Source of the DNA: a virus
Lineage: Duplodnaviria > Heunggongvirae > Uroviricota > Caudoviricetes
Reading direction: 5' to 3' (one strand)
IMG/VR virus record: IMGVR_UViG_3300031707_004017
Length of the DNA: 43,064 bases
Shown: piece by piece, positions 1 through 43,064 of the stretch
Position numbering within the stretch: the stretch's first letter is position 1
How the letters are laid out: each line of letters opens with the position of its first letter
Program-made: the position numbers and the translations under genes
The notes under the pieces: model-generated
The model's input: the letters and a program-made list of their open reading frames with translations, nothing else
Databases searched by the model: none
Told to the model about the DNA's origin: nothing

Positions 1-1270
1 CCTGTATTCCTGTTATTCCATTAACACCAGCAATGCCCGTTATTCCCTGAATTCCTGTAATTGCTTGCCAACCTGTTATTCCCTGTATACCCGTAACACC
101 CTGAATTCCTGTAATTCCATCAACACCAGCAATGCCCGTTATTCCCTGAATTCCTGTAATTGCTTGCCAACCTGTTATTCCCTGTATACCCGTAACACCC
201 TGAATTCCTGTAATTCCATCAACACCTGTTATTCCCTGAATTCCTGTAATTCCATCAACACCTGTTATTCCCTGAATTCCTGTTATTCCTTGTACACCTT
301 GCGAACCTGTTATAGCCTGCTGACCTGTTATTCCCTGAATTCCCTGTGAACCTGTTATAGCCTGCTGACCTGTTATTCCCTGAATTCCTGTTATTCCCTG
401 AATTCCCTGTGAACCTGTTATAGCCTGCTGACCTGTTATTCCCTGAATTCCTGTTATTCCCTGAATTCCCTGTGAACCTGTTATTCCCTGAATTCCTGTT
501 ATTCCCTGAATTCCTGTTATTCCCTGCGCACCTGGTGTACCCGTAACTAACAACATGATAAAACCTTGTGCGCCTGTAATTCCTGCAAAACCTGTTATCC
601 CTTGTACACCTTGAAATCCAAATCCAGTAATACCTTGAACACCAGTTAGTCCTGCCAAACCTGTAATACCACTAGCTCCTGTTAATCCTGAAAAACCCGG
701 TATGCCAGTAGCACCTTGCAAACCTGTTGCACCGATTCCTGTAACACCTTGCAAACCCGTCACACCAATTCCTTGAATACCGGTCACACCTTGTATACCT
801 GTTATTCCTGAAAAACCCGTTATACACAAGTCATCAGTAATCGATCTAATATCAGTATTATAAGTCGCTTCAACTATACCGCCCGGCAAATTAGCATAAA
901 CCTCAACAGACGATGGCAATGAAAATTTATGATTAATCGTAAATTCAGTGACAACAGCATAAGAACCACTTAACGGAGCATCAATTTCTGAACCATCTTC
1001 ATCCCAAAGTATTGTTGCAGAAAGATGAATACCGTCAGCACTCTGTATTGACGTTATTTTATAACGGTGTGCTACGCCCGGAACAGGCGAAGATGTATTG
1101 ATATCCATTGCTGGTACTATGACTAAAAAACCAGTTGTGATATCTAATGATCCATTTCCTGTTGCATCTGCCTGGTTGTCGAACACAGCATTAACAAACG
1201 TGTACTCACCTGGATTTACAGTTGGTACATAGGCAGTGACGTAAAGAGTGCCGTTTATTATCCTATTCAT
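1..1270 (-). CDS. Collagen-like (Gly-X-Y) protein 2, runs off the window start; ~150-aa N-terminal non-collagen domain followed by G-I-T/G-I-Q repeats
   Basis: Not in the ORF track; translated by hand. ATG at 1270 (MNRIINGTLYVTAYVPTVNPGEYTF...), preceded by AGGA and just after the stop of the upstream collagen gene. Frame stays open to position 2 (…GITGIQGITGWQAITGIQGITGIAGVNGITGIQ). Confidence 0.85.
   Translation of the reverse strand, partial: MNRIINGTLYVTAYVPTVNPGEYTFVNAVFDNQADATGNGSLDITTGFLVIVPAMDINTSSPVPGVAHRYKITSIQSADGIHLSATILWDEDGSEIDAPLSGSYAVVTEFTINHKFSLPSSVEVYANLPGGIVEATYNTDIRSITDDLCITGFSGITGIQGVTGIQGIGVTGLQGVTGIGATGLQGATGIPGFSGLTGASGITGLAGLTGVQGITGFGFQGVQGITGFAGITGAQGFIMLLVTGTPGAQGITGIQGITGIQGITGSQGIQGITGIQGITGQQAITGSQGIQGITGIQGITGQQAITGSQGIQGITGQQAITGSQGVQGITGIQGITGVDGITGIQGITGVDGITGIQGVTGIQGITGWQAITGIQGITGIAGVDGITGIQGVTGIQGITGWQAITGIQGITGIAGVNGITGIQ
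23..226. repeat. Exact 99-bp tandem duplication inside collagen-like gene 2
   Basis: Unit starting aacaccagcaatgcccgtt at 23 recurs identically at 122; further near-identical in-frame units (cctgttatagcctgctgacctgttattccctgaattcc) to ~530. Confidence 0.85.
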
Positions 1271-1279
1271 TACATATCC

Positions 1280-4200
1280 TTAAAAGTGTAATATAATTAT
1301 TCTCGATAATGTTCCGAGATTTCCAATTTGGAATGTCGAATATGAACCACTTATATTTGTAGCGATTGTGGCTGATGTAGCTGATAAATTATCAGCATCA
1401 GACCTCACATTATAATCTGGTATAAAACAATCAGCTAAACTCGTATTTGCACCTGCACCATTAATTGCATTTGCAGGTACTACTACATCATACGTCGTGC
1501 TCGATCTACTACCCGTACGTATACGCAATGTCAATAATTGCACATTCGCAAGTAATCCTGTAGGAGCATATAATGTACCACCAGTTTTAGGAGCTCCTAT
1601 GTGCGCATAGGTAAAGCCAAGACTATATTGACCGTTTGACCCTAAAAAAGCACCAGTATCAGATACAGTGACAGTAAATGAATCTAAAGCGGTCGTAGCT
1701 ATAGTAACTACTTGATAATCTACATTTGTATTACGAATTATTACTAAATTGCCTGCAGTATGACCGTGAGCAGTACGATTAATTGTTAACGTTGTCGTTG
1801 ATCGACTCCAACTAACAATAAAATTTGTAGAGCTCGATACTGTCAAAACTTCTTCACCAGATGTCGAAACAACAGCATATCTACTAATAACTGAACCTAT
1901 GCTATCGCCACCACCTGCACCCGATATGCCTGTTAATCCTTGAATGCCCGTAACACCTTGCATGCTTATGCCAGTAATGCCTTGAAGACCTGTAAAACCA
2001 ATGCCATTAATGCCTGTTATACCTTGATTACCTGTTATACCTTGATTGCCCGTCACACCTTGAATACCTTGTATACCAGTATCACCTTGAACACCCGTTA
2101 ATCCACGAAAACCTGTCACACCTTGAATACCTTGTACACCAGTATCACCTTGAACACCTGTTAATCCACGAAAACCTGTCACACCTTGAAGTCCACCCGC
2201 AGGACCCGTAGCACCTTGGGGTCCCGGAATGCCAAAACCAGTCGGTCCTTGAGAACCTACAGCGCCTTCAATTCCCGTCGGCCCTTGCAATCCTGTTGCA
2301 CCTTGTGGCCCACCAAATGGACCCGTCACACCTTCAATACCTGTTATACCTTGCAATCCCGTATATCCTATACCTTGGATACCTGTTAAACCCTGCATTC
2401 CAGTGTCACCCTTTATACCAGTGACACCTTGGCTACCAAAACCCGTCACGCCCTGAATTCCTGTTAATCCACTAACACCTGTAGCACCTTGTATACCAGT
2501 TAAGCCTTGATTACCCGCAGGTCCCATTATACCATCGTTACCTGTCACACCTTGAATTCCAGTATCACCTGCAAGACTTAACCCCGTCAAACCTTGAATT
2601 CCCGTAAGACCTTGAATGCCAATAACACCAGTCATTCCTACAATACCTTGCAAGCCAGTCACTCCAAATCCTGTTACACCTTGTATACCGGTTTCACCGT
2701 TTATACCAGAAATTCCAGTTATTCCTTGTAATCCTGTAATACTTAATCCAGTAATACCTTGTAATCCTGTCGTGCCTTGATTTCCTATTGTTCCAGTAAC
2801 GCCTTGTATACCAGTTTCACCTTGTAATCCATTAATTCCAGTAATGCCCTGTAAACCTGTTAATCCTTGTAACCCAGTTTCACCTTGCAAACCTGCGATA
2901 CCCGTTATACCTTGTAAACCTGTTAACCCTTGTAATCCAGTTTGACCTTGCAAACCAGTAGCACCTTGAAATCCATTAGCACCTGTCGTGCCTTGTATGC
3001 CAGTATCACCTTGGGGTGCGCCTGCTGGTCCTGTGACACCTTGAATGCCTGTATCGCCTTGTGGTCCGCCAAATGCCCCCGTCGAACCTATAATACCTGT
3101 TAATCCCTGGATTCCAGTCTCACCTTGAATTCCTGTTATACCTAAACCAGTGTCACCTTGAATACCAGTAAGACCTTGCAAACCTGTAAAACCTTCACCT
3201 GTTAATCCTTGTACGCCAGTTGTGCCTTGTCCTCCTGTTAAACCTTGTATTCCCGTTTCGCCTTGAATTCCAGTAATACCTTGAATGCCTTGCAATCCCG
3301 TTATACCTGAAACACCTATCCCTGTTTGTCCTTGTATACCTGTTTCACCCTGAGCTCCCGTTAAACCTTGAATGCCTTGCGATCCCGTTATACCTATCTC
3401 ACCTGTTTGTCCCTGTATACCCGTTTCACCTTGAATTCCCGTTAATCCTTGAGCTCCTTGTAATCCTGTTGTACCTACAGCACCTGTTTGACCTAGCACA
3501 CCGGTTTCGCCTTGTGCACCAGTCGATCCTTGAACTCCAGTAAGACCTCGTAGACCTGTAAGACCAAGAGGTCCCGGCAAACCAAAACCAGTATGACCTT
3601 GAACGCCCGTCGTGCCTTGTAATCCTTGGATTCCGGTCTCACCTTGAATTCCTGTAATACCTTGATCGCCAGTAATGCCTTGAACACCGGTCGTTCCCCG
3701 CAAACCGGCACCTGTTAATCCCTGAATTCCAGTCTCACCTTGAATTCCTGTAACACCTTGTATCCCTGTGTCACCTTGCAAACCAGTAACACCATATCCT
3801 TGAACTCCAGTTACTCCTTGTGATCCTGTTAATCCCCGAAGTCCTGTAAGCCCTAAACCTTGAGGTCCAGTAAATCCTTGTCTACCAGTTAGACCTTGCA
3901 ATCCCGTGAATCCTAGTCCCGTCACACCAGTAATACCTGTAATTCCCATAGCACCAGTTTGACCCTGAGCACCCGTTAAACCTTGATAACCCGTCACACC
4001 TTGTGAACCAGTAAGTCCTCTTAAACCAGTTGCTCCTAAAGCACCTGTATGACCTTGTACTCCTGTCAAACCCTGAGAGCCAACTGCGCCTTGTAATCCA
4101 GTTATGCCTATTGCTCCTGTATCACCTTGTGAGCCAGTCTCGCCTTGCAAGCCAGTTAAACCTTGGAGACCTGTTATACCAATATCACCTTGAATACCTG

Positions 4201-6052
4201 TTAAACCTTGTATTCCAGTATTGCCTTGTATGCCTTGCAAACCAGTAAATCCTTGCACACCCGTGTTACCTTGAATTCCTGTAACGCCTTGATCACCAGT
4301 TTCTCCTTGTACACCGTCAAGTCCTGTCATACCTTGTACGCCAGTAAATCCTTGGTTGCCAGTGATACCTTGTAAACCTTGAATACCTTGAATTCCAGTA
4401 ATACCTTGCAAACCAATAATACCTGTCGTTCCTTGTATTCCTGTAACACCTTGAATTCCCGTAACACCTTGAATTCCCGTAACGCCTTGAATTCCCGTAA
4501 TACCTTGCAATCCCGTAATGCCTTTGATGCCTTGAACACCCGTCAAACCTTGAATTCCAGTATCGCCTTGTACACCTTGCACACCAGTAAATCCTTGTAT
4601 ACCTCGTACTCCTGTATATCCTCGTTGTCCGTCTAAACCAGTAATACCAACACCTGTAGAACCTTGTAATCCAGAAATACCTTGTATACCAGAAATACCT
4701 TGTATACCAGTAGAACCAACATATCCTCTTGGTCCTGTCTGTCCTATTGCGCCCGTATCACCCTGCATTCCTACATCGCCCTGTATACCTGTTACGCCTT
4801 GTATCCCTCTCAAACCAGTGAGACCTTGTAAACCTGTAATACCTTGATTACCAGTCAGACCTTGAGCGCCTGTAAAGCCTTGTAATCCAATTAAACCAGT
4901 GACACCTTGTATACCAACACCAGTGCGCCCTTGTAAACCAGTTAAACCTTGGTCGCCTGTGATACCTTGAAAACCAGTTATGCCACGAAGACCTGTAGTA
5001 CCTTGTAAACCGTTACTTCCAGCGATACCTGTTTCGCCTTGCAAGCCGACACCTTGCAATCCTGTAAATCCTCTTAATCCAATATTACCTTGCTGTCCTT
5101 GAACACCAGTTTCACCTTGTGAACCTTGTAAACCAGTCACGCCTTGCACACCAATCAAGCCTCTTAATCCTGTAACGCCCTGTGATCCTGTACGTCCTTG
5201 TAAACCTTGCAATCCAGTATCACCCTGTAAACCTGACGCTCCAGTCGTACCTCTAGCACCTGTATCGCCTCTAAATCCCGTCACGCCTTGTAAACCCGTA
5301 CTTCCTAGACCTTGCAATCCTGTAACACCTCGCACACCAATTGTGCCATCAATTCCTGTAATGCCTTGTATACCTTGTAATCCAGTGTCGCCTTGAAATC
5401 CAATCATTCCTGGTAAGCCCGTTGCTCCTCGCAATCCCGTAGAACCTAATGGTCCTTGTATGCCTGTAGTGCCTTGTACTCCTGTCTCACCTTGTTCGCC
5501 CGTCAGTCCTTGTCCACCTGTTAATCCCATTATACCTTGTGAACCACGTACGCCGGTGACGCCTTGTGAACCAGTCTGTCCTTGTAATCCAGAAACACCT
5601 TGATCACCTTTTGAACCCGTAAGACCTCTAAGTCCTTGAATACCACTAGCACCTTGTGTGCCCGTCGGGCCTCTCGTACCAGTTAAACCTTGTATGCCAG
5701 TAGAACCGACATAACCTCTAGGTCCCGTGTAGCCTTGATTGCCCGTTATACCTTGAATGCCTAGTGTACCTGTTAATCCTTGAATGCCCGTAATGCCTTG
5801 AGATCCTCGAAAGCCCGATGTTCCTTGTAAACCAGTTGGTCCTTGTAAACCTGTAAAGCCTTGAAGACCCGTCTCACCTCTATATCCAGTAATGCCTTGC
5901 GATCCTTGAATACCGGTAGCACCTTGAATGCCTCGTAATCCAGTAACACCTTGAACGCCAGTGATTCCTTGCAAGCCTGTTTCACCCTGGACACCCGTCA
6001 AACCTTGTGATCCAGTAATGCCAGTCTGTATGCCAATATCTCCAGTGGGCAT
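1280..6052 (-). CDS. Giant collagen-like protein (1590 aa): ~1380 aa of Gly-X-Y repeats plus ~200-aa C-terminal globular domain; putative virion fibre
   Basis: Gly every third residue from the N-terminus to ~1915 with short interruptions; alternating G-X-Q/G-X-T triplets; Thr/Ser/Gly-rich beta-like C-terminal domain. Confidence 0.9.
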   Translation of the reverse strand: MPTGDIGIQTGITGSQGLTGVQGETGLQGITGVQGVTGLRGIQGATGIQGSQGITGYRGETGLQGFTGLQGPTGLQGTSGFRGSQGITGIQGLTGTLGIQGITGNQGYTGPRGYVGSTGIQGLTGTRGPTGTQGASGIQGLRGLTGSKGDQGVSGLQGQTGSQGVTGVRGSQGIMGLTGGQGLTGEQGETGVQGTTGIQGPLGSTGLRGATGLPGMIGFQGDTGLQGIQGITGIDGTIGVRGVTGLQGLGSTGLQGVTGFRGDTGARGTTGASGLQGDTGLQGLQGRTGSQGVTGLRGLIGVQGVTGLQGSQGETGVQGQQGNIGLRGFTGLQGVGLQGETGIAGSNGLQGTTGLRGITGFQGITGDQGLTGLQGRTGVGIQGVTGLIGLQGFTGAQGLTGNQGITGLQGLTGLRGIQGVTGIQGDVGMQGDTGAIGQTGPRGYVGSTGIQGISGIQGISGLQGSTGVGITGLDGQRGYTGVRGIQGFTGVQGVQGDTGIQGLTGVQGIKGITGLQGITGIQGVTGIQGVTGIQGVTGIQGTTGIIGLQGITGIQGIQGLQGITGNQGFTGVQGMTGLDGVQGETGDQGVTGIQGNTGVQGFTGLQGIQGNTGIQGLTGIQGDIGITGLQGLTGLQGETGSQGDTGAIGITGLQGAVGSQGLTGVQGHTGALGATGLRGLTGSQGVTGYQGLTGAQGQTGAMGITGITGVTGLGFTGLQGLTGRQGFTGPQGLGLTGLRGLTGSQGVTGVQGYGVTGLQGDTGIQGVTGIQGETGIQGLTGAGLRGTTGVQGITGDQGITGIQGETGIQGLQGTTGVQGHTGFGLPGPLGLTGLRGLTGVQGSTGAQGETGVLGQTGAVGTTGLQGAQGLTGIQGETGIQGQTGEIGITGSQGIQGLTGAQGETGIQGQTGIGVSGITGLQGIQGITGIQGETGIQGLTGGQGTTGVQGLTGEGFTGLQGLTGIQGDTGLGITGIQGETGIQGLTGIIGSTGAFGGPQGDTGIQGVTGPAGAPQGDTGIQGTTGANGFQGATGLQGQTGLQGLTGLQGITGIAGLQGETGLQGLTGLQGITGINGLQGETGIQGVTGTIGNQGTTGLQGITGLSITGLQGITGISGINGETGIQGVTGFGVTGLQGIVGMTGVIGIQGLTGIQGLTGLSLAGDTGIQGVTGNDGIMGPAGNQGLTGIQGATGVSGLTGIQGVTGFGSQGVTGIKGDTGMQGLTGIQGIGYTGLQGITGIEGVTGPFGGPQGATGLQGPTGIEGAVGSQGPTGFGIPGPQGATGPAGGLQGVTGFRGLTGVQGDTGVQGIQGVTGFRGLTGVQGDTGIQGIQGVTGNQGITGNQGITGINGIGFTGLQGITGISMQGVTGIQGLTGISGAGGGDSIGSVISRYAVVSTSGEEVLTVSSSTNFIVSWSRSTTTLTINRTAHGHTAGNLVIIRNTNVDYQVVTIATTALDSFTVTVSDTGAFLGSNGQYSLGFTYAHIGAPKTGGTLYAPTGLLANVQLLTLRIRTGSRSSTTYDVVVPANAINGAGANTSLADCFIPDYNVRSDADNLSATSATIATNISGSYSTFQIGNLGTLSRIIILHF
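2052..2190. repeat. 63-bp tandem duplication (about 2.2 copies) within the collagen gene
   Basis: gtcacaccttgaa at 2052, 2115 and 2178; encodes (GVTGFRGLTGVQGDTGxQGIQ)x2. Confidence 0.8.
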
Positions 6053-6244
6053 CTAGCTCTCATCCTTTTTATATTGTTTAGAACACACAAAACTATAACT
6101 TAGTTCAGCCTTTAAATTATTAGCTTTATAAAGCAATTTTCATATTCTAAGACTTCATGCAACATTAGCGCATGAAGCGTGCATGGTGCTAAAAATTAAA
6201 AAAATAGAATTGCGTGATAAAAATAAGCAGATAGTAGAGCGAGA

Positions 6245-6979
6245 TTATTTTGGAGAAAATAGATGAATGTTTTTCTTATACCATTTTATTGTTAGTTCTA
6301 GTCCCATATCAAAATCTGTTTTATGTTTCCATCCTAAGCCACTAACTTTTTTAACGTCCATCTTTTCAGCAATTTGTGATTCATTATCGTCATACTCAAT
6401 AAATGATAATGGTAACTGGAATATTTTTAATATCATTTTTGCAACATCAACTTCTTTTATGACGAACTGACTACAAACATTATATACATCATTATTTCCA
6501 AAATATGTAATTCGATAAATTGCATCGCAAAAATCTTTTACAAACAACATATCATTATACGCAAATTCATTACTAACAATAATCGGTTCTTCATTAATTA
6601 CATTAACTATCGCATGTGGTAAAAATTTATCGATGCCTTGATGGGGTCCGTAACAAAATGATGGTCTAATTATAGTATGAGCTTTATATAATTCATCTTG
6701 CGTCACTTGTATAAATCTATCAATTGTATAACGTTCACAGCAATTATTCACCAATAATGATTCTTTAAAACTTATCACGTAATTAAATTTGTATAGCTTA
6801 AAAATACGATCAAAATCATCTTGATTATTACAATTCTCACAAACAATGGCATCATTATTATAAAAAACATTATCGACGACAAATATCCTGTCATTTATTT
6901 TTTTATCGAATAAAAAATCTATAAAATGTAAACTGACAAAGCCGCCATCACCAATTATTAATACTGAATTCTGGAACAT
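6245..6979 (-). CDS. NAD-dependent epimerase/dehydratase-like (RfbB/RmlB-like), degenerate and internally shortened
   Basis: N-terminal IIGDGGFVS (cf. TGGAGFIG), VVDN, RFIQVTQDELY (cf. RFHHISTDEVY), YGPHQGIDKFLP, LGWKHKTDFDMGLELTIKWY; no YxxxK motif seen. Confidence 0.7.
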   Translation of the reverse strand: MFQNSVLIIGDGGFVSLHFIDFLFDKKINDRIFVVDNVFYNNDAIVCENCNNQDDFDRIFKLYKFNYVISFKESLLVNNCCERYTIDRFIQVTQDELYKAHTIIRPSFCYGPHQGIDKFLPHAIVNVINEEPIIVSNEFAYNDMLFVKDFCDAIYRITYFGNNDVYNVCSQFVIKEVDVAKMILKIFQLPLSFIEYDDNESQIAEKMDVKKVSGLGWKHKTDFDMGLELTIKWYKKNIHLFSPK

Positions 6980-7140
6980 TACTTTTTCTTTAGCGTCTTA
7001 CATTTGCCGACAACTTCATTGCCCTGACCGACTCTAATCTCGCCGTTCATAATCTTTGCAGTCTGTTGCATTCTTATCTTGGCATCTCTCTTTCTGTCAT
7101 TTAAGCTCAACTGATATTCGATTTCAGCTTGGTTACTCAT
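6979..7140 (-). CDS. Small basic hypothetical protein (53 aa)
   Basis: Hand-translated [53 protein letters not shown]; ATGA overlap with the dnaJ stop and TAATG overlap with the next start, typical of translational coupling. Confidence 0.7.
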
Positions 7141-8183
7141 AGACCCTCATCTTTCAATTTGTTAAACAATTCTAATTGTTTGTCAGTTAAATTATTTGGT
7201 ATATCGATTATAAACCTAACGATTTGATCGCCGATAACAGCTTTATTATCAAAGACGGGCAATCCATAGCCATCAATTGCATATGTATCACCGTGTCTTG
7301 TTCCAGATTTAACAATAATTTTTTTGTCATCGTGCAATGTTTTAATTGTCAATTCACAACCTAAAACTGCTTGCGTAATTGATAGATTCGCATCACATAA
7401 GACGTCTTGATCGCATCTAGTTAAATATTCATGTTGTTTTATTTTAAATCTAATAATCAAATTACCCGCTACTCCGTTATGTTCTCCGTGATGACCATAT
7501 TGTCTCATGACGACTTCATTGTGATCAGTGATGCCACAAACAATGTTCACAGGCAGTATTGTGTCTTGCAAAATCCTGCCTGTACCCGAACAATCTTTAC
7601 AATTAAATTTTATATCAAATCCACGACCACAGCATTTATCACAAATTGATATATTGTTAATGATCATATTTCCGACTCTATTAGTAGAATTAATCCTACC
7701 TGCTCCACTGCATTTACTGCATATTTCTTTTTTAGCATCTAACGCTCCTTGGCCTGAGCACATATTGCATTTTTCGTACCGTCTATATTTAATCGTCTTT
7801 GTTATACCTGTCAATACTTCGTGCAACATTAATTCCAAGGTCACGATAATGTCTTGTCCCTTTTGACCTCTATAATCAGATCCGGACGTATGTCTAACAT
7901 TTGATGATGTAAATGTATAACCAAAAGCGTTTGCAAAATCCGTGAATGGATTGAATTCTGCAAATGGACTAAAATTATCATATTGTGACCGTTTTTTTGA
8001 ATCTCTTAGTACTTCATAAGCTTCTGTGGCTTCTCTAAACTTATCAGCAGCTGTTTTACTACCAGCATTTTTATCCGGATGATATTGTACAGCTAATTTA
8101 CGATAAGCACTTTTAATATCCTCTTCAGATGCATTCTTATTAACACCTAGCACTTCATAATAATCACGTCTTTGTCTAGCCAT
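7137..8183 (-). CDS. dnaJ: DnaJ (Hsp40) co-chaperone, type I
   Basis: J-domain DYYEVLGV...YHPDKN, four CxxCxGxG motifs ([32 protein letters not shown]), C-terminal substrate-binding domain. Confidence 0.95.
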
Positions 8184-8205
8184 TCATCGTCCTTTTTTTC
8201 GACAT

Positions 8206-8238
8206 AAAAAAACCGTACAGATTATCCTATACGGTTTT
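8206..8238 (-). terminator. Rho-independent terminator
   Basis: Minus strand AAAACCGTA-taggataatctg-TACGGTTTT running into a U-tract, just after the 8267-8800 gene. Confidence 0.7.
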
Positions 8239-8266
8239 AATTTTTAAATTTCAAATCTTATCTAAA

Positions 8267-8800
8267 TTAAATATCACCCGTTATATGACACATTGTTTTC
8301 AGCGATCTAACTGCGTCTGTATACGATGAAGCGTTAACAACACATTTTTTATCTAAAATACTATTAAAGTATCCTAATTTTAATTCAAGGGCTGATAAAC
8401 CTGAAAGTGTAGCATCAAATACAAATACCGTCTTTGAATCTCTATGTTGAATCGTTTCGACTGCGCATTTTTTAGTCTTTAAATAAGCAGCAAAATATAA
8501 ATCTGGTGTCACGATCTTATCGCTATCTTCAATGTGACATAGCGTCTTCAATGATCTAATAGCATCTGCAAAATTTATAGCACAAACTGCATATTTCAAA
8601 TCATCGTCATTATTAAAATAACCATGTTTCAAATCAGTTATAGATAATTTGGAATCAGTGATATCGAATGAAAACGTTGTCTTCGTACCTTCACGTTGTA
8701 TATTGATAATTTGACAATTCTTAGCCTTTAGATATGCAGCAAAATACAAGTCTGGAGTAATTATTGTAGCATTTTTATCCGGCATGTAGTTCATCTCCAT
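8267..8800 (-). CDS. Protein with two tandem copies of a ~85-aa domain (DUF5659-like, tentative)
   Basis: TPDLYFAAYLKAK...ADAIRSLKTLCHI repeated as TPDLYFAAYLKTK...TDAVRSLKTMCHI. Family name is from memory of the T.DLY.AAYL motif. Confidence 0.6.
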   Translation of the reverse strand: MEMNYMPDKNATIITPDLYFAAYLKAKNCQIINIQREGTKTTFSFDITDSKLSITDLKHGYFNNDDDLKYAVCAINFADAIRSLKTLCHIEDSDKIVTPDLYFAAYLKTKKCAVETIQHRDSKTVFVFDATLSGLSALELKLGYFNSILDKKCVVNASSYTDAVRSLKTMCHITGDI

Positions 8801-8818
8801 CTTAAATATATTAATTTG

Positions 8819-9376
8819 TTACTTATCTTTTAATTCAGCTATTTTTTCACTTACAGTATCTATAAATGCGTCTAACTTAATATCTATTTGTTCAATATCA
8901 TTCTTAATTTTAGCTATTAATATTGCTGCATCTGATCTCGTCTTTTTAACTGCTGACTCAATCTGTGTCAAATCGACTTCAGATTCATTTTCAACTTGAT
9001 ATTTTATATCAAGCACTGCTTTCGAAAGTTTAATATTATTTTCTGCAAGTTTTTCAACAAGACTTTTACTAGCTTTTTCTTCAACTTCATTAATTATAGT
9101 AGCTATAGAAGAACAGCAAGAATTTATAGTCTGTTTACATTCAGCCACTGTCGCTTTTAACAATTTAAACTCGTCATCTGAATAAATGCCATCAATCAAA
9201 CTATTCACTTTGTGAATAAAATCAATTTCAAACGCGCTAATATGTTGTTCTATCTTACTATCAAGTTCTAATCGTAATAACTTAATCTCAATTTCAAAAT
9301 CTATCTTATTAGAATTGCCCATCTTAAACATTAACAATGATAATATTTTTTTTAATATCATTTTAATCATCAACAT
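8819..9376 (-). CDS. Hypothetical coiled-coil protein
   Basis: 185-aa ORF, helical heptad-like K/E/I/L composition, AGGAG SD upstream. Confidence 0.6.
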   Translation of the reverse strand: MLMIKMILKKILSLLMFKMGNSNKIDFEIEIKLLRLELDSKIEQHISAFEIDFIHKVNSLIDGIYSDDEFKLLKATVAECKQTINSCCSSIATIINEVEEKASKSLVEKLAENNIKLSKAVLDIKYQVENESEVDLTQIESAVKKTRSDAAILIAKIKNDIEQIDIKLDAFIDTVSEKIAELKDK

Positions 9377-9410
9377 ATTCTATCTCTCCTTAATTTGTTT
9401 AAATCGATCA

Positions 9411-9440
9411 AAAAAGAGAGCTCCTTTTAAGAGCTCTCTT
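9411..9440 (-). terminator. Rho-independent terminator
   Basis: Perfect 10-bp stem AAGAGAGCTC/GAGCTCTCTT, 7-nt loop, then a U-run on the minus strand. Confidence 0.8.
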
Positions 9441-9464
9441 CCACCCTTATCATTAACCCGATAC

Positions 9465-9887
9465 TTAACTAAGACGAATAATGAATGAAGCAGCTCCGGC
9501 AGCTGATGCGATTGTCACTGCCGTAAATGTAGCATTATGAGTGATCGTGAGATCTGAATCGAGCGACTTGACACCCGATGCCGCAATAATGCATGTCACA
9601 ATCGGCGGGAAACCAAAATTGTGAGTCAATGTTACACTACCACCAGGAGCAACGACACCAGTCACATCATTCATAGTAATCTTTGGAACAGTAGCAGTAG
9701 CAAAACGATGAATGTCACCAGACTGCGCGCTCAGTAAAACCTCTGACGTCTCGACTAAATACATCGACGCGCCTGCCGAACCTGCTGGATCCAAACGAAT
9801 ACTGCGAAGAATGGGTGAGACGCCTTTAATGACAGTACCAAGATCATTGAACTCCAACACATTGGCTGTTAGATTCGTAATCTTCAT
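9465..9887 (-). CDS. Hypothetical, probable virion structural protein
   Basis: 140 aa, small-residue beta-rich composition, located downstream of the capsid genes, AGGAGG SD. Confidence 0.55.
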   Translation of the reverse strand: MKITNLTANVLEFNDLGTVIKGVSPILRSIRLDPAGSAGASMYLVETSEVLLSAQSGDIHRFATATVPKITMNDVTGVVAPGGSVTLTHNFGFPPIVTCIIAASGVKSLDSDLTITHNATFTAVTIASAAGAASFIIRLS

Positions 9888-9913
9888 AACAATCCTCCTT
9901 ATACGGTTTGTTG

Positions 9914-10405
9914 TTAAACAGTTTTTACTTTTCCATCAGCATTTACTGACACGGGTATAAACCGATTTTGGTCTTTATTATATCCGACAATTGCTGTTGT
10001 TTGAATCTCAGGATATCTTAATCTCATACCATCAATAGTATACGGCGGAATCTCGACAATATCTTCAGGTAACTGCTCAGCACCACCTATAACCGGCCTC
10101 AACCTAACATAATTCACGATGTCGTTAACCCAACCAGGAACGTTTTCAGGAATAACATGCACTACAACTTTACCAAAATAAGACCGATTACCATTATAAC
10201 CCGGTGACGGCTGATTCTCGACTGACACTAACAACTTATTAAACACTCCAACTAACGATGTATCCCAATACACATTATAAGAAGTCGGCGAAGTAACATT
10301 TCCAGCATTAGGCCTCGACGGCCACATCAATGTGATCCGACTCGGCAATCTATAAACTACTTGAATTTTATTACTAATCATTTTTTCACTTCTTTCGTTT
10401 TCCAA
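9914..10405 (-). CDS. Hypothetical protein, FN3/Ig-like fold possible (likely real start ATG 10381)
   Basis: ITLMW...TSYNVYW...NYVRLRP pattern resembles FN3 strands. Confidence 0.45.
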   Translation of the reverse strand: MENERSEKMISNKIQVVYRLPSRITLMWPSRPNAGNVTSPTSYNVYWDTSLVGVFNKLLVSVENQPSPGYNGNRSYFGKVVVHVIPENVPGWVNDIVNYVRLRPVIGGAEQLPEDIVEIPPYTIDGMRLRYPEIQTTAIVGYNKDQNRFIPVSVNADGKVKTV

Positions 10406-10883
10406 TCCTCAAACTTTTCTTCATCTTTTCTTTAATCTCACTCTTAATGCTGTCAGCTGTCTTCTTAATATCGACTTTTCGTTGTGTCGAATTCCGTCTA
10501 TTATCTCTCGCAGCTATTATCGGTTCTTGATGTAATACTTCATCAGCCATATCTTCGTCTGTCACTTCTCCCAATCCCTTATCAGGAGTTGCAACTTCTA
10601 CATCTTTATTTATCTTCCTACTAATCGCCTTCGGCTGATTTTGATCTACACGCGCATTCGGTATCTCTTCTTTAACTCCCTTCGTAAGCTTATCTACTCG
10701 CTCAACTTCAAGTCTATCAGCTTCTTTATCTGTTATCACCTTAACCCAACCAGCTCTAATTGCTGCCGCTAAAGACTTTGAAGTTTTTTCATATGTTACA
10801 TCTTGAGGATCATATACATCACTCTCGGCCAAACAAACACCGCGATCGACAAGCCTACATCTTTCGACAGTTAAATACTTCAT
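10386..10883 (-). CDS. Hypothetical charged protein
   Basis: 165-aa ORF with AAGGAGG SD in the post-capsid gene cluster. Confidence 0.6.
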   Translation of the reverse strand: MKYLTVERCRLVDRGVCLAESDVYDPQDVTYEKTSKSLAAAIRAGWVKVITDKEADRLEVERVDKLTKGVKEEIPNARVDQNQPKAISRKINKDVEVATPDKGLGEVTDEDMADEVLHQEPIIAARDNRRNSTQRKVDIKKTADSIKSEIKEKMKKSLRIGKRKK

Positions 10884-10935
10884 CTTAATCCTCCTTCATT
10901 TAATTTAATTTGTTTAATCTACCCAAACATTTATA

Positions 10936-11661
10936 TTACTTTCCCTCAGCTGCTCTGCCAACCTCATCTCTCTTATCATCAAACTCACCAGGACCAATAT
11001 CGATCCATTCTTCATCACCAGTCTGGGACGACATATCAGCCTCAGGATCATCTTTCTTAACATCATGCTCTTCAGGATGCACAGCTTCCTTCTTAACAGC
11101 TGTTTTCTTACTCTCACTCACTACAGAAGCAACGACATCTTCGAGCTCTTCGTCATCGACGTCGCCTTCGACATTCTCTAACTCTGCCACTTCATCATCA
11201 ACGTCATCAACGTCATCAAAATCTTCTTCTTCATCTTCCATAATATCAGCGACTTTATTCAACTTAATTGCCATCTTACGTAAAAGTTTAGCTGAAGCAG
11301 CACGACCCACTGCATCTCTTTTATCAGCATCCCAATTATTCTTAGCCGCGACTTCTTCCTCGTGACCTTTACCAATCTGCCCTTTATCACCTTTGCCTGC
11401 ATCATAATCATCTTGCACGGTAGCATCATACCCAGATGATAATTCACCAATGTAACTGGCTTTACGGGTATCCTTCATACATTCCTCCTTACAATTGTTG
11501 TTTTGTGATGCTCTTATTTCGTAATCTGGCTTTTCTAATGGTTCAAACTCATTACTAAAATCGCTATTAGTAAATTCTTCATACTTGTCAACCATACCAT
11601 CTGCATCCATCTCGCGATTAGTTAATGAATGATTATCCTTCTTCATGCTATTTACTTGCAT
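10936..11661 (-). CDS. Acidic low-complexity protein, possible internal head protein
   Basis: D/E-rich 241-aa ORF directly after the capsid terminator; the start may be the downstream ATG (MKKDN). Confidence 0.55.
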   Translation of the reverse strand: MQVNSMKKDNHSLTNREMDADGMVDKYEEFTNSDFSNEFEPLEKPDYEIRASQNNNCKEECMKDTRKASYIGELSSGYDATVQDDYDAGKGDKGQIGKGHEEEVAAKNNWDADKRDAVGRAASAKLLRKMAIKLNKVADIMEDEEEDFDDVDDVDDEVAELENVEGDVDDEELEDVVASVVSESKKTAVKKEAVHPEEHDVKKDDPEADMSSQTGDEEWIDIGPGEFDDKRDEVGRAAEGK

Positions 11662-11836
11662 ATAAAGAAATTATCACCTACTTTTTCAACATATATAATC
11701 GTATTATTAACCCATCGACTTTACAAATTAACAACTACTCAATAAATAGTTCTAAATTAAAGTTACTTTTTTTATACTATAGTGTCATTTTTTCTAATGT
11801 AGCGTCTTTCTTTTCTAACATCGTCATAAATTAAAC

Positions 11837-11867
11837 AAAAAAAGAGAGTGACTGACATCACTCTCTT
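11837..11867 (-). terminator. Rho-independent terminator after the major capsid gene
   Basis: Stem AAGAGAGTGA/TCACTCTCTT, 6-nt loop, U-tract on the minus strand. Confidence 0.85.
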
Positions 11868-11896
11868 AATCGACATTTACAAAAATGTTCTATAAC

Positions 11897-12769
11897 TTAC
11901 CTTGTTATAACAATCGGGGCCACTCCTCTTGGGTTCCAGATGCCAATGCCGATTTGCTCGAAGATCGACCAGCCAATTAACCTTGAATCAGGATCATCTG
12001 AAGGTAGTACTGTGATATCAATACGTTGAGGCATAATCCCGAGGAATTTTTCTTCCGTGCATACGTACACTGTGCCGATCGGAACGATACGGCTGACGAT
12101 GATTTCTGCACCCCAGATCATTCCCATGAGGCCTGTGTTGAGCAAGCTTTTCTGAGTGATCGGATCGAGCTGGTCGCGACCCCATTTTCTGATGTCTGAG
12201 TAGTCACGAGCATTCATGAACATGCGTGCAACGCGAAGGTCATGTTTTTCGACTTCTGCAAAAGCATCAGCAAGAGCATCACGATCCAAAGAACCTGCAG
12301 CATTGATTGTAGCATTGAAAGGAACACCTGTAATCGGATCAACCTGTGCAATAGCAACATCAAAGGCAGCAAATCCGAGTTCATCTTCAGCAGCCTGAAT
12401 TTCCTGTTTGGCTTTTTCTTGTGCACGATCAATGAGATTGTAGCGTCTTTCTTTTACCTGTGTGAACGGGATCTTGGGAGTTGAGCCGAGTTCAAAGAGC
12501 GGAATCAAGATACGTTTTCCTTTTACGATCGTTTCTGGCGTTTTGCCTTCTTCTGCGATTACGATAGCGGGAACGTTGATATCCTTATCGTAATAGGGCA
12601 GAGCACCTTGCGGGAGAGCATCTACTACGATAGCCCTACGAAATACGCCTTCGTAGTCCAGTCTTTCGCGCAGAGGATTCTGCATCGAAGCGGCAAGTTT
12701 CATTTTGCCTTCGGCTGTTTGGAGAAGCTTATTAACAACAGCTTCTCTCTGTGCAGGTGTAAGTTTCAT
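11897..12769 (-). CDS. Major capsid protein, HK97 fold (compact, encapsulin-like size, 290 aa)
   Basis: Last gene of the protease-scaffold-decoration block, followed by a strong terminator; P-domain-like FMNARDYSDIRKW and GMIWGAEIIVSRIVPIGTVYV motifs. Confidence 0.8.
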   Translation of the reverse strand: MKLTPAQREAVVNKLLQTAEGKMKLAASMQNPLRERLDYEGVFRRAIVVDALPQGALPYYDKDINVPAIVIAEEGKTPETIVKGKRILIPLFELGSTPKIPFTQVKERRYNLIDRAQEKAKQEIQAAEDELGFAAFDVAIAQVDPITGVPFNATINAAGSLDRDALADAFAEVEKHDLRVARMFMNARDYSDIRKWGRDQLDPITQKSLLNTGLMGMIWGAEIIVSRIVPIGTVYVCTEEKFLGIMPQRIDITVLPSDDPDSRLIGWSIFEQIGIGIWNPRGVAPIVITR

Positions 12770-12847
12770 TTTAGAGACTCCTTATAATTGTTTATCGTAT
12801 CATTGATGTAAATTAAATTACAGTCACAGTTTGCAATCAATTTTAAT

Positions 12848-13345
12848 TTAGATGATCGTATTGAATCCAAGGAACGGATTGTCAGCCGCAGGAGCCTTCG
12901 TGACATAACCGACAATGATCGAACCCGTGCTCTCTGTTGTCAGCAAGCCAAAATTTGAAACATACAGCGGCAAGCCAAGTGAAGCTGTCCACGCAGTGTC
13001 AAGCGCCGCACCTGATTCTTTGACTGTTTCATAGATGTCTGTTTCATATGAGCCTGGAGCTGTCATGACCGTTAATTTACCAGAAGCGATTGTCGGCGTA
13101 TTTTCATAAGCCGAACCAGCTGCATCATTGAGGAAGAAGCCAATGGGCTTGTCGTTCGTGCAGATGCTTGTTTCATAGCTTGCACTCATCATTGCAGCCA
13201 TTCCACCCATAGCACCGTTGGGCGCGTTTGCCGGAATACGACCAAGCGGGCGACCAGCTTCAGCTGCTGTATTCGGGCGTGTGAAACCCGTAGCATTGAG
13301 GCTGTAAAGTGTGTTCCTGTTACCAGGATTTTTAATTACTAGCAT
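12848..13345 (-). CDS. Head decoration/cement protein (lambda gpD-like position)
   Basis: 165 aa, G/A/T-rich, immediately upstream of the capsid gene; GGAGG SD. Confidence 0.6.
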   Translation of the reverse strand: MLVIKNPGNRNTLYSLNATGFTRPNTAAEAGRPLGRIPANAPNGAMGGMAAMMSASYETSICTNDKPIGFFLNDAAGSAYENTPTIASGKLTVMTAPGSYETDIYETVKESGAALDTAWTASLGLPLYVSNFGLLTTESTGSIIVGYVTKAPAADNPFLGFNTII

Positions 13346-13400
13346 GTTTAATCCTCCAGAGATATTGTTGTTGTTTAATTTCTGTAAGCACAGTATCTAA

Positions 13401-15269
13401 TTATTGTTCGTCATGACGCCATAGACCTTCAAGTTCGCGGACCTGAGGATCTGTTGCGAATTGATTTTGTTCAATCCTGTCATAAGCTTCTTTTCGGCCT
13501 TTGTTATAACCTTCATTGGCAATTTTCTTAGTGCCCTTTGAAGTGGCTTCTTTTTCTTCAACTTCTACAGCGTCGCCTACTTCTTCTTCGACTTCATCTG
13601 AATCTCCAGCTACAGCTGCATCAATTTCATCATCTGTTGGCATTGCATCATCAGCCTTGCCATCATCTGAATCATCTTCTGCGCTAGCTGCTTTTACTTC
13701 ATCTTCTGTTAATAGCGCTGCCAATGCATCATCATCTTCAGTCGCGTCTGGTTTCTTCGCTTCAGCTTCTTTTGTAGCTAAATCAGCAGTTGTGGCGGCG
13801 TCATCAACAATAGTTTTATCTTTCTTCTTACCATCATCAGTCGCTTCTTTTTCTGTCATATCAAGTGCAGCTGCAGCTTCATCTTTTTTCTTGCAATCAT
13901 CAGCGTCTGTAGCTTCAGCTGTTTTTGCTTTTCCGCCCATTTCAGCTTTCATTGCATCTTCATCTTTTTTATCAGCAGTTTTCGTCACTGAAGATTCAAC
14001 ACTTGCAGCAAGCTGTTCAGCTTCATCCGCTATTTCATCTTCTTCATCAGCTTCTGGTGTTTTGCCTTCAGCTTCTAATTCATCTGCCTTTTTGCGATGT
14101 TCGGCTGCAATTTTTCGATAAATAGAAGCAGCTTCTTTGCCAAGTTCTTCTTCATCGTCATCTTCAAAATCTTCATCTTCTTCTTCAATGTTTTCAGCTA
14201 GTTCATCTGCCTCTTTCGCAATTTCAAGTTCTGTCGCAGCTGCAGTTTCATTTCCAGTTTTCTTTAATTCTTCAGCTTTTGCTTTGTGATCTGAAGCAAT
14301 TTTACGATAAATAGCAGCAGCAGCTTCAACTTGCATATCTTCATCTTCATCAATGCCTTCATCGTCGTCATCAATGTCTTCAATTAATTCATCTTCTTCG
14401 TCAATATCTTTATCGTCACTACCGCATTTTTTGCCGGCATCATCGTCATCATCATCGTCGTCATCATCAGAAGCAACTTTTTTGCCTTGTGCATCAACAC
14501 CTTTAGCTTCAGATTCGACCTGTTTCACAGCATCGTCAGATTTTACTGAATCAACTTTTGCTGATTCCATTTGTGCATAGAATTTATCAGCAGCTGATGC
14601 AGCTTCTTTTGCCAATGATTCATATCTTGCAGCCTTTTCATCTTCATCATCTGCAACTGCTGTATTGTCAACAGATTCCGCATCTTCAGCAGCTTGTTTG
14701 TGAAGCCTTGACATACGTGCATAACGTCTACTTGCTATCAATGCTTCATCGACTGAATTGTAAAGATCTTGTCCGGCAACTTTCTTTTCCAAAAGATTAA
14801 TTTCATCATTCGACATTGCGACAATTTTCATTACTTGATTTTTGATGTCCGCTTCATTATTTGCTATTTTCTTCTGTTCTACCAGAGCTTTTGCAATTGC
14901 AAGACCACGACGTGCTTTTCTCTCAATCATCGCTTCTTTCTCAAGATGAGCAATCTTCTTTTTCAATACATTATTTTCATCTATCACTGCAGATGCTTCT
15001 TTTACAGAAATACCTTTTGCATCGCGTGACACGGCCTTCATAGTCTTGTCTTGCTCTTCAGCTTTTGAGTCAATAGAAGGTTTTGCGCCGGGATTTGTCA
15101 TCTGTTTTGCTTGTTTGTCATTTAATGTTTTAACTAAATTCTCAGCAAATGCTTTAGCTTCAATGGGTTTAAACGTTTCAGCACTTGCACGAATAATTTT
15201 TGTTACACTCCCATTTTTCAGTAGCTGAATGCGGCTACCTGAAGTATGTACCTTTGCTGTCCAAATCAT
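13401..15269 (-). CDS. Acidic scaffolding-like protein (622 aa)
   Basis: Highly D/E/A/K-rich helical protein between the protease and capsid genes. ATG 15269 (MIWTAK) has AAGGAGG upstream, so it is preferred to the TTG at 15329. Confidence 0.7.
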   Translation of the reverse strand: MIWTAKVHTSGSRIQLLKNGSVTKIIRASAETFKPIEAKAFAENLVKTLNDKQAKQMTNPGAKPSIDSKAEEQDKTMKAVSRDAKGISVKEASAVIDENNVLKKKIAHLEKEAMIERKARRGLAIAKALVEQKKIANNEADIKNQVMKIVAMSNDEINLLEKKVAGQDLYNSVDEALIASRRYARMSRLHKQAAEDAESVDNTAVADDEDEKAARYESLAKEAASAADKFYAQMESAKVDSVKSDDAVKQVESEAKGVDAQGKKVASDDDDDDDDDDAGKKCGSDDKDIDEEDELIEDIDDDDEGIDEDEDMQVEAAAAIYRKIASDHKAKAEELKKTGNETAAATELEIAKEADELAENIEEEDEDFEDDDEEELGKEAASIYRKIAAEHRKKADELEAEGKTPEADEEDEIADEAEQLAASVESSVTKTADKKDEDAMKAEMGGKAKTAEATDADDCKKKDEAAAALDMTEKEATDDGKKKDKTIVDDAATTADLATKEAEAKKPDATEDDDALAALLTEDEVKAASAEDDSDDGKADDAMPTDDEIDAAVAGDSDEVEEEVGDAVEVEEKEATSKGTKKIANEGYNKGRKEAYDRIEQNQFATDPQVRELEGLWRHDEQ

Positions 15270-15487
15270 GCCGTCCTCCTTAAGTTGTCTTTGCTGTAAA
15301 TCATTTTGGTATCTTTGGTGTAAAAACAATGTAACTTTACCTTAACATTCAAGATCTAACTTAAAATTAAGACATCTGAAACAATCAACAATAGACATAA
15401 GCTACTGTTAGCTGTAGCAACCATCAACTCATGAATCTATTTTAATATGTTGAATATAATGTAGCTAGTAAAACTGTAGGGACCATC

Positions 15488-17236
15488 TTAATATCTTAAA
15501 GCTGTTACATCGATATGTAAATCATCATTATTAACCGTCGTATTAAATTTTAAATTAGTATTACTAAATTTTGTCATAACTTTAAATGATTTTGCATATT
15601 TTAATCCTTTAGTCTGCGGCATCACGCAAGTAATGTCATGTTGGACATTATCAATATGACGCTCAAATTCATTTAAAATAGCTGCCACTTTTTCATTCCA
15701 TACTGCCTTTTTAACTTGATAATATTTACCATTCCACTTTGCATCAAAAGAGACTAAATCATTAGTGCTTGCCCACTTAATATTGTCTTGCTTATAATCT
15801 CGTTTAAACAATTTTTCTTTTAATCCCATTTTTTCACCATCAAGCCATCTAACTTCTACATTATCATCATCGACTCTTAAAATTTGAAATCTAGAATTTG
15901 TTGGTAAAAAAGTTCCTCTTCTTTGAACTGATAATTCTTCTTTATCAATCTTTTTAGCTTTCTTTTCAAATTCTGGTGCTTTAAATGAATATTTAGAAAC
16001 AATATCAGCGGGAATATTTCTAATCATGCCAAACTTAGCAAAATATACAGCACAAGTATTACTCTCACGACCAACTAAACGACCAACAGTATCTTTACCA
16101 ATAAAATTTAATATACTTTTAGCAACCCTATCATGAGGCGGTATATTATATTGATCTTTTAAAATCACTAATGAGCCATAATCGCTGCATCGTTCAACTT
16201 TTGCAGTTTTCTTCTTGCTTTTGCCAGCATTAATAACACTCTCAAATTGCTGTTCATCAAAAGTTTCCAAAGTATTATGAGGATCGCGATAAGGAATATC
16301 ACTATACCTGCCTTCTTCACCGGGTTCGTAAGATTTAGAATTTTTTTCATCGTTTGACCTTTCCATTGGATGATCTGATTGAATCTTTGAATCTTTTGAT
16401 GCAAATTTAGCTATTACATCAAATTTAGACATTTCATTTTGAAATTCAGATGAACTAATCTTCCTACATAACATGTTTGATAATAGTTGTAATGACACTT
16501 TATCAGATGCTACTAATTTTCTAAAAACAGCTCCTGCAAAAGCAGGATTTGCAACTATCGAACAATCATAAAACGTATTTTCAAAACAGAGCTCACAAAC
16601 TTTACGATAAATACCGTCTGCACACTTAACCATCTGATTCTTTTGATTCTTAATATGATTGCAATATTCTTTTTCATCGTGTGCGACATTACCACAGATT
16701 GAACAAATTGTGTATTTTGTCGTACAGCCCATTGAGACTGCGTTTGCTAATCCCGTCTCAATGTTATGCACCAAATCTGCATGTCGCTTGTCAACGCAGA
16801 ATAACAAATCAACTAATATTGTATCGCCCATGTCGCGAGCAATTGCGTCTAATACTTTACCTTTTGCATTCTCAGGATTTTGATCGTGTTCAACATAAAC
16901 TATCCCACTATCAACAAATGTACGATAATCTTTAAGTAATACATCACGAATCCACGAATCACCATTAGTATTAATATATTTTTCTGTAGCTCTAGTAATA
17001 TAATAATCTGATTCTGGTTCAAGATCAACAGACGCCATTATCGTAGTGTGAATGTATATATAATTGTTGACATCAATTTGACAGACTACGTGTTGATCAT
17101 TGTCTGGTTTTAAATTTTTATGTATAACTATGCCATCCGCCGTCGATTTCTTATTTACAATGTCTGACCAATCATTAGCAGTCTTAATTTTATTACTATC
17201 GCAAATTGCAAATACTGTTCCATGTTTTATGAACAT
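15488..17236 (-). CDS. Prohead (capsid maturation) protease with Cys-rich insertion and long C-terminal extension
   Basis: VYVEH, AVSMG, CSICGN...YCNH Zn motif and CSIVANPAF match the HK97/assemblin-type protease pattern; located between portal and scaffold. Confidence 0.75.
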   Translation of the reverse strand: MFIKHGTVFAICDSNKIKTANDWSDIVNKKSTADGIVIHKNLKPDNDQHVVCQIDVNNYIYIHTTIMASVDLEPESDYYITRATEKYINTNGDSWIRDVLLKDYRTFVDSGIVYVEHDQNPENAKGKVLDAIARDMGDTILVDLLFCVDKRHADLVHNIETGLANAVSMGCTTKYTICSICGNVAHDEKEYCNHIKNQKNQMVKCADGIYRKVCELCFENTFYDCSIVANPAFAGAVFRKLVASDKVSLQLLSNMLCRKISSSEFQNEMSKFDVIAKFASKDSKIQSDHPMERSNDEKNSKSYEPGEEGRYSDIPYRDPHNTLETFDEQQFESVINAGKSKKKTAKVERCSDYGSLVILKDQYNIPPHDRVAKSILNFIGKDTVGRLVGRESNTCAVYFAKFGMIRNIPADIVSKYSFKAPEFEKKAKKIDKEELSVQRRGTFLPTNSRFQILRVDDDNVEVRWLDGEKMGLKEKLFKRDYKQDNIKWASTNDLVSFDAKWNGKYYQVKKAVWNEKVAAILNEFERHIDNVQHDITCVMPQTKGLKYAKSFKVMTKFSNTNLKFNTTVNNDDLHIDVTALRY

Positions 17237-17297
17237 ATTAAACTCCTGTTTGTGTTCAATTCATCAATATAGGTAAGAAGATAAAAGCAAAAGAAAC

Positions 17298-17726
17298 TTA
17301 TTGCGCATCTTTGACGTCTCGTTTAAATTTCACTAATGCGGCATATACGTGTTTACAAATTAAATTTTTATGCTCGGGATCTCTAACGACGGGATCACTT
17401 AAATCAGAAAATGATCGTTCACTATAACCATTATTTGCAGCATTAAAATCTGGTCCGTTCCACTTCCAATAATTACAAGTACAACTAATTAAAACATCTC
17501 TATTCTTAATCTGTCTTAATTTGTTATACTGTTTTTCTGTTAGTAATGCTCGTAATCGTTTTTGAATCTTTGGATATTTTATTCTTACTGTATAGTCACC
17601 TACATTATAAATCCATATATTATTAAGTGACTTAAGCAGTCGAGGCCGATAATTTTTAGACTTGTTTTTTATATTAATGGGTGTTTGACTTATTAACTCA
17701 CCTATATTTATAGCCTGTTTATTCAT
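17298..17726 (-). CDS. SWIM zinc-finger protein
   Basis: CTC...ICKHVYAAL (CxC-xn-CxH). Confidence 0.75.
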   Translation of the reverse strand: MNKQAINIGELISQTPINIKNKSKNYRPRLLKSLNNIWIYNVGDYTVRIKYPKIQKRLRALLTEKQYNKLRQIKNRDVLISCTCNYWKWNGPDFNAANNGYSERSFSDLSDPVVRDPEHKNLICKHVYAALVKFKRDVKDAQ

Positions 17727-20308
17727 GATAGCATTGTGCCTTTTATTTCAGTAATAACATCATTCACAGCTTCTCTAAAAGCTTTTCTAATACTTTGCTC
17801 GTTTTGTATAAATATCTCTTGTGATTTATTAGGGACATCGTTTGAGCATTGCGCAATTTTTCTATTAGCTGTTGAAATTAATTCAATTTTTTGAATTAAT
17901 CTAGCTGTTCTCTTTCTAACATCTTCATTAAAGACTTCTTTTATCATTTGTGCCGATTTAAATATTGGTTCTCGAGGATTAACTAATGAATGATACACAC
18001 CTGTATAAATTTGATGCATTTTCTTTTGAATTATATTTTGCAATTCATTATCTTTAACGTGCTTTATTAATTTATAATAATTTCCAGTAATATCATTTTC
18101 TGCAGTCTTAACTAATTTTCTAGTATACTGATCAATACCTTGCTTAAATAATGTCTGCGACATTTGTTGTTGATCACCATTAATTGCATCACTTTTCTGT
18201 CTCATTAATGCGACTTTTTCTAGCGATTGAAACGGCATATTGTCGTAGTCATAATTTAACTCACTAGCAGTGACCATAGCGACATTTGTATCGATTTGAT
18301 CATTAGATTCTTTTTCACGTTGCGCACTTGCAATCGTGAATTGTCTATTTAAATTTTCAGCTGCTTTAAATATTTTTGGTACTTTCTTTTTTGATAAATC
18401 TTTTCGGGGCGGCTTCAATTTATCGCTATCAATATTAGTTACCTCAAAGTTTTTTTTCGATTGTTCAATACCTTTATCAGATTTATTTTGTTCTCGATCT
18501 TGTTCTCGTTCATCTCTAGTTTCAGCAATTTTGTCGACATCGTATTCTTCGACTATCATTTTTGGTTTAATGCTTAATGTGCCGTCTTTCGTATATTCGA
18601 TATCAAAATCTTTTCCAAATTTAGTGATGGGTACTTTACTTGATGCAAACATCCCCATGCCACCACCTTGATCCTCAAGTTCAAGACCATAAGCATCAGC
18701 ATATACTTTAGCAACTGCTGGTCCTAAAGTACGACCAACTTCCATCATTATCGATCGTCTTAATTCATTATAAGTAGGATCTAAAACTGTATCTTCATTT
18801 TGTTTTAAACGTTCAGCAATAGAATCACTATTTAAACCAAAATATTCTAACCACGTTCCTACGTCGACTTTACCCTCAGATACAGCCTGTGCAAGCATTT
18901 GTTTATGCTGTGTGTCATCAGTTAAATTTAATCTATTCCACCTGACTTTTGGATATAAATAAACTTCACGTTTTTCTTTTTTAACTGTGCCGGGTTCATA
19001 TTCAATATATCCTGCATTTCGAGCAATAGGCAGAAATAAATTCTTTTCAATATACGCTTCTAATTGTTCTCTAAATATAGCATATCGTTGGTTTAAAACT
19101 TCTAATACAGTCTGGCCTGCAGCAAAATTGCCTTCACCAAGTAATACATTTTTATTTATCATTAAACCGACGAGTAAATCTTCAGTGATCCATTCGCGCT
19201 CAGTCGCTAATTGCATCAATCCACTGCTTGTACCGACAAGCTCCCAATGTAATTCATAATTAGTAATAATTGCAGAATCAGGATTCATCATCGCATCTTC
19301 GACTTGCTCACGAATTTCATTTACATCGGCTCTACTTGCATATTCCGCATGTATTAAATGTTTAGGCGTTAAATGTCTAGTGGCAATTGCATCTTGCGCT
19401 TGCCTCAATCTATCTTTATAAACTAATGTTTTAAAATTTCTTTCTATGATCGATGTGCCCCAGTCAGAATAGTCAGCAACTTTTCTCGCTAAATGAGCAA
19501 CATGTGATCCTTCATTTGGATCTGTAGAAAGAGGTATTTCTTTTCCATTTCTAACGTATTCAATAACATCGTCAGATAATGTCTGAAATAATTCTCCAGT
19601 TTTCTCATCATCTGGTCCGGCATGAACAATGTGTCGCAGTCTATCATCAGGAACTAGCATGACCTTTATAGCATTTGTTAATGCTAATTTTTCAATATGT
19701 GTATAATCAGGATTAAGACACGTTAATCTTACCCATCTAGTGCCATCATTATTCATTTGAGCCCATGGAAAAACATTACCTAACTTATAATATTCAACAC
19801 CAATCATTAACAGTTTATTAAACAAATCAATTCCCGTATTACCAATCATATTAACATAATGCTCAAGAATTCTATTTGCTAATTTTTTATTAACCATTTT
19901 CGGCAAGTCTAATCGTATTTTTGAAAGTGGCAATTCTGCATGCATATCAACAGCTGTTGCAACCAATGCATCATATTTATAAAAATAATTGCACCAGCTA
20001 TTAATTTCAATTCTATCTTTTGGTAGTATTAATGAAGACGGTTCAAAATCAGGATGGTAAAATAACGGCACACCTTGCTTAATATCAGCGGCAGCAGTTT
20101 TAGCAAAATGATTTACGATTTTCATTGCTTTAACATTATGTTTTCTAAGCGGACCTTGATACGTCTCAGACTGTAACGACGGTTGTGATTCTTTAATAGC
20201 ACCATTTTTAATAATTCTCATTGTTCTTTGTGGAGTAGATCGAACTGGTGCTACTGCTGATTTAACAAATTTAATTCGCGGAATCTTGTTCATTTGTAAT
20301 GTCCTCAC
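17723..20308 (-). CDS. Portal protein (861 aa, long C-terminal extension)
   Basis: Located after TerL; YDALVATAVDMHAELP, YYKLGNVFPW, LNPDY, WGTSIIERNFKTL and YPKVRWNRLNL segments are typical of large-phage portals. Confidence 0.75.
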   Translation of the reverse strand: MRTLQMNKIPRIKFVKSAVAPVRSTPQRTMRIIKNGAIKESQPSLQSETYQGPLRKHNVKAMKIVNHFAKTAAADIKQGVPLFYHPDFEPSSLILPKDRIEINSWCNYFYKYDALVATAVDMHAELPLSKIRLDLPKMVNKKLANRILEHYVNMIGNTGIDLFNKLLMIGVEYYKLGNVFPWAQMNNDGTRWVRLTCLNPDYTHIEKLALTNAIKVMLVPDDRLRHIVHAGPDDEKTGELFQTLSDDVIEYVRNGKEIPLSTDPNEGSHVAHLARKVADYSDWGTSIIERNFKTLVYKDRLRQAQDAIATRHLTPKHLIHAEYASRADVNEIREQVEDAMMNPDSAIITNYELHWELVGTSSGLMQLATEREWITEDLLVGLMINKNVLLGEGNFAAGQTVLEVLNQRYAIFREQLEAYIEKNLFLPIARNAGYIEYEPGTVKKEKREVYLYPKVRWNRLNLTDDTQHKQMLAQAVSEGKVDVGTWLEYFGLNSDSIAERLKQNEDTVLDPTYNELRRSIMMEVGRTLGPAVAKVYADAYGLELEDQGGGMGMFASSKVPITKFGKDFDIEYTKDGTLSIKPKMIVEEYDVDKIAETRDEREQDREQNKSDKGIEQSKKNFEVTNIDSDKLKPPRKDLSKKKVPKIFKAAENLNRQFTIASAQREKESNDQIDTNVAMVTASELNYDYDNMPFQSLEKVALMRQKSDAINGDQQQMSQTLFKQGIDQYTRKLVKTAENDITGNYYKLIKHVKDNELQNIIQKKMHQIYTGVYHSLVNPREPIFKSAQMIKEVFNEDVRKRTARLIQKIELISTANRKIAQCSNDVPNKSQEIFIQNEQSIRKAFREAVNDVITEIKGTMLS

Positions 20309-20787
20309 ATAGTATCAATAGTTGAATTCAAATCAACAATCTTATTTAACCCTAATTGATCATTTAATTTCTGTATTTCTGTTAATAATTTTTGTTGCAT
20401 TTCATCTTTTTTATTAGTAACATCTTTTTTTATGTCTTTTAATTCTTTCATAACGTCAGAACTATCAGAACCACTTGCGTCACTATCTTCATCATCTGCA
20501 TCAGAATCACTTGCGTCACTATCTTCAGCCTCATCATTACTTACATCACTTTCATCATCTGCATCTTTTGCTGATTTATCATCTTTTTCTGGCTTTGCGT
20601 CTGGCTTTGCGCTACTTTCTAACTCATTAAGTTCCTTTTCAAGCGCGTCTAGTTCTTCAGGCGTCGTTGCGCTCTCTATTTTCTTCTCTAACGCTTTCAA
20701 CTTGTTGTCTTGAGCTGCTTTTACAATCTCATGACTTTCTTTTGTTATAAGATCGTCTAGCCAGCCGGGCATTTGTTCGTTTCGCAT
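20305..20787 (-). CDS. Hypothetical acidic protein
   Basis: 160 aa, coupled to the portal start by an ATGA-type overlap; D/S/E-rich middle. Confidence 0.6.
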   Translation of the reverse strand: MRNEQMPGWLDDLITKESHEIVKAAQDNKLKALEKKIESATTPEELDALEKELNELESSAKPDAKPEKDDKSAKDADDESDVSNDEAEDSDASDSDADDEDSDASGSDSSDVMKELKDIKKDVTNKKDEMQQKLLTEIQKLNDQLGLNKIVDLNSTIDTM

Positions 20788-21094
20788 TTTTTCGCTCCTG
20801 TTCTAATTTTTCAATAGCGCTTGATGCAATTAGACCATGTATTTGTATACCACAATCATTAACTAATGATTGTAATTCGTATTTAATTTGATCTACACAT
20901 TGCACTACATTTGCAATCATCCGTTGTAATCTTTTTTTGCGATATGTTATATCATCCGGTAATAATTTTGTAAATTGATCAATATTTAATAATTGCTGAA
21001 AAAATGATGCTGCGCTTGATGGTAACAAACTTGCAAAGTTCGTCGCTTGACGTCGATGTGCTTGATATTCTTTAACCATTTCGCGATAATTCAT
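20729..21094 (-). CDS. Hypothetical basic helical protein
   Basis: 121 aa; overlaps the TerL stop and the next ORF start. Confidence 0.55.
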   Translation of the reverse strand: MNYREMVKEYQAHRRQATNFASLLPSSAASFFQQLLNIDQFTKLLPDDITYRKKRLQRMIANVVQCVDQIKYELQSLVNDCGIQIHGLIASSAIEKLEQERKNAKRTNARLARRSYNKRKS

Positions 21095-23004
21095 CTATGA
21101 ATTCCTAATCGTCTAGCCAATATTAATTTATCCATAGACGACATCGATGTCGTATAACTTGTTCTTCTACCACTAAGATTGACTGACGCCATTTGAGCAT
21201 TATTATTTGACCTGACTGATACTGACGAAATATGAGCAGCTGATGAATCCATTTCATTTTCAATCGCTATCGATACAGCGTTAGCTAACACGTCAGCTAA
21301 GTCATCAGTAGTGATATCGCCCGATTTTGGTGCTTCAACTATAAATTGTTTCTTACCGACTTTCTTTTCTTGTAAATATATTAATTCTTTAATTCCATCT
21401 TCATTGTATAAAAGAGATAACCGCTTATCATATATTATAGATCGTAAATTCTTATAAATTTTCATATTATATTGACGAGAAAAATGAGTCTTAATAGCGT
21501 CAACACCCGCTTTTATAAATTTTTGTATAGAAGATGCTGACTCAAATTGGTCATAAACTATTTTTTCTACTCTAAACCGTTTAGTCAAATCCATAACATA
21601 TTCGTCGATTAACTCAATATCAATAAATTCGTATTCGGAAAATTCAGGGTCGTTGACTGACCACTTCATCCACTTATCGACTACGACTATTAATCTACCA
21701 ATCGAATCGCGTTCGCAATGAACCATAGCTAACGCATATCCATTTTCTTCAACAGCTGGGTCAAGTGCTATATAATGTCTATATCGTCCTAATGGATTCT
21801 CAGTCTCTAATCTATAAGTGGGTACCTTTTTAGTTTCACCATTTTCATCAACATAATCTGTGTATCCTAAAATGCTAATACATTCATGAATTTTTTCTGG
21901 AAATTTAAAGAAACCTGTAATAGTTGTAGAAAACTGTGCTCCATATTCTGTCCAAAATGATTCGGGATCTTTCTTGTATCTATTTTTAAGAAAAACAAAT
22001 TCAATATTTGGATTCATCTCCCAAGTCGGCATTTGCAACATTCTAGTATTGTTATCTTCAAACGATGTAACAAACAGCTCATAAAACACACCACTTTTAG
22101 TATACGGACTAGATATGCAAATGATTTTACTATCTTTACCAAACGTCGCTCCAGATGGCGTCAAGCTCTCATAAACTTTCTTACCACCACGGTTACCTTC
22201 ATTATCGACAAAATGTGCTAATTCATCAAATAATGCGACTATGACAGAACCACCTCTAGATCCTCTAGCAGAACATAATAATGATTCAATCCTTATTGTT
22301 GCTCGTTTCTTTAATGGTTTACCATATCGTTTCTCTTCATCTTGCATCTTCTTTATATCATGCTTTGTCCGTAAATTTATTTCAGAATCATTAAAGCTTG
22401 CTATATATGGTAAAAACCACTCTGAATTAAATATTCTATTCTGAATTTGTGTCGCCAATTCAAGAGCCTGATCACCACTGGAAGCAATATTAACTATTTT
22501 AATTACTTCATCTTCAGCCATATTATAATAAGCTTGAGGATTGTCTTTAATGATTAGCTTATATGATTCATATGCAGAGATAATTGATGCTAAAAATGTT
22601 TTACCGCCTCTCCGACCACAAGCTAATACTAATTCTCCAGCAGTAGCATTTACAATGTCTTCAAGATTTGACAAGCTACATCGTTTTTGGTTCATTAAAT
22701 ATAATGCATATTCTCTCTCAGTTAATAATTTCCCTACATCATTATTTGGAAATGATCTTAATTGGATACATTTTTCTTTATCATCTAGCGATAATCCATA
22801 AAAAACTTTTAGTATAAATTTTTGTGGTGGAGTTAACGTTTTTATATTTAAATAATACGGTGATTCAACAAACGTCATTATGTCAACTAATGTATCTTCT
22901 TTAATCATCGTAGTAATAAAATCACTAAAAATCTCTTCAAACGAAGACGCTGCTGATGGTTCTTTAGACTCAATCTGAACTAATTTTGATTTTAACGTAG
23001 CCAT
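21091..23004 (-). CDS. terL: Terminase large subunit
   Basis: Walker A GRRGGKT, Walker B LFDE, coupling motif CISSP, RNase H-like nuclease IALDP ... DDLAD. Confidence 0.92.
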   Translation of the reverse strand: MATLKSKLVQIESKEPSAASSFEEIFSDFITTMIKEDTLVDIMTFVESPYYLNIKTLTPPQKFILKVFYGLSLDDKEKCIQLRSFPNNDVGKLLTEREYALYLMNQKRCSLSNLEDIVNATAGELVLACGRRGGKTFLASIISAYESYKLIIKDNPQAYYNMAEDEVIKIVNIASSGDQALELATQIQNRIFNSEWFLPYIASFNDSEINLRTKHDIKKMQDEEKRYGKPLKKRATIRIESLLCSARGSRGGSVIVALFDELAHFVDNEGNRGGKKVYESLTPSGATFGKDSKIICISSPYTKSGVFYELFVTSFEDNNTRMLQMPTWEMNPNIEFVFLKNRYKKDPESFWTEYGAQFSTTITGFFKFPEKIHECISILGYTDYVDENGETKKVPTYRLETENPLGRYRHYIALDPAVEENGYALAMVHCERDSIGRLIVVVDKWMKWSVNDPEFSEYEFIDIELIDEYVMDLTKRFRVEKIVYDQFESASSIQKFIKAGVDAIKTHFSRQYNMKIYKNLRSIIYDKRLSLLYNEDGIKELIYLQEKKVGKKQFIVEAPKSGDITTDDLADVLANAVSIAIENEMDSSAAHISSVSVRSNNNAQMASVNLSGRRTSYTTSMSSMDKLILARRLGIHR

Positions 23005-24284
23005 TGTTTTGCTGCGCTTTTATGAAAACAATCTTTTCCACAATCGCAAACTAATTGATTAGCAAACTTTTTTACTAAAAATCTATCATCAATTAATACT
23101 GCATTCTTTGAAATTTTAGTCACTGTATCAGGCACATATGCAAACCTTATATGTTTATTATACGATTTAATTATTCTTGAAATAGCTCTCGACGCCTTTA
23201 ATTTTTTGACATTCTTCATTTGTCGCATTCTTGATTCTGCACGATCAAGTTCGCGTTTAACTGTCGACTTCGGCATACTTAATGCGTCTGCAATTTCTCT
23301 AACGCTCATCTCGTCACCCTCGCGAATTTCTTTCGGCAATTGTTCTTGGGACATCAATCCGTAACGCATTTTTAATATTTTTTCTTTTACTGGATCATTA
23401 ATAGCACTGATGCTATCAGAAATAACTTTTTTCAACTCAGACTCAGTCGTCACATCTTCTGGTGTCGGCATAAATCCAGTAGCGTCTGGCGAAACTTGTT
23501 CCGGCCCTAATACGTCATGCACGCTTCTGTCATCTTCACCTTCATCAATTTGTTCCTCCATAGAAACAGCACCGCTTTGCAATAAATCGGAAATAATATT
23601 CGGCGTAGCATGAGAAATGCCATATCTCTCATATTTCTCATTCTTAGGATCGTTAAGTTCTTTTGCCATTTGTTCATAATCAATAGGATCAGTACCATGC
23701 TTTTTCCGATAATCATGAATATATGCATGAATCGCTCTAAGAAGTCGTCGATCTTTTGGATCAATAGACACGAGCGACCTAAATATCTCACGAGCCTTAC
23801 TTTGTAATTGCTTTAAAACTGTCGTATATATGTATGCAACAATACCTTGATTACTTGGATCAGCGTTCTTAAGCGCTTTAACAAATATATATGATGCATT
23901 CTGCTTTAAATCTTCAATGTCTTGCGCTGTAGCAATGTATCTGCGTTCACCTACAACTTTATTAACAATACCTCGTGGACCCATTATCATCGGCAAGAAT
24001 TGATTATAAAGCTTTTTAAACGATCCTCTAGACTGTGTCTGTTGAAAAGTTTTAACTTCTGATTGAATTTGAGGTATAGTCATAAGTTGATGTGGTTGCG
24101 TCTTTTTTGGCGCGTACTTTGCCTGTTCTTCAGGTGGTAATGACCGTATTTTAACTTTTGTCGTTTTACCACCTGGCGTAATATGAGTCACATATCTATC
24201 ACGCCAGTCATCATTGGCAGCAATTTTTGTAAAATCATATTTTAAAATTTTCGCTAATGTCGATGAAATTAAAACTTTAAACAT
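22992..24284 (-). CDS. Sigma70-family RNA polymerase sigma factor (putative late sigma) with N- and C-terminal extensions
   Basis: Region 2-like EDLKQNASYIFVKALKNADP...IVAYIY, region 3-like YEQMAKELN, region 4 HTH KILKMRYGL...MSVREIADALSMPKSTVKRELDRA. Confidence 0.8.
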   Translation of the reverse strand: MFKVLISSTLAKILKYDFTKIAANDDWRDRYVTHITPGGKTTKVKIRSLPPEEQAKYAPKKTQPHQLMTIPQIQSEVKTFQQTQSRGSFKKLYNQFLPMIMGPRGIVNKVVGERRYIATAQDIEDLKQNASYIFVKALKNADPSNQGIVAYIYTTVLKQLQSKAREIFRSLVSIDPKDRRLLRAIHAYIHDYRKKHGTDPIDYEQMAKELNDPKNEKYERYGISHATPNIISDLLQSGAVSMEEQIDEGEDDRSVHDVLGPEQVSPDATGFMPTPEDVTTESELKKVISDSISAINDPVKEKILKMRYGLMSQEQLPKEIREGDEMSVREIADALSMPKSTVKRELDRAESRMRQMKNVKKLKASRAISRIIKSYNKHIRFAYVPDTVTKISKNAVLIDDRFLVKKFANQLVCDCGKDCFHKSAAKQWLR

Positions 24285-24288
24285 ATTT

Positions 24289-24687
24289 TTATCCTTTCAA
24301 TGCATGATTTAGTTCATCTCTTTTTGTTACACCTGCATCTGCTTTCGCTTTATTAATAATATTATAAGCATCTTTTTGTCTATTTAATAACTTTGATACT
24401 CGTGCTTGATCTTTCGATTTTATATCGTCTTGCGAAATTGAACCATATTGTTCTTTATTTCGTTTATTTTTTCGTTCTTCAATTAATTTCCAACGCTTTT
24501 CAGCATCAGCACCGATAATTGTATCTATTGATGAATTTGTACTACCCTTAACGACAAAACCACTAGCTGACATTAATTTCTCAGCGTCTCCTCCGCAAAC
24601 TGGACAGCCGGCATTAAAATCACCAACTTTCTTCATTTCTTCGAATTGCTGGCCGCATTTTTTGCAGGCAAATTCATAAATCGGCAT
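24289..24687 (-). CDS. FmdB-family zinc-ribbon protein
   Basis: MPIYEFACKKCG...CPVCGG...SASGFVVKG signature. Confidence 0.85.
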   Translation of the reverse strand: MPIYEFACKKCGQQFEEMKKVGDFNAGCPVCGGDAEKLMSASGFVVKGSTNSSIDTIIGADAEKRWKLIEERKNKRNKEQYGSISQDDIKSKDQARVSKLLNRQKDAYNIINKAKADAGVTKRDELNHALKG

Positions 24688-24704
24688 ACATAGCTCCTTT
24701 CATT

Positions 24705-25526
24705 TTAATTTATTTTAATAGTTCGAGTCTCATTTACAGTCCCGACAATCTTCTCATAGAAACTATCAAGTTCCTGATTTAACGTATTTTTAATTTTTCG
24801 ATGATCTTGTTTTAATCTAATTGCCTTAGAATACACATCAAAACAGATGTCTAAAAATTTTGGTCTTAATGAAATCACAGTCTGTCTTACTTCTTCTCTT
24901 GCTATCAACATTTTGTTACTAATGTACCAAATATCCATAAACTCGCTAGCAAGCTGATAAACATATTCAAATTTTTCATTTACAAACACTTTAAATTCTG
25001 TGTCAGTTAAATCTTCAAATTGTTCTTCTGTAAGAGATCGTTTTATAAATATTTTAACATCTTCTCGCAACATTGATTCAACTAATCTATGATATGTTAT
25101 ATAATCTTCATGAGCAGTAATGGATGTTGAATCTTTTAATTTATTCTTAAGCATTTTCGAATAATTATCTAATAACATTGACTTTACAGTCGCAACTTTT
25201 TCCTCAAAATATAACATTTGCTTTGCAACTAAATCGACATTATCTATATAACATATTTTCGTTACAATTTCTACTGTCTTTGTGACAACATGATAAAAAT
25301 CAATATTATATGGACATGATGCATGCGGCGGTAATTGTTTATCACTGTCATCATCTATTTGTTTTTTACCAAATGAAATACTATTAGAACCTAATTTTAA
25401 TGTCGGTCTTGTTATCAAAATAAAGATCATTAAAATGACAGTAATAACTATTAACATTAACATTATTTGTAACGGACCAACGTGATCAAAAAATCCCCAT
25501 ATTGTTGTGACGCTTGTAGTATTCAT
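24705..25526 (-). CDS. Hypothetical membrane-anchored protein
   Basis: One strongly hydrophobic N-terminal segment (LQIMLMLIVITVILMIFILI) followed by a helical soluble domain. Confidence 0.65.
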   Translation of the reverse strand: MNTTSVTTIWGFFDHVGPLQIMLMLIVITVILMIFILITRPTLKLGSNSISFGKKQIDDDSDKQLPPHASCPYNIDFYHVVTKTVEIVTKICYIDNVDLVAKQMLYFEEKVATVKSMLLDNYSKMLKNKLKDSTSITAHEDYITYHRLVESMLREDVKIFIKRSLTEEQFEDLTDTEFKVFVNEKFEYVYQLASEFMDIWYISNKMLIAREEVRQTVISLRPKFLDICFDVYSKAIRLKQDHRKIKNTLNQELDSFYEKIVGTVNETRTIKIN

Positions 25527-25537
25527 TTCTGCCTTCC

Positions 25538-25726
25538 TTAAACGTATATTCGTAATTTTGTTCGACCTTTATATCTAACTTGAAAACAGTCTGTACAAAC
25601 TATCTCACCATACGTAACTTCAATAATTTCTTTTGACTTTTTATCAAGAATCTCAATTACAATTCGAATCATTGCGTCTTTGATATCTTTACAATCTGGA
25701 CATCTGAGACCAGTTTTTGCATACAT
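25538..25726 (-). CDS. Small zinc-ribbon protein
   Basis: CPDC...CTDC; GGAG SD upstream. Confidence 0.65.
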   Translation of the reverse strand: MYAKTGLRCPDCKDIKDAMIRIVIEILDKKSKEIIEVTYGEIVCTDCFQVRYKGRTKLRIYV

Positions 25727-25839
25727 AACAGTTCATCTCCTTTAATATGATGACATATTAAATGCACAAAATATCAAAAGATGTAAACAGCAGTTAGATT
25801 ACTGCAATTAGAATTGTAGAAAAACACTGCAGATTTGAA

Positions 25840-26118
25840 TTATGTAGCAGTCCAGCGAAGTTCTTCTGGCAGAATAGAGTCTGGCACGAAACCTATAAAG
25901 AGTAAAAGACTATATCCTTGATTAGGGCCGTAATTATAACCAATCGGTTTTTTAATAAACGTTCGTTGTTTATTTGCACAGGACCAGCAGATGTATTCCT
26001 TTGTACTTCTTTTATAACAAACTTTTTCGTTTATTTTGCAAACTCTACAAACTCTAATCTCTTTGAATTTATGAATTTTATTATTTTTTGGATTAATATG
26101 TGGTTTAATTAGATTCAT
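25840..26118 (-). CDS. Small CxxC zinc-finger protein (likely start ATG 26118 overlapping the topA end)
   Basis: MNLIKPH...CRVC...CWSC; the track start at 26178 lies deeper within topA. Confidence 0.5.
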   Translation of the reverse strand: MNLIKPHINPKNNKIHKFKEIRVCRVCKINEKVCYKRSTKEYICWSCANKQRTFIKKPIGYNYGPNQGYSLLLFIGFVPDSILPEELRWTAT

Positions 26119-28174
26119 CAGATTTCTTCGTCTTTTTATATTTATCTTTTTTAGATTTGAATTCAAATGGTTCACCATTCATATTAAACATTCTTCTACA
26201 TTTAGGAAATGATTCACAACCGCAAAATTCTTTTCCTGACTTATGACCTGTACGAATTACAATTTTAGATCCGCATCTGTCGCATGTTACACCCTCAAGA
26301 TATCGTTTTTCTTTTACTTCCTTGACAATAGGTTCACCGTCAGGCCCGATCTTGAATGTTGCTGAGCACTTATTTTCTTTGTCACGAAATCCGTCGCATC
26401 CATAAAATGAACCAAATCTACTAAATCGTTTTACTAATTTAAATTTACCACAAGTAGGACATGTAATGTCTGTCACGTCTTTGCTTTTCATACTTTCAGA
26501 GTCTCTCGCAGCACTTAATCTCTTTTTTAATTCAATAAAAAACGAATCAACAACATTATACCACACTTTAGTTGCATCAGCTACATCATCTAGTTGATCT
26601 TCAATCCTCGCTGTAAAATTCATATTCATCAATTCAGGAAATGCTTTCATTAAATAATCACAAACTTTTTTTCCTAAATCAGTCGGAATAAAAGCTTTAC
26701 CTTGCTTCTCAATATATTGTCGTTTTAATAGCGTATCAATGATTGTAGCATACGTTGACGGTCTGCCGATGCCTTCTTCTTCAAGTTTTTTAACCACTGA
26801 TGCTGTATTATACATCGCTGGTGGTTTTGTAAAATGTTGTTCTCCCTTTACGTCTTTTAACTTAACGTTTTCATTCTCAACTACAAGTGGTAAAATTTCT
26901 TCTTTAGTAGTCGAATACGGCCAACATTTTAAGAAACCGTCAAATACTAATGTTTGACCATTAGCAGTAAATAAATGTTTATTGTCGTTAGATATTATTT
27001 CAATTTTAGTAACATCAAATACTGCATCAGTCATTTGACACGAAACAAACTTATTAAAAATAGCTTCATACAACTTATATTGGTCTTCATCAATACTAGC
27101 TCGTATTTCATTTAATGGGATTTCCAAATGTGACGGTCTAATACCTTCATGAGCTTCTTGCGCATTTTTATTCTTTGACTTATAAACGATTAGTTGACCA
27201 GGAAGATATTTATCACCAAACGATGTCTTTATAAAATCTCTTACATTTGCTATAGCATCTACACTAATATTTACTGAATCAGTTCTATGATATGTTATTA
27301 AACCTGTACTATCACGACCATTAATTGAAAACCCTTCGTATAAATCTTGAGCGAGTTTCATCGTCTTTTTACCATCCCAATTGAAACACGCAGAACAAAA
27401 TTGCTGTAATGATGAAGTATTAAATACTGGTTGAGGCGCTCTGTTCTTTCTTGATTTAGAGATTGACTTCACAGACCAACCAATTACCTTACTTATAGAA
27501 TCAATAATACTAGTTACTTGATCTTCTGTAGTCAATTTCTCGTTACTCTTATACGTAGCTTTTAATTCTTCGTCTTTCTTGGTTAAAAACCAACCAGTAA
27601 TATCCCAATATTCTTCAGAAACAAATTTATCGATCTCCTTTTGTCTTTCTACGATAAGCATTAAACCGATAGATTGTACTCGACCAGCAGACGTGCCATT
27701 ACATACTTTTCTCCATAAAATTGGAGACACTTTAAATCCAACCAACATATCAAGAACCGATCTTGCTTGTTGAGCATAATATAAATCCATATTAATTTGT
27801 GTCGGTGATTTTAAAGCTGCTAATATTGCAGATTTTGTTATTTCTTGAAATCGAATCCTTTTCACTTCGCATTTTTTATCTAAAGCAAACTTAGCAATAT
27901 GATAACCTATTGCTGCGCCTTCTCTATCATCATCTGTCGCAATTATAACTTCTTTATGCTCTCTTGACAATTTCTTTAAATTAGCTATAACTGCTTCTTT
28001 TTTAGGAACGGGTATGTAATGAGGTTTGTATCCATTATCAATGTCAATTGCTCCGTCTTTTGGTTCAATTTGGTAACAATGACCTATAGATGCCACAATT
28101 ACATAGTCAGGCCCTAAAAAATTTTGAATTGTCTTTACTTTCCCTGGGCTTTCAACAATAAATAGCTTTTTCAT
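26105..28174 (-). CDS. topA: DNA topoisomerase I (type IA)
   Basis: IVESPGK TOPRIM, ATDDDREG, SAGRVQS, catalytic ITYHRTDS, AQEAHEGIRP, GIGRPSTYA, two C-terminal C4 Zn ribbons. Confidence 0.96.
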   Translation of the reverse strand: MKKLFIVESPGKVKTIQNFLGPDYVIVASIGHCYQIEPKDGAIDIDNGYKPHYIPVPKKEAVIANLKKLSREHKEVIIATDDDREGAAIGYHIAKFALDKKCEVKRIRFQEITKSAILAALKSPTQINMDLYYAQQARSVLDMLVGFKVSPILWRKVCNGTSAGRVQSIGLMLIVERQKEIDKFVSEEYWDITGWFLTKKDEELKATYKSNEKLTTEDQVTSIIDSISKVIGWSVKSISKSRKNRAPQPVFNTSSLQQFCSACFNWDGKKTMKLAQDLYEGFSINGRDSTGLITYHRTDSVNISVDAIANVRDFIKTSFGDKYLPGQLIVYKSKNKNAQEAHEGIRPSHLEIPLNEIRASIDEDQYKLYEAIFNKFVSCQMTDAVFDVTKIEIISNDNKHLFTANGQTLVFDGFLKCWPYSTTKEEILPLVVENENVKLKDVKGEQHFTKPPAMYNTASVVKKLEEEGIGRPSTYATIIDTLLKRQYIEKQGKAFIPTDLGKKVCDYLMKAFPELMNMNFTARIEDQLDDVADATKVWYNVVDSFFIELKKRLSAARDSESMKSKDVTDITCPTCGKFKLVKRFSRFGSFYGCDGFRDKENKCSATFKIGPDGEPIVKEVKEKRYLEGVTCDRCGSKIVIRTGHKSGKEFCGCESFPKCRRMFNMNGEPFEFKSKKDKYKKTKKSDESN

Positions 28175-28213
28175 ACAGTTCCGTTTTTTCCATTGTGCGC
28201 CCCTTTCAAAGTT

Positions 28214-28411
28214 TTATTTGGTCGTGCTCCGCATTAATTCTGCCGCCGCCCGTGTTACTTGAGCAGAATCCAGCTCCTCAATGATATAAGTTTCACCAAT
28301 ATGATGCTTAAGCTGCACAACTTTCCCGTTTCTCAAGACTACGATCTCGCCATCATACTGCATATTACAAGAGGCGACACCGATTACTACAAGACAAATA
28401 AGACGTTTCAT
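28214..28411 (-). CDS. Small putative lipoprotein (65 aa)
   Basis: MKR + hydrophobic stretch + lipobox VAS|C; strong GAGGAGG SD. Confidence 0.65.
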   Translation of the reverse strand: MKRLICLVVIGVASCNMQYDGEIVVLRNGKVVQLKHHIGETYIIEELDSAQVTRAAAELMRSTTK

Positions 28412-28420
28412 TTTTCCTCC

Positions 28421-28497
28421 TCAAGGCAAATATGCGGCGTTTCTAATGCCGCCATTTTGCCCATGGTTTCCGCGCAAACGGCGAAAGCTCCCGCCGA
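28421..28497 (-). other. GC-rich double-hairpin intergenic element upstream of the lipoprotein gene
   Basis: CGGCG/CGCCG hairpin, then GGCAAA..GCGGC/GCCGC..TTTGCC hairpin ending just before the SD. Confidence 0.45.
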
Positions 28498-28524
28498 TTT
28501 TGTTTTATAAAAAAACCGTTATTC

Positions 28525-31500
28525 TCAAGAATCTTTGTAATCCATGAAAGGCATTCTTCGATTATCGACTTTGTCATCTTCTTCTCCATCATCATTTATA
28601 AATTCACTATCATCATCCTTGTCGTCAATGACTTCAGTCATGTCTGTTTCTGCATCTTGGACATTATCAAATCTAACATCGTCCGCTACAATACCAAGAT
28701 AAGCAACTGCTGCAACATGGTCACTCTTTTGCACGTTTTGAATTCTACTGCCTTGAGTATTTCGACCGAGTTTTCTAATTTGGCTAGATCGTAATCGTAT
28801 TAAAATGCCTTTAGCCGTTATAACGATAAATTGTTCTTTATCGTCTTTAATAATACCAGCCGAAACAATTTTCCCAGTAGTATCATTTAAATCCATGCAT
28901 ATAACTCCGCGTCCACCTCTCTTTTGAACTCGAAATTTTCTCAAAATAGTCTTTTTTGAATAACCTTTTTCAGTCACCATCATTATGAATTGTTCTTCGT
29001 GTTTCTCACTTTCAAATATATTCATCGTTATAATATAATTTTCATCTCGTAATTTTATCGATCTAACACCGGCACTACTTTTACCTGATGTGCGAATTGT
29101 CTGCTCATCAAATCTAATTGCAACTCCGTCTCTAGTAATAATTAAGACATTAATATTTGGCTTTTCAATAAACGCTACATCGACTAAAGAATCATCGTCA
29201 TTCAATCCCATAACTCTAGTACCAGTTGATCGTGGTCGTCGTAATTTCTCAGCTTTTAATTTCTTAATTTGACCCTTTTTACTAACCATCAAAAATGTTT
29301 TTCCTATTAAATCTTTCACTGGAATTACTCTGACTACTTTTTCATTTTCATCCATACCAATTACATTAAGAATTGAACTACCTGAAGCAGTTCGTCCCAA
29401 TGATGGTATATCATAAACATTCATTTTATAACAATTACCCATATTAGTAAAAACAAGCGTAGCATCACGAGTTGATAATTGAAAAATGTTTGCGACATAA
29501 TCTTCATCTTTTATGTCGACTCCTATTAGTCCTTTACCTTTTACATTTTGTAACCTATACTCGTTAATCGGAGTACGTTTTACTAACCCTTTATGAGTGA
29601 CTGTTACAATCACATCATCTTCTTGAATTTCTTCAATTTCTTTTATCTGGACTTCATCATTATCATCAGGGCTAGTTTTAATAATCTTCGTCCGTCTTGC
29701 ATCTCCGTAATTTTGTTTAATTTCTGCAAGTTCTCTTTTAATCTCTTTTAATACCAAATCTTCAGAATCTAAAAGTTGCTTTAACTGTGCAATTTTAGTA
29801 AGTAATGTGTTATGTTCATTTAAAATCGTATCGCGTTCAAACTGTGCAAGACGTTGAATTCTCAATTCTAAAATTGCTTTTATTTGCTCATCTGACAGCT
29901 TGTACCTTTTTAACTTTTTAATTGTTTCTTCGTTTGAACGTGATGATTTAACATTAGCAATTAATTCGTCTAAATTATCAAATGCGATCAAAAAACCTTG
30001 CAATATATGATCTTTCTTTTCAGCATTTTTTAATTCAAATTCTGCCCGTCTTATAACGACATTTTTTCGATGATCAAGAAAATGCCAAAATACTTCTTTT
30101 AATCCAACCATTTTTGGTATGTTATTAATCAATGCTCTCATCGATATTGAATATTTACATTGTAATTCAGTTCTTCGATACAATGTATTTAAAACCATTT
30201 TTGCTTTGACACCCTTGCGTAATTCGATTACAATTCGAACTCCCGTCTTATCAGATTCATCCCGAACATCGACTATGCCATCAATACCTTCTAACTTTGT
30301 TTCTTTATCTTGATATAATTGAGCAATACGAGCAATCAATTTAGATTTATCTACTTGATAAGGCACTTCCGTGATGATAATACATTGCTTTTTTCCAGAA
30401 TCGATAATTTCGGCTTTTGCCCTAAGAGTCACTGAACCCTTTCCTGTTTCATATATACTTTCAACATTAGTATCAAACATATATGCGCCTGATGGAAAAT
30501 CAGGACCTTTAATAAACTTTGTTAATTCAGTGATAGTGACATCTTCATTGTCTATAAATGCCAATAACGCGTTAACAACTTCAGTCAAATTATGTGGCGG
30601 TGCTGCAGTAGCCATTCCGACAGCGATGCCAATAGAACCATTCAGTAAAAATAATGGTAATCGTGTAGGCAGTACTTTAGGTTCTTGTAATGTACCATCG
30701 AAATTAGGCATAAAATCAACAGTCTCTTTGTCAATGTCAGCTATAACTTCCTGCGTGATTTCAGCCATCTTCATTTCTGTGTATCGCATTGCTGCCGGAG
30801 GATCTTCTAATGACCCGAAATTGCCTTGACCAATAATTAGCGGATATCTTGTTGTAAATGGTTGCGCGATTCGGACAGCAGTACTATATATGGAATTATG
30901 AACGAGTATTAGTTTTAGTTCGCCATTTTCATTTTTGCCTACTGGAACAAGCATGTTTTCATAGTTATCTACAGTAAAATCATATACTGGTTCATTGTCT
31001 ACAGTAATTACTTCTATGTTTTTGACAATCATCAAATTTCTATTTGACAATGCGTCAAGTAATTCTTTTGTCGTCGTAATATTAAATCGAGCACTCAATG
31101 TTTCAAATTTAGGATAACATCTATTATTTATATTGCCATAACCTTCACCGTCCATTTTGCAAATATCAACTCTAGTATCTTCATAATCTTCAATTGAAAA
31201 GTTCAATCCGTATTCTTTCAAACATTGAACTACAACATGTGAAGCATTTCTCAATACATGACCATCAATTTGTCCCGTTCTATCATGAATGATTTCATCG
31301 TCATCGTCAAATTGCTGCCGTTGTAGTCCTACAGTATGACCTTTTGCTGCTAATGTGTCGATGAGTTTCAATTTGTCTTTTGATCTTGCATATTCAACAA
31401 CTTCACTAAATGTATGACCATTTTCAATTAGTCTTGTAATCTTTGTTCCATTGTAAAGTTTTGTTCGATATTGCTCATAAAGTTCCTGAGTAGGCTCTAA

Positions 31501-32448
31501 ACCATCTTCAATAATCAACTTTACAATTTTTATTGCCTTAAACAGATAGTGTTTTTGATTTACAGCCTTGATTATTTCTGAATTCTTTTTTCTTGTAGCT
31601 TCTCGAAATTCAGTCGTTCCATGAAACATTGTCTCTCGACCTTTATCAAACCCTATTTCATAATTCTTATGCAGCTTCTCATGTTCAGCTTTTGTTATCG
31701 GTCGCAAATTACTTGGAACATTGTTTTTTGTATCCTCATCAATATGATGATAAATTTCCGATTCACCATAAATTGCCTCACCAACAATATGATGGATTTT
31801 CTTACTAAATGACAAGAAATCATTAGCAGATCTAAACTTCGCATACTCATGTGATGCTATAATACCATTTGCAATAGTATCACCAACTTTAATTTCATCT
31901 GTTCTTTTCCAATCATCAATTATTTCACATAATTCATGATTATCAGTCAATTCGATTACTTCATCATTCCAAAATGTCACTCTATAAAGCTTGTCAACTT
32001 GCTTTGTAACTCTGAATGAATGAGCTTCAGCAGGAATAATACTATTAGTCTGTTTGTCATAAGCTAATACCCATAGTCTTTTTCCTACTAAATCTTTCCA
32101 CTGATATGTATTACCGTCAAGACCTGCTGCAAGTGTATTTCCTCGACAACATCCATCTCCATGAGGATGCAATTTCCCCATAACATCACCGACGACTCTA
32201 GCAGATTTTCTAGTCGGCTTATTATGTGCAAGTCCCATTTCATTCATGCTAAAAAGTATACGTCGTGCAACTGGCTTAAGACCATCACGAATATCAGGCA
32301 ATGAACGATCTTTGATGACACTCAAAGCATAAGCCAAATACATCTTTGGTAATACTTCATGTGATTTCACATCAAATTGACCAATTTCTTGACCAATATT
32401 GATTTCTTCTTCTCGATCTTCTTCTCGATCTTCGATCTCATCTGCCAT
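28525..32448 (-). CDS. gyrA: DNA gyrase subunit A (type IIA topoisomerase) with a 419-aa cis-intein
   Basis: [27 protein letters not shown], catalytic AAMRYTE, GPDFP, six-bladed CTD repeats, acidic tail. Confidence 0.95.
30895..32151 (-). mobile_element. GyrA intein with HNH homing endonuclease motif
   Basis: Block A CCRGNT after HPHGDG, block B LTDNH, HNH motif HHIV...[15 protein letters not shown]...HEKLH (~31668-31795), block F VYDFTV, block G VHN followed by Ser. Removal restores [17 protein letters not shown]. Confidence 0.93.
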
Positions 32449-32459
32449 CTGTTCACTCC

Positions 32460-33230
32460 TTAAGCGTCAATTGCATCTTCATCTATCATTAACGCATTTT
32501 GCACGATGTATTCTCTTCGACTATCAACATCATTTCCCATCAATATAGTAAATATTCGATCTGTTTCAGCTTCGTCTGTAACGATAACTTTAGCTAATCT
32601 TCGTGTCTCAGGATTCATTGTTGTCTCACCAAGTTGTTCAGGATTCATTTCTCCTAAACCCTTAAATCGAGTAATCACTGCTTTATCTGGATTCTTCACT
32701 GATTTTTTCCAAGCTGCCAAGGCTTCATCGTCAGCCAAATAAAAATCATTTGTACCATACTTGACTTTATACAATGGTGGTTGAGCTATATAAACATGAC
32801 CATTCATCAATAACGGCTTCATAAACCTATAAAATACTGTCAATAGCAACGAAGAAATATGAGCGCCGTCGACATCAGCATCACAACTGATGATAATCTT
32901 ACCATATCGAAGTTTTGAAATATCACCAGTTTGAATGTTTATGCCGATTGCAGCAATCAATGCTTTTACTTCTTTATTCTCAAGTATCTCAGACAGCTCG
33001 CTCTTTTCGACATTCAATATTTTCCCTCGTAATGGCAAAACTGCTTGAAAAACTCTGTTGCGTCCCATCTTTGCAGAGCCACCTGCAGAATTATGAACAA
33101 CAAAACCACCATCTATCAAAAATGAATGGTCTTCTTCGACGTCAATATCGTGCAACTCTTCATCATCTTCAAAAAACTCAATTTTTTCTGGATGACAATA
33201 CGTATAGTTTACTGCTATCAATTTATTCAA
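32460..33230 (-). CDS. gyrB: Split-intein C-fragment (47 aa) fused to GyrB C-terminal TOPRIM/tail part
   Basis: TTG start 5 nt after GGAGG; ...[14 protein letters not shown]|[37 protein letters not shown]. Confidence 0.92.
33090..33230 (-). mobile_element. IntC half of split intein
   Basis: Block [13 protein letters not shown], block G VHN, +1 Ser. Confidence 0.9.
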
Positions 33231-33286
33231 CTGATCCTCCCTAACTACTTTCTGGGGATTATTTTCATAAAATGAAATACGAAAAA

Positions 33287-33478
33287 CTATCGAACAAAAC
33301 CACGACGGCGTAGGTTCTTAAAATGATGAGAAGTGACTTGATACTGGGCTTCATGGAAACAGTCTTTGCACTTAAGAATTACATCCATATTAGCCTCGTA
33401 GGTATCCGGATTAATCTCATTGATAGTCTCAAGATTGCGGCCACCACATGAAACACAGATTGTTACACGTTGAGCCAT
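33287..33478 (-). CDS. Small zinc-ribbon protein (63 aa) between the two gyrB halves
   Basis: CVSC-x25-CKDC with a basic tail KNLRRRGFVR; AAGGA SD upstream. Confidence 0.75.
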   Translation of the reverse strand: MAQRVTICVSCGGRNLETINEINPDTYEANMDVILKCKDCFHEAQYQVTSHHFKNLRRRGFVR

Positions 33479-33533
33479 TTGAGTTTTCCTTCTCGGTCAA
33501 TGTTAATTAAATCAAGAGCATACCCTAAGTATT

Positions 33534-33866
33534 TCATTCAATAAACTCTCGAATATCAACAACCTTACAATATTCATCGCCCGGTAACACAGTCTTAACT
33601 AACAAATCAGTTGTTGTTAATTCACGAGCCGGCACCCACTCACAAACTTCACTATTAGCTCGAAGTACTCCCCAAAGATGATCTTCTGAACAAACAAAAG
33701 TTTTCCCTTGTATAGTAATTCGACATTTCTTTCTTTTTACTTTTGGTTTTCGTTCTAAGGCAGGTCTGTATCTATGCATATGCGTATAAATCATATCGCC
33801 AGTCTTAATTTCATCAAGCCGCTTAAGTCCTTCTTTCGTATGAATCAATGTATCGCCCTTAAAGCA
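33534..33866 (-). mobile_element. IntN half of split intein
   Basis: Block A CFKGDTLIHT, block B CSEDHLW, ELTTTDLL; TGA stop with no endonuclease and no HN terminus. Confidence 0.9.
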
Positions 33867-35171
33867 GTCACCTTCGACCACAAAAACTTCGCAAATATCA
33901 ACATTCTTGCTTGAGCAATCAGCCAACTTGCCAGGCAAGATTGTTGATGACAAAACATTTTTTCTCCGAACTGCATCACGAGCCTTCCTTGCTTCTTCCC
34001 TTGCTATACAGGCTTGCGAAACTTTACTAGCAATCAACATCGCCGTATCATCATTACTTGAAAAATACGATGTAATTGCATCAAGTACCTGATTGTAAAC
34101 AATTTCTTTGATTTCAGGATTGCCAAGTGTAGATTTTGTTTGGCCTTCAAATTCAGGATTAGGAAGTTTAATAGAAACGATTGCAACCAGTCCTTCAAGA
34201 ACATCTCGTGGAGTAGGTCTAATATCTAGACCTTTAAATAACTTTTGTTTTTCAGCATATTTAATAATTGCCTCAAGCAATGCCGATTTAAAACCTGATA
34301 AATGCGACCCACCATCTCTTGTATGAACATTATTCGCAAATGAAAAAACTACATCTGAATATGCTTTATTATATTGAAAAGCTATTTCAATTCTAATATC
34401 ATACCGTCCCAACACATCATTCTTAACTTTAACTTCATCATCAAGATGGATAATCGGACTGAGAATTTCTTTGTCTTTATTTAACTCTTCGATAAAAGCA
34501 ACAATACCACCATCAGAATAAAATTCATCTTTTTCGCCTGTCCTCTCGTCAACTATCTCAATCCTGACGCCTCTATTTAAATATGCTAATTCTTTCAATC
34601 TATCATGTAAAATTTTATATTCAAATTCTACAGTTTGAAAAATTGTACGATCAGGTTTAAATTTAACGACAGTTCCCGTCTTGTCGGTTGCAATACCTTT
34701 AGTAAATTGCGTAGCAATTTGGCCCTTTTTGTAAGTTTGATGCCAATAAAAACCTTCACGACAAATCGTAAGATCTAAAGTATCTGATAGAAAGTTCACT
34801 GCTGAAACGCCAATTCCATGTAAACCTGAAGCTGTCTTATAAGATGTACTATCAAATTTACCACCAGATCGAAGAGATGTCATAACCATTTCTGCTGCGG
34901 GCTTACCTGTGTCTGAATGAATACCGACAGGAATGCCTCGACCATTATCTACTATAGTAACAAATCCATCTTTATGAATGACACACGAAATCTTATTGCC
35001 ATAACCATTTGTAATTTCATCGATACTATTATCTACGACTTCATATACAAGATGGTGCAATCCAAATGCACCTGTATCACCAATATACATCGCCGGCCGT
35101 AGTCTTACATGTGAACGATCGTCAAGCTGTTGAATTGAACTTTCATCGTATTTTCCTCTTTGACTTGCCAT
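33534..35171 (-). CDS. gyrB: GyrB N-terminal part (GHKL ATPase + transducer, 435 aa) fused to a 110-aa split-intein N-fragment
   Basis: HVRLRPAMYIG, EVVDNSIDE, DNGRGIP, GGKF...SGLHGIGVSAVN, FEGQTK, LPGKLADC, VVEGD|CFKGDT. Confidence 0.93.
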   Translation of the reverse strand: MASQRGKYDESSIQQLDDRSHVRLRPAMYIGDTGAFGLHHLVYEVVDNSIDEITNGYGNKISCVIHKDGFVTIVDNGRGIPVGIHSDTGKPAAEMVMTSLRSGGKFDSTSYKTASGLHGIGVSAVNFLSDTLDLTICREGFYWHQTYKKGQIATQFTKGIATDKTGTVVKFKPDRTIFQTVEFEYKILHDRLKELAYLNRGVRIEIVDERTGEKDEFYSDGGIVAFIEELNKDKEILSPIIHLDDEVKVKNDVLGRYDIRIEIAFQYNKAYSDVVFSFANNVHTRDGGSHLSGFKSALLEAIIKYAEKQKLFKGLDIRPTPRDVLEGLVAIVSIKLPNPEFEGQTKSTLGNPEIKEIVYNQVLDAITSYFSSNDDTAMLIASKVSQACIAREEARKARDAVRRKNVLSSTILPGKLADCSSKNVDICEVFVVEGDCFKGDTLIHTKEGLKRLDEIKTGDMIYTHMHRYRPALERKPKVKRKKCRITIQGKTFVCSEDHLWGVLRANSEVCEWVPARELTTTDLLVKTVLPGDEYCKVVDIREFIE

Positions 35172-35321
35172 CCTTTTTCTCCATCTATAGTACTATAATC
35201 ATTTAGATTGACACAGAAAGCATCAAAAACCTATCTACAATCAATAATATACTTATTGACTATAAGAATTTAAATTTGTATGTAAATTCATCAAAATTAC
35301 TTAAGCATTTTACGTTGAAGA

Positions 35322-35591
35322 TTACTGTAGATCACTTAATTTTGTTATTGACTTATTATGATTTTTAGCTTTTTGACCTTTATGAGCGCTTTTCTTTGTC
35401 ATAGAATCTTTAAATCTTGCATCAGCTGACGGCCATCCACCACCTTTAAAAATTACGCCTGTTCCACCAGTAATAACACGTTGCATTGTTTTAGAACACT
35501 TATTGCAATTTATGATTGGATTTTCATTCATACCATGAATTTCTTCTTGTGTATTTCCGCATTCACACTGGTAATCATATATCATAGTCAC
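35322..35591 (-). CDS. FmdB-family zinc-ribbon protein (second copy)
   Basis: IYDYQCECG...CNKC...GGTGVIFKGGGW. Confidence 0.85.
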   Translation of the reverse strand: MTMIYDYQCECGNTQEEIHGMNENPIINCNKCSKTMQRVITGGTGVIFKGGGWPSADARFKDSMTKKSAHKGQKAKNHNKSITKLSDLQ

Positions 35592-35995
35592 TCCTTTGAC
35601 ATCTTATACCATTCAACCAATTTATTTTTAACAACGTTAAAATCGTCAGTTCTAATCGTATCTATTTCTTTACCGTTCTTCCACAAACCACCGGTCATAT
35701 TTACTTTTGTTACATCCCATCTCACTATTGCATTTGCAAATTCACCGAGAATGTATACTGGAGCAGCCTGTACTTTTAATAAATAAATCGCCTCATCAAT
35801 TGCCTGTTCATTTGATATTAACCAACCATACTGTATAATACCGTTATTAGTGATATAATTTATATGTTTAACAGAAAATTTTAATTTTAAAAGCTGACAA
35901 GTCTTATCAAATGTCGCCGGTAATGGAACGCTATTTATAAAATTTTTCTTAATTATCTTTTTGGATCTTGATTTCATCTTCATTATAATGCTCAA
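35588..35995 (-). CDS. Hypothetical protein
   Basis: 135-aa ORF with an ATGA overlap to the next gene. Confidence 0.55.
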   Translation of the reverse strand: MSIIMKMKSRSKKIIKKNFINSVPLPATFDKTCQLLKLKFSVKHINYITNNGIIQYGWLISNEQAIDEAIYLLKVQAAPVYILGEFANAIVRWDVTKVNMTGGLWKNGKEIDTIRTDDFNVVKNKLVEWYKMSKE

Positions 35996-36170
35996 ACATT
36001 AAAATATGTGCTTTTGGAACTGTTATTTTGTGACGATGAATGTCCGTTATAGTCAAAAATGTATTAAAATTAAATAAACTAATAAATCGTCTTCTAGCAC
36101 GTTTAAATTCTCTCTCATTAACAATAATAGCAAATCCATTTATCAATTGAATCACGTGTTGACTGTTCAT
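35949..36170 (-). CDS. Hypothetical protein
   Basis: 73-aa ORF with an ATGA overlap with the UDG stop. Confidence 0.5.
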   Translation of the reverse strand: MNSQHVIQLINGFAIIVNEREFKRARRRFISLFNFNTFLTITDIHRHKITVPKAHILMFEHYNEDEIKIQKDN

Positions 36171-36778
36171 AAATATTTTTTAATGTTTTTTGCTATCTCA
36201 TTTATATAATTGTCTCTTTCGTTTTCTAGCATGTATGTGCTTATGTAACTTGGATGGTACGAAAAAACCATTGGTTTTTTCAAATTTAATCTCTTTACAG
36301 TACTCTTTGCAACAGTACCAAATGCAATAATTACTTTTACTTTTTGTAATAAGTTAATACGCGCTGATAAAAATTGCAAGCAATTCTCAATTTCATCTAT
36401 TTGTGGTTTACGATAATTTGGTGGACTGCAGCAAACTACATTAAAGTGCTGTATGTCATTCCACGTCAAACCGGCCCTTTGAAATATTTCAAATAAGCGT
36501 TTGCCAATTAATGCTACATTCTGGATTCTATCATCATACATTTTATGAAAATCTTCAAGCTTATTAATAAAAATTTCGCCTTTTTGTGGTTTATAAATCC
36601 CTGGCGCCTCACAAATCGAACAGACTGTAGCTTTAGCGTAATGTCTTGAATCAAATCCTAAAACCGGACAATTGTGTATTTTTTTGATTCTTAAATCATA
36701 CAATTCTTGACATTTATCACAATTAAATATCTGCTGTTCAATATCATGAACTTTTTGCTGTAATAATGAAAATTTCAT
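36167..36778 (-). CDS. Uracil-DNA glycosylase, family 4-like (Fe-S)
   Basis: CDKC, EAPG motif, NVVCCSPPNYRKP..EIENC, IIAFG, YHPS. Confidence 0.85.
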   Translation of the reverse strand: MKFSLLQQKVHDIEQQIFNCDKCQELYDLRIKKIHNCPVLGFDSRHYAKATVCSICEAPGIYKPQKGEIFINKLEDFHKMYDDRIQNVALIGKRLFEIFQRAGLTWNDIQHFNVVCCSPPNYRKPQIDEIENCLQFLSARINLLQKVKVIIAFGTVAKSTVKRLNLKKPMVFSYHPSYISTYMLENERDNYINEIAKNIKKYL

Positions 36779-37887
36779 AGAAAAATTGGATTGTTAGCTG
36801 CATCAACGACCTGATAATGATTTAAATAAGCGTTAATATGATCGAACCTATCACAAAATTTACATTGAGAAAACTTTTTATCGCAGTTCATAAACGCGTC
36901 TAAAACTTCGAGGTATTTATCGCTTTCATATATTTGCCGTAAATTATTTTCATTAATATTTCCAATTACGAATTTAGTCTGTTGATTGTCTATTGAAAAT
37001 ACGGGCTCGTACATGTAACAACATGGAAACACATTTCCATCAGACGCTATTAATCCGAATATTTTTGGAATATAGCATGAATGATATTCATAATTGATTA
37101 AAGTATCGTAATGTTTATACACATTATCTAAGTTTATTTTCTTATCAAGTTGTAATGTCGCACTTTTAGGATGACCAAAAATCTTTGACATTTCTAACGA
37201 AATAATGATCATCAAATTAGTTTTATAATCCTCATTAGGACCATAAAAAGAATGTAATTTATTTATAATATCTCTCGAAAGCCAAAAATATATCTCAGTG
37301 TCAATATCGTTCTCAATTAAAAAATCTACTAAATTATCAGCAAAATTACACTTATTATAATCATGTATTGTTACATTTAGTCGTGTTTTACATTGCGTTT
37401 TCTCGTTCTCTTTTAATAATGTTTTTAAATTATTTGTCCACTGCTCAAACATATCGACACCGCGAGTTTTAGCATAATTTTCTGCCGTAAATCCATCAGT
37501 TGAAAATCTTATCCAACTGCAATCTCCTGATAATGACTCCCAGTCTAATGATGCGCATGCTAATCCAGATGTTATTATACCTATATTAAGACCATGCACT
37601 TGTTTTAGTTCACGAACGACACTTTCGATTTCAGGATAAAGCAATGGTTCACCGCCTGAGAAAACAATAGATTGTAGAGAATCAAAGTATTCTAAATAAG
37701 GTAATACATTCTTTAACAAAATATTTTTATCAATTTTTGTTTTAACCGGCCATTTCCAGTGGTCGCAACCTTTACACTTACAGACACAATAATCAGTGAG
37801 ATCAATTTGCAATGTCATTAGACATTGATTAGCTATCTTAATTCTATCAGCATAAGCTCTCAGTTTTTGTTCAGCTGCTAATTTCAT
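36775..37887 (-). CDS. Radical SAM protein with SPASM/twitch domain
   Basis: CxxxCxxC (CVCKCKGC), FSGGEPLL, C-terminal C...GNVFPCC...IGNI...C..C. Confidence 0.9.
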   Translation of the reverse strand: MKLAAEQKLRAYADRIKIANQCLMTLQIDLTDYCVCKCKGCDHWKWPVKTKIDKNILLKNVLPYLEYFDSLQSIVFSGGEPLLYPEIESVVRELKQVHGLNIGIITSGLACASLDWESLSGDCSWIRFSTDGFTAENYAKTRGVDMFEQWTNNLKTLLKENEKTQCKTRLNVTIHDYNKCNFADNLVDFLIENDIDTEIYFWLSRDIINKLHSFYGPNEDYKTNLMIIISLEMSKIFGHPKSATLQLDKKINLDNVYKHYDTLINYEYHSCYIPKIFGLIASDGNVFPCCYMYEPVFSIDNQQTKFVIGNINENNLRQIYESDKYLEVLDAFMNCDKKFSQCKFCDRFDHINAYLNHYQVVDAANNPIFL

Positions 37888-38420
37888 TATTCATCCTTGT
37901 TGCAAAAGCCCATTACAACATCAATTACTGCTGATTGATTAAATTTACCCGTGTCAATAATAATTGATTTTATTAAAGTAGCATTTTGTGCTTTATCAAA
38001 CAATGTTGTTAATAATTCAAAATCTTCTTTATTGTAAACTTGATTTTTTTCGCTTAATCTACCACAAATAATATCGTAATCACATGTTAAAAATACCATT
38101 TTAACATTGCATTTTGATAACGCAGTATCAATCATTCTAAAATTTTTAAAAGCTTCTACTTCGCTAGCCTGTCTAATGGCAACACTATAAGCATACTCTG
38201 ACACATGTAATCTATCAAATAAAATATTGTCTGTCACGGTCTTTGCAAACCATGTCACGCAACAATTTACACCAAAAGAAAAATCTGTTACTTGAGAATT
38301 CTTAGCGCTTATTAGTTCTGGAAATGATCTTCGGCATGTAAAAGTCTTAAAATAAGATTGTAATGCTTCAACTAGTGTTGTTTTACCAGTATTGTGGATT
38401 CCTTCAATTATCAATAACAT
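37887..38420 (-). CDS. Thymidylate/dNMP kinase-like P-loop protein
   Basis: IIEGIHNTGKTT P-loop and FDRLHVSEYAY motif. Confidence 0.8.
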   Translation of the reverse strand: MLLIIEGIHNTGKTTLVEALQSYFKTFTCRRSFPELISAKNSQVTDFSFGVNCCVTWFAKTVTDNILFDRLHVSEYAYSVAIRQASEVEAFKNFRMIDTALSKCNVKMVFLTCDYDIICGRLSEKNQVYNKEDFELLTTLFDKAQNATLIKSIIIDTGKFNQSAVIDVVMGFCNKDE

Positions 38421-38467
38421 TATTATGCCTCAATTACATCTTTTACTGAAAAAATCGTCATGTTCAC

Positions 38468-38499
38468 AAAAAAAGACCCTGATTTATTATCATGGTCTT
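38468..38499 (-). terminator. Rho-independent terminator
   Basis: AAGACC(A)TGAT-aataa-ATCA(G)GGTCTT followed by a U-run on the minus strand. Confidence 0.65.
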
Positions 38500-38503
38500 A
38501 AAT

Positions 38504-40144
38504 TCACATTAAATCAATTTCTATAAAATCAACAATATCAAAAGCATCTACTGCAATAGCGCTACCACTATGTTTAAATACTTCTTCAACAAAATTTAAA
38601 TTAACATCATATCGTAAAATTGTCAATAAATCATTATTATATATCAATAACTTAGAATTAATTGTCTCCTTTAATCCCGATATGGCTTTCGCAATAATAT
38701 CTGAATCACCGACATTTTCAAATGTAGAATCTACTTTTATTAATTGTGAACCAGTATTTAAATAAATATATCCATTTGAATGTTTAATCATTCCAAAATA
38801 TCTTACTGAATCTTGACCTGTAATTGATTGATTAGTAAACGACGAAAATGAATTTACTGTTTCAGTCGTTTTATAAATGTCATTGCCAAGACCACACACT
38901 AAAAATTCATTACTATTAAACCCTCTACATATTGCAGTTGGCATTAATCCATTTATCATTTTTCCCAAATAATCACTAACTTTTTTACTGGTAAATCCAT
39001 CATTATCGTATCCTAAACGTTCAAGTTTCATGTCCCAAAAATTTGCAGTTACCCTTAAAACATATAAATCAGTCGTTGCACTATCATAATAAATCAAATA
39101 CGGTCTATCATTCATCGTCAATGCGGTATCATAGCTATATATAAAATTAAGTTGTTTATCGAATCTAATCACTTTGTTATTTTTATAATCGCAAACAAAT
39201 ATGTTTGCACCGTCAGTCGTTACACTCGATGGAAATCTTAACCTTCCAGCCTCACCGTAAATACCATAATATTCTCCATCAAATATTGCGGGCGCCACAT
39301 TAGAGTCTAACCTCTTAATAACGTGCCTATTTATTCGTTGGACTAAAAATAATCGATAATTACTGACGTCAAAATAAAACGCACCGATGCCCGCAGCTGT
39401 CGATCTTAAATTTCCAAATAAATCAAATTCATAATTTGTAAAAGACCCTGTAGCAGTAATTGTTATTCCCGTCCCTAAATCAGAATATTTCCAAGAATCT
39501 TTAACTGCACTCCATAATGGCCACGTCGGCGGTATCCAACTAAACTGACAATTAACAATACTACTCACGCTGCTCCAAGCCGATAATGGTCTATTAAATA
39601 CAGAATTTCTAAATTCGTTTCCTCTATTAACATTTGAATTAACTTCTAACATGCTATCCCTAAAATTTAATCCATTGAGGATAGTTTGTGGTGTTGAACC
39701 ATCAACATCGATTGAATCACACCTGGCAATACAACCTTTGAAATAAATGTTAATAGCATTACCTAATGTACTACTAATAATTATTTGTTGGTCGACAATA
39801 AAATGTACATCATAAAAATTATAACTTCTAACAGAGCCCGCGCCTTGAATAATTATATTAGTAGCTGATACAATACCACCAGAAAGTGACCATGAATTTG
39901 AAAATGCCGCAATAGTTCCTGTTATCGTCAACACATTCATGCGCCAAGCACCGAATGCGCTTAAACTCCACGGTAATAATATTTTATCAGCTAAATATAG
40001 CACTCTAGTACTATCATCTCTAATACCTCGACAATAATATGTTCCGGCAGGACCATTAACAAAATCTAACCATCCCATTGGATTATTAACATCATTTGGG
40101 AGAAATGTATTACTATCTATGTCAAAGTTGACATAATATAACAT
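38504..40144 (-). CDS. Putative virion surface protein: beta-helix-like N-half plus NHL/beta-propeller-like C-half
   Basis: NHL-like LRFPSSVTTDGANIFVCDYKNNKVIRF; C-terminal ~285 aa clearly paralogous to part of the upstream protein. Confidence 0.6.
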   Translation of the reverse strand: MLYYVNFDIDSNTFLPNDVNNPMGWLDFVNGPAGTYYCRGIRDDSTRVLYLADKILLPWSLSAFGAWRMNVLTITGTIAAFSNSWSLSGGIVSATNIIIQGAGSVRSYNFYDVHFIVDQQIIISSTLGNAINIYFKGCIARCDSIDVDGSTPQTILNGLNFRDSMLEVNSNVNRGNEFRNSVFNRPLSAWSSVSSIVNCQFSWIPPTWPLWSAVKDSWKYSDLGTGITITATGSFTNYEFDLFGNLRSTAAGIGAFYFDVSNYRLFLVQRINRHVIKRLDSNVAPAIFDGEYYGIYGEAGRLRFPSSVTTDGANIFVCDYKNNKVIRFDKQLNFIYSYDTALTMNDRPYLIYYDSATTDLYVLRVTANFWDMKLERLGYDNDGFTSKKVSDYLGKMINGLMPTAICRGFNSNEFLVCGLGNDIYKTTETVNSFSSFTNQSITGQDSVRYFGMIKHSNGYIYLNTGSQLIKVDSTFENVGDSDIIAKAISGLKETINSKLLIYNNDLLTILRYDVNLNFVEEVFKHSGSAIAVDAFDIVDFIEIDLM

Positions 40145-40145
40145 G

Positions 40146-43064
40146 CTATACTACTTTCCATGAAATATGACCGGAACCAGAAATACTATTCCAAGCCGTC
40201 GTGTCAAACCATGTTTTATCTGAGTATCCATAAGCATAAAACGTATCAATTTCACTGTCGCTTAAAAGGTCTGCAAATACATATGCATCATAATATTTAC
40301 CTTCAGCTCGAGGTGCTGTCTTGCCACCAATCGATAACGTCGCATTACTTCCACCTGTCGGATTGTCTGAATACGTAAACGAATAAACAGAACCATTATC
40401 GACTCTAATGTCATATTGTTTTAATGTCGCATTACGACGAACCATTAGCATGTGTGTCAAACTATCACGGGGAAATACGACAGGCGTAGTTTGCGATGTT
40501 AAAATTCCCGAACCATTTTCGTGCATTATCGTGATATTACCGGGATTAGTCGTCTGGATCCCATACAAGATATTATCGGCTTCTAATCCGCTTGAAAGAT
40601 TGCCTGAACAGTCTAGCATCCAGCCGTTCGAACTGGGAACACCATCCCATTTGTGCCAAATGATAACGGTTAAATCTCCCGTAATTCTTAAATCATAAAC
40701 GTGTATAGGCGCTGCCTCAACTCTTCCAGTTTCGCCTGTAATCAATAATAAAGAACTATCACCAACTAATTCAAGACCTGAAAAATTGATTAATTGTATT
40801 CTATTAATTGCGCTATAAACTTGAGTTGCAAAATTTGGTGAAAATCCCGTCGAATGAGCTGGTTCATCAAATGTTGCCCAGAATGGAAAAGTACCACGAC
40901 TAATATAATTATTTAAAATGCTTTCTATATCACGAGGTAATCCTATATAATTAGCAGTAACATCAAATACATCATAAAAAGATGTAGCAATTGTATTGCC
41001 AGAATCTTTATAAAGTTCGTTTGCAAAATTCATGTCAGAATCAAGAGCTATTAATGCCTGTATATCAGCATTATATGTTAATATTTCACCCGTGCGATGA
41101 TCTTCTTTTAGTCCGTATAAAACTTTCGATACGTAATTTGAATCACCAATATTTACAAACGTAGAGTTTGATCTTATAATCTGTGTGCCAATATTTAAAT
41201 ATAAGTCGCCATTTGAATGTTTTATAATTCCCCTAAAATATTGGATATCTTCACCGATTATATACTTTTCTGTCGCAGACGTAAAAGTCGTCAATGACTC
41301 AATAGTACTATAAATAACATGTCTAATTCCTGTAATCAAAATTTCATTAGGTAAATAGCCTTTACAAATACCATTTGGTTTATAAGTTAAATCATTTCGA
41401 ATTAATCGTCTATTAATGCCTAATACGTCGCTTGAATATTTTACGTCAGTTAAATCTGTCGAACATTTTTCGACGCCGAGATACATATACAAATCATCGC
41501 CCTCAATTGAATGATATCTGACACCTGTAAAATATAGACATCTAGTATCATAATCAAACATTATGGCGCAAGGTTTACCGATAGTTGTTGCCGTACTGAG
41601 TTGCCCGATATAAAGTAAATTCTTATTTAATTTCACGATTCTCATATTTTCAAAATCGCAAATATACACATTATTTAAAAAATCTACAGTTATACCAGAA
41701 GGATAATTCAAACCTGTTGATCCACCACCTGGAACAGTAAACATACCAAAATAATTATTATCATATATTACGGGCACTATTTCAGCATCTAATTGTTTTA
41801 CAACATGTCTATTAGTTCTTAATGTCGCAAATATTTTCTTATAACTAATGTCAATATTAGTAATAGTTAAATAATTAGTTTTGACCTCAGTGTCACTTAA
41901 TAAACCTTTAGATGCTATTAACGTAACAGTTATAGATCCCTGAGAATTGTATACATGAGTAGGATTCTGAGTAGTATCATGAGGCGATCCATCACCGAAA
42001 TCCCAATCCCAACTCGTTGGCACACCGACAGATGTGTCTGTAAAATTAACAATTAATGGAACAGTACCGACAAGCGGCGATCCAATAAAATCTGCGACTA
42101 TATTTGAAGTGATATAATTAGTTTTCGTTTCAATATCAGAAAATAATCCTCTAGTTGCTATTAAAATGACTGTATAGATTCCAGCTTCTGTATATGTATG
42201 GCTCGGATTTTGAGTAGTATCATGGGGCGACCCATCACCAAAATCCCAATCCCAACTCGTCGGCACGCCTGATGATAAATCCGTAAAATTAACTATCAAT
42301 GGCGTATTACCAATAGTTGTACTTGCAGAAAAATTAGCCAAAATATTAACGGTAATGTAATCTGTTTTTGTTTCAGTATCAAAACTAAAACCGTTAGCTG
42401 CCGTTAAACTAACAGTATAATTATCAGCTATAGTGTACGTGTGACTTGGACTTTGTATTGTAGAATGAAGTGATCCATCACCAAAGTCCCAATCCCAAGA
42501 TATCGGCGTTCCTGTAGAAAGATCTGTAAAATTAACAAGGAGACTTGCATCACCCGACATGGGCACTGCACTAAAATCTGCAGCAACGACTTCGATGACA
42601 AACAAACTTTGAGTTGCAGACCAATCAGATTCTAATGCTGCATCATCAATTCTAGCTTTTACTCTGTAATAATAAGTAAAATTTCCATCAGTTATCGTAT
42701 CATTTATATCAGTCAATGATCCCCTATAAACTTCTGTCGGTGTGAGAAAAAGAGGATCTTCTTTTGACCGTTGTAAAATATACGTATCGACACCTGTAAT
42801 AGTATCCCATATTAAATGAACAGTCATCGTCGACGGCACTTGTTCAATCGTCGTTATTTGTGGAATTTCAAATGTGTATTCATCTTCTTCTACATTAGAC
42901 GGTGATGCAACATTTATTGTAGAAATAAAAAATTGTGCCGGTGATGATATTAAATCAGCGCCTAAATCTTCTAATCTTGTCGTGTTCCAATAAAAATTAG
43001 ACGCTGTGTAATCAATTACCGTCGATTTTACATTTTGATACACCAACAAATCGAGTGTTTTTGG
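40146..43064 (-). CDS. Large putative adhesin/receptor-binding protein (5'-truncated): FN3, 3x PKD, NHL/beta-propeller-like, LamG/ConA-like C-terminus
   Basis: Frame open to the window end (PKTLDLLVYQ...); three SWDWDFGDG PKD units (~41860-42590); YYYRVKA FN3 (~42610-42860); LNYPSGITVD NHL; DLTVIIWHKW...LSIGG LamG-like. Confidence 0.8.
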   Translation of the reverse strand, partial: PKTLDLLVYQNVKSTVIDYTASNFYWNTTRLEDLGADLISSPAQFFISTINVASPSNVEEDEYTFEIPQITTIEQVPSTMTVHLIWDTITGVDTYILQRSKEDPLFLTPTEVYRGSLTDINDTITDGNFTYYYRVKARIDDAALESDWSATQSLFVIEVVAADFSAVPMSGDASLLVNFTDLSTGTPISWDWDFGDGSLHSTIQSPSHTYTIADNYTVSLTAANGFSFDTETKTDYITVNILANFSASTTIGNTPLIVNFTDLSSGVPTSWDWDFGDGSPHDTTQNPSHTYTEAGIYTVILIATRGLFSDIETKTNYITSNIVADFIGSPLVGTVPLIVNFTDTSVGVPTSWDWDFGDGSPHDTTQNPTHVYNSQGSITVTLIASKGLLSDTEVKTNYLTITNIDISYKKIFATLRTNRHVVKQLDAEIVPVIYDNNYFGMFTVPGGGSTGLNYPSGITVDFLNNVYICDFENMRIVKLNKNLLYIGQLSTATTIGKPCAIMFDYDTRCLYFTGVRYHSIEGDDLYMYLGVEKCSTDLTDVKYSSDVLGINRRLIRNDLTYKPNGICKGYLPNEILITGIRHVIYSTIESLTTFTSATEKYIIGEDIQYFRGIIKHSNGDLYLNIGTQIIRSNSTFVNIGDSNYVSKVLYGLKEDHRTGEILTYNADIQALIALDSDMNFANELYKDSGNTIATSFYDVFDVTANYIGLPRDIESILNNYISRGTFPFWATFDEPAHSTGFSPNFATQVYSAINRIQLINFSGLELVGDSSLLLITGETGRVEAAPIHVYDLRITGDLTVIIWHKWDGVPSSNGWMLDCSGNLSSGLEADNILYGIQTTNPGNITIMHENGSGILTSQTTPVVFPRDSLTHMLMVRRNATLKQYDIRVDNGSVYSFTYSDNPTGGSNATLSIGGKTAPRAEGKYYDAYVFADLLSDSEIDTFYAYGYSDKTWFDTTAWNSISGSGHISWKVV

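Follow-up and report, generated by a model that had tools for sequence, protein, structure and literature searches.

In the window analysed here (the whole 43,064-nucleotide stretch of IMG/VR virus record IMGVR_UViG_3300031707_004017, to which all coordinates refer), gyrB of an uncultured sediment phage is present as two separate minus-strand genes, the first of which ends with one half of an intein and the second of which opens with the other. We consider it highly probable that this gyrB is a fractured gene, in which a class 1 intein, inserted in the TOPRIM motif at E-G-D/S-A-G-G (the slash marks the insertion point throughout), is split at the usual insertion point of the endonuclease, and that GyrB is assembled by trans-splicing. 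As the intein itself is split, the adjacent genes, which lie on the same strand, should yield GyrB as two polypeptides, and, since each of these genes carries an intein half, the protein would have to be joined after translation.

The N-half ORF (33534-35171, minus strand, 545 aa) matches the Pfam families HATPase_c and DNA_gyraseB. It begins with the GyrB N-extein (33867..35171, minus strand, residues 1-435), which comprises the GHKL ATPase and transducer domains, extends to VVEGD of the TOPRIM E-G-D and is 76% identical to the extein of the related locus L001. Directly after VVEGD stands the Cys1 codon (33866-33864, minus strand) of the N-terminal intein half, IntN (33537..33866, minus strand, 110 aa), which is supported by its match to gp41-1, its conserved residues, charge and dN/dS, and which contains block B CSEDH and the basic patch RYRPALERKPKVKRKKCR; a TGA stop codon (33534..33536, minus strand) closes the ORF. 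A spacer of 303 nt (33231..33533, minus strand), the place of a Vsr-like homing endonuclease gene in relatives, separates the intein halves. The C-half ORF (32460-33230, minus strand, 256 aa) starts with TTG at 33230, its first common in-frame start, 5 nt downstream of a GGAGG Shine-Dalgarno sequence (33236..33240, minus strand); relatives have ATG, GTG or TTG as the start codon at the equivalent residue. This ORF opens with the C-terminal intein half, IntC (33090..33230, minus strand, 47 aa, ending with VVHN), recognized from its match to DnaE IntC, its charge, identity and dN/dS. The Ser+1 codon (33089-33087, minus strand), followed by AGGSAK, begins the C-extein (32463..33089, minus strand, 209 aa), which supplies the remainder of TOPRIM (with DADVDG) and then the C-terminal domain of GyrB, in agreement with the Pfam matches Toprim and DNA_gyraseB_C. 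The succession of VVEGD, IntN and stop, and then of a GGAGG-TTG ORF with IntC and VVHN/SAGGSAK, had been described in the original prediction and is confirmed in position and strand.

Immediately downstream of gyrB lies gyrA (28525..32448, minus strand; identified from the ORF list and Pfam), which also bears an intein, contiguous and HNH-containing; a gyrA allele without the intein is present in L005. Both gyrase subunits are interrupted at loops of the DNA gate or quinolone pocket, GyrB in trans at EGD/S and GyrA in cis at HPHGDG/S.

Removal of both intein halves yields an uninterrupted GyrB with the EGDSAGGSAK motif intact. Once joined, the exteins make a protein of 644 aa that aligns end to end, with 0 gaps, to the intein-free GyrB P0010, whose sequence at this place is VVEGDSAAGSAK, at 87.6% identity, which bears out the earlier claim that joining the exteins rebuilds EGDSAGG. 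The predicted junction peptide of the ligated protein is …VVEGDSAGGSAK….

The intein halves retain the features of a class 1 intein. The nucleophile at intein position 1 is Cys, invariant in 14 IntN homologues, and block B CSEDH pairs with CSEEH of gp41-1, its S-x-D-H being invariant in 14 IntN sequences; HN/S is found in 12 of 12 IntC sequences, with Ser as the +1 nucleophile. Among solved structures, the best match of IntN is the gp41-1 intein (phmmer against PDB, E=3e-9), about one third of the residues being identical over approximately 70 positions. Outside the split GyrB family, IntN matched best at E=1.6e-16 and 32% identity. IntC aligns with blocks F/G of the DnaE split inteins (E 0.002-0.04). 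The score for Pfam Hint_2, 19.7 bits, is below the cutoff of 28.4. IntN and IntC belong to separate ORFs with a stop and a start of their own, and the break is conserved, as expected for a naturally split intein. The reading of the split point as atypical was rejected, since the break coincides with the place of the endonuclease in relatives and halves of 110 + 47 aa agree with the canonical split. The local charge of IntN reaches +7, and the net charge of IntC is -11. Association of the halves is predicted with an ipSAE of 0.68 vs 0.08 for the best control, a value to be read with the reservation that the model may partly remember solved split inteins; 51 of 78 solved complexes attain the mark used in this prediction, as do 2 of 108 mismatched pairs. 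At least 82% of the contacts were common to the runs, and the partner pLDDT was at least 63.

At least 14 distinct metagenome contigs, from different samples (JGI, ENA, NCBI and Logan assemblies), share both this split and its site. Elsewhere, 14 N-half proteins (524-560 aa, 97-100% query coverage) and 19 C-half proteins with HN/SAGGSAK were retrieved. The dN/dS values, which are rough because synonymous sites are near saturation, are 0.06-0.15 for IntN, 0.07-0.16 for IntC and 0.07-0.23 for the exteins, and point to strong purifying selection on both halves. The existence of a natural split-intein pair, as originally proposed, is thus supported by its recurrence, by this selection, by the invariant catalytic residues and by the predicted association, the splicing itself being deduced from sequence. 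A Nitrosarchaeum MAG, probably a mis-binned phage contig, had already contributed two proteins of the family to NCBI nr, unrecognised under the names 'ATP-binding protein' and 'toprim domain-containing protein'. A screen of 185,579 species genomes with the pattern VEGD/CFx[GA]DT gave two matches, both by chance and neither in GyrB, and in IMG/VR the same pattern retrieved the L005 contig alone, already in the family. Because the pattern is narrow, this is a weak sign that the split GyrB family is absent from cellular genomes. Among INPHARED phage records, blastn gave short GyrB matches alone and no close relative.

The distance between the intein halves varies from locus to locus, and so does its content. 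Seven relatives have a full gene of a Vsr-like endonuclease (340-380 aa) between the halves; in six of these loci (L002/3, L007/16, L008, L014, L015, L017) the gap with the complete gene measures 1099-1204 nt, and in the seventh, L012, the contig ends inside the gene. The top structural matches of this endonuclease are Vsr (1vsr, prob 0.99, with a weak E-value of 0.045) and the homing endonuclease I-Bth0305I (3r3p). Endonuclease remnants are found in the gaps of three loci, L004, L011 and L013 (183-356 nt), and two distinct loci, L001/L005 and L010, have gaps of -1 to 17 nt and no endonuclease; in L001/L005 the stop codon of the N-half overlaps the start codon of the C-half (TAATG). Across the loci, the C-half is provided with a start and a Shine-Dalgarno sequence of its own. 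In the divergent gyrB hosts L007, L008, L011 and L014, identity to the window is 53-65% for IntN, 70-79% for IntC and 36-52% for the exteins, so that across divergent gyrB lineages the intein is better conserved than its host gene. For IntC, identity stays at 70-85% even with exteins that are no more than 36-50% identical.

As to the window, it has no free-standing endonuclease between the halves, the feature of fractured genes that the seven related loci display, and a tblastn search of its gap with the relatives' endonuclease gave no real match. The window seems to have lost the endonuclease gene; it carries in its place an unrelated orphan ORF of 63 aa (33287..33478, minus strand) with zinc-ribbon-like CxxC…CxxC motifs. 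This ORF was absent from the first account of the locus. Its interpretation as an endonuclease remnant was rejected, given the empty tblastn search and a motif line-up in MAFFT that was unsupported. Among 5.8 billion proteins it has no homologue but itself, it has no Pfam match above the cutoff, and its predicted structure (Atlas, AlphaFold2; pLDDT 71) shows no more than a generic zinc-ribbon-like fold. Analysis of promoters, terminators and RNA folding in the window gap revealed nothing beyond chance (z=-1.2), and the window gave no matches in searches for Rfam families and tRNAs.

If the gene is fractured as we suppose, IntN, through its basic patch, and the acidic IntC would attract each other and fold into a single HINT domain, in which Cys1 would form a thioester to be attacked by Ser+1; upon cyclisation of the terminal Asn, the exteins would be linked by a peptide bond into a GyrB of 644 aa and about 72 kDa with EGDSAGGSAK intact. 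The spliced GyrB would then pair with GyrA, from which its own contiguous intein must be excised. Arrival of the element at this site, and its spread through divergent gyrB genes of phages, could have taken place together with the free-standing Vsr-like homing endonuclease gene located between its halves. One may also imagine that maturation of the gyrase is a regulated step and not a silent parasitic burden, the zinc-ribbon passenger modulating, for example, splicing or expression of the C-half, so that active gyrase would appear under particular infection conditions only; we regard this as an improbable extension of the proposed scheme.

The most serious alternative, which we nevertheless consider unlikely, is that the two GyrB pieces form a non-covalent complex and that the intein halves no longer splice, acting as mere charged tails for association. 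Assembly without splicing, by means of oppositely charged tails, is documented for phage enzymes fractured by endonucleases, T4 topoisomerase II included (PMC3045599), having been suggested for T4 gp39/gp60 and demonstrated for the fragments of Aeh1 NrdA, and the charges of IntN and IntC are opposite here. However, every member of the family retains Cys1, S-x-D-H of block B, the terminal His-Asn and Ser+1, even at 36-50% extein identity, and the intein, taken as a whole, has dN/dS values as low as those of the exteins. Besides, an intein that stayed in place would leave about 157 aa in the DNA gate, as the break interrupts the catalytic E-G-D-S-A-G-G loop.

Far less probable is a split of non-biological origin, due to an error of assembly or sequencing, or to the recent disruption of a contiguous mini-intein by a frameshift or nonsense mutation, in which case gyrB would be a pseudogene. 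Taken alone, the TAATG overlap in L001/L005 could resemble a frameshifted contiguous intein, and the window locus is found in one run only, probably the source sample. Yet the break point is shared by the contigs of all four assembly sources, the gaps vary between -1 and 1204 nt with every C-half having its own start and Shine-Dalgarno sequence, and both halves are under purifying selection. Moreover, an independently built Logan contig bridges 32673-33939 with no differences, so that it crosses the stretch 33230-33534, for which a check of assembly had been advised, without variants; since the sole run with this locus is probably that of the source sample, this result tests the assembler and not the sample. 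We regard the explanation by artefact as largely refuted. Synthesis of a single polypeptide by recoding (read-through, frameshift or ribosomal bypass), with subsequent splicing in cis, is hardly credible: T4 topoisomerase gene 60, the classic case of translational bypass, provides a precedent, and the L001 arrangement is one frame shift away from a continuous frame, but the 303-nt gap of the window holds an ORF in another frame and stops in the frame of the N-half, the gap of relatives comprises 1.1-1.2 kb with a separate gene, and the C-half has a strong GGAGG sequence and its own start.

The preferred reading, a fractured gene restored by trans-splicing, places this gyrB beside several known systems. 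Its intein differs from gp41-1 in the host gene, in the flanking extein residues (GD/SAG here) and in the size of its halves, IntN and IntC having 110 and 47 aa against 88 and 37 aa in gp41-1. The two have in common Cys1, block B of the S-E-x-H type and Ser+1 (PDB 6riz, 6qaz), as well as a basic IntN and an acidic IntC, a polarity reported for gp41-1 in PMC2677866; this resemblance in charge could impair the orthogonality of the two pairs. Fractured genes with split inteins (gp41-1 to gp41-9, NrdJ-1, NrdA-2, IMPDH-1, DnaE-2 and others) were described in ocean metagenomes by Dassa et al. (2009; PMC2677866) for eight enzyme types, including helicase, IMPDH, DnaE, NrdA, NrdJ, ligase and terminase; the text of that paper mentions neither gyrase nor topoisomerase. 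As in those genes, both halves belong to one locus and share an orientation (minus strand here, with 303 nt between them), the split of the intein falls at the endonuclease insertion point, the context is that of a phage, the charges of the halves are complementary and, in the relatives, a free-standing Vsr-like homing endonuclease is situated between them. Endonuclease-free alleles are likewise common to both, one being gp41-7 in that set and the window, L001 and L010 here. What differs is the host protein, GyrB, and, in the window, the orphan zinc-ribbon ORF instead of the endonuclease that defines the classic arrangement. In T4 as well, a type IIA ATPase/TOPRIM subunit of a phage is encoded by two genes after homing-endonuclease invasion, the large subunit of topoisomerase II being split into gp39 and gp60 by insertion of mobA (PMC3045599). 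In T4, however, an intein is lacking and assembly of the pieces is presumed to be non-covalent, whereas here the break is flanked by full intein halves that retain every catalytic residue.

Contiguous inteins in the same loop of GyrB were expected to sit four residues downstream, which holds for the Omnitrophota GyrBs P0078 and P0055. These inteins also have Cys1 and Ser+1 and begin similarly (CFSGDT vs CFKGDT), but they are contiguous, inserted 4 residues downstream (SAGG/C…HN/SAK) and not close in sequence. The Ssp GyrB intein, used in an artificially split form, is presumably located at SAGG/SAK too. Not one of the 391 retrieved proteins has a contiguous intein at EGD/S.

According to the literature, the artificially split Ssp GyrB intein is the only split GyrB intein in use, and no description of a natural one was found in the openly searchable literature. 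The suggestion that the pair and its site are new stands to this extent; the principle itself is not new, because this is one more fractured gene of the type described by Dassa et al. (2009), with an intein related to gp41-1. The proposed search of metagenomes for split GyrB did reveal a family, of which two proteins had already been deposited. In general, natural split inteins are apt to perform better than those split artificially. Gp41-1, in turn, is among the fastest known, and this kinship, together with the small native junction residues (GD/SAG), makes the GyrB pair a reasonable candidate tool for protein engineering.

For annotation, our results mean that halves of split GyrB are stored in public databases under generic ATP-binding or toprim names. 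As to the biology of these phages, the fractured-gene arrangement is extended to DNA gyrase B, at a site within the catalytic TOPRIM loop for which no description was found. The split gyrB family displays, at this one site, all the stages of what would be a homing cycle, with the endonuclease gene intact, decayed or lost, and with close relatives free of the intein.

All genes of the gyrB region lie on the minus strand in the window, and re-reading of the ORFs, motifs and Pfam domains located the split gyrB at 32460-35171, exactly where the original prediction had placed it. The N-half is an ORF of 545 aa (33534-35171), whose residues 1-435 constitute the GyrB N-extein with the GHKL ATPase and transducer domains (Pfam HATPase_c and DNA_gyraseB) and end in ...CEVFVVEGD; residue 436 (33866-33864) is the intein Cys1, opening an N-terminal intein half (IntN) of 110 aa (CFKGDTLIHT...CSEDHLWG...VVDIREFIE), which is followed by a TGA stop. 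Beyond a gap of 303 nt (33231-33533), the end of which carries a GGAGG (33236-33240), the C-half ORF of 256 aa starts with TTG at 33230. Its first 47 residues, ending in VVHN, are the C-terminal intein half (IntC). The C-extein after them opens with SAGGSAK and contains what is left of TOPRIM (DADVDG), together with the C-terminal domain of GyrB (Pfam Toprim and DNA_gyraseB_C). The exteins, joined without both intein halves, make up a 644-aa protein with an uninterrupted EGDSAGGSAK. P0010, encoded on a related contig, is an intein-free GyrB reading VVEGDSAAGSAK, to which the 644-aa protein aligns end to end and with 0 gaps (87.6% identity).

The split is not an assembly artefact. The window DNA is present in one sediment run only, probably its source, and an independently built Logan contig from that run spans 32673-33939, thus crossing the gap, with 0 differences to the window. 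The proposed check of public metagenomes for split GyrB revealed, among 5.8 billion proteins, 14 N-halves of 524-560 aa, covering 97-100% of the query including the intein half (65-78% identity), and 19 C-halves that begin with IntC and read HN/SAGGSAK (the slash marks the splice junction here and below). The contigs carrying them, up to 262 kb long, stem from different samples, in assemblies of JGI, ENA, NCBI and Logan. In one GenBank contig (L003; GCA_030650065.1, JAUSEY010000306.1, 102,850 bp), one half is annotated as 'ATP-binding protein', the other as 'toprim domain-containing protein'. This contig, binned as Nitrosarchaeum sp., is syntenic with the window, the order of radical SAM, UDG, split gyrB, gyrA and topoisomerase I genes being kept, and is probably a mis-binned phage contig.

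As to the intein itself, the Hint_2 match (Pfam) scores below its cutoff; among all PDB chains, IntN matches the gp41-1 split intein (phmmer, E=3e-9), its CSEDHLW lining up with CSEEHLW, and IntC is similar to blocks F/G of DnaE split inteins. In 14 IntN sequences, neither Cys1 nor the block B S-x-D-H varies, and HN followed by Ser is found at the end of all 12 IntC sequences. Pairwise dN/dS values for five close loci, which are rough, synonymous sites being near saturation, are 0.06-0.15 for IntN, 0.06-0.16 for IntC and 0.07-0.23 for the exteins; decay of the intein halves is clearly not under way. An exhaustive HMMER search with IntN against 1.84 billion representatives gave five clusters with E<1e-30, all of them N-halves of split GyrB, while the next match had E=1.6e-16 at 32% identity; IntN is therefore without a close contiguous relative.

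The halves are oppositely charged: IntN has a basic patch, RYRPALERKPKVKRKKCR, with a local charge of up to +7, and IntC is strongly acidic (net -11), which is the basic-N/acidic-C polarity reported for gp41-1 and gp41-8 (Dassa et al., 2009; PMC2677866). The halves are also predicted to associate (ipSAE 0.68 vs 0.08 for the best control; 51 of 78 solved complexes, as against 2 of 108 mismatched pairs, attain the mark) through IntN 434-529 and IntC 7-48, with at least 82% of contacts in common between runs and a partner pLDDT of at least 63. Since split inteins are abundant among solved structures, this prediction points to likeness more than to binding between these two halves in particular.

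As the chief alternative to splicing, the GyrB halves could assemble non-covalently, following the precedent of T4 gp39/gp60, where a homing endonuclease has broken up the subunit of a phage topoisomerase (PMC3045599). The window resembles T4 in this kind of break and differs from it in that the T4 gene has no intein. We consider non-covalent assembly quite improbable, given that the split gyrB retains all of the catalytic intein residues. The originally predicted natural split intein, by which GyrB would be rebuilt through trans-splicing, is in turn supported at the sequence level by recurrence, retention of the catalytic residues, low dN/dS and the fit of the exteins.

The gap between the halves varies among the related loci in a way resembling an endonuclease life cycle. 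A full, free-standing ORF of 340-380 aa is complete in L002/L003, L007/L016, L008, L014, L015 and L017 (gap 1099-1204 nt), and in L012 the contig stops inside it; fragments recognisable by tblastn are present in L004, L011 and L013 (183-356 nt); in L001/L005 (stop/start overlap TAATG) and L010 nothing separates the halves (-1 and 17 nt); and close relatives such as P0010 (extein 83% identical) lack an intein altogether. Homology links all seven full ORFs (43-63% identity). A Pfam scan of the long ORF gave no match; it bears the motifs CxxC...H...H, CGWC and, C-terminally, PVDGYC...VFEFFGDKWHxNP, and the structures most similar to its AlphaFold2 model (pLDDT 74) are those of Vsr endonuclease (1vsr; prob 0.99, with a weak E-value of 0.045) and of I-Bth0305I, a homing endonuclease (3r3p). 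The ORF lies at 7642-8745 in L002, 3892-4974 in L007 and 3794-4942 in L008. In L002, its start may be non-canonical, because ATG, GTG and TTG are all missing before the conserved N-terminus NINRICKICG, upstream of which there is an AGGAGA. In the divergent hosts L007, L008, L011 and L014, exteins are 36-52%, IntN 53-65% and IntC 70-79% identical to those of the window; the intein is thus better kept than the essential host gene, as predicted by horizontal spread via homing.

The window's own gap holds unrelated sequence with a 63-aa CxxC...CxxC ORF (33287-33478, minus strand), absent from the original prediction and preceded by a weak SD-like AAGGA. It has no homologues among 5.8 billion proteins, no above-threshold Pfam or PHROG family and no similarity to the putative endonuclease of the relatives; with modest confidence, it is predicted to fold as a generic zinc ribbon.

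The contiguous GyrB inteins of Omnitrophota P0078 and P0055 (EGDSAGG/CF...HN/SAK) sit four residues downstream of the window's site, in agreement with the original prediction for this class of allele. None of the 391 fetched proteins has a contiguous intein at EGD/S, and the narrow DNA pattern VEGD/CFx[GA]DT retrieved no GyrB among 185,579 species genomes. Two N-halves of more distant relationship, P0265 (619 aa), from the large subunit of a T4-like topoisomerase II, and P0247 (548 aa), from a more bacterial-like GyrB, end in an IntN directly after VVEGE/C or VVEGD/C. Since they are broken at a point homologous to that of the window, the TOPRIM site seems to have been split repeatedly in distant type IIA topoisomerases. 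Protein P0139 and the C-halves of L014 and L015 contain a contiguous mini-intein at IIM/C...N/CDADPDG, and the L007 N-half (836-3796, 986 aa) has an extra contiguous intein. P0153 (244 aa, 54-kb contig), starting about 40 aa before FVHN/SAKQ, may be either a split form at the classical SAGG/SAK site or part of a contiguous intein in which the start was called wrongly.

The window belongs to the genome of an uncultured phage, encoding a major head protein, prohead protease, portal, large terminase and sigma factor, as well as topoisomerase I, a collagen-repeat protein, a radical SAM enzyme and a UDG-family protein. Upstream of gyrB, a cluster of P-loop kinase-like, radical SAM/SPASM and UDG-family genes (36167-38420, minus strand) is conserved in L001, L002 and L004. 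Directly downstream is gyrA (28525-32448, minus strand; Pfam), whose contiguous intein, about 410 aa long and containing an HNH_3 domain, lies at HPHGDG/C...LVHN/SIYSTAV; the intein-free GyrA of L005 (879 aa) reads HPHSDGSIYGAAV. Both gyrase subunits would therefore need protein splicing. The GyrA C-terminal domain has a GyrA-box-like QKRGGRG, which suggests that the enzyme is a true gyrase.

The arrangement in the window is that which Dassa et al. (2009; PMC2677866) described as a 'fractured gene', a kind of organisation already known; the enzyme list of that work has no gyrase or topoisomerase, and the literature searched contained no natural split GyrB intein, the only split form mentioned being the one made artificially from the Ssp GyrB intein. 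What is new is GyrB as the host protein of a fractured gene, together with a new insertion site whose homing cycle is well sampled.
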